DNA of 64,000 nt from Candidatus Woesearchaeota archaeon (GTDB taxonomy: Archaea; Nanobdellota; Nanobdellia; Woesearchaeales; GW2011-AR4), in the NCBI GenBank assembly GCA_002688775.1, contig NZDH01000004.1, positions 54,543 through 118,542 of the forward strand, in the 5' to 3' direction. The position numbers were made by a program, and so were the translations under genes. This document shows positions 1 to 64,000 of the stretch, piece after piece. How positions within the stretch are numbered: position 1 is the stretch's first letter; every line of letters starts with the position of its first letter. The notes below the pieces were generated by a model. The model was not told the DNA's origin. It saw only the letters and a program-made list of their open reading frames with translations, and did not search any database.

Positions 1-607
1 AAAAATACTTGCTTCTGTGCTGAAACAAGACAAAGGAGAAATTACACATAAAGTAAAAGTCAGCTATAAGCCGCAATATCTTGAGCATTCTGATGCTTTG
101 GTTGTTGATGTCCTTAAAACTGCGTTCAATAAATATGAAAATCAAATAATAAATCCGTTGAATATTGCTCCGTTATCCTTGACTAAGTTAAATGAACTAA
201 GTGGGGGAGAGTTGCAGAGAGTTGCGATTGCCCATTGCCTGCAGCAGGATGCTAATCTGTATCTTCTTGACGAGCCATCTGCTTATCTTGATTCTGAGCA
301 GAGATTGATCTTGTCAAAAGTCATCAGGGATTTTGTAGAGCATAAAGGAGCATCTGCATTGATCGTTGACCACGATCTGCTGTTCATTGATTATATTTCC
401 GACAAATTGATTGTATTTGAAGGTAAGCCTGCTGTTTCCGGAAATGTTACCGGGCCTTTTGAAATGGAAGACGGCATGAATAAGTTCCTGAAAGAATTAA
501 ATATTACCTTGAGAAGAGATCCTGAATCAAATCGTCCTAGAGTTAATAAATTAGATTCTAGGTTAGATAGGGAACAGAAAGATAGCGGGAAGTATTATTA
601 TACTTAA
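1..607 (+). CDS. ABCE1/RLI-type ABC ATPase, C-terminal part (5' end lies outside the window)
   Basis: ABC signature LSGGELQRVAIA and Walker B LYLLDEPSAYLD. The C-terminal tail RPRVNKLDSRLDREQK is typical of ABCE1. The reading frame is open to the window start. Confidence 0.8.
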   Translation, partial: KILASVLKQDKGEITHKVKVSYKPQYLEHSDALVVDVLKTAFNKYENQIINPLNIAPLSLTKLNELSGGELQRVAIAHCLQQDANLYLLDEPSAYLDSEQRLILSKVIRDFVEHKGASALIVDHDLLFIDYISDKLIVFEGKPAVSGNVTGPFEMEDGMNKFLKELNITLRRDPESNRPRVNKLDSRLDREQKDSGKYYYT

Positions 608-1167
608 GCACTTCCTTTACTTTCACCAGCAACAACACCCTGAGCAATTAAATGCGCCAATCTTATTGGTTCTGGTAAAAAACTTCTTGTGCAGACAATT
701 TTCAGGATTTTTCTTGCTTTCTGTAAATCAATTCCTGTCAATTGAACAAAAATATCTCCTATTTTGGAAACTTCTCCTGCTTTTTCCAGCAGTTTTATTT
801 TTTCCTTCTTTTTTATCCTGATCAAAGTGCTTTTTATGTTTTTAATGTCTGGTTTTCTTCTAATTACTACTATTACTGGCAATTTTGTTTTTTTATTTAA
901 TTCCTGAACATCAATTATGTTAAAACCGCCGACTGCAATCCCGTCAAGGAAAATGCACTGTAATTGCGGCTTGAACTTGCATCTGTTTATCATTTTGATG
1001 ATGTTTTTTGTTGCATCACTCCCATCGACAGCTGCTTTTGTCGATAAGATGCCATCAATCCAGGAGCCGCCGCGCATAACAACACCAACAACAAGAATTT
1101 TTTTATCTTTAAATTTATTAAAAGGAGAATCATCAATTCCAATAACTCTTATTTCATCTTTTACCAT
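604..1167 (-). CDS. DUF99/UPF0215 family protein (archaeal)
   Basis: N-terminal IRVIGIDDSPF, then GGSWIDGIL and LPVIVV, a pattern I recall for archaeal DUF99 proteins. Its stop overlaps the stop of the upstream ABCE1 by 4 nt. Confidence 0.55.
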   Translation of the reverse strand: MVKDEIRVIGIDDSPFNKFKDKKILVVGVVMRGGSWIDGILSTKAAVDGSDATKNIIKMINRCKFKPQLQCIFLDGIAVGGFNIIDVQELNKKTKLPVIVVIRRKPDIKNIKSTLIRIKKKEKIKLLEKAGEVSKIGDIFVQLTGIDLQKARKILKIVCTRSFLPEPIRLAHLIAQGVVAGESKGSA

Positions 1168-2079
1168 TTACTCCCTAAATTCAATATCATCTATTATTCC
1201 GTCAGAATCCAAATCAATTCCTTCAACAACATTGGCCTTAATGTTCGGATTATGGACATTGCCGTTAGTTATTTTATCAAAATTCTTCAGGAAAGCTATT
1301 ATTGCAGCCCTTGTCCCTGAAAATCTTTTTCCTGCAACAACTAAGATTGACTTATCTTTATTAAATGGATTTTTTGTCTTGACTATCAAGCCGCATTCAT
1401 CCTGAGAATAGGTTTCATTTGAAATCGTTGACATTATTTTGCCGTGCTCAAACCTTATCGGCAGCTTGCCGTTTACTTTTTCCACTACTTTATTCACAAC
1501 TGGGCCTCCAAACAGGATTAGATTATTCTGCAGATCATCTTCTCTTACTTCTGTATCAAGCTTTACATTATATTTTGGAACGTAATTAAGGAATGTGCCT
1601 ATGAATAGAGCTAAATCCATGCCATAATAACCATCTCGGCTTCTCGCTTTATCCGGACCATGAGGATCTGGCGAACCGACAATGATCAAAGAATCCAGCT
1701 GGCCGTCATTGATGAAAGGCTCTAAATAAGTTGATTCATTCTTTATCTGGCCAATCTTGCTTGTTGTTTCAAAATCTTTGAACTTGATCACAAATGCAGG
1801 CTCTGTCAATGCATAGAAATTAGCTGTTGCGCCTTGCTTTGTTTCTTTCTTGACTACTTTTATGATTCCTGCTTTTTCCAGGTTCCTAATATGATAATAT
1901 ATTTTCTGTTCATGAACCTTTAGAGATTTAGCAATATCAATAGGATACATTGATTCTTTTGCCAGTAGATTCAGTATCTTATGCGCTAACGCAGAACTTA
2001 CAGTACCTGCATCTTCAGCACTTATTTCTTTTGCCGGCAATGAGTAAATTTCGTTCTTTTTCTTGTCTATTACGAACAT
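1168..2079 (-). CDS. ArsR-like winged-helix regulator fused to an uncharacterised C-terminal domain
   Basis: The N-terminal segment ILNLLAKESMYPIDIAKSLKVHEQKIYYHIRNLEKAGII is helix-turn-helix-like. I do not recognise the ~200-aa C-terminal domain. Confidence 0.5.
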   Translation of the reverse strand: MFVIDKKKNEIYSLPAKEISAEDAGTVSSALAHKILNLLAKESMYPIDIAKSLKVHEQKIYYHIRNLEKAGIIKVVKKETKQGATANFYALTEPAFVIKFKDFETTSKIGQIKNESTYLEPFINDGQLDSLIIVGSPDPHGPDKARSRDGYYGMDLALFIGTFLNYVPKYNVKLDTEVREDDLQNNLILFGGPVVNKVVEKVNGKLPIRFEHGKIMSTISNETYSQDECGLIVKTKNPFNKDKSILVVAGKRFSGTRAAIIAFLKNFDKITNGNVHNPNIKANVVEGIDLDSDGIIDDIEFRE

Positions 2080-2372
2080 AATATCCAGAAAGAGGAACTA
2101 CTATAAATATTTTTGTAATGGTGTTATAATTAAAATATTTATACTTTTTGGTCTAAAGAGTGATTTATGAGTAAAAATTGTTCAAAATTTAACATGGACA
2201 TTTAGTATTATAACTTTTTTTATAATACTATTACAAATTTATTAATAAGGTATATAAATAAGCTATGTTATACTATTCCATACATCTTTAGGACATCTCC
2301 AAGGTGCACCATTTCCTCTTTTGGTGCGCCGATTTTTTATTTAAAACAAAATCAAACTTAAAAACTAATAAA

Positions 2373-4205
2373 ATGTGTGGAATTGTTGGTGTTGTTTCAA
2401 GCAAAGAGGTTAATGAAAAGCTTTTCAAAGGCCTGACAAATTTAGAATATCGCGGCTATGATTCTGTTGGCATGTGTTTCATTCACAATAATAAATTTAA
2501 TGTTAAAAAAGGAGTTGGCAAGCTAGAAGAAGTACATAAAAAGGTTGATTTTCTAAACTCAAATGGGAATGTTGGAATAGGACATTGCAGGTGGAGCACC
2601 CATGGCGGAGTAACTGAAGATAATACACACCCTCATTTTGACTGCAGCAATAAAATTGGTGTTGTTCATAATGGAATTATTGAGAATTATTCTGAATTGA
2701 AAGAAGAATTAAAGAAAAAAGGCCATAAATTCAGTTCTGAAACTGACACTGAAGTCATTGCACATCTAATTGAAGAGAATCTTAAGGAAAATAAGATTGA
2801 AGAAGCTGTGAGATTATCGTTGAATAAGATAGAAGGCAGCTATGCTTTAGGAGTCTTATTTGCTGATGAGCCTGAAAAGCTGATTGGTGCAAGGAATGAG
2901 AGTCCTTTAATTCTTGGAATCGGAAACAATGAGAATTTTATCGCTTCTGATGTGCCGTCAATCCTGAGCTATACTAACAAGATCATATATCTTGAAGATA
3001 AGGAATTTGCAGTTCTTACAAAGGAGGGTCATAAAGTTTTTGGCTTGGATGGGAATGAAAGAAAACAAAAAGTGCACACTATAAACTGGAGTGCAGAAGC
3101 TGCGCAGAAAGGAGGATACAAACATTTCATGCTTAAGGAAATATATGAGCAGCCAAGCGCGATTACAGATACACTGAATGGAAGATTAATGGACGGCAAT
3201 GTTGCATTTGAAGATGAATTCAGTCTAAGTGATGATTTCCTGAAAAAAATAGACAGGATTGTCATTGTTGCCTGCGGCACTTCATGGCACTCAGCCCTAG
3301 TGGGAGAATTCATGTTTGAAGAGCTGGCAAAAATACCGACTGAAGTGGAATATGCCTCTGAATTCAGGTACAGGCATCCGATATTAAGCAAGAACACACT
3401 AGTTATTGCAGTTTCCCAATCAGGGGAGACAGCTGATACAAATTCTGCTTTGAAAGAAGCAAAAAAATACGGAGTAAAAACCTTATCGATATGCAATGTT
3501 TTTGGCAGTTCAATGACCAGGATATCTGATGGTGTAATCTATACCAGAGCCGGACCTGAAATTGGAGTTGCATCAACAAAGGCATTCACGACACAATTGA
3601 CCGTGCTGTATTTATTGACAATTATGCTATCAAAAATAAGAAAAGCATTAAACGAAGATCAAATCAAAAGCATGATAGAAGGAATAAGAAGAATTCCTTT
3701 GCAATTGCAGTCTGTTTTAGATGAAGATAAAGAAATCTTGAAATGCGCTGAGCTTTATCATAAAAATCTCAACTCCCTCTATCTGGGAAGGGGAATTAAT
3801 TTCCCTATTGCGCTTGAAGGTGCCTTGAAATTAAAAGAAGTCAGCTATATCCATGCAGAGGGCTATCCTGCTGCTGAGATGAAGCACGGCCCTATAGCGC
3901 TTATTGACAAAAATATGCCTGTTGTTTTTGTAGCTCCTCATGATGCATACACCCACAAAAAGATTTTAGGCAACATTGAAGAAGTAAAGGCCAGAGGCGG
4001 AATTATAATCTCCATAGTCACTAGTGATGAAAAAGAGATACAAAAGATATCAGATCATACTATATTCATACCGAAAACTTTGTATAGTTTAAGTTCTATA
4101 CTCTCAATTGTTCCGCTGCAACTATTGGCTTATCACATTTCTGTTTTAAGAGGATTGGATGTTGATCGGCCTAGAAATTTAGCAAAAAGTTGTACTGTCG
4201 AATAA
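2373..4205 (+). CDS. glmS: glutamine--fructose-6-phosphate aminotransferase (GlmS)
   Basis: The protein starts MCGIVG, giving the Ntn-hydrolase Cys2 nucleophile. Two SIS domains follow, and the C-terminus RPRNLAKSCTVE matches GlmS. The track ORF begins 69 nt upstream, but the start must be the MCGIVG Met. Confidence 0.9.
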   Translation: MCGIVGVVSSKEVNEKLFKGLTNLEYRGYDSVGMCFIHNNKFNVKKGVGKLEEVHKKVDFLNSNGNVGIGHCRWSTHGGVTEDNTHPHFDCSNKIGVVHNGIIENYSELKEELKKKGHKFSSETDTEVIAHLIEENLKENKIEEAVRLSLNKIEGSYALGVLFADEPEKLIGARNESPLILGIGNNENFIASDVPSILSYTNKIIYLEDKEFAVLTKEGHKVFGLDGNERKQKVHTINWSAEAAQKGGYKHFMLKEIYEQPSAITDTLNGRLMDGNVAFEDEFSLSDDFLKKIDRIVIVACGTSWHSALVGEFMFEELAKIPTEVEYASEFRYRHPILSKNTLVIAVSQSGETADTNSALKEAKKYGVKTLSICNVFGSSMTRISDGVIYTRAGPEIGVASTKAFTTQLTVLYLLTIMLSKIRKALNEDQIKSMIEGIRRIPLQLQSVLDEDKEILKCAELYHKNLNSLYLGRGINFPIALEGALKLKEVSYIHAEGYPAAEMKHGPIALIDKNMPVVFVAPHDAYTHKKILGNIEEVKARGGIIISIVTSDEKEIQKISDHTIFIPKTLYSLSSILSIVPLQLLAYHISVLRGLDVDRPRNLAKSCTVE

Positions 4206-4279
4206 ACCACTATTTCTTATTATTTGTGTAACAGTAGAAAGATTTAAATATTTATTTGTATTCCACTAAATAGATTATT

Positions 4280-5746
4280 ATGAATACAACAAAATTCAAA
4301 TCCACAGTTACAAAAGGAAATAATAGAGGCGCTGGTTTTATTCGCATTCCTTTACAGCTTAGAGATAATTTTTCAATTGGAGATCAATACAAAGTAAGTA
4401 TAGTTTCAAAAATAGAATATTATTCAAAAATAAGAGATTATCGTGGTAAAGGCATATTTGTTCCTACTCAAATTAATATAAAAAATAAATTGTATAAAAA
4501 GGAAGTTAAAGTTAAATTAAAGAAAATTGATGGATTTTATACAAAAGTTGGATCAGAAGGTAGAATCTATATACCTAACTCCTATAATCTTAAAAGAAGT
4601 GATATCATTTCAATAAGTGCTACAATCAAGGGAAAGGAAATAATAAAATATCCAAAAATTTATTTAAGAGAAAAAGGTACTTCAAAAGAATTTATCTTTT
4701 ATTTGAATCCAATTCTTCATAATGAGGAAGTCATTATTAAAGTAAATGAAATTTTTCCAAAGAATAAACTTACTCACTCAAATAAATTATTTAATTTGTT
4801 ATTAAAAGATTTTGATTTTGCAGAAATAGATAAGAACAAAATAATTATATTTTATGGGAATAGAGTTCCTATTATTATAAATAATAATATGGATATTAGT
4901 AATTTAGCTTATTATCTTGGATGTTATTTCGCAGATGGAACTAAAAAAGGAAATCATTGGGGTATTTGTGCTTCGACTTTTGAACTAGCAAATTATTTTA
5001 TTAAAAATCATAATAAAATTATATCCGATTCAAATATTATTTTCTCTTTAACATGTACTAAATATCATTTTGATAACATTGAAAAATTAAGAGATGACTT
5101 AATAAATATTTGGTCAAATAATATTAATTCTAATATTAAAATTCGAAGAGTAAGGATAATTAAAACTCATGCAAAACATTCTCCTAATAGAGGCCCATAT
5201 GGTACTTTATCAATGAATGAACCTCGACAGCTTACTCAGATATATTACAATCGGTTGCTTAAATACTTATTCGATAAGACTATGAAAGAATCAAATAAAG
5301 AATTAGCAACTGATTTTATTTGTGGTACTATGGAAGGTGACGGTTGCGTCAATTCAAAAACACATAGCCATATTTTGATATCTACAAATGCAGAAGAGAT
5401 TAAAATTCTAAAAAAGATATGTGATAATAGTTATCTCAAATCAGGAATACGAGCTTGGGAGGGTAGTAAGAATAGAGTTGATTTATTAATTGGCTCTTTA
5501 GAAATAATCAAAAATATTTCCATATTAAAAGATAAGTTATTTAAATATTACCCAAAAAGAAGAAAGATATTAAAAGAGAGGCTGGCAAATACTGGATGTT
5601 CAAGATTTTTATTAGGAAAAACTAAAAAAACTTCAAATTGGCTTATAGGCCAGTTAAATAATTATGGAATATTAGATGGAAAAGGGAATTTAACCAAGTT
5701 TGGAACTAAAATAAAAAAAGATTTAAAGAGCTTCCTAAGTGACTGA
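4280..5746 (+). CDS. free-standing double-motif LAGLIDADG homing-endonuclease-like protein with ~200-aa N-terminal extension
   Basis: Two LAGLIDADG-like motifs, LAYYLGCYFADGTKKG and FICGTMEGDGCVNSK, lie about 125 aa apart. The protein is extremely N/K/I-rich. The N-terminal GFIRIPLQLRDNFSIGDQYKV might be an AbrB-like swapped hairpin, which is a weak call. Confidence 0.55.
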   Translation: MNTTKFKSTVTKGNNRGAGFIRIPLQLRDNFSIGDQYKVSIVSKIEYYSKIRDYRGKGIFVPTQINIKNKLYKKEVKVKLKKIDGFYTKVGSEGRIYIPNSYNLKRSDIISISATIKGKEIIKYPKIYLREKGTSKEFIFYLNPILHNEEVIIKVNEIFPKNKLTHSNKLFNLLLKDFDFAEIDKNKIIIFYGNRVPIIINNNMDISNLAYYLGCYFADGTKKGNHWGICASTFELANYFIKNHNKIISDSNIIFSLTCTKYHFDNIEKLRDDLINIWSNNINSNIKIRRVRIIKTHAKHSPNRGPYGTLSMNEPRQLTQIYYNRLLKYLFDKTMKESNKELATDFICGTMEGDGCVNSKTHSHILISTNAEEIKILKKICDNSYLKSGIRAWEGSKNRVDLLIGSLEIIKNISILKDKLFKYYPKRRKILKERLANTGCSRFLLGKTKKTSNWLIGQLNNYGILDGKGNLTKFGTKIKKDLKSFLSD

Positions 5747-5748
5747 AA

Positions 5749-6222
5749 ATGCAAATAAGAAAAGCAAGCGCAAATGATGCAAAAGGAATCGCTAATGTCC
5801 TGGTCCAGAGTTATAATATCAAGGATATAGAAGAGGGAATGCAGGTTTTTGAAAATGAGACTGCAAAATTCCACCAATATATTGTTGCTGAAGAAGATGA
5901 TAAAATAATTGGAATTATAACTTGGATTGTGCATGGACTGCCTAAACATCAATTATGCGAGCTTGATAGGATTGCTGTACTGCCTGAATTTAGGGGAAAA
6001 GGTGTTTCTAAAGAATTATTTAATGCATTGGTAGAAAATGCCAAAATATTTTATGAAAGACATAATTCCAAACTAAGAAAATTATATTTGTTAACACACG
6101 ATGATAATGCAAGAGCGCATAAATTCTATGAAAAGCTAGGGTTTAAGCATGAAACAACTTTAAAGCAGCATTATTACAAGGATAAGGACGAGTTTGTTTT
6201 TAGTATGTTTTTTATTGATTAA
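5749..6222 (+). CDS. GNAT family N-acetyltransferase
   Basis: The acetyl-CoA-binding segment RIAVLPEFRGKGVSKELF is GNAT-like, and the size fits a GNAT fold. Confidence 0.7.
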   Translation: MQIRKASANDAKGIANVLVQSYNIKDIEEGMQVFENETAKFHQYIVAEEDDKIIGIITWIVHGLPKHQLCELDRIAVLPEFRGKGVSKELFNALVENAKIFYERHNSKLRKLYLLTHDDNARAHKFYEKLGFKHETTLKQHYYKDKDEFVFSMFFID

Positions 6223-6851
6223 CTCATCAAATTCATAAACTCTTCTTTTGTATTGCACTTAAAGTAAGGATTATTCTTTTTTTCATCTCCAATTGTTGAA
6301 GATGGTGTTGAGCCGTAATCGTGGCCGGGGTAAATTTCTATATTATCATCTAATTTTTTGAGTTTTTGCAGACTTTCAAATAATTGAATTGGGTTGCCGC
6401 CAGGCAAGTCTGTCCTGCCGATAGCGCTGACAAATAAGGTATCGCCTGTGATCAATTTGTTTTCAAAAAGAAGGCAGATTGCACCAATTGTATGGCCCGG
6501 TGTGTGGATAATCTTTATTTTTATGTTTCCGACTTTGATTTCTTCATTATCTTTCAATTTTATGAATTTGATTTCGTTTTTTATTGATCTTTTGATTTCA
6601 TCTATTTCCAGTTCATGAAAATAAATTTCTGCTTTTGTTTTATCTGCCAATTCACTGACTTTTTGCACATGATCATAATGGGAATGCGTCAATATTATCT
6701 TTTTTATCTGTAATTTTTCATTGTTTGCAGTTTCTATCAGCTTATCAATATCCCATCCTGCATCTACAATGGCAGCTTCTTTGCTGGCTTCATCTCCAAT
6801 CAAGTAGATGAAGTTCTGCATCGGCCCTACTGGTATTTGCTTGAAGAACAT
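6219..6851 (-). CDS. MBL-fold metallo-hydrolase (glyoxalase II-like)
   Basis: HSHYDH is the HxHxDH zinc motif, and a downstream HTPGHT follows. Confidence 0.75.
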   Translation of the reverse strand: MFFKQIPVGPMQNFIYLIGDEASKEAAIVDAGWDIDKLIETANNEKLQIKKIILTHSHYDHVQKVSELADKTKAEIYFHELEIDEIKRSIKNEIKFIKLKDNEEIKVGNIKIKIIHTPGHTIGAICLLFENKLITGDTLFVSAIGRTDLPGGNPIQLFESLQKLKKLDDNIEIYPGHDYGSTPSSTIGDEKKNNPYFKCNTKEEFMNLMS

Positions 6852-6900
6852 TGTATTAAATAATTTAGAATAATTTATAAATGTTGTTTATTTTTGAAGA

Positions 6901-7425
6901 TTGAATAAGAAAATGCAGAAGTATTCTAAAACCACAATTGAAAGTTATGACAAAACTGTTGATGATTATGCAGATATGGTTAGGACTTTATCCCCGTCTA
7001 AAGAATCTAAGATTTTTCTTTCGTTAATTGGCAGAAATTCCTCAATATTGGATCTTGGTTGCGGGCCTGGAAGAGACTCCAAAATATTTGCTGACAAAGG
7101 GTACAAAGTAGTTGGGATTGATTTATCAAGAAGGATGATAAAATCTGCTAAAAAATTTGTTAAGAATGCGGATTTTAAAGTTATTGATATGATGAATCTT
7201 AATTTAAAGACCAATTCATTTGATGGGATATGGGCTAACGCAGCTCTTCTCCATTTAAGAAAAAGAGATTTTCCTAAAGCACTTAAAGGGGTATACAGGA
7301 TTTTAAAGAAAGATGGGATTTTCTATTTAAGTCTTAAGCAAGGGAAGGGTGAGGGAATTGTATCGGACCACAGATACGGAGGGATTAAGAAATTCTGGTC
7401 ATTTTTTCAGAAAAATGAAATATAA
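6901..7425 (+). CDS. class I SAM-dependent methyltransferase
   Basis: ILDLGCGPGRDS is the glycine-rich motif I, and the acidic motif VVGIDLS follows. Confidence 0.75.
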   Translation: MNKKMQKYSKTTIESYDKTVDDYADMVRTLSPSKESKIFLSLIGRNSSILDLGCGPGRDSKIFADKGYKVVGIDLSRRMIKSAKKFVKNADFKVIDMMNLNLKTNSFDGIWANAALLHLRKRDFPKALKGVYRILKKDGIFYLSLKQGKGEGIVSDHRYGGIKKFWSFFQKNEI

Positions 7426-7535
7426 AAAATATTGGGAAAAAATAGGTTTAGAGTCATCAAAAGTTATGTTAAAAAAGATAAAAATGCTTATTATACCCAT
7501 CCATGGATAAGTGTATTCTGCAAAAAACAATGAAA

Positions 7536-8288
7536 TTATGTAACTTTTCTTGCAAAACTTAAAAATCCAGAATGAATTAAGCCACTACTTTTCGGCCTTA
7601 CTTTTCTGTCTTCAACTTCCCATTCTCTCTGTGTTATTTCAATTGTTTTAAGATAAACAAAATTTTCATTTTTCCTTAAAGTGTTGACAAAATCAGCAAT
7701 TTGAGGTATTGTTGGGCTGTAAGAAACTAAAAATCCTCCTGGTTTTAGCGCTTTTGAGCAACTTTCTAATGCTTTCCATGGTTCAGGCAGATCTAATGTT
7801 ATGACATCTATGTTTTTTTCATCACATTCTTCATAAATATTTTTATTTTCAATCTTTAAATTATTTAAATTCAATAATTCTATATTTTGTTTCACTATTT
7901 CAATAAAATCTTCCCTTATTTCATATGTTATGACTTCTTTTGCAATCTTTGCAAGAAAACAAGCTAAAGCTCCACTTCCAGAACCAGCATCAAGAACTAG
8001 GCTTCCCTTGTTAATGCCTGTTTCTGAAATGATTATCCCAATATCCTTTAATGGTATAATTTGAGCGTCTCTTTTTATTTTTCTATAGACATCTATGAAA
8101 GACGGATCAAATATATGGAATTCTTCATTAGTGTTTGATTTGAGCAAATCACCTTGTTTTGCATTTTTTAGCTCTTCTTTTGATACAAACCCATATTGAG
8201 TATGTAAATCCTGCCCAAGATCTTTGGCATAGAACTTCCTGCCTTGCTTTGTGATAAGTATTTTTTTGATTAGAGCCATAAATAACAA
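7536..8288 (-). CDS. trmI: tRNA (adenine-N1)-methyltransferase TrmI/Gcd14-like
   Basis: VLDAGSGSGALACFLA followed by YEIREDF matches TrmI family members. Confidence 0.7.
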   Translation of the reverse strand: MLFMALIKKILITKQGRKFYAKDLGQDLHTQYGFVSKEELKNAKQGDLLKSNTNEEFHIFDPSFIDVYRKIKRDAQIIPLKDIGIIISETGINKGSLVLDAGSGSGALACFLAKIAKEVITYEIREDFIEIVKQNIELLNLNNLKIENKNIYEECDEKNIDVITLDLPEPWKALESCSKALKPGGFLVSYSPTIPQIADFVNTLRKNENFVYLKTIEITQREWEVEDRKVRPKSSGLIHSGFLSFARKVT

Positions 8289-8322
8289 AGAAAAAGAAGT
8301 CTTATAAAAATTTAATTAAAGC

Positions 8323-8568
8323 TTACTTCCTGCCTTTCTTAGCTGGTGCTGGTGCACTGCAATGTCCACATGTAGGCTTTGCTAATTTAAGAAGACCTTT
8401 TAGCACTAACAAAGCACCGATCACTACCCAAATATCCCATTGGGTGTAGAGTCTTACCAGAATTAATATTGCACCTATAACTATGAACTTTGCGCCCCAG
8501 CACTTGCTGCAGACACCATCATGACATACTTCGCCCATATTAGACACCTCCTTTGAGTCTATATGCAC
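8323..8568 (-). CDS. small membrane protein with paired Cys motifs
   Basis: A 2-TM hairpin is flanked by CHDGVCSKC and CGHCS. Confidence 0.4.
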
Positions 8569-8813
8569 TTATTGGAATTAGCACTATATAAAGCTTTCTA
8601 TTTGAGTTTTACTGATAAAATAGAAACATTTAAAAATAATGAACATAAGTTCTTAATAAAAGTGTAGATTATTGTAAATAATGAACTAAAATATTATAAT
8701 AATAAACTATAATATTAAAAAAATGATTATGTATATGGTTAAAACAAATAGTATATAGTAATTAATGAATATGTATTGGAAAATAATGTATGAATATTAA
8801 TAAAAAATAAACA

Positions 8814-9332
8814 ATGCTATCATTATCGGATAATGAGTTCAGTGTACTTAGCTTTCTGGTTAGAAATTTCACTGAAAGGCTTACAATAAGGAGCATCGCC
8901 CAAAGGCTTGGTTTTAGTGCAGCTGGTGTCTTCAATATTCTAAAGAAACTTGAAAAACGGAATATTGTTGTTGGGCAAAAGCTTGGGACAGGATTGTTTT
9001 ATTCTGTCAATTTTGAAAACAAGATAGGCAAGCATCTGGCTGCGATTGTCCTATTATATTCTGATGAGAAAATAACTTTTGATGTTGAGCAAATAAAACA
9101 GGCAAAGGCTGCTATTTTTGATAAAAAAAGTCTGCTTCTTATTACTGATAATGTAACTGAGATTAGTGTTTCTATACCAGATGTAAATGTCATTGTAAAA
9201 ACAGAGGATGAAATTTCTGATTTATTTAAGAAAAAAGATCAGGAAACCCTTCAATTACTGAAAAAAGGATCTGTCTTGTTTGGAGAAGATAAATTTGTCG
9301 AAATAATTAAAAAATGCAGTTCAGGATTTTAA
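8814..9332 (+). CDS. winged-helix DNA-binding protein, translationally coupled to the giant protein downstream
   Basis: The N-terminal IRSIAQRLGFSAAGVFNILKKLEKRNIV is wHTH-like. The TAA stop is at 9330-9332 and the next ATG is at 9334. Confidence 0.5.
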   Translation: MLSLSDNEFSVLSFLVRNFTERLTIRSIAQRLGFSAAGVFNILKKLEKRNIVVGQKLGTGLFYSVNFENKIGKHLAAIVLLYSDEKITFDVEQIKQAKAAIFDKKSLLLITDNVTEISVSIPDVNVIVKTEDEISDLFKKKDQETLQLLKKGSVLFGEDKFVEIIKKCSSGF

Positions 9333-9333
9333 C

Positions 9334-12300
9334 ATGAAAAAACTGAATAAAATATTAAGTGTAATGATTTTGATACTTGCATTTGTGTTATTTTCATCTA
9401 TTGTTTATGCTGCTCCTCTGACTGACATGTTTGTAGGCGGATTAATACAAATTAATGATTTCTTTGAAAATGAGCAATTTGCTCCTTATGCAACTGCAAT
9501 TGACTTTTTCTTCTTTACATTACTGTTCACAGCTATATATATGATGGGTGCAAGGTATGCATTTAAGGAAATTAAAAGACCAGAGCAAGTAATTGTGATT
9601 TTACTCGGATTAATGACTGGGTTTTTGCTTGTGTTAGGTGGTTTTTCAGCAACTATCATTCTTCCTTACATACAATGGCTTTTGTATTTGCTGCTGTTCT
9701 GGATAATCTGGAAATTATTAAGCGGAATAAAAAATCCATTCTGGAGATTTATATTGGCATTGCTGTTGACTTTGCTGCTGATTGCATTGTGGCAAGGGAT
9801 GTTTAATGCATTAACTACACCAGATGTTGGAGCTCCACAAGTTGGTGGATTTTTTGGTTCTATTGGCAAATTCTTTAGAGATCTTGGAAGCAGTTTTACA
9901 GGAATTAAGATGCCAGGAGTCGGAGTGCCTGGAATTCCTGATGCTTTACAGGATCTGTTAGGAGAGCCTGGCGGGGTTGGAGCTGGGGAACCTACTGGGC
10001 CTGAAGGGTTGCCTGTGGTTACGACGCCAACTGGACCAACTGTTGTGGAAGAAGACGGGGGATTTTCTTTAGGGAATTTGTGGTGGATTCCTATTTTAGC
10101 GGCATTATTGTGGGCAGGTAATTATGCGCGCAAGAAGGGATGGCATAAATGGAGACCACGTAAAAAAGATAAACCAAAAACAATAGATGAAGTTAAAGCA
10201 GAGATAGATGATATAATTAGGAAAAAAGCAAATTCTAAAAGAAATATTATAGCAAGAAGCGATGAAAAGAATCAAATTATTCAAGCTGAAGATAGAAGAA
10301 CTGCTTTTTTAAGCAAATTAAGAGATAAAGATCCTGCAAATCTGTTTGGAGATGAAGCTAGAAGAGTAATTGATGCCGAAGGTGGAGCTTTTAAGGAACT
10401 TCTTGACAAAGAAATTCAATTAGTAGATGAACTTAAAAAATTGAAAGGTATAGAGAAAGATTTGTATTTGAAATTAGATCTATGGCAACGATCTCTTCAA
10501 GGTACAGTTGATATAAGTCCAGAAGTAAATGGCCTTAAAATTTTGATTGGTAATAAGACAACTATTCGTGACATAATAAATATGGGTATAATATGGCTAA
10601 CTGTAATCTGCTATGATATTGAAAAACGAAATGAGGTATTGACTAAAGAATTAGGAAGCTTATTGGATGATGAAGATAAAATTGAGGAGCTTGTCCAAGG
10701 CAAATTTACAACTGTTAAAAATGATGAAAGAAAATTAAGTCATTATAATTCAACTGAAATTGAATATATTGAATTATTAGAGCAAAAAATTGATGAGCAG
10801 ATAAATAAATTAAATGAATTAAAAAGAAAAATTGAAGGAACTCCACATACAGGACCTTATGGTGCACCATACGGAGCGCCTTATGGAGCGCCAGGTGGAA
10901 GGCGTGGAGGACCTTATGGAGCTCCTTACGGGGCACCTTATAGTGGTCCTGGTAGTGCAGGACCAACACCTTCTGGAGGGACTGGAAGTCCTTATGGGGC
11001 TCCCTATAGTGCTGCTGGAGCTGGAGGAACTTATGGGGCACCATACGGAGCGCCTTATGGGGCTCCTTATGGAGCGCCAGGTGGAAGGCGTGGAGGACCT
11101 GGTAGAACGACTCCACCTAGAGGTAGAAGAAGAAGTGGCAGACTTAGAATTCTAATGCTCAGCCCAACGCACCCACATGCAAGCAATGGGGTTTCTGAAG
11201 TTGTGAAAAATTTATCTTTAGCTCTAAATTCAATCGGTGTAGATGTTGAGGTACTAACTAAATGGTTTAATGAGCCATATTATTACTATGATAAAATAAA
11301 TTCTGCAGAACAAAAATTTGACACTATTGGAGAATTTTTAAATTCAAAGAACAAAGATTATTATGATTTCATACATTCTCACACATTTACATTTTCACAG
11401 ATTTCTGATACTGGCGATGGAGAAACACCTTGGAATAAATTGTTATCCCATTTTAATGTTCCATCAGCTTATACAGTTCATTCTTTAGATATTCATGAAG
11501 CTTTAACATGTAAGTGGACTTCAACAAATTACAATTATCATAAGTGGGTTGGTGAACAACTTCAACCAGTAGTTTTTGATAGTGTAAACTGCATAATTCA
11601 ATTGACAAAAACCTATAAGGAATTAACTGAAGAAATGTATCCAGGAAAAAATTACAAGTATAAATCGGTTATAATCCCTAACGGTATAATTTTAAAAAAT
11701 AGATATTCAAAACGAACACCAAATCCAAGTGAGATTAATATGCTATACTTGGGTAGATTCGAAAGAAGAAAGGGAATATACGAATTATGTGTTGCTTTTG
11801 GGACCCTTACAAAAAAATATCCAAATTTAAAGCTCCATCTTGTAGGTAGTGGTCAACCGAGAACTCCAATTCCATGGTTTAATCGGGTTGATGTAGAAAC
11901 TAAAGTCATGAAAAGAATACTTAAAAGAGGGAGTGTACCAAGTGATAGGTATGTGCTCCACGGTGTAAAGCGGGGTACAGAGAAGGAAAACATAATTAAT
12001 GATGCTGATTTTGTCATATTACCAAGCTATTTTGAAACTTTCTGCCTAGTTGGCTTAGAAGCGATCAATCAAGCTAGACCACTAATATCATCAAAGGGTC
12101 CGGCTCTTAATGAAGTATACATAGAGAGCGGATTGGCTTATCCAATAGACTTTGGGGAGTTAAGGTACAATTCCGGAGTAAATTCACAGGGCTTTGTTAG
12201 GCTTAGAGTTGAAAAAATAGTTGAAGCAGTTTCAGGTTTCATAGATAACCTTGATGAATATAGGCAAAGATCTGAACAAGTTTGGCAACTAGTCCAAAGA

Positions 12301-13317
12301 AATTCTGAATTATTTAACTGGGTGTCAATTGCAAAAAATACTAAAATAGTTTATGACAGTCTGATTCAAAACGGTTTAGTCCCAAATGTTGAAATTACAG
12401 TTCCAAATTTTATGCCACCTATTAGGCCAAGACCTCCGGGAAGTTCAGGTCCGGGATCTACTGGAAGGGGCACCACACCGCCTGGAGGTTCAGCACCCCC
12501 ACCATCTGGAGGAACTGGAAAAAGAACAACACCTGGAGGTCCTGCTAAGCTGAAGATAATTGAAGTAGATAATCAAAATCCTAAAATAATTGATAATGTT
12601 AGATTTACTTTAAAACTTGAACATCATAAAATACCTAGAGGAACAAGTTATGAAGTAGTCTTAATTGATAGGGATAGAAAAGGAGGAAAAACATTAGGGG
12701 AACGTGAGATCCAAAGATTTAGAATAAGTAAGCTTGTTAACTCTAAGTTTGCAGTTACTGTTGATGCGTCAAGAATTGGTGCTGGAGTGTATGATTATAT
12801 CTTAGTTAGAATCTTGAATATTTATCCTGATTCTGATAATAAAGATCTAGATTCTGATTCAATTACAATTAATGTGTCAGGATCAACTGAAGATGCAAGT
12901 GCTGAATGGCAAAATGCAAAATCTAAATATTCTAGTGATCGTGATTTTATTGGTTTTCTCACGACTGTAAACAGTTTTGATTGGATCAGAGGAAAGTATC
13001 CTAACATTGATTTGGTTAAAGAAGTCGTAAATTTAATAGTAGATGTCCTTATGGATACACCGAGGTATCATGACAACAAAAGAATAAAAAGGAAAGTTTT
13101 GCAAATGTTCCATCCTGATGTTGTTAAAGCATCATCTAAAGAAACTTACGAGTTATATGGGGAACTTTTCAAAAAGTTTAGTGAATATTTCACAAAAGAA
13201 AGACTTGCTAGTCCAACTAGTTATTCAAGAAAAGCTGATGCCTTAAAGCATGACGTTGATTCATTATTCATAGAATATGCAAGAAAGACTGGAAGGACTA
13301 GAAGAAGAGCAGCCTAA
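9334..13317 (+). CDS. 1327-aa mosaic membrane protein: signal peptide + multi-TM module + Gly/Pro linker + coiled coil + PYGAP tandem repeats + GT4 glycosyltransferase + Pro/Gly linker + beta-rich domain + J-domain-like HPD tail
   Basis: The protein starts with a signal-like N-terminus and 4-5 hydrophobic helices. The GT4 core runs RILMLSPTHPH ... LYLGRFERRKG ... LHLVGSG ... FVILPSYFETFCLVGLEAIN, which is the E-x7-E motif. The C-terminal KRKVLQMFHPDVV ... ELFKKFSEYF resembles a J-domain. Confidence 0.75.
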   Translation: MKKLNKILSVMILILAFVLFSSIVYAAPLTDMFVGGLIQINDFFENEQFAPYATAIDFFFFTLLFTAIYMMGARYAFKEIKRPEQVIVILLGLMTGFLLVLGGFSATIILPYIQWLLYLLLFWIIWKLLSGIKNPFWRFILALLLTLLLIALWQGMFNALTTPDVGAPQVGGFFGSIGKFFRDLGSSFTGIKMPGVGVPGIPDALQDLLGEPGGVGAGEPTGPEGLPVVTTPTGPTVVEEDGGFSLGNLWWIPILAALLWAGNYARKKGWHKWRPRKKDKPKTIDEVKAEIDDIIRKKANSKRNIIARSDEKNQIIQAEDRRTAFLSKLRDKDPANLFGDEARRVIDAEGGAFKELLDKEIQLVDELKKLKGIEKDLYLKLDLWQRSLQGTVDISPEVNGLKILIGNKTTIRDIINMGIIWLTVICYDIEKRNEVLTKELGSLLDDEDKIEELVQGKFTTVKNDERKLSHYNSTEIEYIELLEQKIDEQINKLNELKRKIEGTPHTGPYGAPYGAPYGAPGGRRGGPYGAPYGAPYSGPGSAGPTPSGGTGSPYGAPYSAAGAGGTYGAPYGAPYGAPYGAPGGRRGGPGRTTPPRGRRRSGRLRILMLSPTHPHASNGVSEVVKNLSLALNSIGVDVEVLTKWFNEPYYYYDKINSAEQKFDTIGEFLNSKNKDYYDFIHSHTFTFSQISDTGDGETPWNKLLSHFNVPSAYTVHSLDIHEALTCKWTSTNYNYHKWVGEQLQPVVFDSVNCIIQLTKTYKELTEEMYPGKNYKYKSVIIPNGIILKNRYSKRTPNPSEINMLYLGRFERRKGIYELCVAFGTLTKKYPNLKLHLVGSGQPRTPIPWFNRVDVETKVMKRILKRGSVPSDRYVLHGVKRGTEKENIINDADFVILPSYFETFCLVGLEAINQARPLISSKGPALNEVYIESGLAYPIDFGELRYNSGVNSQGFVRLRVEKIVEAVSGFIDNLDEYRQRSEQVWQLVQRNSELFNWVSIAKNTKIVYDSLIQNGLVPNVEITVPNFMPPIRPRPPGSSGPGSTGRGTTPPGGSAPPPSGGTGKRTTPGGPAKLKIIEVDNQNPKIIDNVRFTLKLEHHKIPRGTSYEVVLIDRDRKGGKTLGEREIQRFRISKLVNSKFAVTVDASRIGAGVYDYILVRILNIYPDSDNKDLDSDSITINVSGSTEDASAEWQNAKSKYSSDRDFIGFLTTVNSFDWIRGKYPNIDLVKEVVNLIVDVLMDTPRYHDNKRIKRKVLQMFHPDVVKASSKETYELYGELFKKFSEYFTKERLASPTSYSRKADALKHDVDSLFIEYARKTGRTRRRAA
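10851..11100 (+). repeat. in-frame tandem repeat encoding (P)YGAP units; two near-identical ~60-70-nt blocks at ~10854-10914 and ~11029-11100
   Basis: The nucleotide repeat ccttatgg(g/a)gc(a/g)cc(a/t)ta(c/t)gg... recurs directly. The protein repeats are PYGAPYGAPYGAPGGRRGGP, written twice. Both antisense track ORFs (10715..11116 and 10832..11155) are artefacts of this repeat. Confidence 0.85.
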
Positions 13318-13326
13318 TTTTTCTTA

Positions 13327-14052
13327 TCATCCCTTACTATGCAAGACATATTCCCTTGTGTGAGTAAAATCCAAAGAGAGTCTTGGATCTAAAATTGTTC
13401 TTGTTAATTGGTGTTCAGTTAATACCTGATCTGCTATTGGAAGCTTTCTTATTTTGCCAACCATAGTCGGATCATATCGATAACAATCTATAGCTACTTC
13501 TCTGGTCATAGGCATACCTATAAGGTGTGGTGGAGGTCTTACAAAAAATTCATATTCTATTGTCCCATATCTTTCAGCTGTTTCTTGAAAAGAAACATCA
13601 TCACCACGTTTGTCATCACTTGCGCCCATTAGATTGAGATGTACTAAATTACCCCCCCTATCTTCTATTGCTAACAATCCCCCTCTTGAGTTCTCATATC
13701 TTTCAGGAACATCAGCAACAGTCCAGGCTTCCAAACCAGGTTTAATAATTTGATCTAACATGCATGGATGGGAATGTGAAGCAAAAAGTACAAACCTATC
13801 ATCAGTTGCTAATTGTCGCCTATATGGTAAATTTGCTTGTAAAACTGTAGTCATAATTGATTCCAATCCAGGAATTGCATCCAAAGAGACACTTGTTTCT
13901 GTACCTCCATGAGGATCTGTACATTGTGTAACATATATTTCTGTATCAGAAACTCTTTCTCCAAGTAATAAAATTATATATTCTCTGTCAGTAAGAACCA
14001 TATTTGTCAATGTATCTTTTATCCACTGTGTTATGTATACTGTTTCTACCAT
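13327..14052 (-). CDS. hypothetical protein, compositional outlier, possible JAB/MPN-like HSHP motif
   Basis: The protein is K-poor and T/R/D-rich, unlike its neighbours. LFASHSHP resembles the JAMM core, but the downstream S-x2-D is not conserved. It is convergent with the giant gene. Confidence 0.35.
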   Translation of the reverse strand: MVETVYITQWIKDTLTNMVLTDREYIILLLGERVSDTEIYVTQCTDPHGGTETSVSLDAIPGLESIMTTVLQANLPYRRQLATDDRFVLFASHSHPCMLDQIIKPGLEAWTVADVPERYENSRGGLLAIEDRGGNLVHLNLMGASDDKRGDDVSFQETAERYGTIEYEFFVRPPPHLIGMPMTREVAIDCYRYDPTMVGKIRKLPIADQVLTEHQLTRTILDPRLSLDFTHTREYVLHSKG

Positions 14053-14137
14053 TTTTGAATTCGATTAATTTTGACCTTTTGAATTATTACAAAGTAAAAA
14101 CATTTATATAATATGATATTATTAAATCTTTGTAAAA

Positions 14138-14596
14138 ATGACAGTAGAACAACAATTACCACCCCCGCCAAAGAAGCATGAAGGATTCATGAAGTTCGGT
14201 CATTCACATCAGCAGCAGCAAGGGCCTGACATGAGCGGAATAAATTCTGAGATGAATACTTTAGGAAGAAGGTTAAGATTGTTGGAAGAGGGTTTCAGCA
14301 ATCTGAGAAGGTTTTTTCAGGTTACTGAAGAGAATATCATAGCAAAGAACAAGCATTACTCAGCTGAGATCAAAACAGTAACATCGGATATTACTGAATT
14401 AAGAAAAGAAATCCAGGAATTAAAAGATAAGATGCTCCTTATCATCAAAGAACTGCAGACAGTTGCGAGAAAAGATGAGGTCAAGGTTCTTGAGAGATAC
14501 ATAAACCTGTGGAATCCTGTCAGATTTGTAACCCAGAATGAGATTGACGGGATAATCAACGAAGTTCTTGAGAAAAAAAGCAATAGAAAGGTTTAA
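14138..14596 (+). CDS. coiled-coil protein, unknown function
   Basis: Heptad-like LRKEIQELKDKMLLIIKELQ follows a Q-rich N-terminus. Confidence 0.4.
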   Translation: MTVEQQLPPPPKKHEGFMKFGHSHQQQQGPDMSGINSEMNTLGRRLRLLEEGFSNLRRFFQVTEENIIAKNKHYSAEIKTVTSDITELRKEIQELKDKMLLIIKELQTVARKDEVKVLERYINLWNPVRFVTQNEIDGIINEVLEKKSNRKV

Positions 14597-14638
14597 ATAT
14601 GCTCATTAAAAGTATATTTTAAAAAGAGAGGTGAATGA

Positions 14639-15322
14639 ATGGCTTTCTTTAAGTTTGGAAAGAAGAAAGAGGAACCTTTAGATATTCCGATGCAATCTCC
14701 TATGCCGGAGATGCAGCCAAGTAATTCTCCAGTTGAGCAAGTTCAAATGATGAAGCAGCAAGGCTACACCAACAATCAGATTACCCAATCATTGCAAGGC
14801 CAGGGTTACAACAGTTCTCAGATATCCGACGCTATAAGTCAATCAAGCTTAAGCGGCAATTCACAAGGCGGCAAAGAAATGGGAATGCCGGATTACGGGC
14901 AGAGTTACGAGCAGCAACCTTATCCACAACCCCAAGTGCAGGATTTTCAGCCTCCAAGAGAAATTAGTGCACCTGCAACCGTAGATGAAGAAAGAATACA
15001 AGAAGTTACAGAAGCCATTATTGATGAAAAATGGGATGAATTTGCCAATGACATAAGGAAGGTAATAGACTGGAAAGAAAAAAGCGAGGACAGGATAGCA
15101 AAAATAGAGCAGCATTTAATTGATTTAAGCTCGAGGATTGATTCTCTGAGTAAGGGCATTATGAGCAAGATTTCAGCTTATGATCAGAACATTGTGGATG
15201 TGGGGACTGAAATAAAAGCGATGGAAAAAGTTTTCCAGAAAGTGCTTCCAAACTTAACAGAGAACGTGAATAAGCTTGACAGGATTACTAAAGGCTACAA
15301 AGAGACACAAAGAAAAGCTTAA
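14639..15322 (+). CDS. Q/S-rich N-terminus + C-terminal coiled-coil protein, unknown function
   Basis: The N-terminal half is low-complexity and the C-terminal ~110 aa are predicted coiled coil. An SD, gagaggtgaatgaATG, sits upstream. Confidence 0.4.
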   Translation: MAFFKFGKKKEEPLDIPMQSPMPEMQPSNSPVEQVQMMKQQGYTNNQITQSLQGQGYNSSQISDAISQSSLSGNSQGGKEMGMPDYGQSYEQQPYPQPQVQDFQPPREISAPATVDEERIQEVTEAIIDEKWDEFANDIRKVIDWKEKSEDRIAKIEQHLIDLSSRIDSLSKGIMSKISAYDQNIVDVGTEIKAMEKVFQKVLPNLTENVNKLDRITKGYKETQRKA

Positions 15323-15591
15323 TTTCATCTGATTAAAGGTAATTTAGTTCTAGTTAATTTTATTTTTTAAAAAGTATTTTTATTGATAAAAAGAGACCAG
15401 TACAATACAGAAGAAATAAGTGCACAAATAATTCATTAAGTGTTTGTGAACAAATCATTAATGTATCTGTGGCTAATCTCCAGTAACTAAAACTCATTAA
15501 AGAATTAAAAATAATTAAATAAAAAAATAAATCAAATGAAACGAAAAAATCAATATAGAGCGAACGGATTGAAAATAATCCAGAAATATTT

Positions 15592-16089
15592 CTATGAACC
15601 TCTAGAGGCAATCAAACCAATTGTAAAAATAGCTATTGCAAAAATCAAAACCGTGCCAAGAAATTTTGGATGCAGAATGAGATTTATTGATTTTGACAAG
15701 TCTTGTGGATTTTCTTGTTCTCCGATTTGATCTTTTACTTTTACTCCAGCACCGATTATAATTACAACTAAAACAATTACAAAAAATATGACTTTTACCG
15801 AATGGAAAGAATCTAAGTCGCCACCCAACATTTTCAATGCGACATTCAATAAAACTACAAACAAGAAAACAACTGCAATGAAGGGTGCTGTGCTTGCAAC
15901 TACGCTTGTTGCAATAGGCGATATCAATACAAAAATACCCATCAATAACCCTACAATGAGGTAAATGAACTTATTATCGCCAAGAGCTTTTGTCCATAAG
16001 ACAACAGCATATACTACTATCCAAACAAAAAGAAAAACAAATATGCTTGAGAAATACTGCAGACCTGATACATCTAAGAACGTTGCCAT
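15592..16089 (-). CDS. multi-pass membrane protein, paralog C of a three-gene tandem family
   Basis: IFVFLFVWIVVYAVVLWTKALG aligns with the other two paralogs. Confidence 0.6.
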   Translation of the reverse strand: MATFLDVSGLQYFSSIFVFLFVWIVVYAVVLWTKALGDNKFIYLIVGLLMGIFVLISPIATSVVASTAPFIAVVFLFVVLLNVALKMLGGDLDSFHSVKVIFFVIVLVVIIIGAGVKVKDQIGEQENPQDLSKSINLILHPKFLGTVLIFAIAIFTIGLIASRGS

Positions 16090-16115
16090 ATTAGTAAATC
16101 AATATTTATTGGGGC

Positions 16116-16736
16116 TTAATGTCCTCCTTTGCCGCCGCCAAAAAGCTTGCTGAAGTCTGCACCTAATCGGCCCATTGTCGATCTATCTTCTTTTTCTTTT
16201 GAATCGCTTGTGATCCATGCTATTATTATGCCGAATACCAAGAGCATTATAACAACAGCTATACTTTCACTTCCAAAGAAACGCGTCAATGTATTGCCGA
16301 AATAGCCAGACCACCATCCAGCAGCTCCGCCGAATATAAGTATAATTACAATAAAGGAAAAAAATGCAACCCATCCCGGCATAGATAACCCTAAAAATAC
16401 CTTATCCTGGGCAAACACACCTATTAAGATTAGTAGAAAAATTATTGCAACAAGGACTACTGAGATTGATGGCAGGGCGTTGCTTATAATCAACACAGGA
16501 TCAGCATAAGCAGGAAATCTGCCGGTTATATGGGGGATGACAACAAGCAAACCAACCACAATCGAAACGACAATGTTAAGGTTTTTCTTCGCTGCCCCTA
16601 GAATTTCTGATTTTTGAAGGATTGCGTAAATAATAACAAAGATAAGTAAAAAGACAAGTAATACCTCTACCCTCCATCTGTCCAAAAGTAATATGAAATA
16701 ATCAAGCTGATAAGCTGGAGCAGCCATTTTTTGCAC
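16116..16736 (-). CDS. multi-pass membrane protein, paralog B
   Basis: VLLVFLLIFVIIYAILQKSEILG...KKNLNIVVSIVVGLLVV aligns with paralog A. Confidence 0.6.
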   Translation of the reverse strand: MQKMAAPAYQLDYFILLLDRWRVEVLLVFLLIFVIIYAILQKSEILGAAKKNLNIVVSIVVGLLVVIPHITGRFPAYADPVLIISNALPSISVVLVAIIFLLILIGVFAQDKVFLGLSMPGWVAFFSFIVIILIFGGAAGWWSGYFGNTLTRFFGSESIAVVIMLLVFGIIIAWITSDSKEKEDRSTMGRLGADFSKLFGGGKGGH

Positions 16737-16781
16737 CTCTTTATATTAATTATTTTTATATTAGTATATAAACTTTATGAA

Positions 16782-17366
16782 TTATTTATGTTGTGATACT
16801 GCCTTTGATGGTTCTTTTGTAGCATAGACTATGAAAACTACCATCAATCCAAGTAAAATAATAGATCCAGCCAGTACATCACCGCCTCCTGAACCTGAAA
16901 ATCCACCTAAACGCTCCAGCCAGGTCTGACCATCGCTGGTTTTTATTGAATCAAGAAAAATACCAAGGATTGCTATGAATACTATGATCATAAATGTAAT
17001 TTTCCAGCCTCCTTGCAAATGAGTAGGTTCTCCTTCTTTGTGGAAAGAGCCTATTAATAGAAGGAATAGAACGCTGAAGAAAAGGACAATAACAGCTTTG
17101 GCTACAGTTTCATTTATAATTTCCACTAATTCCCTGGTTGCAATCACCAAGAACGCTATTACAAAAGAAGCAATTGCATTAAGGTTCTTCTTCGGAAAAT
17201 TTTTTCCTCCGATTTCTTCAGTGCCCAGAACTTTTGTCTTTTCAAGTATAGCAAAAACAATAGTAAAAACAAGCAGGAAAGGCAATACAACATCAAATAA
17301 TCCAATCTGGTCAAAGAAAGTGATTACTTCTCTAAAAGGAGAATCTGCTGTAACGTGGCTAGTCAT
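16782..17366 (-). CDS. multi-pass membrane protein, paralog A
   Basis: FLLVFTIVFAILEKTKVLG...KKNLNAIASFVIAFLVI aligns with paralog B. Confidence 0.6.
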   Translation of the reverse strand: MTSHVTADSPFREVITFFDQIGLFDVVLPFLLVFTIVFAILEKTKVLGTEEIGGKNFPKKNLNAIASFVIAFLVIATRELVEIINETVAKAVIVLFFSVLFLLLIGSFHKEGEPTHLQGGWKITFMIIVFIAILGIFLDSIKTSDGQTWLERLGGFSGSGGGDVLAGSIILLGLMVVFIVYATKEPSKAVSQHK

Positions 17367-17452
17367 ACTATTTTTACTCTGATATTGGTATTTAAATGTT
17401 TTGGTTTTTTCTATTAAAAACCTTTATAAATATAACAAGAACTTCAGATATT

Positions 17453-18022
17453 ATGCTAAACAAATCAGAATTCAAGAAAATAAGGAATGAAATGCATAAA
17501 CTAGATGTTGAAAGGGAGAAAGTGATCCAGACATCAAGAGAGATAATTTCAATCTCAAAGCAGATCATCTACGCTTCGCAGAGAAATGACCTTAAAACCG
17601 CTTCTTCTGCAATAAAAAAAATTAATGACAAAATAAAGAAATTAAGAAGTATCAAAGTTCCTGCTGATACAAACATTAATTCAGTTGCTTTCCAGGAATA
17701 TGTTGAAGCCATTTCTTTTTATGAATTTGTAAGGAACAAAAAAATACCAACAAGAAAAAGTCTTGGGGTAAGCGCCGATCATTATCTAAGCGGGCTTTGT
17801 GATTTGACTGGAGAGCTAGTAAGAAAGGCAATCTATGATGTAATCCACAAAAAATTTGAAGAAGCTGAAAAAATTAAAGAATTGGTGCATGACATCTATG
17901 GGGAATTCCTGAAGCTGCACTTAAGAAACGGCGAATTAAGAAAGAAAGCTGATTCTATAAAGTGGAATCTTAAGAAATTGGAAGAAGTGATGTATGATGT
18001 TTCTGTTAAAGGAAGAAGATAA
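17453..18022 (+). CDS. translin family protein (archaeal)
   Basis: YLSGLCDLTGELVRKAIY matches the translin Y-x-G-x-x-D-x-x-GEL-x-R signature. I set the start at the internal Met (MLNKSEF) rather than the hydrophobic track start. Confidence 0.65.
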   Translation: MLNKSEFKKIRNEMHKLDVEREKVIQTSREIISISKQIIYASQRNDLKTASSAIKKINDKIKKLRSIKVPADTNINSVAFQEYVEAISFYEFVRNKKIPTRKSLGVSADHYLSGLCDLTGELVRKAIYDVIHKKFEEAEKIKELVHDIYGEFLKLHLRNGELRKKADSIKWNLKKLEEVMYDVSVKGRR

Positions 18023-18065
18023 AATCTCCAATAAATTTAAATAACTTCTTTAAAAACTATATTTC

Positions 18066-20297
18066 ATGAAAAGAACGCATACTTGCGGAGATTTGACTGA
18101 TAAAGATGTCAATAAAAAGGTGACTTTATCGGGCTGGTGCTCTACAAGAAGAGACCATGGCGGTGTAATTTTCATTGACTTAAGGGACAGATATGGATTG
18201 ACACAAGTAGTTTTTGATCCGAGCCATAACCTGGAAAGCCATAAGACTGCAGAAACTTTGAGGAGAGAATATGTAATCACAGTTGAGGGTCATGTCAGGA
18301 AAAGACCTGAAGGCATGGAAAATAAAAATTTACCAACAGGCAAGATAGAAGTTCTTATGGACGAAATCCTTAGCGTCAACAAAGCACAAACTCCCCCTTT
18401 GGAGATTGATGATAACATTGAAGCTTCTGAAGATATAAGGCTGAAATACAGATATCTTGACCTGAGAAGGAATAAGATGCAAAAGCAGCTGATGTTCAGG
18501 CACCAGCTTTCAACTGCAATAAGGGAATACCTAAATCAGCAAGGCTTTATTGAGATTGAAACACCGATGATGATCAAGACTACTCCAGAAGGAGCCAGAG
18601 ACTATTTAGTGCCAAGCAGAATCCATCCTGGAAAATTTTATTCATTGCCGCAATCTCCGCAGATATACAAGCAGATCTTGATGATTGCTGGCTTTGATAA
18701 ATACTACCAGATAGCAAGATGCTTGAGAGACGAAGATTTGAGAACTGACAGGCAGCCAGAGCATACTCAAGTTGATCTAGAGATGTCTTTTGCTGATGTT
18801 GAAGATATATTTCACATTACAGAAGGCCTTATCAAAAATGCTTTCAGAAAACTTCTAAATAGAGATGTGAAAACTCCTTTCAAGAGATTTTCTTATGCCG
18901 AATCAATGGAAAAATACTGCACAGACAAGCCGGACATAAGATTTGGGATGGAATGCTGCACTGTTACAGACATAGTCAAAGATTCTGAATTCAAAGTGTT
19001 TCTTGAAGTCATAAAGAAAGGAATTGTAAAAGTGTTGAATGCAGAGAGTTGCGGAGAAAAATTAAGCAGGAAGCAAATCGACGAGTTAATTGAATTTGCC
19101 CAGCAGAATGGCGCAAAAGGACTTGCGTGGATGAAAGTAACAAAGAATGGATTGGAAAGCAATATTGCGAAGTTTTTTCCTGAAAAAGTGCAGAAAGAAT
19201 TAATCAAAAGAGCTAAAGCAAAGCATGGAGATTTACTGCTGTTTGCAGCTGACAATCCAAAAATAGTAAATGACGTGCTTTCAAAAATCAGGTTAAGATT
19301 AGGAAATTCCTTCGGATTGATAAAGAAAGATAATTTTGATTTTTGCTTTATAACAGACTATCCTATGTTTGAATGGAACGAAGACGAGCAAAAATGGGAT
19401 TTTAGCCATAATCCTTTCACAATGCCAAGGGAAGAATACTGGAAATATCTGGAAACAGATCCAGGCAAGGTAATCTCTTATCAATATGATTTTGTCATGA
19501 ACGGATCTGAACTTTTCTCAGGCTCTGTGCGAAACAATATTCCTGAGATGCAGATGAAAGCCTTCAAAGTTACCGGAATGCCTGAGAATGAGATAAAAGA
19601 AAAGTTTGGGTTTTTGCTTGAAGCGTATAAGTATGGAGCGCCAAGGCACGCTGGATTTGGTATGGGTTTTGACAGATTGGCATCGCTGATGCAGGGGATC
19701 CATGACATAAGGGAAGTTATCGCTTTTCCAAAGAACAAGGCAGCTGAAAATCCGATGGATGATTCGCCAAGCGAAGCAAGCGAAAGACAACTTCAGGAAC
19801 TCCATATCAAACTGGATTTTGTCAAAGATTCAGGAAATGTTGTGTTGGGTAAAATTAAAGATGTTTTGGATAAAGAAAAGATCGAGTATGAAGTTTTAGA
19901 GCATAAAGCTGTTTTCACAAGCAAGGAAGCTGCTCAAATTAGAGGAACAGAATTAAAGCAAGGTTGTAAAGCTTTGGTTTGCAAAACAGAAGAAGGTTTT
20001 ATTCAGGCTGTTGTTAGCGGTGAAAAAGAGCTTGACTTGAAAAAACTGCAGAAAATTACATTATTTAAAAATTTAGAGCTTGCTAATGCCAAAGATGTGA
20101 AAAAGGCAACTGGCTGCAATATAGGAAGTGTTCCACCATTTGGAAATCTACTGGGATTGAAGGTTTATTTCGATAAATCTGTTGCACAAAATGAAATTGT
20201 TGCCTTCAATGCAGGAGCACACACAAAAAGCATTAAAATGAAAGGCAAGGATTTGGTTAAAGTTGTTAATCCTATTGTTGGGGAGTTTTCTAAGTAG
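18066..20297 (+). CDS. aspS: bacterial-type aspartyl-tRNA synthetase (with GAD insertion domain) fused to a C-terminal YbaK/ProX-like aminoacyl-tRNA deacylase domain
   Basis: Class II aaRS motifs and an anticodon-binding N-terminus are present, the GAD domain spans ~aa 290-420, and the canonical AspRS end ERQLQELHIKL is intact. A further ~150 aa carry GCKALVCK and GCNIGSVPPFG, which are YbaK-like K-x-L-x-x-K and G-x-x-x-G-x-x-P-F-G. Confidence 0.8.
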   Translation: MKRTHTCGDLTDKDVNKKVTLSGWCSTRRDHGGVIFIDLRDRYGLTQVVFDPSHNLESHKTAETLRREYVITVEGHVRKRPEGMENKNLPTGKIEVLMDEILSVNKAQTPPLEIDDNIEASEDIRLKYRYLDLRRNKMQKQLMFRHQLSTAIREYLNQQGFIEIETPMMIKTTPEGARDYLVPSRIHPGKFYSLPQSPQIYKQILMIAGFDKYYQIARCLRDEDLRTDRQPEHTQVDLEMSFADVEDIFHITEGLIKNAFRKLLNRDVKTPFKRFSYAESMEKYCTDKPDIRFGMECCTVTDIVKDSEFKVFLEVIKKGIVKVLNAESCGEKLSRKQIDELIEFAQQNGAKGLAWMKVTKNGLESNIAKFFPEKVQKELIKRAKAKHGDLLLFAADNPKIVNDVLSKIRLRLGNSFGLIKKDNFDFCFITDYPMFEWNEDEQKWDFSHNPFTMPREEYWKYLETDPGKVISYQYDFVMNGSELFSGSVRNNIPEMQMKAFKVTGMPENEIKEKFGFLLEAYKYGAPRHAGFGMGFDRLASLMQGIHDIREVIAFPKNKAAENPMDDSPSEASERQLQELHIKLDFVKDSGNVVLGKIKDVLDKEKIEYEVLEHKAVFTSKEAAQIRGTELKQGCKALVCKTEEGFIQAVVSGEKELDLKKLQKITLFKNLELANAKDVKKATGCNIGSVPPFGNLLGLKVYFDKSVAQNEIVAFNAGAHTKSIKMKGKDLVKVVNPIVGEFSK

Positions 20298-20318
20298 GGA
20301 TTTAAAAAAATAGCCACA

Positions 20319-20798
20319 ATGCCCATCAGAAAAGCTAATTTAAAGGATGTTGAAAGTGTAGTTTTATTGTGGAAGGAATTCATGAGAGAAAATAATTCCT
20401 TTAAGAGCAAAGAAGTTTTAAAAGTTGACCAATTTAATAATGATGCATCCAATTTGTTTAGGAAATTTGTGATAAATAATATAAAATCAAAAAACAGTGT
20501 TGTTTTAGTTGCAGAGGAAAAATCAAAAATAGTGGGATTTATACAAGCACAGATCAAAGATAACCTGAAGGTGTATAAGGTTAAAAAAATAGGCCATATA
20601 AGTGATTTATTTGTTAAAAGGAATTACAGAAAAAGAAATATGAGTTCTGTATTGAAAAATTTTGCATTTAAGTGGTTCAAGTCCAAAAAAATAAAATATG
20701 TTTCATTACAAACAGAGATTAGGAATAAACTTGCTCACAAAATTTATGAAAAATGGGGTTTTTTTGAACATAATCTAACCCTATACAAGAAATTATAA
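20319..20798 (+). CDS. GNAT family N-acetyltransferase
   Basis: The size and the patterns VVLVAEEKSKIVGF and KWGFF fit a GNAT fold. Confidence 0.55.
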   Translation: MPIRKANLKDVESVVLLWKEFMRENNSFKSKEVLKVDQFNNDASNLFRKFVINNIKSKNSVVLVAEEKSKIVGFIQAQIKDNLKVYKVKKIGHISDLFVKRNYRKRNMSSVLKNFAFKWFKSKKIKYVSLQTEIRNKLAHKIYEKWGFFEHNLTLYKKL

Positions 20799-20799
20799 A

Positions 20800-21351
20800 A
20801 TGCAAATCAACTTCATAACCAGCAACTTAGGTAAAGTAAAAGAATTCAAGCAGATTCTAGAGCCTGATATTGAAGTAAACCATGTTGAAAATTCTTATCC
20901 TGAAATAAGAAGCGAGGATCCTGAGGAAATCGCAAGGCATTCTGCAAAAGAGCTTGCAGAGAAATTAAAGAAAAATGTTGTTGTTGAGGATTCAGGATTG
21001 TTCATCAAGTCATTGAATGATTTTCCAGGAACTTATTCTGCAACCATACACAAAAAAATAGGATTAAACGGGCTTATCAAGCTGCTGAAAGATGTAAAAG
21101 AAAGAGAATGCACTTACAAAAGCGCTGTCGCTTACTGCGAGCCTGGAAAAGAGCCGATAAGCTTTCTTGGAGAAGAGAAAGGTACAATAGCTGAGAGCAT
21201 AAGGGGAAAGTTTGGTTTTGGGCATGATCCTATATTTATCCCTGAAAACAGCGATAAAACCTATGGAGAAACGGAGAATTGCGAAGAAGCTAAGAAATTC
21301 AGGAGAAGAGCTGTTGAAAAGCTAAGGGATTATCTACTTAAGAAGAAATAA
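20800..21351 (+). CDS. non-canonical purine NTP pyrophosphatase (Ham1/ITPase/RdgB family)
   Basis: FITSNLGKV, SGLFIKSLNDFPGTYSA and FGFGHDPIFIP are Ham1 motifs. Confidence 0.8.
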   Translation: MQINFITSNLGKVKEFKQILEPDIEVNHVENSYPEIRSEDPEEIARHSAKELAEKLKKNVVVEDSGLFIKSLNDFPGTYSATIHKKIGLNGLIKLLKDVKERECTYKSAVAYCEPGKEPISFLGEEKGTIAESIRGKFGFGHDPIFIPENSDKTYGETENCEEAKKFRRRAVEKLRDYLLKKK

Positions 21352-21387
21352 TAATGTTTAAATATAACAAATGGACTTCTGTTTCCT

Positions 21388-21963
21388 ATGCTAGAGAAAA
21401 TAAAAGATCTGATGAAAACGAAAGAGGAAATTGACGTAATAAACAAAAACATAAAGGAAAGTACAGAGACTATTTCTGGATTAAAGGATGAACTTGGGAA
21501 ACTGAAGACCAGCCTAGACGATGTCAAGAAAGAGCAGAAGGAATTCCTGACTAGTTTCAAGGACAATATAGGTGTGATAAAAAACCTAAGGGAAGATTTT
21601 GGCAAAGAGCTTTATGAGTTTAAAATGCTGAAAGCCCAGATGCAGAGAAAGATTCTGGATAAGTTTGAAGAAGAGCTGCAAAAAGATTTGGAAGTGAACA
21701 GGGAAGCTTTAAGAAAGGATGTCCAGGATTATAATGAACTGAGGAAAAATGTCAGTGAAGTTGCTTCAAGACTGAACCTGACAACTGAAGAGATAAATAA
21801 ATTCCTGGAAATCAGCAAGAGCATAAAAAAAGAGGATTTTGAGCTGACAAAATTTGCAGGACATCTGCTGGAAATGGACAAGGAAAAGATAGAATTGATG
21901 AGGAAGATTGATATTCTGGAAAGGCTAGTTTCTAAGATAAGAAGAAGGGAAATGATTAGGTAA
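21388..21963 (+). CDS. coiled-coil protein, unknown function
   Basis: K/E-rich heptads run throughout. Confidence 0.4.
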   Translation: MLEKIKDLMKTKEEIDVINKNIKESTETISGLKDELGKLKTSLDDVKKEQKEFLTSFKDNIGVIKNLREDFGKELYEFKMLKAQMQRKILDKFEEELQKDLEVNREALRKDVQDYNELRKNVSEVASRLNLTTEEINKFLEISKSIKKEDFELTKFAGHLLEMDKEKIELMRKIDILERLVSKIRRREMIR

Positions 21964-22009
21964 TCTTAAAACAAAAATATATATAAACTGCTTTGTAATA
22001 ACCATTTAT

Positions 22010-22294
22010 ATGAATATAGACAGAAAACTATTAGAGCATGTAGCTGAAGTTGCAAGAATAAAGCTAAGTGAAGAAGAAATCAAGAAATTCTTGCCTCAGC
22101 TTGAAGAAGCTTTAGAATTCTTTTCAAAATTAAAGGAAGTTAATACAGATGATGTAAAGCCAAGCTTCCAGCCTGTTGAATTGAAAAATGCAATGAGGGA
22201 AGACAAGGAAAAAAAGTGCATTTCGCAGGATGATGCATTATCATTAACTGAGCATAAAAAAGACGGCTATTTCAAAGGGCCGAGGGCAGTTTGA
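22010..22294 (+). CDS. gatC: Asp/Glu-tRNA amidotransferase subunit C
   Basis: A 94-aa protein with [32 protein letters not shown] sits immediately upstream of gatA. Confidence 0.75.
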
Positions 22295-22791
22295 TGAAAT
22301 CCAGCTTATTTTTAATATTATTTTTGGTATTTATAATAGGATGCAACAGCGAGGTAAAAATGAAAATTGCAACAATAGAAACTGATAAAGGAATTATAAA
22401 AGCAGAGCTTTTCACGGATAAAGCACCCATCACAACAACAAATTTCATTGACTTGGCTAATTCCGGATTTTATAACGGATTAACTTTTCATAGAGTTGAG
22501 CCTGGTTTTGTTGTGCAGGGCGGTGATCCTAATGGAGATGGTACAGGGGGTTCTGGAAAAAATATTCAATTGGAGATCCATCAAGACTTAAAGCATGTGA
22601 AAGGTGTGCTGGCAATGGCAAGATCTCAAGATCCAAACAGCGCTTCATCACAATTTTACATTACATTAGCCTCAGCATCTTTTCTTGACGGGCAGTATGC
22701 AGTTTTTGGCAAAGTGATTGAAGGGATGGAATTTGTTGAACAAATTAAAGTTGGGGATAAGATGAACAAAATTACGATAAGTGAAAAATAA
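22291..22791 (+). CDS. secreted cyclophilin-type peptidyl-prolyl isomerase (signal peptide with lipobox-like IIGC)
   Basis: [15 protein letters not shown] is the cyclophilin core. A hydrophobic N-terminus ends in GCNS. It overlaps gatC by 4 nt and gatA by 1 nt. Confidence 0.8.
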
Positions 22792-24236
22792 TGCAATGCA
22801 GTGAATTTGTTGAAAAAGTAAAAAATAATGAGATAGATATTGTTGAGCATACTCATAAAGTCATTGAGGAGTGCAAAAAAATAAACAAGGATTATAATTA
22901 TTTCAATGTTGTCTCTGAAGAACTGGCTTTAGTCCAGGCAAACAAGCTAAAAAAACTGATAAACGGCAAGAAAGCAGATAATAAAAAATTACTGGGAGTT
23001 CCTGTTTCTGTTAAAGACAATATCTGCGTCAAGGGCGTTGAAAGCACTGCAGGCTCCAGAATCTTGAAGGGCTATAAGCCGTTATTCAATGCGACAGCGG
23101 TTGAAAATGCAATAAACCAAGGCGCAATCGTAATAGGAAAAACAAGCCAGGATGAATTCGGCTTTGGGGGCTTTTCTGTCAATGCTGGATTAGGATTTAA
23201 AATTCCTAAAAACCCTTTTGACAAGGAGAGAAGCTGCGGTGGAAGCTCCGGAGGTGCTGGTGGTTTAGCCCAGAAGGCTACTTTCCCCCACATTGCGCTG
23301 GGAGAGAGCACTGGCGGCAGTATTGCATGTCCTGCAAATTTTTGTGGAGTTTTTGGCTTAACACCAACTTATGGAATTGTTTCCAGATACGGCTTGATTG
23401 ATTATGGAAATTCCCTGGACAAGATAGGAACATTAGGAAAAAGTTCTAATGATGCTGGATTATTGCAAGAAGTTATTTCTGGTTATGATGAGAAAGACAG
23501 CACTTCCCTAAATGTTGAAAATGAAAGATATACTGAATACCTGGGAGGATCTGTGGAAGGTTTGAAGGTAGGCATCATAAAAGAAGCGTTTGGAAAGGGA
23601 AATGAAAAAGCAGTAGAAAATCAAGTTTACAAAGGAATTGAAACATTAAAGGAGAAAGGCGTTAAAGCTGAAGAAATATCCTTAGAAATGCCCATAAAAT
23701 ATGGATTAGCAACTTATTACATGATTGCAACTTCCGAAGCCTCTACAAACCTTGCCAAATACTGCGGAATGAGGTATGGAGCTGCTGAGAAATTAAGAGG
23801 GAGCTTTAATGAATATTTCACAAAAGTAAGAAGCAAAAATTTTGGCGATGAAGCTAAAAGAAGGGTAATTCTTGGAACTTTTGCAAGAATGGCCGGACAT
23901 AGAGATGCTTTTTACATTAAAGCTGCCAAAGTCAGGACAAAAATAATCAATGAATACAAGAAGGCTTTCAAACAATTTGATGCCTTGATCAGCCCAACAG
24001 TTCCAATATTGCCTCCGAAGTTTTCTGAAATTGAAAAATTAACGCCATTGCAGAATTACATGATAGACTCAATCCTGGTAGGCCCGAATATTGCTGGTTT
24101 GCCCCATCTAAGCGTGCCAATTGGTTATGATCAGAATCTTCCGGTCGGGATGCTGCTGACAGGAGATCATCTGCAAGAAAAAAAATTACTGCAATTGGGA
24201 AATTTGTTTGAAACAACAAAATTCCACTCATCTTAG
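22791..24236 (+). CDS. gatA: Asp/Glu-tRNA amidotransferase subunit A
   Basis: The amidase signature GGSSGG and the Ser-cisSer-Lys context are present. Confidence 0.85.
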   Translation: MQCSEFVEKVKNNEIDIVEHTHKVIEECKKINKDYNYFNVVSEELALVQANKLKKLINGKKADNKKLLGVPVSVKDNICVKGVESTAGSRILKGYKPLFNATAVENAINQGAIVIGKTSQDEFGFGGFSVNAGLGFKIPKNPFDKERSCGGSSGGAGGLAQKATFPHIALGESTGGSIACPANFCGVFGLTPTYGIVSRYGLIDYGNSLDKIGTLGKSSNDAGLLQEVISGYDEKDSTSLNVENERYTEYLGGSVEGLKVGIIKEAFGKGNEKAVENQVYKGIETLKEKGVKAEEISLEMPIKYGLATYYMIATSEASTNLAKYCGMRYGAAEKLRGSFNEYFTKVRSKNFGDEAKRRVILGTFARMAGHRDAFYIKAAKVRTKIINEYKKAFKQFDALISPTVPILPPKFSEIEKLTPLQNYMIDSILVGPNIAGLPHLSVPIGYDQNLPVGMLLTGDHLQEKKLLQLGNLFETTKFHSS

Positions 24237-24386
24237 ATGGGTGGTTAATTAGCTATATAACATTACATGGAATTTTGTGTGCTCAAAAACAACCCATCAA
24301 TAAGTGGAATTTTGAGTGTCAAAAACCACGCAATTATTATAATATATATAAACATCCACCCATCTATGATGGGTGGTTTTTGACAA

Positions 24387-25802
24387 ATGAAAAAATTCAC
24401 TAGCGATGTTGTCATTGGACTTGAGATCCATGTAGAGCTAGATACAAAAACTAAATTATTTTGTGGATGCTCTAAAAAGGGAGGTGAAGAACCAAACTCA
24501 AGGACTTGTGAAGTTTGTCTTGGCCATCCGGGAAGCAAGCCTGTATTGAACAAAAAAGCTGTTGAATTTGCCCTGAAATTAGGCCTGGCCTTGAATTGTG
24601 ACATCTCCAATGAATTGATTTTCTCAAGAAAATCCTATTTTTATCCTGACATGTCTAAGAATTATCAGATTACGCAATATGAAATCCCTCTTGGCAAGGG
24701 AGGAAATTTAAAATTGAAAGAAGGAAAGGAAATAGGGCTTATAAGAATCCATATGGAGGAAGATCCTGCTGCATTAGTTCATCCTGATGGATTAAAGGAA
24801 GGCTCTTATGTTTTGGTTGATTACAACAGAAGCGGGAATCCTTTGGTTGAGATCGTTACAGAACCGGATTTGACAAGCCCTGATGAAGCAAGGGATTTCA
24901 TGAAGCAATTGATCACTGTCTTAAGCTATCTTGAGATTTTTGACGAGAATAACGGAATAATAAAAGCTGATGCAAATGTCTCAGTAAAAGAAAGTGATTA
25001 TACACGAGTTGAGATAAAAAATATAACTGGATTTAAAGAAATTGAGAGAGCTTTGTTTTATGAAGTTGACAGGCAAAAAGAAGAAATTAAGCAAAGTAAA
25101 AAGGTTGAACAGGAAACAAGAGCCTGGGATTCTGAAAAAGGAGTTACTCTTTCTTTGAGAAAAAAAGAGACTGAAGAAGATTATGGCTATATAATTGATC
25201 CTGACCTGACTGTTACAGAAATTACCGATGAATTAATTGATAAAATCAAGAAAGAAATGCCTGAATTAGCCCAGGACAAAGTAAAGAAATTCATTGAAAA
25301 GCATAAAATCAAGAAAGAATATGCTGAGATTCTTGCTGCGCACAAGCAGCTTGCAGAAATGTTTGAGGATGTTGCAGAGCATATTGATCCTGTTTTAGCT
25401 GCAAAATGGATAAGAGGGGAATTAGTGAGAGTACTAAACTATGCCAAGAAAGAATTGCATGAAGTTGACATCAATAAAAAGCACATGATTGACCTGCTGA
25501 AATTGGTCGAAAGCAAAAAGATAACTGACAATGTTGCTGCAAAATTACTTGAGAAATTGATTGAAAAGCCTTTTGATGTCATTGAACATGTCAAGAAAGA
25601 AGGTCTTGAAGCTGTTTCTGATGTTTCAGAGCTGGAGAAGTACTGCAAAGAAGCGATAAAGGAGAATCCACAAGCTGTTGAGGACTACAAAAAAGGAGAA
25701 AAAAAGGCTTTGAATTTTATTGTTGGTTCTGTGATGAAGAAGACTCAAGGAAAGGCAACTCCTAAAGAGGTTAATGAGATTATTCTGAGATTAATAAGAT
25801 AA
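24387..25802 (+). CDS. gatB: Asp/Glu-tRNA amidotransferase subunit B
   Basis: VIGLEIHVELDTKTKLFCGCS is the GatB N-terminus, and a GatB/YqeY tail follows. Confidence 0.85.
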   Translation: MKKFTSDVVIGLEIHVELDTKTKLFCGCSKKGGEEPNSRTCEVCLGHPGSKPVLNKKAVEFALKLGLALNCDISNELIFSRKSYFYPDMSKNYQITQYEIPLGKGGNLKLKEGKEIGLIRIHMEEDPAALVHPDGLKEGSYVLVDYNRSGNPLVEIVTEPDLTSPDEARDFMKQLITVLSYLEIFDENNGIIKADANVSVKESDYTRVEIKNITGFKEIERALFYEVDRQKEEIKQSKKVEQETRAWDSEKGVTLSLRKKETEEDYGYIIDPDLTVTEITDELIDKIKKEMPELAQDKVKKFIEKHKIKKEYAEILAAHKQLAEMFEDVAEHIDPVLAAKWIRGELVRVLNYAKKELHEVDINKKHMIDLLKLVESKKITDNVAAKLLEKLIEKPFDVIEHVKKEGLEAVSDVSELEKYCKEAIKENPQAVEDYKKGEKKALNFIVGSVMKKTQGKATPKEVNEIILRLIR

Positions 25803-25812
25803 ATTTATATAT

Positions 25813-26121
25813 TTGATTTCTTTGTATTTACCAATGGACTTAAGAAAGCCAATGACAGAAACTGAGAAAAGGGTGTTCAAGGAGGCTGTTATAAGGGAGT
25901 ATAGGTTAAAGCATGATCACGGATTTGTAATCAAGATTTTGGAGGATCTCTCCAGAAAGCTCAAGAATCTGGTGCCATTCAACATTGCTATCGGCCTTAT
26001 AGCCTCTGGAATCCTTGTCTACTTTTACGGATGGAAAACTCTTGGCTATATCTTTCTTTTGGGCATAATATGGGTAACATTGATAACAACAGTCGTTTCG
26101 TTTTTTATAAAATCAAAATAG
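25813..26121 (+). CDS. small 2-TM membrane protein
   Basis: Two hydrophobic helices occupy the C-terminal half. Confidence 0.35.
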   Translation: MISLYLPMDLRKPMTETEKRVFKEAVIREYRLKHDHGFVIKILEDLSRKLKNLVPFNIAIGLIASGILVYFYGWKTLGYIFLLGIIWVTLITTVVSFFIKSK

Positions 26122-26123
26122 AA

Positions 26124-27347
26124 TTATAGGTCCAGTTCTAAAATTCTGCTTGCTTCTTCCCTAGCTCTTTTCTCAAAATCAGGGACTGTTTCTCCTTCCT
26201 GACGCTCTGTGCTTAATGTCTTCATGAGATTTCTTACTAATTCTTCCTCTTTTTCTAAAGTTAAATTCTCTAACTTTATTTGGCCAAGATGCTCCTTTAT
26301 GAGAAAAGATTCAATATCCTCCACATTTCTAGCGTCTGTTTTTATTTCCTCAAATTCTTTTGTTTTTACTGCATGAGAACTTTTCATAACAAAATAAGCG
26401 GATTTTTCATAAATTCTTGTGAATATTTCCCTAAAATCGATGTCGCTTGGCTTTCCTGATTCCAGAACGCCCTGCAATCTTATTAAAACAACAGTGTTGT
26501 TTAATTCTTTGTCTTTAATCTGGTCAAGAATTTCATCTTTTATCTTTTCAGGAGTTTTATGGTTGCAGTCAACAGGAATTTTGAGAGTATTGTAAATTTG
26601 AATTGGTTCCCATCGAATTTTATCGTCTTCAACAATATAGAATCCGCCTCTCTCGAGTTTTTCAAGTTCAGCAAAGCTGTTTGGGAATAATGGCCCAGGA
26701 TAAACAATCCTTCCATAATCTTCAATCTGCTTGTCTTCAACAATGTGGACATGACCACCTGCATAATAATCAAATCCTTTTGGCAATAAAGACAATGGCT
26801 GGGAAATTATATTTTCCATCTCTTTTGGCTTGAGCTCATCAATTCCTGAATGAAATAGGAATATCTTATAGCCTTTTTCATTCTCAAGATTATCCAAGAT
26901 TAATTTTTCATAATATTTTTTTTCCAGAGCGCCCCTTTTACCAAGAATTCCGGTGATTTTAGTTCCGGTTTTCTTATCCAAAGTGAAATTTAATTTTAAT
27001 TTTCCATTTTCAGCAGATCCCTTGAAGACGTTGATGAACAGACCAGCTTCTTCCAGAACATCAAGGATTGTTTTTCCGCTTGGGCTGTAGTCATGACTTC
27101 CAGGAACAATATAGACTGGAATATTCAGGTCTTTTAATTGCTTGAATTTAGTGACAACAGTTTTTAGATTATCTAATCTTGGGAAAGATGTATTAAATAA
27201 ATCACCAGCAATAAGCATGAAGTCTACTTTTTCTTTGATGCATTTATCAACTGCCTTACTAAAAGCTTTTGTGCTTGTATCCTTTAGTTTAGGGTCCCTC
27301 CATGATCCGATATGGCAATCTGCCAGATGAGCGAATTTCATGGACAA
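26124..27347 (-). CDS. mre11: Mre11/SbcD-type DNA repair nuclease
   Basis: The phosphoesterase motifs HLADCHIG, IAGDLFN and GSHD are present, and the size is 407 aa. Confidence 0.8.
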   Translation of the reverse strand: MSMKFAHLADCHIGSWRDPKLKDTSTKAFSKAVDKCIKEKVDFMLIAGDLFNTSFPRLDNLKTVVTKFKQLKDLNIPVYIVPGSHDYSPSGKTILDVLEEAGLFINVFKGSAENGKLKLNFTLDKKTGTKITGILGKRGALEKKYYEKLILDNLENEKGYKIFLFHSGIDELKPKEMENIISQPLSLLPKGFDYYAGGHVHIVEDKQIEDYGRIVYPGPLFPNSFAELEKLERGGFYIVEDDKIRWEPIQIYNTLKIPVDCNHKTPEKIKDEILDQIKDKELNNTVVLIRLQGVLESGKPSDIDFREIFTRIYEKSAYFVMKSSHAVKTKEFEEIKTDARNVEDIESFLIKEHLGQIKLENLTLEKEEELVRNLMKTLSTERQEGETVPDFEKRAREEASRILELDL

Positions 27348-27446
27348 AGGTAATGAAGAATATTATTTAAAAGTATAGGGTTAAAAACCACAAACTATTT
27401 AAGTAACGGTATGTTCTACTCGTCAAAAACTTAAAAAGGTGATTTA

Positions 27447-27692
27447 ATGGCACAAGTAGTATGTAGATGTGGGGTAAAAAGAAAATCTGGATATCTATAT
27501 TTTGTGAATAAGAAAGGCAATTGCTCCAGAGTTCAGATGGCAAGAGCTGGAAAAAGAACCAGCAAGAAGCAGGAAACTCTGCACAGTTGCGGAATTAAGA
27601 GAAAAAAAGGCTACCTTTACTTTGTCGATAAGAAAGGCAATGTTGCTATGGCAAAGATGAACAGAGGCGGCAGAAAAAGAAAAAGAAGATAA
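27447..27692 (+). CDS. small basic protein built of two tandem ~35-aa repeats
   Basis: The repeats are CRCGVKRKSGYLYFVNKKGNCSRVQMARAGKR and HSCGIKRKKGYLYFVDKKGNVAMAKMNRGGRK. An SD, aaaaggtga, lies upstream. Confidence 0.5.
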   Translation: MAQVVCRCGVKRKSGYLYFVNKKGNCSRVQMARAGKRTSKKQETLHSCGIKRKKGYLYFVDKKGNVAMAKMNRGGRKRKRR

Positions 27693-27711
27693 ATTCTTTT
27701 TTTTATTTTTT

Positions 27712-29253
27712 TTATTTTAACTCGCTAAATTCATACTTAACTTCTTCCTTATTTTTAATGGTATCCTTAACTACATCTTCGAAATAAGGAATACTTATAG
27801 GTGTTACAAATCTTGCAAAGTTGCTGGTTATCAAGGCTTCTCCAATGTCCAATGAGGCGATTGTCCTGTCGTCATCACTTAAGTCTTGTGATGCGCTTTC
27901 AATTATTGCCTGTCTTTCCGGTTTCATCTCGATACCCAAAATAATTTTGGTGTTCATGTTTGCAAGAATCTCCCTGGGTATCAACGAAGGCAATTGAGTT
28001 ATGGCTGTCAAGCCTACTTTGAATTTACGGCCTTCCCTTGCTACTGTTGAAAATATATTTGGACCTGCCTCTAATACTTCTTTTCCCAAAACTCGCGGAG
28101 CTTCTTCCAAAACAATAGAAATTACTGGTTTTGAATTAAGCGAGCCCTGCATCTTATAGCTTTTGTACTTGTTAAAAACTTCATTTGCTATCAAGCTGCC
28201 TATCAACAATTCAACCGCTCCTGAAAAGTTTGATGTGTCAATTACAGCTATCCTTCCATCCTCAAGCTGCTTGCATATATCCCTTATTGTTGTGAATCCT
28301 GAATTCAACTGAAAAACTCCTTTGCAGAATAATTGATTATTGCTGAATTCCAAGTCAAGCAAGTAAAGCAGTCTTCTTTTGACAACAGCCAGCGTATCAT
28401 CCTTGAATAATTTTCCAAGTTTAAGGTTTTTTTCTAAAATTATAGATTCTATCCACTTGTCTCCAAATTCTTTATAGTAAAGATTCAGTGATTGTTTTTG
28501 GGCATCGCTAAAATCAACAACCCCTTCAAAATGATGGGGCCTTATGACATCCAGATTTATTTTTAATGTGTTTGTTCCAATCGGGGCATTCTTAGACGTG
28601 TAATAAATGATATTTTCCTTATTTGGATGGTCTTTCAAGCCAGTCTTGTTCCTGCCGTAATATTCATCATGGGGGTCCAAAACCAAGATACCGCAATAAC
28701 CTCTTCCAACAGCGTTCCATAAAAGATTCGAGACTAAAACGCTTTTACCCCTTCCTGTGGTTCCTGCTATCAATATGTGGTGAGGGAATACTTTCTCACC
28801 GTCCAGATAGATCTGGACATCAAGCAATTTTGATCCTGATCTTAAGTTGCCGACAAATAACGGATTTTTGGGTTTTGTAAGAAAGGACAGATCAGATTCT
28901 TTTATCTCTCTTATTTCAGAAAAAAAACCAGGCATTGATTTGCTGACAAATGCATTTTTATCTTTTATAGTCACTAAACTTTTCATAATTGCTAGCATGT
29001 AATTCCGTAAATTAGGGTCAAAAAGCTCAAATTCTGTGTTTTCTTCAAGCTTCATGCCAGAAATCAGTTCCAGGTTTTGCTGTGATATCTGGCTTCCATA
29101 AACTAAATCATAGACCTGCAGCAATATTTTACTGTCATTGGAATCAGAAATTAATAATTCTCCTATCTCAATTGATTGGCCTGATTTTTGTCTTGCAATT
29201 ATTTTTCCAAACTCACCAGAAATAACCTGGCCCTTAGTCAAAATACCACCCAA
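27712..29253 (-). CDS. herA: HerA-type (FtsK/HerA superfamily) ATPase
   Basis: An N-terminal HAS-barrel-like [15 protein letters not shown] is followed by Walker [11 protein letters not shown] and Walker B VLDPHDEY. Confidence 0.7.
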
Positions 29254-29296
29254 AAGTGAAGAATAAAAATTAGATATATAAAATTTGCTGTTAGAA

Positions 29297-30454
29297 TTAA
29301 TGCGTATCCATTTTTTTAGGCATCACACCTTTCCTTTTTACAAACCAGTAAACCGAAACTACAGCTATCAATGTGGAGAAAAAAATGATCCACAGCATAA
29401 TTTGCCAGCTTAGCTGTTCCGCAATCGGGGCAACTCCAAATATGGTTGCTATTGTATTAGGAACAAGAACAGCAGTTCCAAGGACAGTGAGCCAGGTAAC
29501 AACCAAAGCAAGCCTGTTGTTTAATGTCTGCAGCTGATTGTTGTAAATGCTTTGTAAAACTTCCAATCCGGAAGCCAGCACAGTTGACATCTGTTCGCTA
29601 ATAGATATCTGTCTTGTTAAGTCTGTACTTAACATACCTACTTTTTGCAAAGTTATTGGATCGTCTGTGATTAACTCAGCATCCCCATATCTTAAGTAAT
29701 GAACAACGTCCAAGCTGGCCCACAAAGCTTCCAGATAGGATATTAAGGCATGCTTCATTTTATAAATATCTGCGCCTAATTCCTGCTTTGGGAATGTTGG
29801 ATGAATCAGATATTTGCTGATTTCTTCGCCTTGCTCCTGAATTGATCGAATGCCATCAAAATTTCTTTCATTGTTTTCATCAAGAATCCTTACCAGAACC
29901 AAAGAGATCTTGTCAACATCATCCAAATTTTTCGGCACTTTTTTGAAGAATGTAACTGCGTATCTTGCAAACTTTGCCAATCTTGTGACATGCTCGCCGT
30001 GGATTGTGACTATTATGTTATTCTTCATCAATATTATCAGCTTGTTGATTTCAACTTCGAGTTCATCCACACGAACAGCCGGAAGCAGCAAGCCAAGCTC
30101 TGTTGTCTGGTCTTCATATCCTGAAAATCTTTCTGATACCAATTCATGAACTATTGATGGTTTGAATCCCAGCACTGAAGCAACTTTACTTCCTTCTTCT
30201 TTTAAGTCATCAACCTTGACATTGATCCAGGCAAAATCTGCATCCTTCAATGTTTCCTGAAATTCTTCCAATTGGCCTTCTAGTTTCACATTGCTCCCAT
30301 TTTTGAGCATCGCAACGCAAAAGGTCGGGCTTATGCCGTTTGCAGCCTGCGGTTTCTGGGCTAAAGAAGATTTAATTTCAGTTTCTTCATCTTTATTTTT
30401 TGATTTCATATTGTCTGTATTTTTGTTGCTTGCTTTTTTGATTTTATCCGCCAT
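29297..30454 (-). CDS. CorA-like divalent cation transporter
   Basis: A cytoplasmic N-terminal domain precedes two C-terminal TM helices. The GxN-like loop reads IFGVAP, which diverges from GMN. Confidence 0.5.
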
Positions 30455-30558
30455 AAATTCCCATAATGGACATGATTATTTTAGTGTATAATTTAAGATG
30501 TATTCGAGAATTTTGGGGTTTGAATGTTATATAAAACTTTCTGTTAGCGGCATATATG

Positions 30559-31245
30559 CTACTTCTTTAAGAACTTATTAAAATCCGAAAGGTTCTTTTG
30601 GAATTTATTTTTGACCAAATCCTGATATGGGGCCCAGCTCTTTCTGAATATATCGGGATATTTCTCGAAATTGTCTTTAAGAAATTTGGCTGTTTTTGGA
30701 TCTGACATATATCCGGAACCAAAATCTTTTCCTATTTGTTTTTTTAGTTTTTCGATTTCCCTGTCCCCAGTAACTTTTGCTATGATTGAAGCTGCTGCAA
30801 CCAGTTGATAACGTTCAGCTTTATGTTCCAGGATTAAGTTTATTTTTTTATTTTTCAATAGATTTGTTAAATATTCCTTGTAAGATTTAATATTAATGCT
30901 TGGACAGTCTACTATTGATTTATTTGGCTGGAATTTATTTAGAATTTCTGCAGTTTTTTTTGCTTCCAGTTTGTTTAGGTTTAATCCGTCTTGTCCTTGT
31001 ACAGCCCTGTCTATCTCTTCTGGTTGAATGATTATGACTTTGTAGTGTTTTAGGACTTTGATTATTTTATCATATAATTCTTCGCGCTGAACTTTAGTTA
31101 GTAATTTAGAATCTTTAGGTTTTAGAGCTTCTAATTGTTTCATATTTTTTCCTTCGATTAGAGCTCCGCACAGAACCATACTTCCTATGACTGGGCCTCT
31201 CCTGGCTTCATCTATACCGCAAATTAGCATTAAACACCTTTTCAA
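30559..31245 (-). CDS. rnhB: ribonuclease HII
   Basis: ICGIDEARRGPVIGSMV is the RNase HII N-terminal DEDD core. Confidence 0.85.
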   Translation of the reverse strand: MKRCLMLICGIDEARRGPVIGSMVLCGALIEGKNMKQLEALKPKDSKLLTKVQREELYDKIIKVLKHYKVIIIQPEEIDRAVQGQDGLNLNKLEAKKTAEILNKFQPNKSIVDCPSINIKSYKEYLTNLLKNKKINLILEHKAERYQLVAAASIIAKVTGDREIEKLKKQIGKDFGSGYMSDPKTAKFLKDNFEKYPDIFRKSWAPYQDLVKNKFQKNLSDFNKFLKK

Positions 31246-31287
31246 TAAAATAAGAATTTTAGAATTATAAAAATGTTGTGAAAAGAA

Positions 31288-31389
31288 TAGCGGAGGCTAG
31301 ATTTGAACTAGCGACCTATGGGTTATGAGCCCATCGGGCACTCCTGATTGGGCGCCTGGAACAGAGTCCAAACTCTGCCCTACTCCGCT
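31288..31389 (-). tRNA. tRNA-Met(CAT), initiator-like (A1:U72, three G-C pairs closing the anticodon stem), with ~27-nt insertion in the D-arm region
   Basis: The minus-strand read is AGCGGAG-TA-[GGGC...48 nt...GCCC-G]-ATGGG-CTCATAA-CCCAT-AGGTC-GCTAG-TTCAAAT-CTAGC-CTCCGCT-A. The acceptor, anticodon and T arms are canonical. The D-arm segment is about 27 nt too long. Confidence 0.75.
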
Positions 31390-31429
31390 ATAAGTTCTGA
31401 GAATTAAAGTTTGTTTATAAAAGTTATGA

Positions 31430-32161
31430 CTATATTCCCAATTTATCCATGATTTCACTCCTATTTATTTGTTTGATTTGACCAATCTTTAGATGTTTTA
31501 ATTGAAGGCTGCCTATCGAAATCCTGTTCAAATGGATTACTTCGTAACCTAAAGTTTCAAACATTTTCCTAATTTGTTTTTTCTTGCCTTCTTCTATTGA
31601 AATTTGCAGTTTTCTTTTTCCCAATGGTAATATCTTGGTGGGTTTTGTCTTATAAGAGCGATTATTAACTTTAATTATAACTCCGTTTTCCAATTTTCTT
31701 ATTTGTTTTTTATTAATTTCTTTTTCCAGCATGACATTATATTTTTTAGTGATTTTATTGCTAGGTTGCATTACCGAATCCGATAATCTGCCATCGTTTG
31801 TAATGATTAGCAAACCTTCCGTATCCCTATCAAGTCTGCCAACAGAGAAGAGTGATAAAATTTGTTCTGGAGGTAGTTTTAATTTAGAGATTATATCATA
31901 AACAGACTTTTCATCCATAGATTTCTGGCATAGATGTCCTTTAGGTTTGTTGAGAATGAAATATAATTTCTTTATCGGTTTCAATTTTTCATTTTCTATT
32001 TTAACAATTGATTTTTTAGGATTGAAGAAATAATTGGGATTTATTACCGGCAAGCCATTTAGAGTTATTTTTCCTTTTCTAATTGCTTCTGTAGCTTCAT
32101 CTGCCCTACTGAATCTTCCAGTTTTCATTAGAAACTGCTTTAAGGATGTTTTTCTTGACAT
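31430..32161 (-). CDS. RsuA/RluB-family pseudouridine synthase (S4 domain + catalytic domain)
   Basis: An S4-like N-terminus precedes the catalytic GRLDRDTEGLLIITNDG. The start overlaps the aIF5A stop (TAATG). Confidence 0.75.
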   Translation of the reverse strand: MSRKTSLKQFLMKTGRFSRADEATEAIRKGKITLNGLPVINPNYFFNPKKSIVKIENEKLKPIKKLYFILNKPKGHLCQKSMDEKSVYDIISKLKLPPEQILSLFSVGRLDRDTEGLLIITNDGRLSDSVMQPSNKITKKYNVMLEKEINKKQIRKLENGVIIKVNNRSYKTKPTKILPLGKRKLQISIEEGKKKQIRKMFETLGYEVIHLNRISIGSLQLKHLKIGQIKQINRSEIMDKLGI

Positions 32162-32541
32162 TAGCTTCTTTTCTCTAGAATTTGAACATTGCCGTTGAAA
32201 TCAATAAAAGTAACTTGATCATTTTCATTTAGATCGTTGAATAACTCAGATGGTGCATTTCCATCAAAAGTTTCATAACTAACCATATCCATAACTTGTA
32301 CTTTATCATTTGTCTTAGAAATAACTTGGCCAAGCTTCCTTATTATATCTATAATTTCGACTTTGTCAGTATGATGCAGATTAATGCTTTTTTCTCCTTT
32401 TTCATGCAAGCCCTGAATAAAGAGCTTTAATTTGCTGTGAGAATGAGTCCCATAAACGACAACTTCTTTCCTAATTACCCTTACAGGCTCACCACCATGA
32501 ATAAAGTAACTTCCTTTTTGAAGTTCTGATGCTTCTGCCAT
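32161..32541 (-). CDS. eif5a: translation initiation factor 5A
   Basis: The hypusine-loop-like segment YGTHSHSKLK sits in a ~126-aa protein with an OB fold. Deoxyhypusine synthase is encoded at 49031. Confidence 0.65.
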   Translation of the reverse strand: MAEASELQKGSYFIHGGEPVRVIRKEVVVYGTHSHSKLKLFIQGLHEKGEKSINLHHTDKVEIIDIIRKLGQVISKTNDKVQVMDMVSYETFDGNAPSELFNDLNENDQVTFIDFNGNVQILEKRS

Positions 32542-32656
32542 TATATTTTGGTAATAATTCCCTTTTATAAAATTTATTGAATTTTTAGTCTAAATTTAGA
32601 GTACTACTGAATAACAACCTTTATAAATTGAGGATTGATTTCTTAAAGCTTTAAAG

Positions 32657-33796
32657 ATGAAATTAATAAAACGATTGATACCGGTAAGTGAAAGAAGAAC
32701 AGAGCAATATAGGCCAACAGAGGACTTGCCATTTGGTAAAGAAAGATCACCCCATATGGCACTAATGGACTTTGATGGTGAGTCGTGGGTTAATGCAAGA
32801 ATAGTCCCATATGGTAACCTAAGTATTGCACCTGGAGCTGGTACATTTGATTATGGACATGGAATTTTTGAATCACAAAGAGCTTTCTTGCATCCAGATG
32901 GAGAAGTACACATATTTAGATATGGTGATAATGCTCAAAGGATGAATTTTTCTGCTGATAGGCTTTGCATGCCAGAATTACCTGCTGAACTTCATGAAGA
33001 ATTAGTTAATATGTTGGTTGATGTTGATAGGCTGTCAGTTCCTGATAGACCAGACCATTCATTATATATAAGATCTAAAATGATTGGCACTGAAGATTCT
33101 CTTGGTGTCAGAGAGGGAAATACATATTTATTTTGTGCATACACTTCTCCAAGCGGTCCAATTTATCCAGGGGGACTATCAACACCAGTAAAACTTTTAC
33201 TAACATCTAAGTATCATCGAGCTGGACCTGGAGGTACTGGTGCTATAAAAGCAGGAGGAAATTACGCTGGATCTTTCAAGCCACGACAGCTTGCCAGAAG
33301 TATTGGTGCTGATGATGTGCTTTATTTAGATGTTACAGATCGTTTTCTTCAGGAAGTTGGTGCAACAAATTATTTTCAAGTTCTAGATGATGGTACTTTT
33401 GTGATTCCTAAATTTTCTGATACTATACTTAGATCCATTACTGCTTTAACTGCGTTAGAGATATGTAGAGATCTGGATATTCCTTTTAGGCAAGATATAT
33501 TGACATTAGATGGCTTGGTAGAGGGCCTTTCCCCACCTAGTCCTACAATTTTAGAAAATGGTGTTTTAGGTACTGCCGCAGGTATTAAAAATGTTGGATC
33601 ATTTGTTTTAAGTCCTGAATTGGCATCTCGATATGGAGTTAGTGATCTAATTGTTGGTGATGGTAATCTAGGAGAGATTACTAGGAGAGTTCATGAAAGA
33701 TATACCAAAGTCACAAGAGGACTTTTAGAGGATACACATAGATGGCTAAAAAAAGTTGAAAGAAATCAGGGAAGCAGACTAGAAATAGCTGTTTAA
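32657..33796 (+). CDS. ilvE: branched-chain amino acid aminotransferase (class IV PLP fold)
   Basis: FDYGHGIFE and GGNYAGS-like motifs are present. The protein is K-poor, unlike its neighbours. Confidence 0.7.
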   Translation: MKLIKRLIPVSERRTEQYRPTEDLPFGKERSPHMALMDFDGESWVNARIVPYGNLSIAPGAGTFDYGHGIFESQRAFLHPDGEVHIFRYGDNAQRMNFSADRLCMPELPAELHEELVNMLVDVDRLSVPDRPDHSLYIRSKMIGTEDSLGVREGNTYLFCAYTSPSGPIYPGGLSTPVKLLLTSKYHRAGPGGTGAIKAGGNYAGSFKPRQLARSIGADDVLYLDVTDRFLQEVGATNYFQVLDDGTFVIPKFSDTILRSITALTALEICRDLDIPFRQDILTLDGLVEGLSPPSPTILENGVLGTAAGIKNVGSFVLSPELASRYGVSDLIVGDGNLGEITRRVHERYTKVTRGLLEDTHRWLKKVERNQGSRLEIAV

Positions 33797-33809
33797 TTCT
33801 TATTAAAAT

Positions 33810-35072
33810 TCACCCCCTATAAGCCTTCTTAATCTCTTCAGCAATAATCTTAATTCCCTGCTCAACGTCCTCTAAAGGGGCTGCGCCGAAGTTTATTCTG
33901 ATACATTCATCTATGTGTTTCCATTTTTCATCTTTTAGACCGGTAAAAAAATATTCTCCCGGTACAATTATTACGTCTCTTTTCTTTAATCTGTTGTAGA
34001 TTTCTTTTGATTTGACTGGAATGTCTTTTAGCCAGATCCATAAAAAGAAAGTTCCTTCGCTTTTGTGTATGTAATAAGGAATTGAATTGTCAAAATATTT
34101 TTTTATGAAGCTAATTGCTTGGTTTGATCTTTCTTTATAATATGGTGTTACATATTTTTTGCTTATATCTATTATTGATGAGTCTTTAATTAACGGGTCC
34201 ATGATAGCAGGGCCAAAGTTCGCAACGGCCAATGATACAATTGCATCGGCTCTTCCTAATGCTTCAATTATTTTTTCATCTGCTATGATTATGCCTGTCC
34301 TTATTGAAGGCAAGCCTAATTTAGATAAGCTCATGGATAGAATCATATTATTATTCCATTGCAAATTAGCGTCTGTAAACATTATTTTAGGGAAGGGTGC
34401 ACCATATGCGTTATCAATGATCAAAGGTATTTTGTTTTCTTCTGCTAATTTAATCAGCTTATCCTGCTCTTCATTTGTTATTACATTTCCAGTAGGATTA
34501 GTGGGTCTTGAAATGCAAATTGCAGCAATTTCATCAGTAACTTTTAATTTATTGAAATCTATGTGGTACTTAAATGTATGATTATCAATAATTTCAAATT
34601 CTGGTTTGACAGAAACAAAAAGATCATCTTCTATGCCCTGGTCCATGTAACCTATATATTCTGGTACAATCGGCAACAAAATTTTCTTTTTCCTGCCGTC
34701 AGACATTTGGCCTGCAATCAGGTTGAATAAGATAAAAAATGCCGGCTGGCTGCCATTAGTGGTCTTGATATTCTTATTAGTAATATTCCATTTAAACTCC
34801 CTTTTAAAAAAATCAGCAAGTGTATCTATTAACTTTAAGTTGCCCTGAGGCGGATCATAACTGATTATCAAAGTCTCATATTCATTCTTATTATTCAGGA
34901 TTTCAACCATTCTTTTCCTAAACAATTTCTGCATTTCAGGAATATGAGCTGGGTTGCCGCCGCCAAGCATGAAATTTTTCTTTTTTTCCCTGGTAGCTTT
35001 GCCTAGATCATCCATCAATTCCAGAATACCTGAAAGATTTGTTATCTTTTTCCCGAACTTGGAAAATTCCAT
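33810..35072 (-). CDS. class I/II PLP-dependent aminotransferase (valine-pyruvate/AvtA-like)
   Basis: MSLSKLGLPSIRTG carries the SxSK PLP-lysine motif, and LGGGNPA is typical of AvtA-like enzymes. Confidence 0.65.
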   Translation of the reverse strand: MEFSKFGKKITNLSGILELMDDLGKATREKKKNFMLGGGNPAHIPEMQKLFRKRMVEILNNKNEYETLIISYDPPQGNLKLIDTLADFFKREFKWNITNKNIKTTNGSQPAFFILFNLIAGQMSDGRKKKILLPIVPEYIGYMDQGIEDDLFVSVKPEFEIIDNHTFKYHIDFNKLKVTDEIAAICISRPTNPTGNVITNEEQDKLIKLAEENKIPLIIDNAYGAPFPKIMFTDANLQWNNNMILSMSLSKLGLPSIRTGIIIADEKIIEALGRADAIVSLAVANFGPAIMDPLIKDSSIIDISKKYVTPYYKERSNQAISFIKKYFDNSIPYYIHKSEGTFFLWIWLKDIPVKSKEIYNRLKKRDVIIVPGEYFFTGLKDEKWKHIDECIRINFGAAPLEDVEQGIKIIAEEIKKAYRG

Positions 35073-35157
35073 GTTTTTACCCCCAATGATTTAAAAAAAT
35101 AACGCGTTAAAATTCGCTTCGCAAATTCACTGGCTTATTTTTCTTTGAAAAAATAAA

Positions 35158-35272
35158 CGCCGAGGGGGAGATTTGAACTCCCGTGCCCTTTCGGACAGAG
35201 GATAAAAACAACTATCCATAAGGGAAAAAGCCTTAGCAATCCTCCGCAATGGCCAGGCTATGCGACCTCGGC
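35158..35272 (-). tRNA. tRNA-Ser(GCT) with canonical-position (37/38) ~30-nt intron and long variable arm
   Basis: The minus-strand read is GCCGAGG...GAGGA-TT-GCT-A-[AGGC...TTTTT]-A-TCCTC-TGTCCGAAAGGGCAC-GGGAG-TTCAAAT-CTCCC-CCTCGGC-G. Confidence 0.75.
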
Positions 35273-35358
35273 ATATTAGAAGGTTAATTTTGGCTATTTA
35301 TAAAATTTTGCCAATATTGTTCAAATTATTAAAATTCCAACAAGGTTGAAAATTGAGT

Positions 35359-35452
35359 GCAGAGGAAATTTCCATACGAAGTCTCAAAAATCGAAGATTT
35401 TTGACGATGATCGGAAATCTCTGATTTACCGACATGTGAAAATTTCCTCTGC
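35359..35452. repeat. 94-bp palindromic element bounded by a perfect 13-bp inverted repeat (GCAGAGGAAATTT...AAATTTCCTCTGC), containing inner hairpin TCAAAAATC-gaa-GATTTTTGA
   Basis: Related copies occur at ~63395-63487 and 63689-63723 and share GATC(G/A)...GAAAAT...CGACA(C/T)(A/G)T. A further hairpin GGCTTTTC-atcaa-GAAAAGCC lies at 35458-35478. Confidence 0.6.
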
Positions 35453-35554
35453 GAATAGGCTTTTCATCAAGAAAAGCCGTGTTTGAAACCATTGTTGTTG
35501 GAATTTTAATTTCAATAACAAAACTTATAAATCGTTATACTAATTTAAAATAAA

Positions 35555-37609
35555 ATGAAAAAATTGGTGATATTGCTTATCATACTTCTAGTAATACCCC
35601 CCGTTATTGCTGATTGGTTCTATAACAGCCAGCATGTTACTGCCAATATTGATATTTATTCTGAAGCAGAGGTCGCACCAACAAGACCGAGTGGCTACAT
35701 CCAAAGTGCAACGATAAATATGACATTCTTTCCTAAAGAGACTGATACGCAAGAATTGCTTGAATTCGAGACAGTTCCTGATGCTGATGTTGATGATGAA
35801 ACAATAAAATTTACCTGGAAAAGGCCGGAAGATAAGATTGATTTTAGAGTTATTGTAGATGTCAAAACCACAAACTCAAGAGTCCAGGTCAGGGAAAAAA
35901 TAAATTTTCCAATTGAAGAACTCCCGGATGATATTGAAATATATACAAAATCCAGCAAAACGATAGATTCTGGTGATGAAGCTATAATAAGACTTGCTTC
36001 TGAGCTTGTCAAAGGCGAAGATGATTTATATGCTGCTGTATTTAAGGTAGCTGATTGGACTAAAAACAATATTGATTATAATCTAAGCACTTTAACAGCT
36101 GAAGTAAGCCAAAAAGCATCATGGGTATTGCAGAACAGACAGGGTGTTTGTGATGAACTGACTTCATTGTTCATTGCGTTATTAAGGTCTGTAGGTGTTC
36201 CTGCAAGATTCATAAGTGGAATTGCATACACAAACTCCGAGCTGTTTCCTGAAAATTGGGGTGCTCATGGATGGGCTGAAGTTTATTTTCCAGGTTTTGG
36301 ATGGGTGCCTTTTGACGTCACTTACGGAGAGTTTGGGTGGATTGACCCTACTCATTTCAAGTTCAAGGATTCTGTTGATTCTGATGAACCAGCTACTTAT
36401 TACCAATGGTTTGGTAGAAATGCTGATCTTAATACAAACAAACTTGATATAAAAACCAAGTTAATTGACAAGACTGGTTATTTCCCAACGCCATTGAACA
36501 TAGATGTTTCTGCTTTTAGGGAAGCTGTTAGTTTTGGGTCATATAATCTGGTTGAAGCGATGCTGGAGAATACGGATGACTATTATTATTCAACTGAACT
36601 CTATCTTATCAGGCCCAAAGAGGTTAAGGTAATTGGAAATGAGTTCAAAAGTATTCTGTTGCTACCAAATGAGAAAAAGAAAATTTTCTGGATTTTGAAA
36701 TTAGATGATGATCTAGATAAACAATATGCTTATACATTTCCGTTAATTGTAACTACAACAAACAATATTACTTCAGGAACCAGCTTTAAATCCAGCATAA
36801 GGGAAAAAGATGTTTCATTTGAAGAGGTTGAACAAGTAGCCAAATTGTTGGAAGAAGAAAAAGAAAAAAAGTATTCTGGAAATATTCTTTTGGATTGCAA
36901 AATATCGAATGAAGAGTTTTATGAATATGAAGATGCTGAAGTCTTCTGCACTGCCAAGAACACAGGAAATATATTCATTGAAAACGCAGATGTTTGTTTT
37001 GAAAATCAATGCACTAAAATTGATCTCGGGATTTCCCAGACAAAAAATGTGACTTTTGAAGTGAATAAGTCCAGTATTGGATCACTTGAAATACCAGTTA
37101 CAGTAAGAAACAGCCTGGTTTCAAAATCTCAATTTGTCAGTTATACCATAAAGGATACACCAAAAATTGAGATTGGGGAATTAGAATTTCCATCAGAAGT
37201 TTCTTATGATGATAAATTCTCAGCTGCTTTTACTGTTTCCAAAAATTCTGAATCAAACCCTGAAAATGTAAAGATAGTATTTACTCAAAACAGCCTTGAA
37301 AAAGAATGGTTTGTTGAAGAATTGACAGAAGACAGGAAGTTTGTGATAAATATTGAAGGAAACCAATTGAAATATGGGACAAATGATTATTTGATAAATG
37401 TTGATTTCAGTGATGGGGTAAACAAGCAATACATAACCAAAAAAGAGTTCATAATCAGTTTGACTGATGCCACTATTTTACAGAGAATGCTGCTATGGTT
37501 AAATGGGTTTGATGCTTTGACCCCTGAATCAATTGCCATAATTCTACTGACAGGTACAATCATATTCATTGTGATTGTTATAGTATTGTTTAGGAGAGGT
37601 AGGAGATAG
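35555..37609 (+). CDS. secreted transglutaminase-like cysteine protease-fold protein with C-terminal TM anchor
   Basis: A signal peptide opens the protein. The transglutaminase core is QGVCDELTSLFIALLRSVGVPARFISG...GAHGWAEVYFPGFGWVPFDVT. The C-terminal IAIILLTGTIIFIVIVIVLFRRGRR is a TM anchor. Confidence 0.7.
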   Translation: MKKLVILLIILLVIPPVIADWFYNSQHVTANIDIYSEAEVAPTRPSGYIQSATINMTFFPKETDTQELLEFETVPDADVDDETIKFTWKRPEDKIDFRVIVDVKTTNSRVQVREKINFPIEELPDDIEIYTKSSKTIDSGDEAIIRLASELVKGEDDLYAAVFKVADWTKNNIDYNLSTLTAEVSQKASWVLQNRQGVCDELTSLFIALLRSVGVPARFISGIAYTNSELFPENWGAHGWAEVYFPGFGWVPFDVTYGEFGWIDPTHFKFKDSVDSDEPATYYQWFGRNADLNTNKLDIKTKLIDKTGYFPTPLNIDVSAFREAVSFGSYNLVEAMLENTDDYYYSTELYLIRPKEVKVIGNEFKSILLLPNEKKKIFWILKLDDDLDKQYAYTFPLIVTTTNNITSGTSFKSSIREKDVSFEEVEQVAKLLEEEKEKKYSGNILLDCKISNEEFYEYEDAEVFCTAKNTGNIFIENADVCFENQCTKIDLGISQTKNVTFEVNKSSIGSLEIPVTVRNSLVSKSQFVSYTIKDTPKIEIGELEFPSEVSYDDKFSAAFTVSKNSESNPENVKIVFTQNSLEKEWFVEELTEDRKFVINIEGNQLKYGTNDYLINVDFSDGVNKQYITKKEFIISLTDATILQRMLLWLNGFDALTPESIAIILLTGTIIFIVIVIVLFRRGRR

Positions 37610-37727
37610 TATTTGATATTTTTTCCATACCGAAAATAATAAAATTCAACCATTTTGGAATATTCTTCTATATGGAAAATTAATAGAAAGCAAAGTATTA
37701 TATAGAATCAGCGTTTTCTGCTAGATT

Positions 37728-39587
37728 ATGGAACAGAGTAATATACAGATGATAGAAAAGATTGTTCCTGATACTTCTGTCATTATTGAAGGATTGTTGT
37801 CAGAAAAGATTAGGCACAATAGCATCAAGTGCAATGAAATCATTATCCATGAGGCTGTCATTGCTGAGCTTGAGCATCAAGCTAATTTAGGCAAGGCAAT
37901 TGGTTATCTTGGCCTGGATGAGATAAAAAGGATCAAAAATCTTTCTAAACAAAAGGGATTTGAACTTTCTTATAAGGGCTCCAGGCCAAAAGCAGCTGAA
38001 ATCAGGCATGCTTCTCTTGGTGAAATTGATTCTTTGATCAGGCAGCTGGCTTATGATGAAGATGCTACTTTGGTAACTTCAGACAAGGTTCAGAGTGAAG
38101 TTGCGTTAGCCAAAGGGATGAAATCAATTTACTACAAGCAGCCGGAAAAAGGTTTTAAGAAATTAAAGCTTGAGAGATTTTTTGATGAAACAACGATGAG
38201 TGTGCATTTAAGGGAAAATGTACCCCCTTATGCTAAAAAAGGAATGCCCGGCAAGTGGGAATTCAAGGAATTAAGAAAAGCATTGCTTAAGCAGGGAGAA
38301 ATCAGGGATATGTCCAGAGAGATAATAGAAGAGGCAAAGCTCAGAAAAGATGGTTTTATAGAAATTGAAAGGACCGGCTCAACCATTGTACAGCTTGGGA
38401 CTTTTAGGATTGTAATAACAAGGCCCCCTTTCTCTGATGGATGGGAGATTACAGCAGTAAGGCCTGTTAAGAAGCTAAATCTGCAGGATTATGATCTGAG
38501 TGAAAAATTAACTAAGAGAATTTCAGAGCAGGCTGATGGAATTTTAGTTGCAGGATCTCCTGGAATGGGAAAGACAACTTTTGCCCAGGGCTTGGCAGAA
38601 TATTATGCATCACAAAACAAGATTGTCAAAACAGTGGAAGCTCCGAGAGATCTGAATTTACCGGAAAATGTAACGCAATATGCAATCTCCCTTGCCGATT
38701 CCCAGGAAATCCATGACATCTTATTATTATCAAGACCCGATCACACTGTTTTTGACGAGATGAGAAACACAAATGACTTCAAGTTGTTTGCTGATTTAAG
38801 ATTGGCTGGTGTTGGAATGGTGGGAGTTGTACACGCAACCAATCCAATCGACGCTATCCAAAGGTTTTTAGGAAGGATTGAGATGGGAGTCATCCCTCAG
38901 GTTGTTGACACTGTAATTTTTATCAAAAATGGGGAGATAAACAAGGTTCTTGCATTGAAAATGACAGTCAAAGTCCCTTCTGGAATGACAGAAGCAGATC
39001 TGGCAAGGCCTGTTGTCGTTGTTGACGATTTTGAGAGCGGAAATGCAGCATTTGAGATTTACAGTTATGGCGAGCAGACTGTTGTTGTGCCTGTGCAGGA
39101 AGGCAGACAAAAAAGCGGAGCTCAAAAACTGGCTGAAACTACAATAATGCACGAATTCCAGAAATATTCAAGAGATGTTGAAGTTGAAGTCCTGTCTGAC
39201 AATAAGTGCATTGTTTATGTTGCTGAGCAGGATATTGCAAGGATAATCGGCAAGCAGGGGGCAAACATAATAAGACTTGAGGAAACTCTTGGGATCGGAA
39301 TTGACATAAAAAGCTTTGATGAGAAATATAGTGACAGTAAAATTAAAGGCACTGCAAAAGAGCAGAAAGAAATCCCTTTTGAAACAAGCTATAAAAAGAA
39401 CCAGTTGTTGCTTGAGCTTGGAATGGACATGCAGAACAAAGATGTTGATGTTTATGTTGGAGATGAATTCGTCTTAAGCGCTAAAGCCAGCAAAACCGGG
39501 ATAATAAAGATCAGGAGAAACAACAATATCGGAAGAAGATTGATCGATGCATTGAATAAACATGAGAAGTTAAGGATTGTGGTTTAA
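37728..39587 (+). CDS. COG1855-type PIN domain + PhoH-like ATPase + KH domain protein
   Basis: An N-terminal PIN domain (DTSVII) is followed by Walker A LVAGSPGMGKTT. The C-terminal KH segment is IIGKQGANIIRLEETLGIGIDI. Confidence 0.7.
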   Translation: MEQSNIQMIEKIVPDTSVIIEGLLSEKIRHNSIKCNEIIIHEAVIAELEHQANLGKAIGYLGLDEIKRIKNLSKQKGFELSYKGSRPKAAEIRHASLGEIDSLIRQLAYDEDATLVTSDKVQSEVALAKGMKSIYYKQPEKGFKKLKLERFFDETTMSVHLRENVPPYAKKGMPGKWEFKELRKALLKQGEIRDMSREIIEEAKLRKDGFIEIERTGSTIVQLGTFRIVITRPPFSDGWEITAVRPVKKLNLQDYDLSEKLTKRISEQADGILVAGSPGMGKTTFAQGLAEYYASQNKIVKTVEAPRDLNLPENVTQYAISLADSQEIHDILLLSRPDHTVFDEMRNTNDFKLFADLRLAGVGMVGVVHATNPIDAIQRFLGRIEMGVIPQVVDTVIFIKNGEINKVLALKMTVKVPSGMTEADLARPVVVVDDFESGNAAFEIYSYGEQTVVVPVQEGRQKSGAQKLAETTIMHEFQKYSRDVEVEVLSDNKCIVYVAEQDIARIIGKQGANIIRLEETLGIGIDIKSFDEKYSDSKIKGTAKEQKEIPFETSYKKNQLLLELGMDMQNKDVDVYVGDEFVLSAKASKTGIIKIRRNNNIGRRLIDALNKHEKLRIVV

Positions 39588-39626
39588 CCGTGCATTCCCC
39601 TGTACTGCCTTTGTGTATGATCTAAC

Positions 39627-39956
39627 TTAGAAACTTATTCTTTCAGTTAATTCATCAATGTTTTCTCCGGGATAAGGTACTATATTTCCCAAATGAATGA
39701 ATCTTTGTTTTGGATCTGTGCTTACTCGAACAAACTCGCCAATATACCTATCATCATAAACTAGAGATACTCGATAAGATTCACCTCGAATTTGAACTGT
39801 TCCAGTTCTGCCATGAAGAAGTATCCCATTATCATTGGTATGCACTACATCATCAACTGAAACTGGTTTAGGAAGTGATGTTGGAATTTCTATTCTAACA
39901 AAATCAGGTGGGACTTCAACTGTTGGAGGTGCAACTGCTGTAGCAGCACTTGCCAT
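39627..39956 (-). CDS. hypothetical protein
   Basis: An intact ORF with a Pro/Val-rich N-terminus. I recognise no motif. Confidence 0.3.
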   Translation of the reverse strand: MASAATAVAPPTVEVPPDFVRIEIPTSLPKPVSVDDVVHTNDNGILLHGRTGTVQIRGESYRVSLVYDDRYIGEFVRVSTDPKQRFIHLGNIVPYPGENIDELTERISF

Positions 39957-40156
39957 TAAAACACCCCAGAATAAAAAAGCCTAATAGAACTATTATCTAC
40001 CGTGTATCTAAGCTGGAATTCACCAACTAGTGTCATTAATTCGCCTCTTCTTCTCAAACACTGTACCCACTCAGTATCCTTATTATTCCTGAAAATATTC
40101 CTATATAAACTTTTCTGTTAGAAACATTTTTATAGAATTCGTAATGAATTATCCCT

Positions 40157-41431
40157 ATGCTTGACATAAAATTTATTAGAGAAAATCCTAAGGTTATAAA
40201 GAAAGATCTTGAGAAAAGGCACGAAAAAGAAAAGCTAAAATGGGTAGATGACCTGCTAAAAAAAGATGTAGAGTACAGGAAATTACTGCAGGACAATCAA
40301 AAACTCAGGCAAAGGAGAAATGAAATTACAGACGAGATAAACAAATTAAAAAAACAAGGTGAAGATATAAAAGAAAAGATCAAGGAAGCAAAAGAATTGC
40401 CTGATACGATCAAGCAGAGCACTGAAAAAGTTGAGGAATTAAGGAATAAGATCCAATATTACCTGATGAGACTGCCCAACATACTGCATGAATCAGTCCC
40501 GATCGGGAAGGATGAAAATGACAATGTTGTTGTAAAAAAATGGGGCACGAAGCCAAAATTTGATTTTGAGTTGAAACCTCATGGCGAGCTGCTTGAAAAA
40601 TTGGGTTTAGCTAATTTTGACAAGGCTGCCGAGGTTAGTGGGCATGGTTTTTATTATTTGCTTGGAGATATTGCAAAGCTTGAACTGGCTTTGATACATT
40701 TTGCAGTTGATTTTCTGACTAAAGAGAATTATGTTTTAGTCGAACCGCCGTTAATGCTCAGAAGAAAACCATATGAAGGCGTGACTGACCTAAAAGATTT
40801 TGAAACCATGATGTACAAAGTCCAGGATGAAGATTTATTGCTGATTGCTACATCAGAGCATCCGATTGCAGCGATGCTTATGAACGGGATTTATGATGAA
40901 AAACAACTGCCGTTGAAATTTGTTGGATACAGCCCATGCTTCAGAAAGGAACTTGGAAGCCATAGCATCGACACAAGGGGGATTTTCAGGGTGCATCATT
41001 TCAATAAGATTGAGCAATTTGTGTTTTGCAAGCCTGAAGATTCGTGGAAATTTCATGAAGAATTGCTGAAAAACGCTGAAACCTTGTTCCAGAAATTGAA
41101 AATCCATTACAGGGTAGTCAATGTCTGTACAGGAGATATAGGGACAGTAGCTGCAAAAAAATATGACATTGAAGCATGGTCTCCAAGGGAAAATTTGTAC
41201 AGGGAGGTAGTCAGCTGCTCTAACTGCACTTCATACCAGGCAACAAGGCTGAATATAAAATATAGAAAAGGCAAGGAAAAAGAATTTGCCCATACTCTGA
41301 ACAGCACAGCAATAGCAACTTCAAGAGCTTTAAGAGCAATAATCGAGAATTACCAGCAAAAAGATGGAAGCATCAAGGTTCCAACTGTTTTGCAGAAATA
41401 TATGGGGAAGAAAGTAATAGCTAAAAGATAA
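40157..41431 (+). CDS. serS: seryl-tRNA synthetase
   Basis: An N-terminal coiled-coil arm (MLDIKFIRENP) precedes the class II core motifs. Confidence 0.85.
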   Translation: MLDIKFIRENPKVIKKDLEKRHEKEKLKWVDDLLKKDVEYRKLLQDNQKLRQRRNEITDEINKLKKQGEDIKEKIKEAKELPDTIKQSTEKVEELRNKIQYYLMRLPNILHESVPIGKDENDNVVVKKWGTKPKFDFELKPHGELLEKLGLANFDKAAEVSGHGFYYLLGDIAKLELALIHFAVDFLTKENYVLVEPPLMLRRKPYEGVTDLKDFETMMYKVQDEDLLLIATSEHPIAAMLMNGIYDEKQLPLKFVGYSPCFRKELGSHSIDTRGIFRVHHFNKIEQFVFCKPEDSWKFHEELLKNAETLFQKLKIHYRVVNVCTGDIGTVAAKKYDIEAWSPRENLYREVVSCSNCTSYQATRLNIKYRKGKEKEFAHTLNSTAIATSRALRAIIENYQQKDGSIKVPTVLQKYMGKKVIAKR

Positions 41432-41432
41432 A

Positions 41433-41711
41433 ATGGCCAAAATCCACGGTTTGGTTTATATTGTAGTTGGATTGTTTGTTTCTATTGCTTCATTGAGGAT
41501 AGATTATGGAGAATTATACTTATTCTTTTATGTTGGAATAATATTTATTGTAGTTGGATCTACAAAGTTAGTAAATAAATATTTGGAAAATCAAGATAAA
41601 AAATTACATAAGGCCAAGCATCACGCGCATAGACTGAAGTACTGCCATAATTGCCGTAATGTTATCAGAACTAATGATAAGTTCTGCAATAAGTGCGGGG
41701 TTAGAGCTTAA
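41433..41711 (+). CDS. membrane-anchored zinc-ribbon protein
   Basis: Two TM helices precede CHNCRNV...CNKCG. Confidence 0.45.
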   Translation: MAKIHGLVYIVVGLFVSIASLRIDYGELYLFFYVGIIFIVVGSTKLVNKYLENQDKKLHKAKHHAHRLKYCHNCRNVIRTNDKFCNKCGVRA

Positions 41712-41750
41712 CAAAAACTATATAAACAATAAAGGATAATATTTAATAAA

Positions 41751-42824
41751 ATGGGGGAGTTATTTAAGGATATCTTAGGAAGCAATGAAACTTTGTTCAA
41801 GAATGATGTTGCGCTAGATTTTTCTTTTGTGCCGAAGATTGTACCATACAGGGAGAAAGAGCAGAGGATCATTGCGTCATGCATAAAACCACTATTTCAG
41901 GAAAAATCAGGGAAGAATCTGTTTATATCTGGGCAGCCTGGAGTTGGAAAAACAGTTGCCTTAAAGAAAGTCCTGGATGAGCTGGAGGAAGAATCAGAAG
42001 ATATTATACCTATATACATAAACTGCTGGCAGAGAAATACCACTTACAAGATAATTCTTGAGATCTGTGAATTGATGGAGTTTAAATTTGTGCAAAACAA
42101 GAAAACAGAAGAGCTTTTCAGATGGGTCAAGCAGAATCTGAACAAGAAATCAGTCGTTTTTGTCTTTGATGAGGTTGATAAGCTTGAAGATTTGGATGTG
42201 TTGTACATGATTTTGGAAGAAATCTACAGGAAGACAATAATTTTGATCACAAACTACAAAGACTGGCTTTTGAATTTAGATCAGAGAATAAAATCAAGAT
42301 TATTGCCGGAAATGATTGAGTTCAAGCCGTACAATGTGGAAGAAACAAAGGGAATTTTGAAGCAAAGAGCTGAATATGCTTTTCATCCGACTGTATTGAG
42401 CAATGATGCCTTTGAATTGATTGTGAAGAAAACATTCGAGCTGCAGGACATAAGGACAGGACTGCATCTGATGAAGGAAGCAGGCACTATTGCAGAAGAC
42501 AAATCATCAAGAAAGATAACCTTAGAACATTCAAAGCAGGCATTGGACAAGATTCAGGAATTTAGCATCAAAAATACAGATGAATTATCATCAGATGAGA
42601 AAATCATTTTGGACTTAGTAAAAGACAATTCCGGCAAAAGGATCGGAGATGTCTTTAAAATATATCAAGACAATGGCGGAAAGCTTGTCTACAAATCGTT
42701 TCAGAGGAAAATAGATAAACTACAGAAAAACAGGTTTATAGAAGTTGAGAAAATTGCTGGCGGTGATGACGGCAATACAACAATCTTAAAATGTATATAT
42801 GAGAAAAAGCTGACTGAGTTTTAG
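41751..42824 (+). CDS. cdc6: Orc1/Cdc6 AAA+ replication initiator
   Basis: Walker A ISGQPGVGKT, Walker B VFVFDEVD and a C-terminal winged helix are present. Confidence 0.8.
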   Translation: MGELFKDILGSNETLFKNDVALDFSFVPKIVPYREKEQRIIASCIKPLFQEKSGKNLFISGQPGVGKTVALKKVLDELEEESEDIIPIYINCWQRNTTYKIILEICELMEFKFVQNKKTEELFRWVKQNLNKKSVVFVFDEVDKLEDLDVLYMILEEIYRKTIILITNYKDWLLNLDQRIKSRLLPEMIEFKPYNVEETKGILKQRAEYAFHPTVLSNDAFELIVKKTFELQDIRTGLHLMKEAGTIAEDKSSRKITLEHSKQALDKIQEFSIKNTDELSSDEKIILDLVKDNSGKRIGDVFKIYQDNGGKLVYKSFQRKIDKLQKNRFIEVEKIAGGDDGNTTILKCIYEKKLTEF

Positions 42825-42834
42825 ATTATTTAGA

Positions 42835-43770
42835 TCAAGATTGTAGTAGACTGTGTATAAATTCATTAAAATGATCAAAATGGTATGACTTCCTAAATGC
42901 AATCATTATTAATTGAAGTTCTTGATCATCCGATTTTCTATGAAATTCTCTGATTATAGAAGATAATACTTCATCATCATAAAGGTATCCTTCAAATCCC
43001 TCTATCCACCCATAGAAAGCATCGTCGTCCTTTAGGGGAAGACCGGCCATTTCTGCCAGTCTAGAAAAAATATGTTTTCCTAATCTTCTATAGTAATGTT
43101 CAGAACTATCATTCCCTATTTGATCAACTATGCCACTAACAAATTTATTTTCAGCGGATTGTTCCTCTTCTTTCAATTCTTCCTCTAGAATAATTGCTCT
43201 TGCGATGTGATTAATTTTATCACCAACTGATTCATCAATAAAAGATTCACGATTGAAAGTATTATATAGAAACCCCAACTGATGAAAAAGCAATTTAAAA
43301 AGGTAATTTAACAATTCCCCAATATTATCTGGCCTTTTTTTGATTAGATTTATAGTATGAATCGCTAGTTTCAATGTATCGTGTATTTTTCTAAAAATTG
43401 GTATAAGTTTTTTTTGATCGTGATGTTCGATTGCAATAGTTCTTATTAATATATGAGTGTGCTCTTTACTTTCCTCTGATGTTAACCTCCTTAAATCACC
43501 CAATATTTCATGCTCGAGTTTCTCTTCATCCCCAATATCTATTAATTCCTTAGAGATTAATGATGCAATATTATCAAGAACTTCATCTAAAGCATCTAAA
43601 TCCTGCAAAGCTTTCTCAATATTGTTAGGTGAGAAATATTTTGAGAGTTCAGATATCCCTTCGTAATCCTTAAGAGCCCGTCCCCAAATTTGAATTCTCC
43701 TTTCACTATCAATTTTTAATTCTTTTGCTATACTTCCTTTATCTCCAAAAAGATGATTAAATAATCCCAT
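42835..43770 (-). CDS. hypothetical alpha-helical protein
   Basis: The ORF is intact and I recognise no motif. Confidence 0.3.
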   Translation of the reverse strand: MGLFNHLFGDKGSIAKELKIDSERRIQIWGRALKDYEGISELSKYFSPNNIEKALQDLDALDEVLDNIASLISKELIDIGDEEKLEHEILGDLRRLTSEESKEHTHILIRTIAIEHHDQKKLIPIFRKIHDTLKLAIHTINLIKKRPDNIGELLNYLFKLLFHQLGFLYNTFNRESFIDESVGDKINHIARAIILEEELKEEEQSAENKFVSGIVDQIGNDSSEHYYRRLGKHIFSRLAEMAGLPLKDDDAFYGWIEGFEGYLYDDEVLSSIIREFHRKSDDQELQLIMIAFRKSYHFDHFNEFIHSLLQS

Positions 43771-43804
43771 AAATAAAGAATAAATCTAGAATTAATAATA
43801 TTAT

Positions 43805-44071
43805 CTACTTTATATCAAAATCTGTAAAATCTTCCAATTCTTTATGCTTTACATCAATATTTGTAACTTTTGCAGAGCCTGGCCCATTTCTGATAAATTC
43901 AATCAATTCGTTTAGTTTATCTTCATTGCCTTGAGCTGCAATTTCAACATTTCCATCAGCTAAATTGTTTGCATAGCCATGTAAACCAAGTTCTAAAGCT
44001 TTATCTTTGATATTAGACCTAAAGAATACGCCTTGGACTTTGCCTGAGACTATAAGATGAATGCATTTCAT
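43805..44071 (-). CDS. acyP: acylphosphatase
   Basis: VSGKVQGVFFR is the acylphosphatase signature, and the protein is 88 aa. Confidence 0.8.
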   Translation of the reverse strand: MKCIHLIVSGKVQGVFFRSNIKDKALELGLHGYANNLADGNVEIAAQGNEDKLNELIEFIRNGPGSAKVTNIDVKHKELEDFTDFDIK

Positions 44072-44389
44072 ACTTATGAAGAAATTGTCGATTTTATATA
44101 TATTTTATTTCTTTTCCATATTGCAAATAACCACTGGACACTGGACATGGGCGTGTGAAATATTTAAAGGAAAGGCTCCACAATATTGGTAGCAGGAAAA
44201 TGGTTGAACTAAAGTGTTTGAATCCCTCTTTTCACCCCCAAGCATTTCCTGCTTTTAAATTCATAAAACAAAATGTCAAAATTAAAAACAGAATTTCGTG
44301 AAAATTATCCAGTCATAATCTCAAATATCCAAGGATTCAGATCCTGGAAGAGATTGATATTATTTAAATAAAAATAGGAGGAAAGTAAA

Positions 44390-44509
44390 ATGCAAACAAA
44401 CCATAAATTGATAGAAGAATTGTATTGGAAACAGATGAAAGCACTGACAATAAGGACAAATAAGGAATTAAGAAGCTTTGATGCCCATTGCAACGGCATC
44501 AAGATATGA
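44390..44509 (+). CDS. 39-aa small ORF with near-perfect SD (AGGAGGaaagtaaaATG): MQTNHKLIEELYWKQMKALTIRTNKELRSFDAHCNGIKI
   Basis: The GGAGG lies 8 nt upstream of the ATG. The ORF is below the track's length cutoff and is antisense to track ORF 44305..44502. Confidence 0.4.
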   Translation: MQTNHKLIEELYWKQMKALTIRTNKELRSFDAHCNGIKI

Positions 44510-44524
44510 AAGGAGGTGAATTAA

Positions 44525-44656
44525 ATGATACAAAAATTCTTGGATGAATTCGATGAGGACTTCAACTTTTACAATGAAAGCGCTATAAAGCAAAATCTTG
44601 AAGACGATGAAATCAGTGATGCAGAAGAAGGCTTCATGATGGGTTATTTAGATTAA
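44525..44656 (+). CDS. 43-aa acidic small ORF with SD (AGGAGGtgaattaaATG): MIQKFLDEFDEDFNFYNESAIKQNLEDDEISDAEEGFMMGYLD
   Basis: An AGGAGG overlaps the end of the preceding small ORF, so the two are arranged as a two-gene cassette. Confidence 0.4.
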   Translation: MIQKFLDEFDEDFNFYNESAIKQNLEDDEISDAEEGFMMGYLD

Positions 44657-44724
44657 AACTCATTTATATTTTTTTATTTTTCTTAATACAAACTTTTTTA
44701 TACTGATTTTCTTTCCACTTATGT

Positions 44725-45291
44725 ATGCGAATATTAAATTTTAATGAATTTATGCTAGAAGAGATACCAATCATAAATTCTATAAGGGATGGTGCTGTAT
44801 TTATTCATCCAACTGACACAATATATGGAATTGGATGTAATGCTCAAAATTCAGAAGCTATCAAAAAAATCAGAGAACTTAAAGCAAGATCAACAAGTCC
44901 TTTTTCTGTGATTCCGCCTTCATTAAAATGGATCAAGGAAAATTGCCTTGTAACAGAAGAAGCTGAAAAATGGGTCAGGGAACTTCCAGGACCTTTCACT
45001 TTAATTTTAAAATTAAAAAAGGATTGTGTCGCAAAAGAAGTCAATCCTGGGTTGAAGACAATTGGAGTAAGGATGCCAAGGCATAGAATCAGCAAGATAG
45101 TTGCCAAAGCAAATGTGCCGATTGTAACGACATCTGTTAATAGGGGAGGCGAAGATTACATGACTTGCCTGGAAGATTTGGATCCTGCTATAAAAGGAGG
45201 GGTTAAATTTCTGTTATATGAAGGAAAAAAGGAAGGAAGGCCCAGCAAAATAGTTGATTTAACAAGTAATGTCAAGATAATAGAGAGATAA
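44725..45291 (+). CDS. tsaC: L-threonylcarbamoyladenylate synthase (YrdC/Sua5/TsaC family)
   Basis: FIHPTDTIYGIGCNA and TTSVNRGGE are YrdC-fold motifs. Confidence 0.8.
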   Translation: MRILNFNEFMLEEIPIINSIRDGAVFIHPTDTIYGIGCNAQNSEAIKKIRELKARSTSPFSVIPPSLKWIKENCLVTEEAEKWVRELPGPFTLILKLKKDCVAKEVNPGLKTIGVRMPRHRISKIVAKANVPIVTTSVNRGGEDYMTCLEDLDPAIKGGVKFLLYEGKKEGRPSKIVDLTSNVKIIER

Positions 45292-45324
45292 GTTTTTAAA
45301 ATAGTTCTACATTTATTATGCAAT

Positions 45325-45945
45325 ATGAAAGAAAAAACAAAACTCAAAATACTTGCTGCCGGTGATATTCATGGAGATACCAATCAAGCCAAGAGACTGG
45401 CTGAGCAGGCAGAGAAGGAGAACATTGATCTGGTTGTATTATCAGGAGACCTGACCTATGCAGAAACGTCCACAGAAGGCATAATAGGGCCATTTGTCAA
45501 GAAAGGCAAGAAAGTTATCCTGATCCCGGGAAATCACGAAACTGTTGCAACTGCTGACTTTTTAGCTGAGTTATATGGAGCAACTAATCTGCACGGCTAT
45601 TCCATCAAATACAAGGATGTCGGCTTGTTTGGATGCGGGGGGGCAAATATTGGGCTGTTCAAGCTTGGTGAAGATGAGATTTTTGATTTAATCAAGAAAG
45701 GATATGACAGGATCAAAGACACAAAGAAAAAGATTTTAGTAACGCATGTTCATCCTTCTGGATCCCTTATGGAAAAATTTACAGACATTTTTCCAGGCAG
45801 TGGTGGTGTTAAAAAAGCAATTGACACTTTTAAGCCGGATATTTTAATATGCAGCCATGTTCATGAAGCAGAAGGCATAGAAGAAAAGCTTGGAAAAACA
45901 AGGGTTATCAATGTCGGCAAGAAGGGGAAAATAATTGAGGTTTAG
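45325..45945 (+). CDS. calcineurin-like metallophosphoesterase
   Basis: AAGDIHGD, LSGDL, GNHE and a C-terminal HVH are present. Confidence 0.75.
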   Translation: MKEKTKLKILAAGDIHGDTNQAKRLAEQAEKENIDLVVLSGDLTYAETSTEGIIGPFVKKGKKVILIPGNHETVATADFLAELYGATNLHGYSIKYKDVGLFGCGGANIGLFKLGEDEIFDLIKKGYDRIKDTKKKILVTHVHPSGSLMEKFTDIFPGSGGVKKAIDTFKPDILICSHVHEAEGIEEKLGKTRVINVGKKGKIIEV

Positions 45946-46352
45946 TATAATTGTACACCAGTATTATCTTTAGAATCATCATTTTTAACTTCCTTTTTTT
46001 CTCCAGTCTTGTCCATTTTCTTTAATTCATCTTTACTGAACAAATCTGCGAATAATTCTTCTGTGGATTCAGAAGCCCCTTCTGGTTGTGTTGTGCTTGG
46101 TGTTTCTGCAGAAGATGCTTGTGATTCTGGTGCTGGTGTTGATTGTGGCAAAGCATCTGAAGAGTTTGAAGGTGGAGGAGAAGCAGTATCGCCAAAAATA
46201 TTGGCAAATGGACTTGCTGCAGGTTCGCTAGTGCCTGACTCTGGCTGGTTTGTAAAGGTTTCTTGTGACTCTCCAACAAGATTTTGAAGCATATTGATTA
46301 CTTTCCTTAATTCCTCGTGAGAATCCTCTTTAGTATCTATGCTTATTTTCAT
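45942..46352 (-). CDS. acidic Ser/Pro/Glu-rich low-complexity protein
   Basis: The ORF is intact and its composition is strongly biased. Confidence 0.3.
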   Translation of the reverse strand: MKISIDTKEDSHEELRKVINMLQNLVGESQETFTNQPESGTSEPAASPFANIFGDTASPPPSNSSDALPQSTPAPESQASSAETPSTTQPEGASESTEELFADLFSKDELKKMDKTGEKKEVKNDDSKDNTGVQLY

Positions 46353-46375
46353 GATACAGTAAGAACTTATTATCC

Positions 46376-48046
46376 TTAAATATCTTTTGGTTTATTATCT
46401 GTTTCACCTACATTCAAAAGATTCTCTTGTTGTTGAGCCTGCTTTTTTCTTTTTCTTATTTTATAAATAATGAATGGTACAAGGAATAGGGCGATAAAAA
46501 TAATTGCAACTAATAATAATAATTTCCTGTTTAATAGATCCAACTTTGATTTTTCTGGCGTTAAATCTTCCACTATTGTGGTGATTTCTTCTTCACTTTC
46601 ATCTTCAGGTTCAGATAGACCTATGATGGTTTCTTCTGTTTCAGTATCTTGAGAACTCTGAACTTCGCTTTTAATAGATTCTGTACCTGAGCTGGGCGGA
46701 GCTGATAATTTTAGCTTAATATCCTTTGTATGATTTATTGATTTTTGGCCTCCATTAATAGTATAATCTGCAGTGACATAAATTTTCAATATGTCCTCGT
46801 TTATACTGGTCAGATCTTTTGGTACAATGAAATTATTGCTCATAGCTATATAAGACTGATTTGGCTTGATTTTGGCTAAATCCTGCTGCACTTCCATATT
46901 GTAAGGGACGTTTAGTCTAGATTTTACGTCTGTAAAATCAAAAAATTTGCTTGGATTTGATATTTTTACAATTACAATGAACTTTTGACCCGGTAACAGC
47001 TCAGAGTATTCTGTAGTCAGATTTATCAATGGTTTTGGATCTACAGCATCTATAACTGTGCTGTTTTGTATGGAATTTCTCAGGTTTTTTATTGTATAAT
47101 CAAAATCTTGTTTTAGTATATAGCCCCCTCCTGCTCTTGCTTCAAGCAACAATGAAAAATTTTTTCCTGTTTCCGGTTTTAGTATTAAATTTTTTTTCAG
47201 ATTGTTATTGCTGTTTGTAAATCCGGATTTATCTTTCAGGACTACTATATGCCTTGGCAGCTCCAGGGTGATGAACGGACTTATATCTTCATCCTCATTA
47301 TTATTTTTCAATGAGAGATTATAGTAAAAAGGATGATTGACCTCAATATATGAATCAATTATTTGATTTATCTCTAATTGTTTTTGCAAGACTGTTATCG
47401 CTACAGATGGTGTTGTCTCTTGTACGCTTTCAACTCCGTTAAAATAGGTAATATTTCCAGCTAAACTGTATGTACCCCCATTATCTGCAATAACAGTTGC
47501 GGTGCATGTATGATCATAATTCGGTTTTAGAAAACCCTTCCATGCAAGTTGATATCCATTAAATGTGCAACCTTTGACTTCTTTTATTATAAACGAAGAA
47601 AGATCTAAATTGTAATTGATACTGGTAACTTCCAAATTAGTTGGATTTGTCAGAGTTATAGTCAGATCAGTTGATTCTCCTTGCAATAATGTGCCAGATT
47701 TTACTTTGCTATCAACTGACAAACTGCCTGTGAGTTTTGAAATGGTCACATCAACTTCATAATAAAACACATAAGTCGTTATATTCTTATGAGAAAAATT
47801 AGCGCCATTTATGCATACCCTATATTCAATATTTGACTTGCATGCACCATTGTCTATAATCATGTTTGTAGTAGGTGTTTGTGCAAAAGCCTTGTTGAGG
47901 TTTTGGTCGTACTTGAACTTGAATATTAATCCATCTGCTGATACATCGGCATCTGTTATAACCTTGCCTGAGAAGATTTCAGTTGCTGCAGCAACAAATT
48001 GTGATAATAATATAAATAACAAAAAATATACTACCTCTTTTTTCAT
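46376..48046 (-). CDS. cell-surface protein: signal peptide, beta-rich ectodomain, Ser/Glu-rich stalk, C-terminal TM anchor + basic tail
   Basis: The N-terminal MKKEVVYFLLFILLSQFVAAA is signal-like. The C-terminal LLLLVAIIFIALFLVPFIIYKIRKRKK is a TM anchor with a basic tail. Confidence 0.6.
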   Translation of the reverse strand: MKKEVVYFLLFILLSQFVAAATEIFSGKVITDADVSADGLIFKFKYDQNLNKAFAQTPTTNMIIDNGACKSNIEYRVCINGANFSHKNITTYVFYYEVDVTISKLTGSLSVDSKVKSGTLLQGESTDLTITLTNPTNLEVTSINYNLDLSSFIIKEVKGCTFNGYQLAWKGFLKPNYDHTCTATVIADNGGTYSLAGNITYFNGVESVQETTPSVAITVLQKQLEINQIIDSYIEVNHPFYYNLSLKNNNEDEDISPFITLELPRHIVVLKDKSGFTNSNNNLKKNLILKPETGKNFSLLLEARAGGGYILKQDFDYTIKNLRNSIQNSTVIDAVDPKPLINLTTEYSELLPGQKFIVIVKISNPSKFFDFTDVKSRLNVPYNMEVQQDLAKIKPNQSYIAMSNNFIVPKDLTSINEDILKIYVTADYTINGGQKSINHTKDIKLKLSAPPSSGTESIKSEVQSSQDTETEETIIGLSEPEDESEEEITTIVEDLTPEKSKLDLLNRKLLLLVAIIFIALFLVPFIIYKIRKRKKQAQQQENLLNVGETDNKPKDI

Positions 48047-48091
48047 ATTTGAGTTATTAGATATAACATATTTAAATATAGTGGTAAATTA

Positions 48092-48865
48092 TTATTCGAA
48101 TACTTTCTGCCAGTTGGAATAGATGTTGTTTACTACTTCTATTATGTCCATTTTCTTTAATTCCGCTATTTTCCTGTAGCTTTCAATCACGTAAGCGGGT
48201 TCATTCCACTTGCCTTTGTATGGACCTAGATATGGGCTGTCTGTCTCGCAGAATAATTGTGTTATAGGGACGTTTCTTGCATTAGCCTGGAATTGCTCGC
48301 TTCTCACGACTGATGTAGGTATTGTTAAAAACCAGCCGTTTTCTGTGATTCTTTTAACTAAGGACTTTTTACCGCAAAAGCAATGCATTACTACCTTTTT
48401 TAGATTAGATTTTTCCAGAATTTCAATGCATTTTTGCTCTGCTTTTCTGGAATGGACAACTATTGGTTTTTTGAGTTCTTCAGCAAGCTTGATCATCTTT
48501 TCAAAATCCTCGATTTGCTGCTGATTTTGGCCGTCGACAAAGTCAAGGCCCACTTCACTAATAGCAACTATGTTATTTGCATTTTTTCTTATAAAATCGA
48601 TCTCTTCATCTATATCAAAATCCTCAAAATTTAATTGAGATTCAGCTTCTTTTTTCAGTGCATTTCTCGGGTATATTCCCATTGCACATCTCACAATATC
48701 ATATTTCTTAGAAAGCTCGAGGCATTTCCTGTTTGTTTCTGGGTTTATGCCGTTTGTTATAATATGCTTCAATCCAATATTCTTTGCTCTTATGACTATT
48801 TCATCTATTTTTGTGATTAATAATTCGTGGTCCAGATGGGAATGAATGTCTATCAATAGATTCAT
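48092..48865 (-). CDS. tatD: TatD-family metal-dependent hydrolase/DNase
   Basis: DIHSHLDH opens a TIM-barrel hydrolase pattern. Confidence 0.8.
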   Translation of the reverse strand: MNLLIDIHSHLDHELLITKIDEIVIRAKNIGLKHIITNGINPETNRKCLELSKKYDIVRCAMGIYPRNALKKEAESQLNFEDFDIDEEIDFIRKNANNIVAISEVGLDFVDGQNQQQIEDFEKMIKLAEELKKPIVVHSRKAEQKCIEILEKSNLKKVVMHCFCGKKSLVKRITENGWFLTIPTSVVRSEQFQANARNVPITQLFCETDSPYLGPYKGKWNEPAYVIESYRKIAELKKMDIIEVVNNIYSNWQKVFE

Positions 48866-49030
48866 TTTTACCCTATAGATTTTAATAAGATTTAAATAAC
48901 TATTGCGTTTACTAATGTATATGGATACTGTAAGACAGCAAGGAGTATAATTTTATCGAATTCTTAGTTTATTAGTTATATTGTTTTTATTTTTTTAAAA
49001 TATAGTTTTTTATTGTTAATAAAATAAAAA

Positions 49031-49948
49031 ATGAAGCCTGTCAACCATATAAAAATAAAAAAATCAATCACAGTAAATGAATTAGCTAGCCAGATGGATT
49101 TAGCTGGAGTTCTAGGTGCTGGGCGGCTTGGAAAAGCGCTTAATATTTGTGAAACTATGATTAAAGACAAAAATTGTAATGTATTTCTTGGATTAGCAGG
49201 GCCTTTAGTTCCTGGGGGGATGAGGGAAATCATCATTGATATGATAGAAAACAAATGGGTCGATGTTGTTGTTACAACAGGCGCTACTTTGACTCATGAT
49301 TTGGGAGAAGCGCTTGGCTATAGGCATTACCAAGGCAGTGCTGATGCAGATGACGCAGAACTTCACAAGAAAGGTTTTGACAGGGTCTATGAGTCTTACA
49401 TGCCAAACAAGATCTATGAAGGCATGGAAGAGTTTATTGCAGATAATTTTGATAAATTAAAGGACAAGAAATCAATCAAGGAGTTTTTATGGGAGCTTGG
49501 AATGTTAACTCCAAAAAGATCGATATGCAAAGCTTGTTTTGAAAATAAAATCCCTATATTCTGTCCTGCAATCTCTGATTCTGGCATTGGATTGATGATC
49601 TGGGGGCAGCTGGCAAGAGGGAAGGATATTGAAACAAGGACTTTTGACGACTTAAAAGAAATAATTGACATCGCTTGGACTTCGAAAAAGGCAGGAGTTA
49701 TCTATTTTGGTGGCGGAGTGCCTAAAAATTACATACAGCAAGCAATGCAGCTTACTCCAAAATCAGCTTCATACGGCGTTCAAATCACAATGGACAGGCC
49801 TGAGCCCGGCGGAAGTTCAGGTGCAGAGTTAAAAGAGGGAATTTCATGGGGCAAGATGAATCCAAAAGCGAGATTTGTTGATCTGATATGTGATGCAACA
49901 ATTGCAATGCCTATTATTTTTGCTGCACTGAAGGAGAGGATAAAATAG
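49031..49948 (+). CDS. dys: deoxyhypusine synthase
   Basis: FLGLAGPLVPGGMREIIIDMIENKWVDVVVTTGA fits the DHS NAD-binding core. Confidence 0.8.
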   Translation: MKPVNHIKIKKSITVNELASQMDLAGVLGAGRLGKALNICETMIKDKNCNVFLGLAGPLVPGGMREIIIDMIENKWVDVVVTTGATLTHDLGEALGYRHYQGSADADDAELHKKGFDRVYESYMPNKIYEGMEEFIADNFDKLKDKKSIKEFLWELGMLTPKRSICKACFENKIPIFCPAISDSGIGLMIWGQLARGKDIETRTFDDLKEIIDIAWTSKKAGVIYFGGGVPKNYIQQAMQLTPKSASYGVQITMDRPEPGGSSGAELKEGISWGKMNPKARFVDLICDATIAMPIIFAALKERIK

Positions 49949-50026
49949 CTTTTAGTTGAATTTTCAATTAGAATATTTTGTTAAGAAAATAAACTTTATA
50001 TACCAATATCTTTTCTAATGTAATAT

Positions 50027-51262
50027 ATGAACCCCATCTTCAAAGATAAAACCATAGTAATTGGAGTAACCGGAGGTATTGCGTGCTATAAAGTATTGGA
50101 TCTTATTAAAGAGCTGCGAAAACTAGGTTCTGAAGTTCATGTAATAATGACAGAGCATTCAACTCATTTAGTTGATGTTAAAGATTTTGAGAAAACATCA
50201 GGAAATGAAGTCCAGGTAAATTTATTCCATCCGAAGATAAATTATATTCAGTATGTTAAAAAGAATAAACCAATCAAGCACATTTCACTTGCAGATATTG
50301 CTGATTTATTTCTTGTCTGTCCTGCAACAGCTAATTTAGTCGGCAAGATAGCAAATGGAATTGCTGATGATTTATTGACAACTTCTATTGTTGCAACAAT
50401 TGCGCCTGTTTTGATCTGCCCTGCTATGAATGTGAAGATGTGGAAGAATCCAATTGTGCAGGGTAATGTAAAAAAGCTGAAAAAGCTGAATTATCATTTT
50501 GTTGATCCTGAATATGGTGAATTGGCATGCGGATACAAAGGGGTTGGAAGGCTTGCAAATTCAAAAAAGATCATTGATAGAATTGAATTATTGCTAAAAC
50601 AGAAGAATGATCTAAAAGGAAAAAAAATTTTAGTAACAGCAGGAGCAACTTTTGAGGAAATTGACAAAATAAGGATAATCACTAACAAAAGCTCTGGAAA
50701 GATGGGGTTAAATATTGCTGAGCAGGCATTCTTAAGGGGCGCAGGTGTTTTTTTATTGAGGGGGCATAATTCAGTTGAGCCGAACTACAACATTAGGAAT
50801 GAAAAATACGATTCTGTCAAGGATTTACATAATAAAATAAAAAATAAAATAAAAAATTTTGATATTGTAATCCATTCTGCCGCTGTTTCTGATTTTGAAC
50901 TTAACAATAAAAAAAAGTCTAAAATAAAAAGCACAGAAGATTTGCATTTGGAATTAGCTCCAACAACAAAGATTTTTGAAAAATTGAAAAATATGAATGA
51001 AAAAATATTTTTGGTTGGATTCAAGGCAGAGTTCAATGTAAGCTCAAAAGATCTTATAAATAGGGCTTATGATCTACTAAAAAGTGCTAATGCGGACATT
51101 GTTGTTGCTAATGATGTGGGTAAAAAGAATGCTGGTTTTGACGTCGATACAAATGAAGTTTATATTATTGACAAAAATAAAAAAGTCCAACATATAGGAT
51201 TGTCTGAGAAGCGATCTGTTGCTGACAGGCTATTAGACAATATAGCTGATAAGATTAAATAA
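50027..51262 (+). CDS. coaBC: bifunctional phosphopantothenoylcysteine decarboxylase / phosphopantothenate-cysteine ligase
   Basis: The N-terminal flavoprotein domain (IGVTGGIACYK) is followed by a C-terminal CoaB domain. Confidence 0.8.
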   Translation: MNPIFKDKTIVIGVTGGIACYKVLDLIKELRKLGSEVHVIMTEHSTHLVDVKDFEKTSGNEVQVNLFHPKINYIQYVKKNKPIKHISLADIADLFLVCPATANLVGKIANGIADDLLTTSIVATIAPVLICPAMNVKMWKNPIVQGNVKKLKKLNYHFVDPEYGELACGYKGVGRLANSKKIIDRIELLLKQKNDLKGKKILVTAGATFEEIDKIRIITNKSSGKMGLNIAEQAFLRGAGVFLLRGHNSVEPNYNIRNEKYDSVKDLHNKIKNKIKNFDIVIHSAAVSDFELNNKKKSKIKSTEDLHLELAPTTKIFEKLKNMNEKIFLVGFKAEFNVSSKDLINRAYDLLKSANADIVVANDVGKKNAGFDVDTNEVYIIDKNKKVQHIGLSEKRSVADRLLDNIADKIK

Positions 51263-51932
51263 TATGCTTAAGAATCTCTCTTAAATCTTTTTTCTCAATA
51301 ACTACATCAGCTGCTTGTTTTAGTTCATCATGCTTGCAATTAAATGCTATGCCCAATCCTGCTTCCTGTATTATTTTCATATCGTTCAGGTAATCTCCAA
51401 CAAATACACACTCACTAAGGCTTATTTTTTCTCTTTCAGCGATTTTCTTAAGGGCTAATGCCTTTGCGTCCATGTCAAATTCTGTGGCTTCTACATGATT
51501 TATACTTCCATTCCCATCAAAATAGATTTTGCTTAGAAAAACATCATCGAAAAATTCATTGTAATCATGGATGAATTTTTCAAGCAAAAGGTTTATGGAA
51601 CCAGAAATGACTGCCAGCTTTAATCCATTTCTCTTTAGTTCAGTTAATGTCCCCATAGCACCTTCCATCAGTTTAAGGTCTTTTAATGCCCTGAAGAAAT
51701 CCTCTTTGCTGGCTTTCTTCTCCTTCCACATGCTTATATCATGCTCTGCCCATTGTTTGTATGTTATATGGCCATTAAAGAACTTATTTCTTGCATCTTC
51801 CCTTTTATGCTTATCAGTCTGAAAATAATCATGGAAAATCTGCCATGAGAACTGCACATTGTCTATTAAAGTTCCATCCACATCAAAGCATACTAGTTTG
51901 TATTTTGGCATATTGTAGAAGAATACAGCCAC
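51255..51932 (-). CDS. HAD-superfamily phosphatase
   Basis: CFDVDGTLID is HAD motif I, and a downstream GDYLNDM follows. Confidence 0.75.
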   Translation of the reverse strand: MAVFFYNMPKYKLVCFDVDGTLIDNVQFSWQIFHDYFQTDKHKREDARNKFFNGHITYKQWAEHDISMWKEKKASKEDFFRALKDLKLMEGAMGTLTELKRNGLKLAVISGSINLLLEKFIHDYNEFFDDVFLSKIYFDGNGSINHVEATEFDMDAKALALKKIAEREKISLSECVFVGDYLNDMKIIQEAGLGIAFNCKHDELKQAADVVIEKKDLREILKHII

Positions 51933-51999
51933 TATTTTAAATTTTGTTGCTGTTCAAATCAAGCAAAACTAATTTAAATGGCCAAATATTATTACTGTT

Positions 52000-52962
52000 A
52001 TGCTGCCTTTATTAGTCTGGGTGGGAATTTTCCTTGTAAGTCTTTTTGTCTTAATCAAGGCATCTGATTATTTTACAGAGGCTGCTGAGAAGATAGGCTT
52101 GTTTTTTAGGGTTCCTGCATTCATTATTGGTGTGACAATAATTGCCATCGGTACTTCGTTACCTGAACTTATATCATCAATTATTGCAGTTCTTAAAGGG
52201 TCCTCAGAAATAGTAATAGCCAATGTCATAGGCTCCAATATTGCAAATATTTTCTTGATTTTGGGCATTGCGGCTATCTTAAGTAAGAAATTAAAGATTA
52301 ATTTTGAATTAATCCATGTGGACTTGCCATTTTTAGTTGGATCGGCATTTTTACTTGCTATCACAGTTTGGGATGGTGTTTTTACATTAGCAGAAGGGTT
52401 GCTCTCTATTGTGGGGATAATTATTTATTCTATTTATACTATAAAATCTGAAGAAAGGCTTAAAGATAAAGAGATAAAAAAGGAGATGAAGGGGTATCTC
52501 AAAAAAAGGAGAAAACTTGGAATTAAAACAGTATTTGTTCTTATCATCAGCGGAGTTTTCATATATATTGGGGCAAATTATACAATAGAATCTGTCATAA
52601 AGCTTTCAGAAATATTGAACATAGGCAAAGAGTTGATAGCAATTACCGCTGTTGCCTTAGGCACTTCGCTGCCGGAACTTACTGTTACACTAAATTTGGC
52701 AAAAAAAGGAAAACCCGAGATGGCAGTCGGCAATATTTTGGGTTCAAGTATTTTTAATGCATTGGCTGTAATGGGGATCCCTGCATTATTTGGAGCATTA
52801 ATAATCCCACAAAGTATCTTAACATTTGGATTGCCGATGATGCTGATTGCAACATTGCTGTACTTCTTCATCACCCAAGATAATGAGATAACAATTTGGG
52901 AAGGTTATATGCTGATAATTTTTTATGTCTTCTTTATTGGGAAATTGTTTAATATATTTTGA
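52000..52962 (+). CDS. CaCA-family Na+/Ca2+ exchanger membrane protein (YrbG-like)
   Basis: Two alpha-repeats are present, GTSLPELISS and GTSLPELTVT. Confidence 0.8.
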   Translation: MLPLLVWVGIFLVSLFVLIKASDYFTEAAEKIGLFFRVPAFIIGVTIIAIGTSLPELISSIIAVLKGSSEIVIANVIGSNIANIFLILGIAAILSKKLKINFELIHVDLPFLVGSAFLLAITVWDGVFTLAEGLLSIVGIIIYSIYTIKSEERLKDKEIKKEMKGYLKKRRKLGIKTVFVLIISGVFIYIGANYTIESVIKLSEILNIGKELIAITAVALGTSLPELTVTLNLAKKGKPEMAVGNILGSSIFNALAVMGIPALFGALIIPQSILTFGLPMMLIATLLYFFITQDNEITIWEGYMLIIFYVFFIGKLFNIF

Positions 52963-53009
52963 TTATTTAATAGAAAAGATTTTTAAAGAAGTGGGTATTA
53001 AAATAAACT

Positions 53010-53426
53010 ATGATAAAAAGTATAATGCTTCCTGTGGATGGCTCTTCATTCTCTGAAAAGGCTGGAGAACACGCAATTTTTCTTGCTAAGGGTCTGAATG
53101 CCAAACTGACAGCTGTTCATGTGCTAAAATTAGGCAACACACAAAAGCTTGATGATGAGAATATTGAAAATGCTAAGATGAAGGAGGCTGATACGGTCTT
53201 TAGCTCTATCAAAGAGAAGGCTACAAAGCAATCGGTTGAAATGGAAACAAAGATACTAGTTTCAAGAGATATTGTAGAGACAATTCTTGAAGAAGCTAAG
53301 GATGGGAACTATGATGTTATTGTTATGGGGTCACATGGATTAAGCGGTCTAAAAAAGCTAATTCTTGGTAGTGTTACGGAAGAAGTCCTAAAAAGGTCAA
53401 CAATACCTGTTTTTGTATCGAGATAA
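53010..53426 (+). CDS. universal stress protein (UspA family)
   Basis: VIVMGSHGLSGLKKLILGSVTEEV is the UspA ATP-binding motif. Confidence 0.8.
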   Translation: MIKSIMLPVDGSSFSEKAGEHAIFLAKGLNAKLTAVHVLKLGNTQKLDDENIENAKMKEADTVFSSIKEKATKQSVEMETKILVSRDIVETILEEAKDGNYDVIVMGSHGLSGLKKLILGSVTEEVLKRSTIPVFVSR

Positions 53427-53450
53427 AAATTTATAAAGTTCCAAATAATT

Positions 53451-54917
53451 TTGTTTATTATGCTAAGGCCAGTAAGGTTAGTCAGGATTCTCTGTACATT
53501 TCCAAAAAAGTTTACAGGGAATGTTATTTCAAAGCTGCAAGACATTGGGATTGTTCACTTAATTAGAACAGGAGAAATCAACGGTTTTAAACCAGTAAAA
53601 TTAGATAATGATGAATATAATAAATTACCCCTATTACTTAAAAGAACTAATTCTTTGATAAAGTTGATTGAATCTAGAACCTTAAAACCTGTAATGAGAA
53701 AATTTTTTGGTCCTATGTATGTTTCTGTTTCGTCCAAGGATTATGATGACTTAGGAAGATTAGTGAAACAATTAAAGCAGTTAGAAACCAAATACATGGA
53801 ATTAAAATATGTAAGAACTAAGATAAACATAAGTGACTATAATCAACTTTTAATATTTAGGGATGTAATTAACGATAAACTAGATCGCCTTAAAGCTTTG
53901 CAGCTTTTTTCCGAGTCAAAATTCCTTATGCTTTTTCAAGGATGGGTGCAACATGATAAAGTAGAAAGAGTAAAAAATGTTATAAATATCGCAACAGAGG
54001 ACAAATCCGCTTTTGAAGTGCATAATCCTAAACCTGATGAAGACCCCCCTACATTGCTTAGAAATCTTAGGATGGTTAAACCTTTTGAAATTTTCACCGA
54101 GTATTATGGTACCCCGGGGTATAAGGAGATTGACCCTACATTTATAATAGCATTTTCTTTTACTTTTATATTCGGGCTTATGTTTGCTGATATTGGATAT
54201 GGACTGAGCTTAGTTGTATTGAGCATTTTTGCTTATTTTTATACAACAAAAGAATCGATGTTTAGAAGAAATTTAAATCTCGTACTTGTTTATTTTGGAT
54301 TGTCTTCTATGTTTTTTGGCTTTCTTGTTGGAGAATTTTTTGGCATACATTTTAGAAAAGGGGTGCTAGATCCGGTAAATGATATATTATTATTCTTAAT
54401 AATATCCGTATTGATTGGATTAGTGCATATGAGCATAGGTATTTTATCGAAAATATTAACGAACATTAAAGATAAAAAAAATTTAATTCATGCCCTATCC
54501 CTTCTTCTGGTAATGTGGTCTGCTTTCTCCATTTACTTTCAACGAGATTTAGTATTAAACAAAATATTATTAGGGATAGGAATATTGGGTCTTTTAATCA
54601 TAAAAAAATTTGAAATACTTAAAGAACTATCGTCTGTGCTTGTTGGTGCTGTCTCTTATATGAGAATTGCAATTTTGGGCCTAGGCCATTTAATAATAAA
54701 CAGGTTATTGATTTCTTCATTTTCAAACTTAAGTGGAAGTTTAATAGAAATTAGTTTATTTCTAATATTATTTTTTATTGGATCTCTTATAGTGCTAACT
54801 TTTGGAGTTTTTGTAGCTGCTATACAGGTCTTAAGACTGCATTGGCTTGAATTCTACTCCCAGTTTTTTATTGGGAAAGGCAAAAAATTTGAGGCATTTA
54901 AGCATTCTGTATTTTAG
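53451..54917 (+). CDS. A/V-type ATPase subunit I (a-subunit) homolog, short form, without neighbouring ATPase genes
   Basis: A soluble N-terminus precedes the multi-TM C-terminus. VSYMRIAILGLGH matches the a-subunit SYLRLWALSLAH segment that carries the essential Arg. Confidence 0.6.
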   Translation: MFIMLRPVRLVRILCTFPKKFTGNVISKLQDIGIVHLIRTGEINGFKPVKLDNDEYNKLPLLLKRTNSLIKLIESRTLKPVMRKFFGPMYVSVSSKDYDDLGRLVKQLKQLETKYMELKYVRTKINISDYNQLLIFRDVINDKLDRLKALQLFSESKFLMLFQGWVQHDKVERVKNVINIATEDKSAFEVHNPKPDEDPPTLLRNLRMVKPFEIFTEYYGTPGYKEIDPTFIIAFSFTFIFGLMFADIGYGLSLVVLSIFAYFYTTKESMFRRNLNLVLVYFGLSSMFFGFLVGEFFGIHFRKGVLDPVNDILLFLIISVLIGLVHMSIGILSKILTNIKDKKNLIHALSLLLVMWSAFSIYFQRDLVLNKILLGIGILGLLIIKKFEILKELSSVLVGAVSYMRIAILGLGHLIINRLLISSFSNLSGSLIEISLFLILFFIGSLIVLTFGVFVAAIQVLRLHWLEFYSQFFIGKGKKFEAFKHSVF

Positions 54918-54936
54918 GATTAATTTATCTGAAGAA

Positions 54937-55008
54937 TGCCCCTGCCGAGATTTGAACTCGGGTTAAAAGCTCCGCAAGCTCTCGTGTTGTCGACTACACT
55001 ACAGGGGC
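54937..55008 (-). tRNA. tRNA-Arg(GCG)
   Basis: The minus-strand read is GCCCCTG-TA-GTG-TAGTCGACAA-CAC-G-AGAGC-TTGCGGA-GCTTT-TAAC-CCGAG-TTCAAAT-CTCGG-CAGGGGC-A. Confidence 0.75.
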
Positions 55009-55120
55009 GTAAACTGGAGTTTAGAAATACGATATATAAAGTTTGTTGAAGCTAAATTTTACTACTTGATTATAGTAACAAATAGAAAGCTTTATAAAGG
55101 GTTGTTTAGGAACAATATAT

Positions 55121-55855
55121 ATGATAAAAGATCCAACACTAGATGACATTATAACATTTTCATGTGGAATTGGAAGGTCTTACGAGGAAGCAGAGAGAGC
55201 TTTAAGGAAAGCTAAAGCCAGGAAGGATGCTTTTAAAGGACCTAGCAGGACAGATCCAAATGTTGTTGTTTATCAAGGAGATAGAATTCAAGACAGAGAA
55301 GATTGGGCTAATGCATTAGATTACAGAAGAATCCTAAGAATAGTTGAAGAGAACCATAATGATCGAAGGGACTTGGATGCAGTTGAAAGAATGGCAAGAG
55401 ACCCTCAAACTGGATTATACAATGCTATGGGCTATGCTCATAGGCGCCTTGAATTAAGTGAACTGGGGATTAATAACGGCTATTACATACTTCTTGATGG
55501 AAACAATATGAAACAAGAAAACGCCAGGATTGGATCATCTCATGTTAATGATTTATTGGCCGAGGCTGGCAAAGGTTTGATTGAAGCTACAAGATCAGGA
55601 ACTGAAAGAAGGGTTTCTACAGAACAACCCACAAATGAGGATAGAAGGAAAAAAGAGGATAGAAGGAAATATCAAGATGAAGGAGACATCATAGCGCATA
55701 GGGTACATGGTGATGGTGATGAATTTTTGGTTTTTGTTCCAACAGAGTATAGAAGAAAAAATATCAGGGAGAATATGCAATCTGTGGCTGAACGTATTTC
55801 GGGATTTATGCATGTTTATCAAGGCAGATATATAAGAAAAAACTTTATGATTTAA
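55121..55855 (+). CDS. GGDEF-family (diguanylate-cyclase-like) nucleotidyl cyclase domain protein with variant HGDGDEF motif
   Basis: DPQTGLYNAMGYAHRR matches D-x-L-TGL-x-NRR. YYILLDGNNMKQENARIGSSHVNDLL lines up with IDHFKxINDxxGHxxGD. IAHRVHGDGDEFLVFV lines up with the R-x-GGDEF strand. The protein is R/D/E-rich and K-poor. Confidence 0.55.
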   Translation: MIKDPTLDDIITFSCGIGRSYEEAERALRKAKARKDAFKGPSRTDPNVVVYQGDRIQDREDWANALDYRRILRIVEENHNDRRDLDAVERMARDPQTGLYNAMGYAHRRLELSELGINNGYYILLDGNNMKQENARIGSSHVNDLLAEAGKGLIEATRSGTERRVSTEQPTNEDRRKKEDRRKYQDEGDIIAHRVHGDGDEFLVFVPTEYRRKNIRENMQSVAERISGFMHVYQGRYIRKNFMI

Positions 55856-55881
55856 CTACAACGCCTCAGTTTTAAGAAAAC

Positions 55882-57441
55882 TCATTCACCGTAGTCCCTC
55901 AAACTAATCTGGCCTTTTCTTTTATTTTGTGGAACAGATTTTAGTTCCTGCCCGAGCTGCTTCTTTATGCTCAGCGCAGTCTTCTCGCCTATCAGCTGGG
56001 TCAAAGTAGAAAGATCTGTATTTTTGATGTCTTTGATGTCTTTCAGCCTGTTCCTGAATAGAATTCTAGCTCTAACTCGCCCAATGTTTTCCATTCTAAC
56101 TAATGGCAATAATTCTTCCTTGACACCATATTTTAATCTCAATCTTAATTTTACAATTTCTTTAATTAATGACTGATAGTGCATTATTTTGGATATCTCT
56201 TCTGTTGCGTAGAGCAGCCAATCAGCAATATCAAGCTTAACTTTTATTTCGCCCGGCCTTATGTTGTATTCCTCAAGAAGAAATTCTTCATCTTTCTCGC
56301 TTATCCAGTGATTGAACATCATGGCAGTTTTTATAGAATTCAGGAAATCTTCATATTCTGGTTCATACATTGAAGGCTCGTTCTCAAGCAACAAATCGCT
56401 GAATTCAAACAATGATTCTTGTATCTTGTCATGTTCCCTGATTCCTACCCTCATGATTGGCCTTATCTCCAAAGTGCGTGAAATCATCTGTAAAAAGGAG
56501 AATGCATCAACTTTTTTGTCAGAAGCATTTCTCATGCATGTAATGATGAAATAAGCAGTTAAAGGATCTATATACAGCTCTGCAACTCTTTTTCCAATCA
56601 AAGTTGCCTTTAGTTTTTCATCCTCTAGCTCGTTAGCGCTTGAAAATTCATCCCGGGAGCTCATTATGAATTCCCAATCATCCAGTAAATCAATCACCTT
56701 GTTGATTGTCCCATGAAGCCTTCTTAAATCCTTGAATTGGTAAGCGTAAAATGTCCTGTCAAAGAATTCATAGAGCTCTTTTTTTGTTGTTATAAAATTA
56801 GCTGCAATTAATGATAAAACATGAGTTCTGAGAACCGGTTCCACTGCCAGCTTTGAATAGATGTCTTCTGGTGAACCTTCCAGGTATCTCTCTTCTATTT
56901 TTTCCTTCTCCGAATTTGTCAGTGCTATTACAATTGATTGTCCTTCTTTGTCATAATTGGGACGGCCAGCTCTTCCAGACATCTGCATGTAATCCAGAAT
57001 AGGAATCCAGCTTAATCCGTGCATAGTGTATCTTCTTAAGTCTTTAATTATGGCCCTGTATGCAGGCAGATCAACACCGTAAGCAAGAGTCGGTGTGCAG
57101 CAGATTATGCTTATTGCACCTTTTCTAAAATTATCTTCTATAATGTCTTTTTGTTTCTGGGTCAATCCAGCATGGTGAAAAGCAATGCCTTTTTTTAAGC
57201 AGAATGCCAGTCTTTCGCACTGCTTGGTTGGCTTTGAAAGAACATCCAGGGCTTTGTCAGCTAAATTTATTAATTCTGTGCTGTCTGTCTTAAGTTTTTT
57301 TGAAATATCCTCGGCGGTTTTCTCAGCTGATTTTTTTGTATTTACGAACACCAAAGCCTGTTTTCCAATTTTTATAGTATCTAAAGCAATATTCAGAACA
57401 CCGCTGTCAAATTTGTCATCTATATTGATGGGCTTGGACAT
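55882..57441 (-). CDS. Hel308/Ski2-like helicase C-terminal half only (RecA domain 2 + winged helix + ratchet/Sec63-like + HhH); N-terminal DEAD/DEAH domain 1 absent
   Basis: GIAFHHAGL and QMSGRAGR (motif VI) mark helicase domain 2. The protein begins at the start of domain 2, and the upstream ORF is unrelated. Confidence 0.65.
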   Translation of the reverse strand: MSKPINIDDKFDSGVLNIALDTIKIGKQALVFVNTKKSAEKTAEDISKKLKTDSTELINLADKALDVLSKPTKQCERLAFCLKKGIAFHHAGLTQKQKDIIEDNFRKGAISIICCTPTLAYGVDLPAYRAIIKDLRRYTMHGLSWIPILDYMQMSGRAGRPNYDKEGQSIVIALTNSEKEKIEERYLEGSPEDIYSKLAVEPVLRTHVLSLIAANFITTKKELYEFFDRTFYAYQFKDLRRLHGTINKVIDLLDDWEFIMSSRDEFSSANELEDEKLKATLIGKRVAELYIDPLTAYFIITCMRNASDKKVDAFSFLQMISRTLEIRPIMRVGIREHDKIQESLFEFSDLLLENEPSMYEPEYEDFLNSIKTAMMFNHWISEKDEEFLLEEYNIRPGEIKVKLDIADWLLYATEEISKIMHYQSLIKEIVKLRLRLKYGVKEELLPLVRMENIGRVRARILFRNRLKDIKDIKNTDLSTLTQLIGEKTALSIKKQLGQELKSVPQNKRKGQISLRDYGE

Positions 57442-57484
57442 AAAATCATAAAAGAAAAGGTTGTTTATAAATATTGTTGAAATA

Positions 57485-57859
57485 TTATTTATGTGGAGGA
57501 TTTTTTAAAACTTTAAATGCTTCATCATCATCCATTGACAATGTCCTAAATTCTATTTTACCGGTTAAAGGATGTTTTACAATTTCTATTTTTGTAAAAT
57601 ATACAGGGCCACCCATCTTAGTTATTGTAAGATCATCGCGAATTTCATTGTCGCTTCCTCCTGCGCCTCCAAGAACACCAGACACCTCGCTATAAATCAC
57701 ATCCAACAGCATGTTTATTGTGACTCTTAGTTTTTCTAATGCTTCTGTTGTATATCTTCCTCTTCGAGAAGCTGCAAAATTTTGTTTTTCCAATTCAGTT
57801 ATGCAGCTCTGAAGCAACTGCAGGAAACTCCATACATTATCAATCACAATCTTTGTCAT
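57485..57859 (-). CDS. hypothetical protein
   Basis: The ORF is intact and I recognise no motif. Confidence 0.3.
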   Translation of the reverse strand: MTKIVIDNVWSFLQLLQSCITELEKQNFAASRRGRYTTEALEKLRVTINMLLDVIYSEVSGVLGGAGGSDNEIRDDLTITKMGGPVYFTKIEIVKHPLTGKIEFRTLSMDDDEAFKVLKNPPHK

Positions 57860-57931
57860 TTTATTTATAATACGTATTATTTTTAAATTACTTAATAAAG
57901 TTTTCTTTTAGTGATCTACAGAAAAATTGTT

Positions 57932-60220
57932 TCAAACAACATTAACATTAATCAATTGCGTAACAGAATGAGTGCCATCGCTTACAGTTACTTTAACAGC
58001 TTTATTTCCTCTGCTTGTGAAAGTTCTTTGATGGTATTGCGTCCCTTTGTGCCTGTCAAAAAGACCGAAATCCCAGGTGTAAGTCAATTGGTTGTTGTCA
58101 TCGTCAACTGCTTTGACGAACATAAGGACTGGATCATTGACTTTTACAACTAAGTTTCTGCTATAATCAACTATTCTTGGAACTGTGCTTTGTGCAGCTG
58201 CCACTTGGCTGCTGCCATCCTGAATTACAACCTGATTGAATACTTTTGTTTCCCTGACTGTGACATTTATTTTACGAATTGACAGGTAGACTGTATCATT
58301 GAATAATAATCCTAATTCCTTGTCCGAATCGCGTACGAACACGTTCATCACATGATGCGCTTCATCTATTCCATCGCTTACAGTCACTATGACAGTTTTT
58401 GATCCAGGCGTAGTATAAACTCTTTGAAGATTTTCACCAGCTTTGTATTTCTCCAAAAGACCGAAATCCCAGGTGTAAGTCAATTGGTTGTTGTCATCGT
58501 CAACTGCTTTGACGAACATAAATACTGGCTGGTTTACATCTGTTATAAGGCCTTGAGTTGCATTAATGATTCTTGGAGGCCTGTTTTTATCGGTTACTTC
58601 AACTTTAGCGACTTGTTTTGAGGTTGCCTGGCCGTCGCTTGCAGCAAATACAAAATCAAAAGTTTTTGGCCCTTGGTAATTGGCAATAAATGAATGAGGC
58701 ACCCAAGTGAAAACATTTTCCTTTAATGTGAAGTCTGCAGGGGGGTTCTCTATGGAATAAGAAATATGGTCGCCATCTGGATCATGCGCATCAAGTACAA
58801 TAGTTACAGTATCCCCTTCATTTGCTTTAATATCCTTAATCTTATTTAATACTGGGGCCCTGTTAGATTGTCGAATGATTATTTGCACATTCTTTGAATC
58901 TTCCAATCTTCCATCGCTTACAGTCACTGTGACAGTATGGTTTCCTGCATCGTCAAATCCTGATTCATAGGTGTCAGAATTCATGAATCCCGAATAACTG
59001 AAGCTTAATTTATCGCCATCAAGATCGTATGCTTTAGGGGCAATGTTTACTGTTTCTCCTTCATTGATTGTCATAGTATCAAAATCTTCCAAAATTGGTG
59101 CCCTATTCACGTCTCTGACGGTTATTATAACATTACGGACAACTCTTTGGTCCTGTGAAGAAGCAACAAATTTTACGTAAAAGCTTTTAGTCAATATGTT
59201 AAGCTTGTCCATCACATAATCCACGAAATCATCTTTTTTGACAGTATCAAATCCAGGAGTCCATGTAAAAACATTCTCTTTAAATTCTGCCCCTGCAGGA
59301 ATCCTTTCTACACTATAGGTGACTTCTTCGCCATCAGGGTCTGTTGCGCTTAAAGTTATGATTATCTCCTGGTTTTCATTGATAACTTTACTGCCGATCC
59401 TGTCAAAAATTGGCGGCCTGTCTACGTTATTCACAACAACTTCCGCATCTGTTTCACCGCTAAATCCATTTCCTTCTGCTTTTACATTTATGTTGTAAGA
59501 GCCTTCACCATCATAAGTTGTCTGCCACTCGTTTCTGTTGCCAAGAGGCTCAGAAATTGTGTAGGTAAGGCCGTATTTTTCAAAATCAAGAAGTTCCAAT
59601 CTTGCAATCTCATTTTCATTGACAGTTACGTCTTGGATATCATCAAGTAATCTTTGAATATCAATATCCTGCACATTTACATCTCTTTCTTCACTTACTT
59701 TATGCAGACCATCTGATACTATTACAATCACTTTGTGGGTGCCTGCATCGCTGTACGAAGTGCTATAGAAATATTCCTGGCCTTCTTTGACTATTGTTCC
59801 ATCTAAATACCATTCGTAAGTTAAAGGATCATTGTTTAAGTCGCTTGCAGAAACTCTGAATTGTATTGTATCACTTTCCTTAGTGTTTACAGGATCCTCT
59901 TCTGGAACAAAAAGATCAATGGTTGGAGGTTCTTCTTTTCTTTCAACAATTATTAGTATATCCTCAGAATCGATTGCAAGGCCATCAGAAACAGTTATTG
60001 CTGTTTTGTATTCTCCAGCATCGCCGTATGTGGTCTGCCACGATCCATTTTCGTTTAATGGAGAATCATAGGTTGTGACCAAGTCATCATTATCCGGATC
60101 TATAGCTTCCGGCTTTAAGTTTATTTCATCAGTCTCTTGGATTACAAATGTGGTAAGAGAGTATACAAAATAGGGAAACACCAGAAATATAATTACTAGT
60201 AATGCAATGTTTCTCTTCAT
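57932..60220 (-). CDS. secreted surface protein with multiple PKD-like Ig-fold repeats
   Basis: A signal peptide opens the protein. The unit LTYxWxxDG...Y.Y.TxY.DAGxHxVxVxVSDG recurs, with TYTWDFGL as the PKD signature. Confidence 0.7.
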   Translation of the reverse strand: MKRNIALLVIIFLVFPYFVYSLTTFVIQETDEINLKPEAIDPDNDDLVTTYDSPLNENGSWQTTYGDAGEYKTAITVSDGLAIDSEDILIIVERKEEPPTIDLFVPEEDPVNTKESDTIQFRVSASDLNNDPLTYEWYLDGTIVKEGQEYFYSTSYSDAGTHKVIVIVSDGLHKVSEERDVNVQDIDIQRLLDDIQDVTVNENEIARLELLDFEKYGLTYTISEPLGNRNEWQTTYDGEGSYNINVKAEGNGFSGETDAEVVVNNVDRPPIFDRIGSKVINENQEIIITLSATDPDGEEVTYSVERIPAGAEFKENVFTWTPGFDTVKKDDFVDYVMDKLNILTKSFYVKFVASSQDQRVVRNVIITVRDVNRAPILEDFDTMTINEGETVNIAPKAYDLDGDKLSFSYSGFMNSDTYESGFDDAGNHTVTVTVSDGRLEDSKNVQIIIRQSNRAPVLNKIKDIKANEGDTVTIVLDAHDPDGDHISYSIENPPADFTLKENVFTWVPHSFIANYQGPKTFDFVFAASDGQATSKQVAKVEVTDKNRPPRIINATQGLITDVNQPVFMFVKAVDDDNNQLTYTWDFGLLEKYKAGENLQRVYTTPGSKTVIVTVSDGIDEAHHVMNVFVRDSDKELGLLFNDTVYLSIRKINVTVRETKVFNQVVIQDGSSQVAAAQSTVPRIVDYSRNLVVKVNDPVLMFVKAVDDDNNQLTYTWDFGLFDRHKGTQYHQRTFTSRGNKAVKVTVSDGTHSVTQLINVNVV
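58058..58522. repeat. intragenic ~70-bp near-identical direct duplication (copies at ~58058-58125 and ~58455-58522) within the PKD gene
   Basis: The shared sequence is aagaccgaaatcccaggtgtaagtcaattggttgttgtcatcgtcaactgctttgacgaacataa. The antisense track ORFs 57911..58153 and 58424..58621 share KTEIPGVSQLVVVIVNCFDEHK. Confidence 0.8.
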
Positions 60221-60376
60221 TTATTTCCCCCAACGGTTTAAAATTTAAAAATGTCAAAAATTTTCCACCAGTTTTAAACTGGTAGCTGGAAAGCTAAGTA
60301 TCAACTCTTTGTAGAAAATTTTTGATCATGCTCAAGAATCACTGGTCTGTGACCGGTGATTCTTGACAAATAAATA

Positions 60377-61462
60377 TCACTCTTTTTGCAATACATCTGT
60401 TATGACTGGAGGCCTGTTTTGATTCTCAACAGCTACTGTAAAAGTCTGTGAGGATTCATCTTGACCATCGCTTGCAGTTACAGTAACTTCGTAAGTGCCT
60501 GCACTGTCATAATCTGTTTGCCATCTGAAAACATTATCTTCCTGCTCAAATCTGCCATCGTCTATTTCATAAGTTACAGGATCTTCGTCATCATCTGTTG
60601 CTAATGCAGTTATTATAACTAAGTCGGTTTCTTTAACTTCTATGTGGTCTAAATCCTCTAAAACTGGCCTTCTGTTAACATTTCTAACTTCTACAGACCA
60701 AATCTTACTTGCACTTGACAATCCATCTGAAACATCAATTTTAACAGTGTGTGTGCCTGCGTCATCATAGGTTGTCTGGTATGTGTATTCTGCGTCATCT
60801 CCAACATCCAGGCCGTCAAGTTTCCATGAATAGGATAAAGGATCGTTGTTCAAGTCGCTTGCAACAACACTAAAATCTATAGATTCTGTCTCATCAATAA
60901 CTAATCCACTTTCAATTGGCCATGCACTGTCAATTGTTGGTGATTCTTCTTTTTTATTAACAATAATCAAAACATCTCTTGTTGTTGCTAATTCTCCGTC
61001 TGAAACAGTAACAGTAATTGTATACTCTCCGGAATCACCATAAATTGTCTGCCATTCGCCGGCATCGCTTATTGGAGAAGTAAATGTAAAAGTCAAATCA
61101 TCCCTATCAGGATCTTCTGCTTTTGGTATTAAGCTGATAAGATCTGTTTCCTGAACAACTAAAACAATAGGATTTTCTTTTTCTTCATCAACTACAATAA
61201 TGGTTGGTTCCTCTTCAGTTTCTTCTTCATCTGATACTTCTTCTTCAACATCTTCTTCTGTCTCTTCTTCCATGTCTTCTTCTGAATCTTCATCATCATC
61301 TACAGTTTCCTCGTCCCCATTATCCTGGACATCTGGCCCTTGTGTAGTATTTCCATAAAGAGTTTGATAAACCTCGCAACTGCTTAATAAAAATATAGAA
61401 AGCACTAATAATACAATCAATGATTTTGTTTTGAAATTGATCATAAACCCTCCCATTGCCAT
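60377..61462 (-). CDS. secreted surface protein with PKD-like repeats and an acidic D/E-rich N-terminal stretch
   Basis: A signal peptide is followed by DDDEDSEEDMEEETEEDVEEE and PKD-like units with SDG-ending strands. Confidence 0.65.
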   Translation of the reverse strand: MAMGGFMINFKTKSLIVLLVLSIFLLSSCEVYQTLYGNTTQGPDVQDNGDEETVDDDEDSEEDMEEETEEDVEEEVSDEEETEEEPTIIVVDEEKENPIVLVVQETDLISLIPKAEDPDRDDLTFTFTSPISDAGEWQTIYGDSGEYTITVTVSDGELATTRDVLIIVNKKEESPTIDSAWPIESGLVIDETESIDFSVVASDLNNDPLSYSWKLDGLDVGDDAEYTYQTTYDDAGTHTVKIDVSDGLSSASKIWSVEVRNVNRRPVLEDLDHIEVKETDLVIITALATDDDEDPVTYEIDDGRFEQEDNVFRWQTDYDSAGTYEVTVTASDGQDESSQTFTVAVENQNRPPVITDVLQKE

Positions 61463-61575
61463 ATATTAATATCAAATAAACTGTTGCTATTTAAAAATAG
61501 CAACTTATATTTAAACTTTGTGGTAGTTAAAGCTTATTTTAGGTAGAAATTCCGGCTTTATACGGAAGTATATTA

Positions 61576-61683
61576 TGGGCCTGCTCAGATTTGAACTGAG
61601 GACCAATCGATTATCAGTCGATCATTCTAATTGTCTAGTTAACCGGCAATTTGCTGGCAACTTCCAGACTGAACTACAGGCCC
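61576..61683 (-). tRNA. tRNA-Ile(GAT) with ~35-nt insertion in the D-arm/D-loop
   Basis: The minus-strand read is GGGCCTG-TA-GTTC-[AGTCTGG...52 nt...GAAT]-G-ATCGA-CTGATAA-TCGAT-TGGTC-CTCAG-TTCAAAT-CTGAG-CAGGCCC-A. The acceptor, anticodon and T arms are canonical. Confidence 0.7.
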
Positions 61684-61691
61684 AAAATAAA

Positions 61692-61764
61692 CGCCTCCGA
61701 CCAGACTCGAACTGGTGACCTTATCGTTAACAGCGATACGCTCTACCTACTGAGCTACAGAGGC
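61692..61764 (-). tRNA. tRNA-Asn(GTT)
   Basis: The minus-strand read is GCCTCTG-TA-GCTC-AGTAGGTA-GAGC-G-TATCG-CTGTTAA-CGATA-AGGTC-ACCAG-TTCGAGT-CTGGT-CGGAGGC-G. Confidence 0.8.
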
Positions 61765-61820
61765 ACATACATTTTTAGATTAAAAGTTTAATTTATATAG
61801 GTTTCGATGAGAGAAAGTAA

Positions 61821-63311
61821 TTAAAAATTAACATCTTCAATTTCTTTTTTTATCACAACTTTTCCCGTTATTGATCTCAGCATATGACCTGTAATCTCAA
61901 TATCATAAAACTTTTTTAACTCAAGTCTTCCCTTTACACCAACAATCAAGGGATAAGTGCCGAATTGCCTGCAGAAAGTTGTTTTGCCATCATAAATTTC
62001 AGCATAGCAATTTGTGAGCACTGTTTCTCTGGGAACAATCCTTTGGAGCATTGGCCAGTCAATATTTTGCCTGATGTCGTTTCTCCATTTCCAGTAAAAT
62101 TTTTTGTTCTTTCTCAGGAATTTATCTTTTCCTTCATTGTAAAGGGAAGTGCCTTCAAAAATTGCAACTTGTCTTATGTTTATTCTTCTAAGCATCAGGC
62201 CTTCATCATAAATTTTCTTTAGCCATTTCATGTTTTCTTCATGGGTTTTTTTGCTTTCTGCCCTTAATCCGAAGATGATGTTAATGCCGGGCAGGTATCT
62301 TGGCATTCCATCTTGGCCTGTGTCTGCACCGTATTTGTTGAGGATCCTTATTGCTTCATAGGCTATGTTTGGAGCGGTATTTAGGGTATTGGCCTTCACA
62401 ACTTCCATATCGAAGCTTTCAATTCCAAAAGCAGCTATATTACCAGAAGTGCAATACTTTACAACGGCTTTTGTAATTTCGTGGTTTTTATCCATAACGA
62501 CTTTAACCGGGTTGACATTGTCTATATGCAGAACTTTTAGTTCCGGACAATTTTTTCTGATTTCTTTTAACAGATCAATTGCATAAGGCAAGGTGTAAAA
62601 ACAAGTTTGTTTTCCCAGTCTAAAAAAGCGTGCTCCTAATTTGTAGAATTCCGTGATTTCTTTTAATACGTCGTCTTTATCTCTGAATTCAACCCTATTT
62701 TTTATTGGCTCTGTGCAAAAGCTGCACTTCCCAATATCGCAGCCATGGCCTGTCTCAATCTCTATCATTCTATAATCAGGTATTTGTTTCAGGATTTGTG
62801 CACCTTCAACAGAATAATCTTTCACATCAGAATATTTGAATCTGAAAAGGGAGTAATCTATTTTGTCGAATAATGTCAGATCTGCTTTTTCACGAAATTT
62901 GCCCCCGTGCAATTGAGTGCCAAAAACAGCAGGTCCTGTAAGTATTTTTTTACATTTCAAATCTTTAATCAAGGGCATTATTTCATGCAAAGTTCCAGGC
63001 ACAGCAGATAAGTATTTGCCAGGCACGTGGATACCCAGAACAACAATTAAAGTATCGGTTTCCTCTAATATTTTTTTGACATCTTTATAGTTTGATGTTA
63101 AATTATAAGTTGTAATATCTGTTTTCTGTGATGGTTTTGTTTCTTTGACTCTTGAATTATGCTTTCTCCAAAGTCTTAAATCATCAATTGTTAGATAATG
63201 CACATCTTCATCAAGATAGCCTGCTATATATCTGGGATAAGTTCCGAGATATGGGGGAACTCCTAATCCTGCTGGTTCATCTGTATAGCAGTCCAATATT
63301 GTGTATTTCAT
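61821..63311 (-). CDS. radical-SAM-like Fe-S enzyme with N-terminal B12-binding-like domain (function unknown)
   Basis: ETGHGCDIGKCSFCTE gives a C-x4-C-x2-C cluster motif. I recall the N-terminal DCYTDEPAGLGVPPY from an archaeal radical-SAM subgroup. Confidence 0.45.
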   Translation of the reverse strand: MKYTILDCYTDEPAGLGVPPYLGTYPRYIAGYLDEDVHYLTIDDLRLWRKHNSRVKETKPSQKTDITTYNLTSNYKDVKKILEETDTLIVVLGIHVPGKYLSAVPGTLHEIMPLIKDLKCKKILTGPAVFGTQLHGGKFREKADLTLFDKIDYSLFRFKYSDVKDYSVEGAQILKQIPDYRMIEIETGHGCDIGKCSFCTEPIKNRVEFRDKDDVLKEITEFYKLGARFFRLGKQTCFYTLPYAIDLLKEIRKNCPELKVLHIDNVNPVKVVMDKNHEITKAVVKYCTSGNIAAFGIESFDMEVVKANTLNTAPNIAYEAIRILNKYGADTGQDGMPRYLPGINIIFGLRAESKKTHEENMKWLKKIYDEGLMLRRINIRQVAIFEGTSLYNEGKDKFLRKNKKFYWKWRNDIRQNIDWPMLQRIVPRETVLTNCYAEIYDGKTTFCRQFGTYPLIVGVKGRLELKKFYDIEITGHMLRSITGKVVIKKEIEDVNF

Positions 63312-63514
63312 AGTTATTTAGTATGGTTTATCATCTTAAAAAGGTTTTGAATGTGATAAAAACGTCAAAAACCAACAGACAATTTTGTCTCGGTTTTTGA
63401 GCGTGATCGAAAATACACCATAATACCCAGCTGCATATGAGTTATATGCGTCCATTAAAGACTGATGGTGTATTATTCGACACATTTAAATTAACACAGT
63501 GAATCTATTTTCAT

Positions 63515-64000
63515 ATGCTAACATTAATTGCGATTATTTTATTTCTAATAATTATGGTAATCTTATTTTTGATAAACTTCTATAAGGATCCTGAAAGGAA
63601 GATTCCAAAAGGCAGCAATATAGTTGCTCCGGCAGATGGAAGAGTGATAAGTATAATAGACATGTCGGCAAATCACAAAGTGATTTCCGATCATGCTCGA
63701 AAATCTTCGATTTTCGACACATCAAAGAAATATATAACAATAAAAAAAGGCATTCTTGGAAAAATCAAAGTATGGTCGAAGGATATAGCGAAAGAATGTT
63801 TGGTTGTTTCAATTTTCATGTCGCCTTTTGATGCACATATAAACAGAGCGCCGATAGAAGGCATTGTAAAATCAACAAAGCATACAAAAGGCAGATTCTT
63901 CAAGGCTTATGATTTAGAAAAAAGTTTTAGGAATGAAAACAACCAGATTGTAATTTCAAATAAAAAAATAAAAATTAAAGTTATACAAATTGCTGGATTT
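63515..64000 (+). CDS. psd: phosphatidylserine decarboxylase-like protein (3' end outside window)
   Basis: The ORF is open from the ATG at 63515 to the window end. An N-terminal TM helix precedes FMSPFDAHINRAPIEG, which matches the PSD MSPxDxHRxxAP motif. It is absent from the ORF track because it has no stop. Confidence 0.6.
   Translation, partial: MLTLIAIILFLIIMVILFLINFYKDPERKIPKGSNIVAPADGRVISIIDMSANHKVISDHARKSSIFDTSKKYITIKKGILGKIKVWSKDIAKECLVVSIFMSPFDAHINRAPIEGIVKSTKHTKGRFFKAYDLEKSFRNENNQIVISNKKIKIKVIQIAGF

Follow-up and report, generated by a model that had tools for sequence, protein, structure and literature searches.

Does the gene pair at positions 8814–13317 of this window (the whole stretch of DNA that was analysed, 64,000 nucleotides from a Candidatus Woesearchaeota archaeon) encode a regulator devoted to an adjoining glycosyltransferase, or is the glycosyltransferase one exchangeable part of another kind of protein? 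The pair consists of a winged-helix (wHTH) ORF (8814..9332, + strand, 172 aa) and an ORF for a large membrane protein that includes a family-4 glycosyltransferase, GT4 (9334..13317, + strand, 1327 aa). The reading that we favor, at a probability of roughly 55%, is that the GT4 belongs to a set of interchangeable cytoplasmic cassettes carried on a conserved Woesearchaeota membrane platform, with the wHTH protein as the partner of that platform. Few DPANN archaea have been cultured, and the genes specific to their lineages are for the most part "dark matter"; the DPANN origin suggested for the window in a preliminary description of its sequence was supported, the source being a Woesearchaeota-type archaeon.

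The wHTH and membrane genes join as ...GGA TTT TAA C ATG AAA..., with the TAA at 9330–9332 and the ATG at 9334. The coordinates given in the preliminary description were correct, but the ATG does not truly overlap the wHTH stop region, as had been claimed; a 1-nt spacer separates them. The wHTH protein was matched by the Pfam models MarR_2 (36.3 bits, cutoff 27) and HTH_24 (25.6 bits, cutoff 21.9) over aa 4–53, and its wHTH (aa 4–62) is followed by a C-terminal domain of ~110 aa that is unannotated. Canonical MarR proteins total ~140–150 aa, with dimerisation helices on both the N- and the C-terminal side of a central wHTH; here the wHTH occupies the extreme N-terminus, the following ~110 aa lack a family match, and the canonical architecture is absent. 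The sequence thus reads as that of a generic wHTH protein and no bona fide MarR. A PDB search gave no close relative (best E = 0.085). The region upstream of the wHTH gene is AT-rich over 245 bp; no archaeal promoter or operator was identified within it by eye.

The wHTH protein is 63–92% identical (median 73%) over its full length at 33 loci, and is more conserved than the membrane protein it adjoins. Its gene lies directly upstream of the membrane gene at ~30 GTDB loci, essentially all of those with upstream sequence; reciprocally, each of the 24 wHTH-seeded metagenome loci with at least 1.5 kb of downstream sequence (24/24) carries the membrane gene, and the tight and specific link that had been proposed for the two genes is well supported.

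The 1327-aa protein begins with a predicted signal peptide (aa 1–26; 9334..9411, + strand), assigned from hydrophobicity and a cleavage-type site, VYA↓A, where the family consensus is A-Y-A↓K-P. This is followed by a four-TM module (aa 27–160; 9412..9813, + strand; hydrophobicity, AF2 and family conservation), with its helices at aa ~50–160; by an acidic Gly/Pro-rich loop (aa 161–250; 9814..10083, + strand; G 23%, P 12%) that is predicted extracytoplasmic from composition, charge and AF2; and by TM5 (aa 251–267) with a K/R-rich stop-transfer stretch, RKKGWHKWRPRKKDKPK (10084..10182, + strand; hydrophobicity, AF2 and charge). The four-TM module has 82–100% identity to the closest relative and 89–94% between otherwise divergent members, and its invariant residues include D57, R74, Y75, K78, K81, E84, W137 and R138. 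The loop contains an amphipathic helix, GGFFGSIGKFFRDLGSSFTGI (aa 171–191, nt 9844–9906), whose motif is conserved; AF2 models a helix at aa 173–189, and the hydrophobic moment of 0.55 is at or above the 99th percentile for the protein. The preliminary description had allowed the membrane module 4–5 helices and had treated the Gly/Pro segment as a plain linker. The four helices are there, but TM5 had not been set apart, and because TM5 lies behind it the Gly/Pro segment is better read as an extracytoplasmic loop. Three small membrane proteins encoded downstream showed no relationship to the N-terminal module; those at 16116–16736 and 16782–17366 are related to each other only.

Beyond TM5 there is a helical domain of four-helix-bundle type, predicted cytoplasmic (aa 284–501; 10183..10836, + strand; AF2 pLDDT above 90). 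The "coiled coil" reported earlier was right as to a helical segment, which is rather this confidently modelled domain. It evolves fast (35–45% identity to the closest relative), it was found in all 37 local jackhmmer matches, i.e., in all family members, and a search for specific fold relatives returned only generic helical-bundle neighbors. Signal peptide, four TM helices, external Gly/Pro loop, TM5 and cytoplasmic helical domain make up a core that was present in all family hits. The core had no relative in Pfam, NCBIfam or PDB, and no description of this membrane protein family was found in the literature. The family has 124 representatives (E ≤ 1e-3) among 1.84 billion proteins; its 31 GTDB loci are all titled as Woesearchaeota/Nanoarchaeia MAGs or as generically named MAGs, and it seems to be present once per genome across the Woesearchaeota/Nanoarchaeia MAGs. 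The locus occurs throughout the lineage as a single copy, set in housekeeping synteny.

What follows the core varies, and the membrane module is generally decoupled from the rest of the protein across the family. Among 34 members the payload was a GT4 in six and a C1 peptidase in four; the others had PP2C, GT2, PKD, TIG+FHA or no Pfam match, and CarboxypepD_reg also occurs among the payload domains of relatives. An architecture that the preliminary description held to be unseen therefore recurs, with a GT4 fused to the same core in 6/34 members, and these fused GT4s derive from at least three GT4 clades. Certain relatives encode such parts separately: L035 has a 515-aa GT4 gene that follows the core gene by 5 nt, L009 a separate double-GT2 gene, L034 a tail that forms its own ORF with a 4-nt overlap, and in L010 the GT4 is split off by an in-frame stop. 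The "splits" in L035 and L010 could be frameshift or stop errors in the MAGs. Fusion and fission provide a natural "Rosetta-stone" link between the membrane core and glycosyltransferases. The locus is also a caution for annotation, as pipelines name such genes by payload, e.g., "C1 family peptidase".

In the window, the helical domain is followed by a low-complexity Tyr/Gly/Pro (PYGAP) and RGG repeat, recognised from the sequence (aa 505–598; 10846..11127, + strand); analogous repeats occur in L001, L002, L008 and L035, mostly directly before the GT4. The GT4 domain itself (aa 599–1025; 11128..12408, + strand) is assigned by Pfam, NCBIfam and PDB alignment as a putative GT-B family-4 (retaining-type) glycosyltransferase. 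The Pfam models Glycos_transf_1 (PF00534; 48 bits, cutoff 26.4, aa 797–930) and Glyco_trans_1_4 (47.8 bits, cutoff 27) were exceeded; the N-terminal, acceptor-side Rossmann domain gave 22 bits with Glyco_transf_4 (PF13439; aa 618–786), below the cutoff of 28.5. Full-length collinear alignments were obtained with the NCBIfam models glgA_Coryne (aa 649–1010 to 55–390) and Agl16 (aa 605–1010 to 2–351); all matches to NCBIfam equivalogs fell far below their own cutoffs, and specificity is not readable from the sequence. The sole Agl-type match was Agl16, at 22.4 bits against a cutoff of 575 bits.

The closest solved relative is the Pyrococcus abyssi glycogen synthase, which is alike in its two-Rossmann GT-B layout. 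Its GRFDRGQKG and FEPFGLVALE correspond to LGRFERRKG (nt 11749–11775) and the E-x7-E motif FETFCLVGLE (nt 12031–12060) of the window, both intact. As in the GT4 family, the C-terminal domain lies above the Pfam cutoff, with the GR-x4-KG donor-phosphate motif and E-x7-E conserved; GR...K and the second Glu are invariant across eight GT4s of the present family. With its Pfam score above cutoff and its donor-binding motifs intact, the domain is very probably the real glycosyltransferase that it had been taken for. Unlike its counterparts in the GT4 family, it lies mid-chain in a 1327-aa polytopic membrane protein with low-complexity linkers on both sides, and it is only ~20–31% identical to any stand-alone GT4 found. 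A homologue search with the domain returned just two weak stand-alone GT4s, in a word-index search that missed the family member P0001.

The GT4 is followed by a second linker rich in Pro/Gly/Thr/Ser, defined by composition (aa 1026–1074; 12409..12555, + strand), and then by a predicted Ig/FN3-like beta-sandwich (aa 1075–1181; 12556..12876, + strand) and a predicted helical C-terminal tail (aa 1186–1327; 12889..13317, + strand), the last two drawn from a structure model (pLDDT 71) and family alignment. The sandwich is common to P0001, P0002, P0017, P0028 and P0033. For the C-terminal region, a PDB fold search gave only generic Ig/FN3 sandwich matches (E ≥ 0.04), and the only match in a homologue search was a 99%-identical fragment. 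The tail has the motif FHPD (nt 13108–13119) and ends with RR(x)RAA (nt 13294–13314) and the stop codon. A J-domain (DnaJ) was considered for the tail and rejected: there was no Pfam DnaJ match at E ≤ 10, hhalign gave 21% over 15 columns, FHPD is not invariant (HED or HTD in two relatives), and no J-domain was among the Foldseek matches.

Comparison by blastn with TARA contig L002 revealed a strain-level replacement cassette (10110..13997, unstranded): no nucleotide similarity was found across 10110–13997, and the flanks are 98.8% identical over 5.3 kb on the right (13997–19296) and 87% on the left (8323–10110). L002 carries a C1 peptidase where the window carries the GT4. The left boundary (nt ~10110) falls within TM5 and the K/R-rich region. 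Each allele occurs in at least two independent assemblies (the window and L086; L002, L003 and L004), with the window allele and the right cassette junction confirmed by L086. Non-homologous content at the same site of otherwise near-identical genomes is the pattern of a replacement flexible genomic island. Payload distribution is also incongruent with relatedness of the wHTH and flanks, as the closest genome (L002) has the C1 peptidase and GT4 clade A turns up again in the more distant L032. The locus is a conserved two-gene chassis, lacking annotation in Pfam, NCBIfam or PDB, in which whole enzymatic domains are swapped intragenically between strains at a precise membrane-helix boundary; studies of microdiversity and selection among DPANN populations would gain from it both a clean marker and a testable target. 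Replacement islands for envelope glycosylation are known in marine prokaryotes, e.g., the AOA fGI1 (bioRxiv 10.1101/2024.04.23.590705), which likewise occupies the same chromosomal site in near-identical genomes with non-homologous, glycosyltransferase-rich content. In contrast to fGI1, the present island spans just 3.9 kb within one gene, starts at a TM helix, and has as its alternative allele a peptidase and not another glycosylation gene set.

Also part of the swapped cassette, as judged from co-variation, is the convergent gene dn241 (13327..14052, − strand, 241 aa). Its product is 50.6% identical to the L002 copy, against 99–100% for neighboring genes, and it occurs only with the C-terminal-domain subclade. 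It shows a conserved JAB/MPN-like pattern, E-x3-[IL][LF]LG ... HSHP ... [ST]-x2-D, whose spacing is non-canonical (13 residues); hhalign against a PSMD14 sequence was collinear over 86 columns at a probability of only ~10%. No Pfam, PADLOC or PDB match was obtained for dn241.

On the platform reading, 9334–13317 would represent a single allele within a family of membrane proteins that is single-copy and restricted to Woesearchaeales. The platform would combine a signal peptide that is cleaved off, a bundle of four TM helices whose cytoplasmic loops hold invariant charged residues, an acidic Gly/Pro external loop of ~90 aa bearing the amphipathic helix, TM5 and the cytoplasmic helical domain; "platform" is our structural interpretation of a modelled core that has no annotated relative. 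Everything after TM5 would be a replaceable cytoplasmic cassette, here the Tyr/Gly/Pro-RGG spacer, the GT4, the second spacer, the Ig-like sandwich and the helical tail, with dn241 included. The GT4 would be tethered on long flexible linkers at the inner membrane face, where it would most likely use an NDP-sugar of the cytoplasm to glycosylate an acceptor close to the membrane, possibly a glycolipid, a glycan precursor linked to a lipid, or the precursor of a membrane or envelope protein. In other strains and species the same platform would bear a C1 peptidase, PP2C phosphatase, GT2, FHA/TIG, PKD or unknown domains, and some relatives would supply the GT4 from a separate gene directly downstream. 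The wHTH gene is predicted to be co-transcribed and is probably translationally coupled with the membrane gene; its product may be an autoregulator of the operon or a factor docking on the platform, rather than a GT4-dedicated regulator. BlaR1/BlaI and MecR1/MecI are likewise pairs in which a small wHTH protein is encoded beside a polytopic membrane protein that has a loop outside and an enzymatic domain in the cytoplasm. They differ from the present pair in gene order and in domain families, neither sequence nor fold pointed to a relationship, and no sign of cleavage or sequestration of the wHTH protein was seen. The SPEARE proteins of Nanohaloarchaeota, giant multi-enzyme proteins considered surface-exposed, are alike by description as very large DPANN proteins joining unrelated enzymatic and adhesion-type domains; they are much larger, and the window family differs in having its own conserved five-TM core.

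A bolder version, which we hold only tentatively, is an undescribed, lineage-wide Woesearchaeales "polymorphic platform": a nearly invariant wHTH protein and a five-TM module with the fusion-peptide-like amphipathic helix on its outside would be the fixed chassis, and entire cytoplasmic cassettes (GT4, papain-like peptidase, PP2C and others) would be exchanged between strains at TM5 by recombination under diversifying selection, perhaps driven by viruses or the symbiont-host interface, with one clade adding a cognate JAB-like gene. If true, the locus would not be a housekeeping glycosylation enzyme but would represent a new class of self/non-self or host-interaction modules in archaea.

We also consider unlikely an outright polymorphic conflict or host-interaction system, in which a conserved N-terminal membrane or delivery module would carry enzymatic effectors shuffled by recombination, dn241 would be their cognate partner (for immunity, for processing, or as a JAB-type protease), and viruses, competitors or the symbiont's host would impose diversifying selection. 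The pattern of a conserved N-terminal region and a C-terminal region replaced between close relatives is indeed that of polymorphic toxins, with the breakpoint exactly after TM5, the co-varying dn241 beside it and the L002/L032 incongruence; in addition, the conserved amphipathic helix of the external loop is fusion-peptide-like, and of the six members with a GT4, five match Pfam GT4-conflict as well. Polymorphic toxin systems and the Thermococcales VARTIG module (PMC3482391; PMC8416519) likewise show strain-level variation in a conserved locus, recombination exchanging the C-terminal part along with one or more neighboring genes; VARTIG (PMC8416519) is a precedent. However, the window family has no known toxin, trafficking or Ig-hypervariable domain: Pfam, NCBIfam and PADLOC gave no recognised toxin with a trafficking or secretion domain, only the GT4 here and C1 peptidase, PP2C etc. 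in relatives, and PADLOC defence-system models gave nothing for the 1327-aa protein or dn241. Its payloads, enzymes of metabolism or signalling, are predicted cytoplasmic and lack a secretion or release domain; Glycos_transf_1 outscores GT4-conflict in the window GT4; and no orphan cassettes lie downstream. As an immunity gene dn241 would co-vary suitably, yet it is convergent rather than co-directional, unannotated, and absent outside one subclade, and the locus, unlike those systems, is universal, single-copy, within housekeeping synteny, and linked to a wHTH gene that is highly conserved.

The preliminary description had proposed a dedicated regulator-effector pair, perhaps a machine for cell-envelope or S-layer glycosylation. 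Such a machine is possible, and the 1-nt coupling, the motif-intact GT4, the rank of glycosyltransferases as the commonest recognisable payload (6/34 fused), the GT4 or GT2 genes that follow directly as genes of their own in L035, L010 and L009, and the strain-variable glycosylation islands well known in marine archaea (bioRxiv 10.1101/2024.04.23.590705) all accord with it. We nonetheless think it unlikely that the wHTH protein is a dedicated transcriptional regulator of the GT4: the same wHTH (63–92%) precedes C1 peptidase and PP2C alleles and those with no recognisable enzyme, it is outside the swapped cassette, and it is more conserved than its supposed target. The conserved neighborhood contains no oligosaccharyltransferase, flippase or S-layer gene, and the Agl16 score (22 bits against 575) argues the same way. 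The wHTH gene accompanies the conserved anchor whatever the payload, and its product is more probably the partner of that anchor than of the GT4; as a whole, the preliminary interpretation is partly supported.

The cytoplasmic location of the part after TM5, on which the platform reading depends, is predicted from the signal-peptide site, the TM count and the charge bias (across the family, TM1–2 loop +2.1, TM3–4 loop +3.4, TM4–5 loop −2.4, and K/R-rich after TM5); no further TM helices were found beyond TM5 in any family member. It is quite improbable that the topology is inverted, with the post-TM5 part displayed on the surface as an anchored enzyme or adhesin array. AF2 does draw residues 82–130 as one continuous helix (pLDDT 58–70), and were this a single TM helix, i.e., one span fewer, the C-terminal part would come to lie on the cell exterior; moreover, papain-type C1 peptidase, PKD, TIG and CarboxypepD_reg payloads are more typical of extracellular proteins, and Pro/Gly/Thr linkers and an Ig-like sandwich are features typical of surface proteins in archaea. 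However, this would place ~10 K/R directly outside TM5, and the TM3–4 loop (+3.4) outside as well, in all 34 members, and GT4, GT2, PP2C and FHA depend on substrates found in the cytoplasm (NDP-sugars, phosphoproteins). The GG-x-S-x-T...P turn at aa 101–111 is conserved and without K/R, and fits a tight TM hairpin.

The single mosaic ORF that had been claimed (9334–13317) is present with every module described, running without interruption over 3984 nt of ~35% GC sequence in which stop codons are frequent. P0001 (contig L001, a different sample; 1263 aa) is collinear with aa 21–1286 at 45% identity, including across the repeat-GT4 junction, and L086, from another assembly, is 99% identical in nucleotides to 12840–15316, which covers the C-terminus of the 1327-aa protein, dn241 and flank. 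On these two matches the fusion is very probably no assembly artefact, and the chimeric join or frameshift named earlier as a possible refutation was not seen. The DNA of the PYGAP repeat is imperfect (74–88% matches), and recent slippage or an assembly artefact therefore does not look likely. A mis-assembled or frameshifted fusion of a core gene, a GT4 gene and a tail gene is largely refuted and scarcely credible, even with the GT4 (L035, L010) or tail (L034) as own ORFs in some MAGs and the left cassette junction (nt ~10110) not spanned by any near-identical independent contig, against which stand, besides the observations above, six independent fused GT4 alleles from differing samples and assemblers.

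The winged-helix (wHTH) gene (8814..9332, + strand, 172 aa) and the giant gene behind it (9334..13317, + strand, 1327 aa) are joined by TAA at 9330-9332, a single C, and ATG at 9334, i.e., a 1-nt spacer without overlap; an AT-rich intergenic stretch of 245 bp (8569-8813) lies upstream of the wHTH gene. Hydrophobicity analysis, combined with AF2 modelling of aa 1-520, gave the module layout of the giant protein. A signal peptide spans aa 1-26, four TM helices lie at aa ~50-160, and a Gly/Pro-rich stretch occupies aa 161-250; a fifth TM helix (aa 251-267) then leads into RKKGWHKWRPRKKDKPK, and a confidently modelled helical domain (aa 284-501; AF2 pLDDT >90) comes next. Together we call these parts the core or platform. 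Behind the core come a PYGAP/RGG repeat (aa 505-598; the encoding DNA repeats are imperfect, with 74-88% matches), the GT4, and a beta-sandwich (aa 1075-1181) with a helical tail (AF2 model of aa 1075-1327, pLDDT 71). Pfam matched Glycos_transf_1 (48 vs a cutoff of 26.4) and Glyco_trans_1_4 (47.8 vs 27) at aa ~797-930, and Glyco_transf_4 sub-threshold at aa 618-786; the GT4-type NCBIfam matches were only far-sub-threshold, yet full-length collinear. Among solved structures, Pyrococcus abyssi glycogen synthase comes closest through its C-domain; aligned to this enzyme, the GT4 has GRFERRKG for donor binding, and its E-x7-E motif (FETFCLVGLE) is intact. Every one of the seven modules named in the preliminary description is present, except that TM helices flank the Gly/Pro "linker" on both sides and that the "coiled coil" proves to be a helical-bundle domain. 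Tyr/Pro/Gly-rich repeats recur directly before the GT4 (window 10846-11127; aa ~486 and aa ~948 at the homologous loci L001 and L008); at L035 the repeat (aa ~693) sits C-terminally in the core gene, which a separate GT4 gene directly follows, and the TARA contig L002 has such a repeat without a GT4. These repeats may serve as a flexible tether or, on a more speculative view, as an acceptor segment.

The giant ORF is very unlikely to be an artefact. P0001 (1263 aa; Logan assembly of SRR22387914), recovered in the homologue search, is collinear with aa 21-1286 at 45% identity and has identical Pfam content; contig L086 (ENA ERZ5402418) is 99% identical at the nt level to window 12840-15316, with 100% over 12840-13997; and the core-GT4 fusion was seen in six non-redundant members. 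The feature is real and belongs to an unannotated, lineage-restricted family that stands beside an invariant wHTH partner.

All 37 first-round matches came from Woesearchaeota/Nanoarchaeota metagenomes, and the part they shared was either aa 1-210, with 60-66% identity, or aa 1-500, with ~45%; beyond it they were divergent. Local iterative searches found the membrane module and helical domain in every match; the C-terminal sandwich and tail were common only to P0001, P0002, P0017, P0028 and P0033. When aa 1-280 were searched exhaustively with phmmer in 1.84 billion cluster representatives, only 124 proteins were returned (E <= 1e-3), and a scan of GTDB species representatives gave 31 loci in 31 assemblies, all titled Woesearchaeota/Nanoarchaeia or generic MAGs. 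Many GTDB MAGs with this Woesearchaeota-type locus (L012, L013, L015, L018, L020-L022, L025-L027, L031, L040) are titled "uncultured Methanosarcinales archaeon", which is probably a placeholder or wrong NCBI organism name. The payload behind the core was Glycos_transf_1 in 6 of 34 members, Peptidase_C1 in 4, and PP2C_2, Glycos_transf_2 and PKD in one each, with TIG plus FHA in one more distant member; roughly two thirds of members had no Pfam match behind the core. The NCBI name of P0032 (locus L006), "C1 family peptidase", was given from the payload alone; current annotation does not see the conserved membrane core. In some genomes (L064, 4533-5499; L066, L067, L071, L077, L037-L039) a short, four-TM-only copy of the membrane module (~160-170 aa) directly precedes a second, longer gene carrying the module; this is a tandem duplication.

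The most informative result, and the notable property of this family, is cassette replacement at a TM-helix boundary. L002 is the closest relative of the window: the proteins of the 152-aa coiled-coil gene and of five further downstream genes are 99.3% and 100% identical, the wHTH 92%, and dn241, the 241-aa gene convergent to the giant gene (13327..14052, - strand), 50.6%. In 40-aa bins across aa 1-520 of the giant protein, identity ran 82, 95, 98, 100, 80, 75, 35, 38, 45, 38, 40, 42 and 28%, and beyond aa 520 L002 has a C1 peptidase where the window has the GT4. At the DNA level, window 8323-10110 is 87% and window 13997-19296 is 98.8% identical to L002, and similarity was not detectable across window 10110-13997; the left breakpoint thus falls at aa ~259, within TM5, and the right one within the 5' end of dn241. 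Both alleles occur in independent assemblies, one in L002, L003 and L004, the other in the window and L086. The same holds across the family, since pairs with membrane modules 89-94% identical shared only 2-34% identical residues in the remaining protein. Payload type was incongruent with wHTH or flank relatedness; the window's kind of GT4 (clade A) recurs at L032, where the wHTH has just 71% identity to that of the window. The flanks are asymmetric against the TARA relative, 87-93% nt on the left (window 6494-10110, comprising MBL hydrolase, GCD14 methyltransferase, small ORF, wHTH and TM module) and 98.8% on the right, which suggests that linked divergence is older or more extensive on the cassette's wHTH side.

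The wHTH gene was directly upstream of the large gene in seven homologue look-ups, whatever the payload, with the pair embedded in a conserved block of housekeeping genes (GlmS, acetyltransferase, MBL hydrolase, GCD14-type methyltransferase, small ORF, wHTH, giant). It was likewise upstream in essentially every GTDB locus having upstream sequence, the gap being mostly 1-4 nt or a short overlap. A reciprocal test seeded by the wHTH alignment gave 45 metagenome loci, 24 of them with >=1.5 kb of downstream sequence, and all 24 had a membrane-module gene on the same strand within ~840 bp. Thus the wHTH is linked with the conserved membrane core; the earlier proposal of a regulator plus GT4 glycosylation machine was right as to the linkage and the GT4, and mis-assigned the partnership. 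Identity of the wHTH protein is 63-92% (median 73%) over its full length, so that it is better conserved than its presumed target. Its aa 4-53 matched the Pfam MarR_2/HTH_24 winged helix (36.3 bits vs a 27-bit cutoff); a canonical MarR was rejected, the winged helix being N-terminal and followed by ~110 unannotated residues.

The hydrophobic pattern was the same in every member, and hydrophobicity analysis found no TM helix after the fifth in any of them. Net charge (K+R minus D+E) across 34 members was +2.0 for the N-terminus, +2.1 for the TM1-2 loop, +3.4 for the TM3-4 loop and -2.4 for the TM4-5 loop of ~100 aa, with K/R entirely absent from the TM2-3 turn. This pattern, together with a K/R-rich stretch behind TM5 and a conserved signal-peptidase-type site, A-Y-A|K-P, argues for a mature N-terminus and Gly/Pro loop lying outside and for a cytoplasmic location of all that follows TM5. 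The cytoplasm is the expected workplace of GT4 (NDP-sugar donor), GT2, PP2C and FHA. An inverted topology would be suggested by the AF2 model, where residues 82-130 are drawn as one helix, and this helix has modest confidence. Within the predicted external loop, the helix GGFFGSIGKFFRDLGSSFTGI (aa 171-191, window 9844-9906) is conserved, Gly/Phe-rich and strongly amphipathic; its hydrophobic moment, 0.55, reaches or exceeds the 99th percentile for the protein, and the family consensus is FFks.G.sFkgI.fp....PG.P. It resembles viral fusion peptides and magainin-type peptides.

Separate GT4 genes were sought with an HMM built from the fused GT4s. At L035 a 515-aa GT4 gene (E = 4.5e-84) begins 5 nt after a 783-aa core gene, and at L010 a GT4-like ORF lies in the same frame as the core gene behind a single stop codon (11918-11924), which may be genuine, a sequencing error or a site of read-through. 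At L034 a separate 273-aa ORF encodes the C-terminal tail and shares 4 nt with the core gene, and at L009 a 1242-aa double-GT2 gene comes after the core gene. The core has therefore been repeatedly associated with glycosyltransferases, either fused to it or encoded next to it. The fused GT4s form at least 3 clades, mutually only ~20% identical: clade A unites the window, L001 and L032 at 51-55% identity, clade B joins L005 and L033 with the split L035 at 56-64%, and L008 is alone outside both. GR...K and the second Glu were invariant throughout.

The evidence best supports a conserved membrane platform, accompanied by a wHTH partner, that tethers interchangeable cytoplasmic enzyme cassettes. 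As to the function of the giant protein family, we infer that in the window's genome the platform would hold an active-looking GT4 at the inner membrane face. Known kinds stand behind this architecture, namely membrane-tethered GT4 and polymorphic or flexible-island architecture. A polymorphic, conflict-type system gains support from the cassette behaviour, from Pfam GT4-conflict matches, and from dn241 co-varying with the cassette: dn241 belongs to the swapped cassette and occurs only together with giant proteins that end in the sandwich and tail. Conceptual precedents for it are VARTIG (PMC8416519) and polymorphic toxin systems (PMC3482391); however, no toxin, secretion or immunity hallmark was found. 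Another precedent is found in marine archaea, whose flexible islands for envelope glycosylation (bioRxiv 10.1101/2024.04.23.590705) differ from the present island, which is intragenic and has a peptidase as its alternative allele.

The conserved pattern of dn241, E-x3-[IL][LF]LG ... HSHP ... [ST]-x2-D, resembles JAB/MPN, a motif-level likeness of low probability. In the helical tail of the giant protein, FHPD (aa 1259-1262, window 13108-13119) follows a basic helix and has the look of a J-domain; profile and fold tests did not support one, and two relatives have HED or HTD instead. The extreme C-terminus, RR(x)RAA-COOH, is conserved in five proteins (window 13294-13314, aa 1321-1327, and the C-termini of P0001, P0002, P0017 and P0028) amid otherwise divergent adjacent sequence, and may be a terminal recognition or degron-like tag. 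Farther along, three small membrane proteins (165, 206 and 194 aa) are encoded one after another in window 15592-17366 (- strand), without kinship to the membrane module of the giant protein; the latter two are paralogous (E ~1e-8), and all three are 100% identical in L002. A weak Rfam tRNA match at 31292-31344 (- strand; 30.3 bits, just above the gathering score), for which ARAGORN made no call, may represent a truncated, split or intron-containing tRNA.

Follow-up and report, generated by a model that had tools for sequence, protein, structure and literature searches.

A conserved woesearchaeal triad of paralogous five-helix membrane proteins that match no known family

The tiny genomes of Woesearchaeota and related DPANN archaea, which live in dependence on other cells, encode very few recognisable transporters or surface machines, and a block of adjacent membrane protein genes in such a genome raises the question of what these proteins are related to, how old their arrangement is and what they might do. 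Such a block lies in the 64,000-nucleotide stretch of a woesearchaeal contig analysed here (the window), for which an earlier note, made from the sequence alone, had described three tandem paralogs of a lineage-specific membrane family, with a further copy at the N-terminus of a giant protein. The features under study are the following:

14138..14596, plus strand: CC1, coiled-coil protein of 152 aa, upstream of CC2 on the same strand
14639..15322, plus strand: CC2, coiled-coil protein of 227 aa, convergent with M1
15323..15591, no strand: convergent intergenic region from the M1 stop to the CC2 stop, read from the sequence
15592..16089, minus strand: M1, 165 aa, third gene of the putative operon, from the ORF list
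16116..16727, minus strand: M2, 203 aa when started at the ATG at 16727, second gene
16782..17366, minus strand: M3, 194 aa, first gene, from the ORF list
17367..17452, no strand: divergent intergenic region between M3 and a translin-family gene, read from the sequence

Gene layout and homology of M3, M2 and M1

The three minus-strand ORFs were found where they had been reported, and the peptides quoted for them are present in the translations; only the start of M2 needs revision. The ORF tool starts it at a GTG at 16736; this codon overlaps a Shine-Dalgarno-like GGTG, and M2 most likely begins at the ATG at 16727, which yields 203 aa. Two proteins of Candidatus Woesearchaeota in the databases are 100% identical to the products of the window, P0121 (CMO83_01335, 203 aa) to M2 and P0241 (CMO83_01330) to M1. 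Gaps of 26–54 bp separate the genes in the window and, as far as the sequence can tell, M3, M2 and M1 are co-transcribed as a single operon. M3 may have an archaeal TATA box in the A/T-rich TTTAAATA element at 17389-17396, which precedes its ATG by ~23–30 nt, and the true start of the translin-family gene on the other side is probably the one suggested by orthologs beginning MLSKKEF. At the opposite end, several oligo-T or oligo-A runs within 15323..15591 would be consistent with archaeal oligo-T termination for both converging units.

Membership of the M family was defined by a significant profile-profile or HMM match, five collinear helices and an N-terminal module that comprises an amphipathic FxDxxGL segment, a first transmembrane helix (TM1) of the form LPFLLVF..A.L.KTK.LG and a basic KKNLN entry to TM2, all of which were found in M3, M2 and M1. 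In blastp, M3 and M2 share 34.7% identity over 121 aa (E 1e-9 to 4e-12), and their family profiles align in hhalign with a probability of 99.3% (E 1.3e-20, 140 columns). For M1 and M2, blastp gives no more than 27% over 55 aa; the M1 family profile matches M2 at E 1.2e-6 and M3 at 2.7e-5 in hhalign, and among the 209 window ORFs the best non-self matches of the M1 HMM are M3 (5e-5) and M2 (1e-3). The hhalign scores of M1 (38.8 and 30.5) were reached by 0 of 40 column shuffles, which averaged 14.8±2.5 and 14.6±2.4 and never exceeded 21.3, and a joint MAFFT alignment of the three proteins is collinear across all five hydrophobic segments. Alignments, profiles and shuffle controls thus agree with the earlier reading of the three ORFs as paralogs of one multi-pass membrane family, in which M3 and M2 are, judged by these comparisons, clear paralogs and M1 is a divergent member, the most divergent of the three.

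M3 opens with an amphipathic helix, after which come five hydrophobic ones, and carries the motif LPFLLVFTIVFAILEKTKVLG...KKNLN; its AF2 model, of moderate confidence (pLDDT 74.6, pTM 0.51), places helices at 10–21, 23–44, 60–76, 78–107, 120–140, 149–158 and 162–183. M2 has the same five-helix layout followed by a charged C-terminal tail, SDSKEKEDR..LGADFSKLFGGG (AF2 pLDDT 72, pTM 0.44, moderate confidence), and what M1 has in common with both is chiefly its N-terminal module (FLDxxGL, TM1, xTKxLG, TM2) and a collinear set of helices. The M proteins are wholly membrane-embedded with short loops, their Lys and Arg residues cluster in the C-terminal tails and in the loop between TM1 and TM2, and a soluble domain hinting at a partner is absent from them. 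A lone M3-M2 fusion protein (P0363) was also encountered; if real, it conflicts with the odd helix count.

Age, range and absence of known relatives

The tandem array was sought in related genomes, as the earlier note had proposed, with loci gathered by an M3-only alignment, and the fixed M3-M2-M1 order, on one strand and with one ortholog of each gene, was found in about 80 related metagenomic loci. M2 follows M3 in 55/58 of them and M1 then follows in 47/49, and the order holds even at M3 identities of 46–83%. The top 150 representatives at 50% identity fall into three clean orthologous groups, with 83 M2-like, 62 M3-like and 5 M1-like sequences. These groups and the fixed order in relatives point to an old triplication and a strongly conserved operon, and not to the recent local expansion that the phrase "expanded in tandem" had implied. 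Median ortholog identity is 64% for M3, 57% for M2 and 47% for M1, so that the rates differ, but they are correlated. M3, the best conserved of the three, is on par with its housekeeping neighbours, for which the medians in the same loci are 61% (AspRS) and 72% (translin); translin adjoins the operon in 29/43 loci and AspRS in 13/24. The retention of all three genes over such depth argues for non-redundant subunits.

The family proved to be large: the joint M profile recovered 2,714 clusters at 50% identity (E<=1e-3), and M3 alone had 2,309 database matches, of which the best 120 are 70–80% identical. All named members are called "hypothetical protein" and come from Woesearchaeota or Nanoarchaeia, which fits the earlier description as lineage-specific in its taxonomic sense, though hardly in the sense of a small family. 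This taxonomy rests on source names, because a contig search with the single M3 protein gave one locus only.

That the proteins could not be placed in a known family was borne out, since no curated family or solved fold matches them. In Pfam-A the best scores of M1-M3 were 10–14 bits against gathering cut-offs of 24–31, NCBIfam gave nothing comparable to even these sub-threshold scores, and a combined PADLOC, Pfam and NCBIfam search of M1-M3, CC1, CC2, a 241-aa neighbour and the giant protein returned nothing for the M proteins. Among 57 diverse M representatives Pfam suggested no consistent family (the best, all below threshold, were Acyl_transf_3 in 7/57 and DUF2070 in 5/57). Against the PDB, where a Foldseek or profile-sequence match at E<=1e-3 was required, neither kind of search gave a match. 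The best PDB sequence match is NuoJ, subunit J of complex I, a 5-TM protein of ~175 aa that resembles the M proteins in length and helix count and to which the profile aligned at 35–172, but its E of 0.08–0.1 is not significant, Foldseek gave no fold match, and neither the scanned window ORFs nor the gene tables of the related loci showed any other complex I gene; this resemblance is attributed to noise from hydrophobic composition, as are the acetylcholine-receptor TM regions returned by the PDB profile search. The JGI auto-annotation of one M3-like protein as "mannitol-specific PTS IIBC" is unsupported, and a literature search found no description of the family.

Three classes of pilus-related membrane proteins were considered and rejected. 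Archaeal type IV pilins and archaellins have a class III signal peptide, a short leader ending in [KRDE][GA], and then a single N-terminal hydrophobic helix and a non-membrane domain; the M proteins, which contain five such helices but lack a soluble domain, have their conserved Gly after an uncharged I, L, W, T or S (IG|LFD, WG|LTD, TG|LEH) and do not fit this class. Platform proteins of the T2SSF/PilC/TadC/FlaJ type are recognised by T2SSF (PF00482), a cytoplasmic helical bundle with three TM helices, usually duplicated, and PF00482 is unmatched in M1-M3 and in the 57 representatives. GxGD proteases (prepilin peptidase A24, FlaK/PibD) require two invariant catalytic Asp residues, the second within GxGD, and a Pfam Peptidase_A24 match; M3 has a GGGD at 159–162, but its Asp lies outside the columns that are invariant or >=90% conserved in M3-like sequences, M1 lacks it, the window M2 has Glu in its place (Glu or Asp in M2 orthologs), and Pfam gives no match.

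A precedent is offered by the "dark matter" islands of Euryarchaeota, which encode small, fast-evolving membrane proteins in groups of three or four (arCOG01996, arCOG02054 and arCOG09673, which belong to SpoIIM, PF01944, and Yip1, PF04893; Makarova, Galperin & Koonin 2015, PMC5898192). In both cases genes for several small multi-pass membrane proteins lie together, and a membrane complex is proposed; the M proteins differ in that they do not match PF01944 or PF04893, evolve slowly and are paralogs of one another. The novelty of the M family is likewise that of an unclassified, large "dark matter family" for which claims about mechanism stand as proposals, and the family, its three orthologous groups and their conserved neighbours give a concrete basis for a new Pfam or arCOG entry.

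Conserved neighbours of the operon

The two coiled-coil genes that the earlier note had reported on the opposite strand are real; they lie not upstream of the operon but downstream and convergent to it, with the 3' end of CC2 at 15322 facing that of M1 at 15592. CC2 has a basic N-terminus (MAFFKFGKKK, conserved as MA[LF]FG.KKK), after which come a small helical domain of HTH/UBA-like type, a linker rich in Q and P, and a coiled coil at the C-terminus that ends in KAMEKVFQKVLPxFTENVN; CC1 has the conserved C-terminal motif KYINLWNPxxFVTxNE. For CC2 the searches gave nothing beyond weak, generic coiled-coil matches (Pfam, PDB), and for CC1 nothing beyond generic ones; a single weak match of CC2 to DUF7310 (E 0.005) is not shared by its orthologs, and CC1 and CC2 may be remote paralogs of each other (hhalign probability 12%, E 0.0024). 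An ESCRT-III/PspA/Vipp1 identity, which calls for a Snf7 or PspA_IM30 match and a helical hairpin directly after a membrane-binding N-terminus, was rejected for both proteins: there is no Snf7 match, PspA_IM30 appears weakly in 3/23 CC2 orthologs as one among ~70 generic coiled-coil families, and in CC2 the MA[LF]FGKKK segment leads into the HTH/UBA-like domain and Q/P linker with no hairpin.

Of the 26 related loci with enough room, 23 have CC2 within 10 kb on the downstream side of the M operon and 20 have CC1. The gap between M1 and CC2 ranges from 1 to 1,900 bp; in some relatives it holds variable, unrelated insertions, but no fourth paralog or conserved small gene was found there. Beyond the CC genes, 14/20 relatives carry a small RHH-like gene, a T2SSE ATPase of the GspE/CpaF/FlaI-like type and a 728-aa membrane protein. 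The ATPase matches afGspE 2OAP (3e-29), CpaF (3e-24) and FlaI (2e-15), its partner has sub-threshold T2SSF matches in 3/13 orthologs, and the two are conserved at 65% and 60%, compared with 55% for M3. None of these three genes occurs within the 64-kb window, and a crude scan for class III signals detected no pilin-like ORFs beside the ATPase-bearing clusters. Several observations speak against a functional link: the synteny may be plain inheritance, as the unrelated translin and AspRS genes adjoin the operon almost as often as the ATPase does, and 3/26 loci lack CC genes nearby, the window lacks the ATPase module, and insertions occur between M1 and CC2.

An archaeal type IV pilus (T4P) ATPase clade with a cytoplasmic coiled-coil partner, arCOG07564, has been described in halobacteria and is also reported from nanoarchaea, a clade for which the authors found no cognate pilins (Makarova, Koonin & Albers 2016, PMC4858521). 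The pilin-less ATPase neighbourhood of most relatives, in which the M operon and two CC genes sit beside an ATPase and a large membrane protein, echoes this clade and the accessory proteins of T4P-like loci. It differs in that no sequence relationship of the M or CC proteins to the described components was found, the association being one of gene order, and in that the ATPase module is missing from the window.

Candidate functions and alternative readings

Near-universal in the sampled relatives, with M3 evolving as slowly as an aminoacyl-tRNA synthetase and with no known relative by sequence or fold, the M triad makes a good candidate for a membrane function that is central to this lineage and defines it, and which could lie in uptake, envelope biogenesis or host contact. 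Our best guess, offered tentatively, is that the M proteins form a hetero-oligomeric complex that works with the CC proteins as the base or an accessory of an envelope-associated machine. M3, M2 and M1 would assemble 1:1:1 into one integral-membrane complex of ~15 helices, with N-termini predicted to face outward, whereas the C-terminal tails and the lysine-rich loop between TM1 and TM2 (EKTKVLG...KKNLN) are predicted to be cytoplasmic. These cytoplasmic faces may dock CC1 and CC2, the latter of which could also bind the membrane through its basic N-terminus, and the whole would serve as a membrane base or accessory for which, in most relatives, the adjacent GspE/CpaF/FlaI-type ATPase and large membrane protein are the candidate machine. 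The bolder version, that M1-M3 and CC1/CC2 are the missing lineage-specific parts of a conserved, pilin-less GspE/Tad-type ATPase machine, is rather improbable; if true, the machine would be core to woesearchaeal cell biology, for instance as an envelope conduit or attachment apparatus for host exchange, and would represent a new archaeal type of secretion or uptake system without a pilus.

The three proteins might instead be paralogous five-helix subunits of a housekeeping solute or ion transporter or channel, next to which the CC and ATPase genes persist as inherited gene order, a reading that we regard as possible though doubtful. DPANN genomes have few recognisable transporters, and M3 is conserved like AspRS and translin; the operon is kept without CC or ATPase neighbours in three related loci (L012, L056 and L075) and without the ATPase in the window, its ~15 helices match the size of a secondary transporter, and M3-like sequences have conserved polar residues at helix ends (D25, E42, K43, N61 and N63). 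These residues, however, fall in the predicted cytoplasmic loop and not mid-membrane, the operon encodes no substrate-binding or energising partner, and no transporter family or fold resembles the M proteins.

A role in membrane biogenesis or lipid handling, with the triad as an insertase helper, flippase or scramblase of organisms that must take lipids from their hosts, seems unlikely: the fully embedded proteins with their short loops, the housekeeping-level conservation and the near-universal presence in the sampled loci would suit it, but YidC/Oxa1, MprF-type flippases and other Pfam or PDB families are unmatched, and no conserved lipid or glycosylation genes adjoin the operon. We give still less credence to redundant duplicates that act alone as monomers or homo-oligomers; the layout is common to all three and their interaction is a prediction, but 1:1:1 retention in fixed order would be unexpected over divergence down to 24–46% identity, and each protein has conserved features of its own, such as the M2 tail and the different loop 2 sequences.

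Local copying that produced the tandem genes and also placed a fourth copy at the N-terminus of the giant protein, which contains a glycosyltransferase, is very hard to credit: a giant-type gene does lie a few kb from the cluster in the window and in the related locus L001, the general layout is similar (acidic amphipathic segment, helix, basic loop, helix) and in the best hhalign alignment the module runs collinear with the M profiles (TM1, basic loop, TM2, ...LP..., ...W...), but the triplication is ancient and not local, and the giant module scores no better than its controls. The test that the earlier note had itself set, comparison with shuffled sequences, thus went against its fourth copy. 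No M-family HMM matches the giant N-terminus at E<=100, and giant aa ~50–175 gave no profile match to the family above shuffled controls. A three-sequence profile of the module scored 19.1 against M2 and 18.4 against the joint profile in hhalign (E 0.04–0.05, probability ~1%), scores within the range of column shuffles (15.0±3.0, with 6/60 reaching the real score, and 13.7±2.1, with 2/60) and of reversed alignments (15.5 and 20.1). In the opposite direction, the giant-module HMM matched no M-family protein among the ORFs of 85 related loci and, at E<=1, only two giant-type proteins of L001. The module, which has a cleavable-looking signal peptide foreign to the M proteins, is by these comparisons a separate family of its own, one that also occurs in L001 as a stand-alone 170-aa gene.

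Gene layout and kinship of the three M proteins

The window, which derives from a marine Woesearchaeota (DPANN) genome, carries three consecutive genes for membrane proteins, here called M3, M2 and M1:

16782-17366, minus strand: M3, an ORF of 194 aa
16116-16736 according to the ORF tool, minus strand: M2; an ATG at 16727 gives the 203-aa database protein
15592-16089, minus strand: M1, an ORF of 165 aa

The M2 ATG at 16727 is preceded by GGTG. At 100% identity, M2 and M1 match CMO83_01335 and CMO83_01330, respectively, which are both assigned to "Candidatus Woesearchaeota archaeon" and lie on a contig of 200 kb. The intergenic gaps are short (45-54 bp between M3 and M2, depending on the M2 start chosen, and 26 bp between M2 and M1), an A/T-rich TTTAAATA element precedes the M3 start by ~23-30 nt, and the M1 stop is followed by T-rich runs. 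Together these features fit a single transcription unit, as which the three genes are probably expressed.

An earlier note had described these genes as tandem paralogs with a fourth copy at the N-terminus of a giant protein; the peptide strings it quoted are present in the three ORFs, and its first part is borne out by several comparisons, while the fourth copy is not; its interpretation is partly supported. M3 and M2 are clearly related beyond chance, with 34.7% identity over 121 aa in blastp and a match between profiles built from 120 orthologs each (probability 99.3%, E 1.3e-20, 140 columns). M1 is much the more divergent (27% identity to M2 over 55 aa in blastp), but four lines of evidence place it in the same family. 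Its family profile matches M2 at E 1.2e-6 and M3 at E 2.7e-5; when its HMM is run against the 209 window ORFs, the top matches after M1 itself are M3 (5e-5) and M2 (1e-3), and the M2 HMM in turn picks up M1; its hhalign scores (38.8 and 30.5) exceed 40 of 40 column-shuffled controls (14.8±2.5 and 14.6±2.4); and all five hydrophobic segments are collinear in a joint alignment of 74 sequences.

Age, breadth and predicted structure of the M family

A joint profile of the three subfamilies was searched against 1.84 billion cluster representatives and recovered 2,714 M-family clusters at 50% identity with E<=1e-3, or 1,294 with E<=1e-10. The named members are all "hypothetical protein" from MAGs of Woesearchaeota, Nanoarchaeota or Nanoarchaeia, and the best 150 representatives split cleanly into 83 M2-like, 62 M3-like and 5 M1-like proteins. 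Among 85 fetched loci, whose M3 is 46-83% identical to that of the window, M3, M2 and M1 keep this order and a shared strand with hardly an exception: of the loci with room, 55/58 have M2 after M3 and 47/49 have M1 next, and no fourth M paralog occurs in these loci. The triplication is therefore older than the diversification of the sampled lineages, and the local tandem expansion that had been suggested is ruled out by this fixed order and by the three groups of representatives. Median identities to the window protein are 64% for M3, 57% for M2 and 47% for M1, against 53% for CC2 and 50% for CC1 (two neighbouring coiled-coil genes), 61% for aspartyl-tRNA synthetase (AspRS) and 72% for a translin-family protein in the same loci; purifying selection on M3 thus operates at a housekeeping level. 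We are highly confident that this descriptive core holds: M3-M2-M1 is an ancient, fixed three-paralog operon of a strongly conserved, unclassified membrane family.

Outside the window, a single 365-aa protein, P0363 (ENA contig of 5.3 kb), has an M3-like and an M2-like part arranged head to tail. A genuine fusion would provide a Rosetta-stone link yet conflict with an odd helix count; alternatively, the protein may stem from the loss of a stop codon or from misassembly.

Scans of M1-M3 against Pfam and NCBIfam gave nothing close to threshold, 57 diverse family representatives had no consistent Pfam match, PADLOC returned no match, and the best hit of a profile search against all PDB sequences was NuoJ at E 0.08. 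AF2 models of moderate confidence (M2, pLDDT 72 and pTM 0.44; M3, pLDDT 74.6 and pTM 0.51) show an amphipathic N-terminal helix followed by a helical bundle, for which Foldseek found no match among PDB and viral structures (best E 2-5, TM-scores <=0.27). Clusters of Lys/Arg residues mark the loop between TM1 and TM2 (EKTKVLG...KKNLN) and also the C-terminal tails, which suggests a five-pass, N-out, C-in topology. The JGI/IMG name of one M3-like representative, P0365 ("mannitol-specific phosphotransferase system IIBC component"), has no support in Pfam and NCBIfam scans. Being real, large, conserved and unplaced, the family is a worthwhile "dark matter" target; it holds no mechanistic surprise so far.

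The giant protein

The supposed fourth copy lies at about aa 50-175 (the N-module) of the giant protein:

9334-13317, plus strand: giant protein of 1,327 aa

No M-family HMM reports this module, and as a single sequence it matches the M profiles with a probability <1% (hhalign). Two homologs occur in one related locus:

L001:9449-11545, minus strand: 698-aa fused version
L001:11546-12058, minus strand: adjoining stand-alone 170-aa gene

The resulting three-sequence profile scored 19.1 and 18.4 against the M profiles (E 0.04-0.05), which is not above the controls: column shuffles gave 15.0±3.0 and 13.7±2.1, with 6/60 and 2/60 of them scoring as high as the genuine alignment, and the reversed alignment scored 15.5 and 20.1. 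An outcome of this kind is what the earlier note had itself named as refuting its claim. Nor did the module's own HMM find an M-family protein among the ORFs of the 85 related loci (E<=1), its matches being the two L001 proteins only. The N-module is a separate family; an acidic amphipathic segment followed by a helix, a basic loop and a second helix, the pattern it has in common with the M proteins, is generic to membrane proteins.

The giant itself is a mosaic that starts with a signal peptide and its own membrane module of 4-5 helices, followed by an additional helix, a basic stretch and a coiled coil. The motif (G)APYG is encoded by imperfect tandem repeats of 12 nt at 10855-11078, and a GT4 glycosyltransferase domain spans aa ~600-1010, with a C-terminal region beyond it that has no assignment.

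Neighbouring genes and possible roles

The M operon frequently adjoins two coiled-coil genes and, less often, a secretion-type ATPase module. In the window its neighbours are:

14138-14596, plus strand: CC1, coiled-coil gene
14639-15322, plus strand: CC2, coiled-coil gene
13327-14052, minus strand: 241-aa ORF between the giant gene and CC1

CC1 and CC2 run convergently towards the operon's 3' end and hence lie downstream, not upstream as previously stated. In loci with room, CC2 is kept in 23 of 26 and CC1 in 20 of 26; some relatives have insertions of unrelated genes that separate M1 from CC2. Database matches of both are generic coiled-coil only, and the two may be remote paralogs of one another. 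CC1 is a coiled coil with the terminal motif KYINLWNPxxFVT; at its N-terminus CC2 carries a conserved basic stretch (MA[LF]FG.KKK), followed by a small domain of HTH/UBA-like type and a linker rich in Q and P, and its C-terminal part is a coiled coil. The CC2 N-terminus resembles those of ESCRT-III/CHMP proteins, which are short, basic and membrane-binding, but the remainder lacks the ESCRT-III layout, and CC2 and its orthologs have no Snf7 match.

In most relatives (14/20 loci) a three-gene module lies divergent from CC1:

Gene 1, 46 aa: RHH-like by reading, no family match
Gene 2, ~767 aa: T2SSE ATPase, GspE/CpaF/FlaI-like
Gene 3, ~728 aa: multi-pass protein

The best PDB relatives of the ATPase are afGspE (3e-29), CpaF (3e-24) and FlaI (2e-15), and T2SSF matches of the ~728-aa protein stay below threshold (3 of 13 orthologs). 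Across module loci the median identity is 65% for the ATPase and 60% for its partner versus 55% for M3. The module is exemplified by L005:14096-18963 and also stands beside the cluster in L002, L039, L043, L048, L051, L058, L062, L065, L066, L068, L080 and L085; a crude scan near it found no pilin-like ORFs with class III signals. One clade of archaeal T4P ATPases is paired in halobacteria with a cytoplasmic coiled-coil protein; its ATPase is also found in nanoarchaea, for which no pilins could be identified (Makarova et al. 2016, PMC4858521). The module is absent from the 64-kb window, where the 241-aa gene and the giant occupy its place; the former matches nothing in Pfam, NCBIfam or PADLOC, and none of the 85 related loci has a homolog of it.

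We propose that M3, M2 and M1 form one hetero-oligomeric membrane complex, whose cytoplasmic loops and tails would contact the CC proteins and which may serve the adjacent ATPase machine. Taken whole, we hold this proposal tentatively, with rather more doubt than confidence. What weakens it most is that housekeeping genes with no relation to it are conserved next to the operon at almost the same frequency (translin in 29/43 loci, AspRS in 13/24); by gene order alone, a functional link therefore cannot be told apart from synteny that is simply inherited. Serious rivals are a transporter that works by itself and a role in membrane biogenesis. Three specific identities were tested for the M proteins and rejected: pilins, since the chains are multi-pass and no charged residue stands at -2 before the conserved Gly; GxGD prepilin peptidases, since the GGGD of M3 is not conserved; and platform proteins, since T2SSF does not match.

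Two further genes of the window deserve mention. The AspRS (18066-20297, plus strand, 743 aa) has, judging from the Pfam list of its L002 ortholog, a bacterial-type GAD insertion and a C-terminal YbaK/tRNA_edit domain, a fusion that to our knowledge is unusual for an archaeon. At 27447-27692 (plus strand), a very basic 81-aa protein with two similar halves (C..G.KRK.GYLYFV.KKGN...) is encoded between ORFs that, read by eye, are putatively Mre11-like (26124-27347) and HerA-like (27712-29253).

Follow-up and report, generated by a model that had tools for sequence, protein, structure and literature searches.

An aspartyl-tRNA synthetase fused to an INS-superfamily editing domain in DPANN archaea and CPR bacteria

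Architecture of the fusion gene

The aspartyl-tRNA synthetase (AspRS) encoded in the 64-kb stretch of archaeal DNA analyzed in this study (hereafter, the window) carries at its C-terminus, on a linker that is some 30 residues long and predicted to be flexible, a domain that belongs to the INS aminoacyl-tRNA deacylase superfamily, and we estimate the probability that this domain proofreads the products of AspRS to be roughly 0.55. The ORF listing contains the gene, designated aspS::edit, as one unbroken ORF from ATG to stop, encoding 743 amino acid residues followed by the stop codon (Table 1). Residues 1–584 of the protein form an AspRS of the bacterial type that contains a GAD insertion; the linker and a C-terminal domain of the YbaK/ProX fold come after it. 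The motif ERQLQELHIKL closes the AspRS part (aa 572–582), and QGCKALVC and GCNIGSVPPFG are located at aa 632–639 and aa 683–693, respectively. An earlier sequence-only reading had proposed this architecture on the basis of ERQLQELHIKL, GCKALVCK, and GCNIGSVPPFG, all of which were found in the translation where it had placed them; the fusion of a GAD-containing AspRS to a YbaK/ProX-like deacylase domain is real and conserved, and its catalytic residues are retained.

Table 1. Positions of the fusion gene, its domains, and related genes in the window
Feature	Position	Strand	Evidence
Whole fusion gene aspS::edit	18066..20297	+	Single ORF; L001 100% identical; L002 intact; 108 full-length orthologous clusters
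OB-fold anticodon-binding domain, aa 19–101, with His31 (RRDHGG) and Gly83 (RPEG)	18120..18368	+	Pfam PF01336 tRNA_anti-codon, E 7e-17
Class IIb catalytic core, aa 121–558, split by the GAD insertion	18426..19739	+	Pfam PF00152 tRNA-synt_2, E 2e-115
GAD insertion domain, aa 316–405, hallmark of bacterial-type AspRS	19011..19280	+	Pfam PF02938, E 3e-27
AspRS C-terminal tail and linker, aa 561–590, predicted flexible	19746..19835	+	Low AF2 pLDDT
INS-superfamily (YbaK/ProX-fold) editing domain, aa 591–743, Pfam match 613–732	19836..20294	+	PF04073, E 1.4e-30
Lys635 codon (motif QGCKALV), catalytic lysine of the superfamily	19968..19970	+	Translation and family alignment
GXXXP loop, Gly687-Ser-Val-Pro-Pro691	20124..20138	+	Translation and family alignment
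gatC	22010..22294	+	Pfam GatC, E 1e-18
gatA	22791..24236	+	Pfam Amidase, E 5e-107
gatB	24387..25802	+	Pfam GatB_N, E 1e-98; GatB_Yqey, E 3e-41
tRNA-Asn(GTT)	61691..61765	-	ARAGORN; Rfam 71.7 bits

In the full-length AF2 model, pLDDT was below 50 at residues 561–563, 565–571, and 578–590, and both flanks were modeled with confidence. This suggests that the editing domain is tethered to the synthetase.

Synthetase part

The AspRS part scored 835 bits (cutoff, 443 bits) over aa 1–584 against the NCBIfam bacterial aspS equivalog NF001750 and 754 bits (cutoff, 374 bits) against TIGR00459. Like the Pfam domain matches in Table 1, these values lie well outside what chance would give. Foldseek gave target-normalized TM-scores of 0.83–0.84 with the AspRSs of T. 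thermophilus, E. coli, and P. aeruginosa. Q199 (in QSPQ), K202, R221, D237, E239, H448, R489, and R537 were invariant in 48 relatives; we take these residues to be the counterparts of the Asp/ATP-site positions of the E. coli enzyme (after Eiler et al. 1999).

The sequence features point to a working bacterial-type AspRS that is probably non-discriminating (ND). RRDH31GG and RPEG83 align with the ND-AspRS structures of P. aeruginosa (4WJ3/4WJ4) and mycobacteria, and the best PDB sequence match of the anticodon-binding domain was the P. aeruginosa ND-AspRS 4WJ3/4WJ4, with mycobacterial ND-AspRS also among the best. The Elizabethkingia AspRS 6WOM, named plainly 'Aspartate--tRNA ligase', has RDKG and lacks RPEG. 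Within the clade, His31 was invariant in the 48 relatives, and Gly83 was not. Bernard et al. 2006 reportedly defined the signature of ND-AspRS as His31 plus Gly83 in P. aeruginosa numbering. The earlier designation of the enzyme as probably non-discriminating thus agrees with the His31/Gly83 signature common to known ND-AspRSs, and it holds at the level of that signature. Neither an AsnRS gene nor a second AspRS gene was found within the 64-kb window.

Editing domain and its family

The C-terminal part matched PF04073 (tRNA_edit) with 106–107 bits (cutoff, 25.5 bits), covering profile positions 1–122 of 123. The AF2 model of the domain (pLDDT, 94.4; pTM, 0.88) gave Foldseek TM-scores of 0.84 to 1WDV and 2CX5/2Z0K, 0.79 to YbaK 1DBU, 0.78 to 3OP6, and about 0.69 to the ProRS INS domain, with a probability of 1.00 for 1WDV, 2CX5, and 1DBU. 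Profile and fold therefore agree on the earlier assignment of this region to the YbaK/ProX type.

K635 was invariant in 29 of 29 family members in alignment A1. Of 159 domains of the family, 158 have the catalytic Lys (fused, 26/27; free-standing, 123/123; other architectures, 9/9), and Gly687 and Pro691 of the GXXXP loop were invariant across the family alignments. A strictly conserved catalytic Lys and the GXXXP loop are hallmarks of the INS superfamily (PMC11286415), and their retention suggests that the appended domain is catalytically competent. The mean column identity over 108 fusions was 0.83 for the editing domain versus 0.72–0.78 for the AspRS core; the editing domain is under strong purifying selection and is conserved at least as much as the synthetase core.

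The family profile scored highest against 3OP6 (115 bits), followed by YbaK (81 bits), T. thermophilus ProX (76 bits), APE2540 (72 bits), INS (55 bits), Atu3699 (47 bits), and Cc-type ProXp-ala (5VXB/1VJF; 38 bits), and the single sequence scored 69 bits against 3OP6 and 23 bits against ProXp-ala 5VXB/1VJF. From these comparisons, the domain is assigned to an uncharacterized INS family that is nearest to Legionella lpg1207 (3OP6) and lies outside both YbaK proper and canonical ProXp-ala. YbaK proper, a Cys-tRNAPro deacylase, was rejected on the scores against TIGR00011 (73–78 bits; cutoff, 153 bits) and NF007951 (26–31 bits; cutoff, 243 bits). Hence the label 'YbaK/ProX-like' given in the sequence-only reading is appropriate for the fold and the superfamily motifs and does not extend to YbaK proper. 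Several relatives are called 'Ala-tRNA(Pro) deacylase' by JGI; a ProXp-ala identity is not supported by the profile, which ranked ProXp-ala below six other INS relatives, and these labels are weak since the family is far from Cc ProXp-ala and closest to the uncharacterized 3OP6. A protein named 'PrdX deacylase domain-containing protein' (P0298) likewise had 3OP6, and not ProXp-ala, as its best match.

At a threshold of E < 1e-10, the family numbers about 900 cluster representatives. Of the uncharacterized INS clusters ProXp-7/8/9 of Kuzmishin Nagy et al. 2020, ProXp-7 has been described as the eukaryotic MCP3 type (PMC11286415). The free-standing INS proteins lpg1207 (3OP6), TTHA1699 ProX (2CX5, ProXp-x), A. 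pernix APE2540 (1WDV), and YbaK (1DBU, 2DXA) share the fold of the present domain over its whole length (TM-scores, 0.78–0.84), but they are single-domain proteins, the closest of which (3OP6) is uncharacterized, whereas the present domain is fused. In the alignments, Arg626 (R44 of the domain) was specific to the family, being absent from 3OP6, 2CX5, and a YbaK-like sequence.

Distribution of the fusion

The locus search was based on the narrower alignment A3; the diverse alignment A1 contained no conserved stretch. A phyletic survey of AspRS–YbaK-type fusions revealed an in-frame fusion in 68 of the 80 species-level genomes recovered with the editing domain, and these fusions were distributed over dozens of DPANN archaea and CPR bacteria. 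The full-length orthologous fusions formed 108 clusters of 725–765 aa. The host of aspS::edit is a tiny groundwater archaeon.

Several public MAG annotations give only a 'YbaK/EbsC family protein' of 138–168 aa (P0270, P0272, P0275, P0276, and P0280), and aspS and edit are truly split into abutting separate ORFs in two other species (L084 and L085), which is compatible with the fusion being an artefact in which faulty sequencing or assembly merged separate aspS and ybaK-like genes or a real stop codon was read through. However, the DNA beneath two of the short annotations (P0270 and P0280) holds a full single-frame ORF of 743/744 aa. One of these loci, L001 (GCA_030745935.1), is an independent assembly of the same organism with a 100% identical ORF, and the other, L002, is an intact ortholog with 77% identity; the sequencing frameshift between two genes that the sequence-only reading had named as a possible refutation is not present. 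Furthermore, the 68 genomes with in-frame fusions derive from many independent studies and include single-cell genomes (L051 and L061), and the linker residues are conserved (0.74 across the 108 fusions). The intact ORFs in L001 and L002 and the 68 fused genomes effectively refute an artefact, and we regard its probability as negligible.

Three AspRS backbones were found fused: the bacterial type with GAD in Woesearchaeota and Nanoarchaeota, and the bacterial type without GAD or the archaeal type in CPR bacteria. The fused domains occupy at least four places in the family tree and are found in two domains of life, and AspRS was the sole synthetase partner among the nearest 50%-identity cluster representatives of the family. 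The fusions, together with the adjacent split genes, constitute Rosetta-stone evidence that the editing domain is functionally tied to AspRS.

The domain might instead be a generic trans-editing factor that rides on AspRS and does the job of its free-standing relatives, without any particular tie to tRNAAsp or tRNAAsn. It would clear, for example, Ala-, Abu-, Ser-, or Thr-tRNA produced by other synthetases such as an INS-less archaeal-type ProRS, and would have been fused in genome-reduced DPANN and CPR organisms for co-expression, stability, or generic tRNA affinity. H613, R626, K635, G687, P691, G693, F714, and G717 of the active site are identical in fused and free-standing members, and free-standing members (P0286, P0297, P0291, and seven DPANN loci) lie in unrelated neighborhoods, with no aspS, proS, or other synthetase gene nearby. 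Because the active site is the same in the 123 free-standing members and no synthetase gene was present in the examined neighborhoods, the basic function of the family may not be specific to AspRS. In addition, among characterized proteins the nearest in structure is T. thermophilus ProX (2CX5/2Z0K; structure with an Ala-adenylate analogue), assigned by a review to ProXp-x, an Abu/Ala-tRNA deacylase; the JGI labels mentioned above point in the same direction; and editing factors are known to share complexes with unrelated synthetases, as T. brucei MCP3 does in a multi-synthetase complex containing AspRS (PMC11286415). However, random piggy-backing should have sampled other synthetases, whereas AspRS is the sole synthetase partner found, on three independent backbones and also in the form of adjacent split genes. 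The distance of the family profile from Cc ProXp-ala and the conserved synteny with gatCAB and asnS in DPANN also argue against a generic factor, which we consider somewhat unlikely.

Genomic neighborhood and the asparagine pathway

The gatCAB genes lie downstream of aspS::edit, on the same strand at 1.7–5.5 kb (2–4 kb in the sequence-only reading). A cyclophilin gene sits between gatC and gatA. At least 28 of the 57 DPANN loci have gatC/A/B downstream of the fusion at a distance of no more than 5 kb, and in L062 the genes form a tight cluster, aspS::edit-gatC-gatA-gatB-asnS, in which the gat genes directly abut the fusion. In the tRNA-Asn(GTT) of the window, G1 pairs with C72, position 73 is G, and CCA is not encoded; this tRNA is the presumed second substrate of an AspRS of the ND type.

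The sequence-only reading had tied the fusion to the transamidation route without AsnRS. This tie is not general, since related fusions coexist with AsnRS: a genuine AsnRS is located beside the fusion or the adjacent aspS/edit pair in L007, L062, L084, and L085. Moreover, the fused AspRS P0189 lacks the His31 signature, and no gatCAB genes were found near the CPR fusions. Replacement of AsnRS by the fusion was rejected as a rule, since AsnRS accompanies the editing domain in the same four loci. Directly after P0097, an unfused sister AspRS, comes asnS, which looked complementary to the fusion; the other unfused relatives examined (L096 and L097) had no adjacent asnS.

These data bear on a more specific reading, in which the appended domain of the ND-AspRS is an Asp-tRNAAsn-specific deacylase, a checkpoint that destroys the intermediate that GatCAB fails to capture. 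This substrate is disfavored by the coexistence with AsnRS, by P0189, by the CPR fusions, and by the acceptor end of tRNA-Asn (G1:C72 and G73), which offers no obvious handle against a typical archaeal tRNAAsp. No tRNAAsp for a comparison of acceptor stems with tRNA-Asn was found among the 32 loci searched. We judge an Asp-tRNAAsn-specific checkpoint to be unlikely.

Alternatively, the domain could hold the acceptor end without hydrolysis, binding the aminoacylated CCA to protect Asp-tRNAAsn or to hand it to GatCAB, as a built-in transamidosome scaffold. The position of gatCAB downstream of the fusion, abutting it in L062, would suit this role, and a bacterial-type ND-AspRS, whose transamidosome is only a dynamic one, has to keep Asp-tRNAAsn until GatCAB comes (PMC3367201). 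Other C-terminal fusions of synthetases and amidotransferases are known, i.e., AspRS-GatC (NF009460) and GlnRS-Yqey of D. radiodurans (PMC1865053). However, the catalytic Lys and the GXXXP loop are kept across the 108 fusions and the family, which is unexpected for a pure binding module, and the fusion is also found in CPR bacteria without nearby gatCAB and involves an AspRS that lacks the ND signature and has AsnRS as its neighbor. A holder of this kind is therefore quite improbable.

Discussion

The reading that we favor is that the INS domain is a tethered deacylase for AspRS products. Cis proof-reading or recycling of mischarged tRNA had been put forward as a conjecture in the sequence-only reading. 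The anticodon-binding domain of AspRS would pick tRNAs with GUC and GUU anticodons, and the enzyme would let its product go quickly, as other class II enzymes do. The tethered domain, at a high local concentration, could then sample the 3′ end of tRNAAsp or tRNAAsn after its full or partial release, and the Lys635/GXXXP site would cleave the ester bond if the aminoacyl group is wrong for that tRNA. Our leading guess for the wrong species is an amino acid that AspRS occasionally loads and that is either non-cognate or not used in proteins (possibly a D-amino acid), and our second guess is Asp-tRNAAsn not taken up by GatCAB. The need for editing is not apparent, because AspRS has no known problem of amino acid discrimination and the Asp-binding residues are canonical and invariant. 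INS enzymes are known to act outside the tRNAPro system: ProXp-ST1/2 and ProXp-x act on other tRNAs, according to a review, and FthB acts on fluorothreonyl-tRNAThr.

The whole scheme would correspond to the 'tethered trans-editing' proposed for the ProXp-ala–ProRS fusions of protists (Plasmodium, Trypanosoma, and Leishmania), in which an INS deacylase is likewise linked to a terminus of a class II synthetase. Editing by the protist proteins is expected mostly once the product has left, with activity raised by the synthetase body (PMC11286415, PMC11295145); fusion to ProRS makes deacylation by ProXp-ala about 5-fold faster than that by the free domain, and the expected mode of action is in trans (PMC11286415). 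In these proteins, ProXp-ala is N-terminal to ProRS, which has a known Ala/Cys misactivation, whereas here a different, uncharacterized INS family is C-terminal to AspRS. The INS domain of bacterial ProRS also shares the fold and the Lys/GXXXP apparatus and belongs to the same chain as a class II synthetase; however, it is rigidly placed between motifs 2 and 3 and edits Ala-tRNAPro in cis, whereas the present domain is C-terminal on a low-confidence linker, and the sequence similarity between the two is low (profile score, 55 bits).

AspRS-GatC (NF009460/PRK12820) is another bacterial-type AspRS with a C-terminal module in the context of tRNA-dependent amidation. It appends GatC and not a deacylase, whereas gatC is a separate gene here, and the present protein scored 582 bits against NF009460 (cutoff, 1379 bits), with a match that is confined to the AspRS part and reaches no further than aa 581, at position 615 of the 723 in the profile. 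A conceptual precedent is provided by the safeguards of the indirect pathways in H. pylori, where the misacylating synthetase itself limits the release of the toxic intermediate: GluRS2 hydrolyses excess Glu-tRNAGln (PMC3241645), and ND-AspRS retains Asp-tRNAAsn, with no detectable Asp-tRNAAsn hydrolysis (PMC3367201). Unlike the present fusion, these safeguards use no dedicated editing domain.

The architecture is invisible in databases because current MAG annotations either name the protein simply 'aspartate--tRNA ligase' or cover nothing but its final ~150 residues. To our knowledge, AspRS (class IIb) is classed in textbooks among the synthetases that neither need nor have editing. In a 2024 review, editing domains are counted in only seven synthetase families, and INS relatives other than the ProRS cases are described as single-domain proteins. 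A search of open-access papers and bioRxiv found no published description of the pairing of AspRS with an INS editing domain, in agreement with the impression of the sequence-only reading that the pairing had not been described.

A conserved editing domain with intact catalytic residues on the AspRSs of dozens of DPANN and CPR organisms would imply either an unrecognized fidelity problem of AspRS in scavenging, genome-reduced organisms or an unrecognized hydrolytic safeguard in the tRNA-dependent Asn pathway. If the Asp-tRNAAsn checkpoint were true, AspRS would bring the synthetase families with hydrolytic editing domains to eight, and 'editing' would for the first time be seen to police a misacylation that the cell needs instead of an error. 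For the large uncharacterized INS family, whose nearest solved structure is 3OP6, guilt by fusion provides the first functional handle.

Organization of the aspS::edit gene and its neighborhood

The gene aspS::edit encodes an aspartyl-tRNA synthetase (AspRS) followed by a C-terminal aminoacyl-tRNA editing domain in one frame. In NCBIfam, residues 1–584 scored 835 bits against the bacterial aspS equivalog (cutoff, 443). The motifs by which the sequence-only reading had recognized the AspRS end and the YbaK/ProX-like part were found exactly at the positions claimed. The ORF was 100% identical to that in GCA_030745935.1, a Candidatus Woesearchaeota MAG. Further genes of the window were archaeal in flavor, with an archaeal helicase domain and, in relatives, HerA and Cdc6-like neighbors.

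Features of the aspS::edit region (nucleotide positions are those of the window; aa, residues of the fusion protein)
Feature	Position	Strand	Basis or remark
aspS::edit ORF	18066–20297	+	single uninterrupted ATG-to-stop frame, 743 aa
OB anticodon-binding domain	aa 19–101	+	Pfam
Class IIb catalytic core	aa 121–558	+	Pfam, E 2e-115
GAD insertion, typical of bacterial-type AspRS	aa 316–405	+	Pfam
Aminoacyl-tRNA editing domain PF04073, complete	aa 613–732	+	Pfam E 1.4e-30; 106 bits, cutoff 25.5
tRNA-Asn(GTT)	61691–61765		tRNA search of window
Cyclophilin-type peptidyl-prolyl isomerase gene	22291–22791	+	between gatC and gatA
Three consecutive ORFs, small very hydrophobic proteins	15592–17366	-	165, 206 and 194 aa
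tRNA-like match, 53 nt	31292–31344	-	Rfam 30.3 bits, gathering 29; model positions 4–67

The genes on the same strand were, in order, Translin, aspS::edit, GNAT acetyltransferase, Ham1/ITPase, a coiled-coil ORF, gatC, cyclophilin, gatA, and gatB; the amidotransferase genes named in the sequence-only reading are present downstream. There is a 4-nt overlap between the cyclophilin gene and the gatC stop, and the last base of the cyclophilin gene is the first of gatA, an arrangement kept in L001 (another assembly of the same organism) and L002 (a 77%-identical ortholog). Read from a TTG start, its product would have a hydrophobic, lipobox-like N-terminus, which is absent from the public gene call beginning later at an internal Met. 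The three hydrophobic-protein ORFs, whose counterparts in relatives carry no recorded Pfam annotation, were kept beside the Translin-aspS block in L001, L002, and L097. The tRNA-like match, which received no ARAGORN call, could be an unusual or degenerate tRNA, or a fragment.

Distribution of the fusion

The whole-protein search yielded more than 100 clusters of 740–745-aa proteins with 55–100% identity and the four Pfam domains in all; named full-length matches were labelled 'aspartate--tRNA ligase [Candidatus Woesearchaeota / Nanoarchaeota archaeon]'. With the C-terminal domain alone as query, the search brought up 'free-standing' YbaK/EbsC proteins of 138–168 aa in that same lineage, including one with 99% identity, which hinted at two separate genes. 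This possibility was ruled out by the DNA of L001 and L002, where the short gene call is the end of an intact 743/744-aa single-frame ORF with the AspRS part uncalled; the short entries at these loci are therefore annotation artefacts. The orthologs of window positions 19842–20297 (L001 4589–5044 and L002 6001–6417) are called as a separate 'YbaK/EbsC family protein', the NCBI MAG annotation covering the last 138–151 codons of the fusion and giving no gene for the 1.8-kb AspRS part. Numbers of 'free-standing' YbaK-like genes recorded for Woesearchaeota are consequently too high, and such misannotated genomes may seem to lack AspRS.

A domain-alignment scan of one genome per GTDB species gave 148 relatives, of which the best 80 were classed by in-frame ORF extension and tblastn. 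Among these 80 loci, 68 were in-frame fusions: 57 with a bacterial-type AspRS containing GAD, all in DPANN (Woesearchaeota / Nanoarchaeota / Nanoarchaeia, including single-cell genomes), 5 with a bacterial-type AspRS without GAD (Roizmanbacteria, Patescibacteria and similar), 4 with an archaeal-type AspRS (Roizmanbacteria, Gottesmanbacteria), and 2 incomplete fusions. In two other loci (L084 and L085), aspS and the editing gene abutted as separate ORFs, and in 10 the editing domain was genuinely free-standing. Thus, the fusion recurs in both DPANN and CPR, the ultra-small archaeal and bacterial lineages, and the single-gene interpretation held against a frameshift splitting two genes, given the intact frames in L001 and L002 and the 68 fused loci. 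That the fusion is an artefact is extremely improbable.

Fold and family of the editing domain

The AF2 model of the editing domain (29-sequence alignment) had a pLDDT of 94.4 and a pTM of 0.88. It superposed on Aeropyrum pernix APE2540 and Thermus thermophilus ProX, including the Ala-sulfamoyl-adenosine complex 2Z0K, with a TM-score of 0.84, and on Haemophilus influenzae YbaK, Legionella lpg1207, and ProRS INS domains with 0.79, 0.78, and about 0.69, respectively. Together with the PF04073 match, this bore out the proposed YbaK/ProX fold. The catalytic hallmarks of the INS superfamily, a conserved lysine and a GXXXP loop (PMC11286415), were both present (K635 and G687-SVP-P691) and near-invariant in family alignments. 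These invariant catalytic-type residues speak against a domain that would serve GatCAB, without hydrolysis, as a holder or hand-off module, a reading that we regard as very unlikely. Among 108 full-length fusions, the mean column identity was 0.83 in the editing domain versus 0.72–0.78 in the AspRS catalytic halves and GAD, showing that the editing domain is constrained at least as strongly as the essential synthetase.

With the family profile, the nearest protein was the uncharacterised lpg1207 (3OP6; 115 bits), followed at well below this score by YbaK (76–81 bits), T. thermophilus ProX/ProXp-x (76), APE2540 (72), INS (55), Atu3699 (47), and Caulobacter crescentus ProXp-ala (38). The C-terminal tail was a sub-threshold YbaK/EbsC relative in NCBIfam, and its score of 73–78 bits against a cutoff of 153 ruled out YbaK identity; an identity as canonical ProXp-ala, the lowest scorer, was not supported either. 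By sequence, the domain is therefore assigned to an uncharacterised family of the INS superfamily. This family is large, with 3649 cluster representatives (50% identity) at E ≤ 1e-3, of which 894 remained at E ≤ 1e-10. Its other architectures (P0122, P0128, P0161, P0245, P0182, and P0210) included 448- and 491-aa proteins with the domain three times in tandem, a form with two copies, combination with a DksA/TraR zinc finger and a BON domain, fusion to RuvX, and a preceding GmrSD_N nuclease domain.

Synthetase part and tether

In the full-length model (pTM 0.67), about 585 residues were matched to bacterial AspRS structures with TM-scores of 0.83–0.84 normalised to the target; no solved structure spanning both parts was found in the structure search with this model. 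The AspRS part was 44–47% identical to the T. thermophilus, E. coli, and Pseudomonas aeruginosa enzymes. The residues that we take to be the Asp/ATP-binding set of E. coli AspRS were invariant in 48 relatives, and the synthetic site appears canonical. The anticodon-binding domain best matched the non-discriminating (ND) AspRS of P. aeruginosa (4WJ3/4WJ4), and RRDH31GG and RPEG83 were common to the window AspRS, this enzyme, and mycobacterial ND enzymes. Because of these shared motifs, it is plausible that the window AspRS is non-discriminating; Bernard and colleagues are said to have implicated His31 and Gly83 in tRNAAsn recognition in 2006. Residues 561–590 had pLDDT below 50 between two confident bodies, so the model points to an editing site held on a flexible tether and not docked rigidly.

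The archaeon carries a bacterial-type, GAD-containing AspRS (window 18066–19820), in another Woesearchaeote (L085 2370–3686) the AspRS is archaeal-type and precedes a separate editing gene, and DPANN and CPR editing domains are 45–54% identical. These relationships point to a putative transfer, across domains of life, of aspS, the editing module, or both between these co-occurring ultra-small lineages.

Association with AspRS and with the asparagine pathway

AspRS fusions accounted for about 21 of the 188 nearest cluster representatives of the editing domain, among which no other synthetase partner was found. The fused partners include two evolutionarily distinct AspRS types. In a noisy neighbor-joining tree, fused domains fell in at least four separate places, interleaved with free-standing ones, an indication of probable repeated fusion and fission. 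The sole synthetase partner, the scattered fusions, and the two split loci amount to Rosetta-stone evidence, in its classic form, for a probable link between AspRS and what the family does. Eight near-invariant residues (H613, R626, K635, G687, P691, G693, F714, and G717) were the same in fused and free-standing members, as would be expected of a generic trans-editing factor that AspRS simply carries along, a reading that we consider rather doubtful.

In CPR, aspS::edit is directly followed by a Peptidase_S11 (D-Ala-D-Ala carboxypeptidase) gene (L005 5232–6215; the same order at about 5.5–6.5 kb in L063, L068, L070, L077, L079, L081, and L086), with either archaeal-type AspRS or the bacterial type without GAD. 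P0192 and P0246 are separate proteins in which an editing domain of this family is joined to the N-terminal side of Peptidase_S11. Since the domain is joined to AspRS in some and to Peptidase_S11 in others, the ancestral order may have been aspS-edit-dac, from which edit fused to one neighbor or the other; a link to D-amino acids is speculation.

The sequence-only reading had connected the fusion with transamidation. This stands insofar as at least 28 of the 57 DPANN fusion loci had gatC/A/B no more than 5 kb downstream, a minimum count since many contigs stop short. However, genuine AsnRS genes (those clearing the NCBIfam cutoff, or sharing 66% identity with one that clears it) accompany the editing domain in L007, L062, and L084. 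In the Woesearchaeal L062 (3231–10013), aspS::edit, gatC, gatA, gatB, and asnS form a tight same-strand cluster with gaps of 8–295 nt, and therefore both direct and indirect Asn-tRNA routes are encoded beside the fused AspRS. A partial AsnRS ORF in L085 scored above the TIGR00457 cutoff and below that of NF003037; no AsnRS was found within the 64-kb window. Near the CPR fusions among the classed loci, no gatCAB was found, and one CPR fusion partner (P0189) has Met in place of His31. Because of the co-occurring AsnRS, the CPR loci, and P0189, the tie of the domain to the Asn pathway is not exclusive.

P0097, the AspRS of the closest Woesearchaeal lineage without the editing domain, is 71% identical. 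In this lineage (L088/L089 9841–11145), a genuine asnS (506 bits; cutoff, 414) lies 61 nt after the aspS without the domain, occupying the position of the editing domain in the fused lineage. In two other unfused AspRS relatives, no asnS directly follows.

Predicted function

We propose, with a probability of roughly 55%, that the domain is a tethered post-transfer editing domain on AspRS with predicted hydrolytic activity. AspRS would select tRNAAsp and tRNAAsn by the anticodon, and the class II enzyme would let its product go; the deacylase on its tether of about 30 residues would then sample the nearby aminoacylated 3′ end, and the wrong species would be hydrolysed through the Lys/GXXXP site. 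This mirrors what was proposed and measured for protist ProRS with fused ProXp-ala, in which deacylation was about 5-fold faster and the domain should act chiefly in trans (PMC11286415).

Since some fused AspRS backbones have the ND signature and others lack it, and gatCAB lies near some fusions and not near others, the slightly favored putative substrate is a group that AspRS has loaded and that is non-cognate, non-protein, or D-aminoacyl. D-Asp is reportedly charged by E. coli AspRS, as Soutourina and colleagues are said to have found in 2000. A checkpoint for Asp-tRNAAsn is unlikely, and is kept alive by the DPANN operon context, by the toxicity of free Asp-tRNAAsn (PMC3367201), and by the precedent of GluRS2, which hydrolyses excess Glu-tRNAGln (PMC3241645). 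Overexpressed ND-AspRS is toxic to E. coli (PMC3367201).

Editing domains on synthetases, free-standing INS relatives, ProRS-INS, and ProXp-ala-ProRS fusions are well known. An INS-type domain on AspRS is not among them: in agreement with the suspicion that the pairing was undescribed, no paper linking YbaK/PF04073 with AspRS, DPANN, or CPR was found in the open-access full-text literature searched. Public databases contain abundant aspS::edit sequences, under the names of plain AspRS or truncated YbaK/EbsC proteins. The Asp-tRNAAsn checkpoint, if true, would be the most novel outcome, and an AspRS with an INS-type domain would surprise a synthetase specialist and is readily testable.
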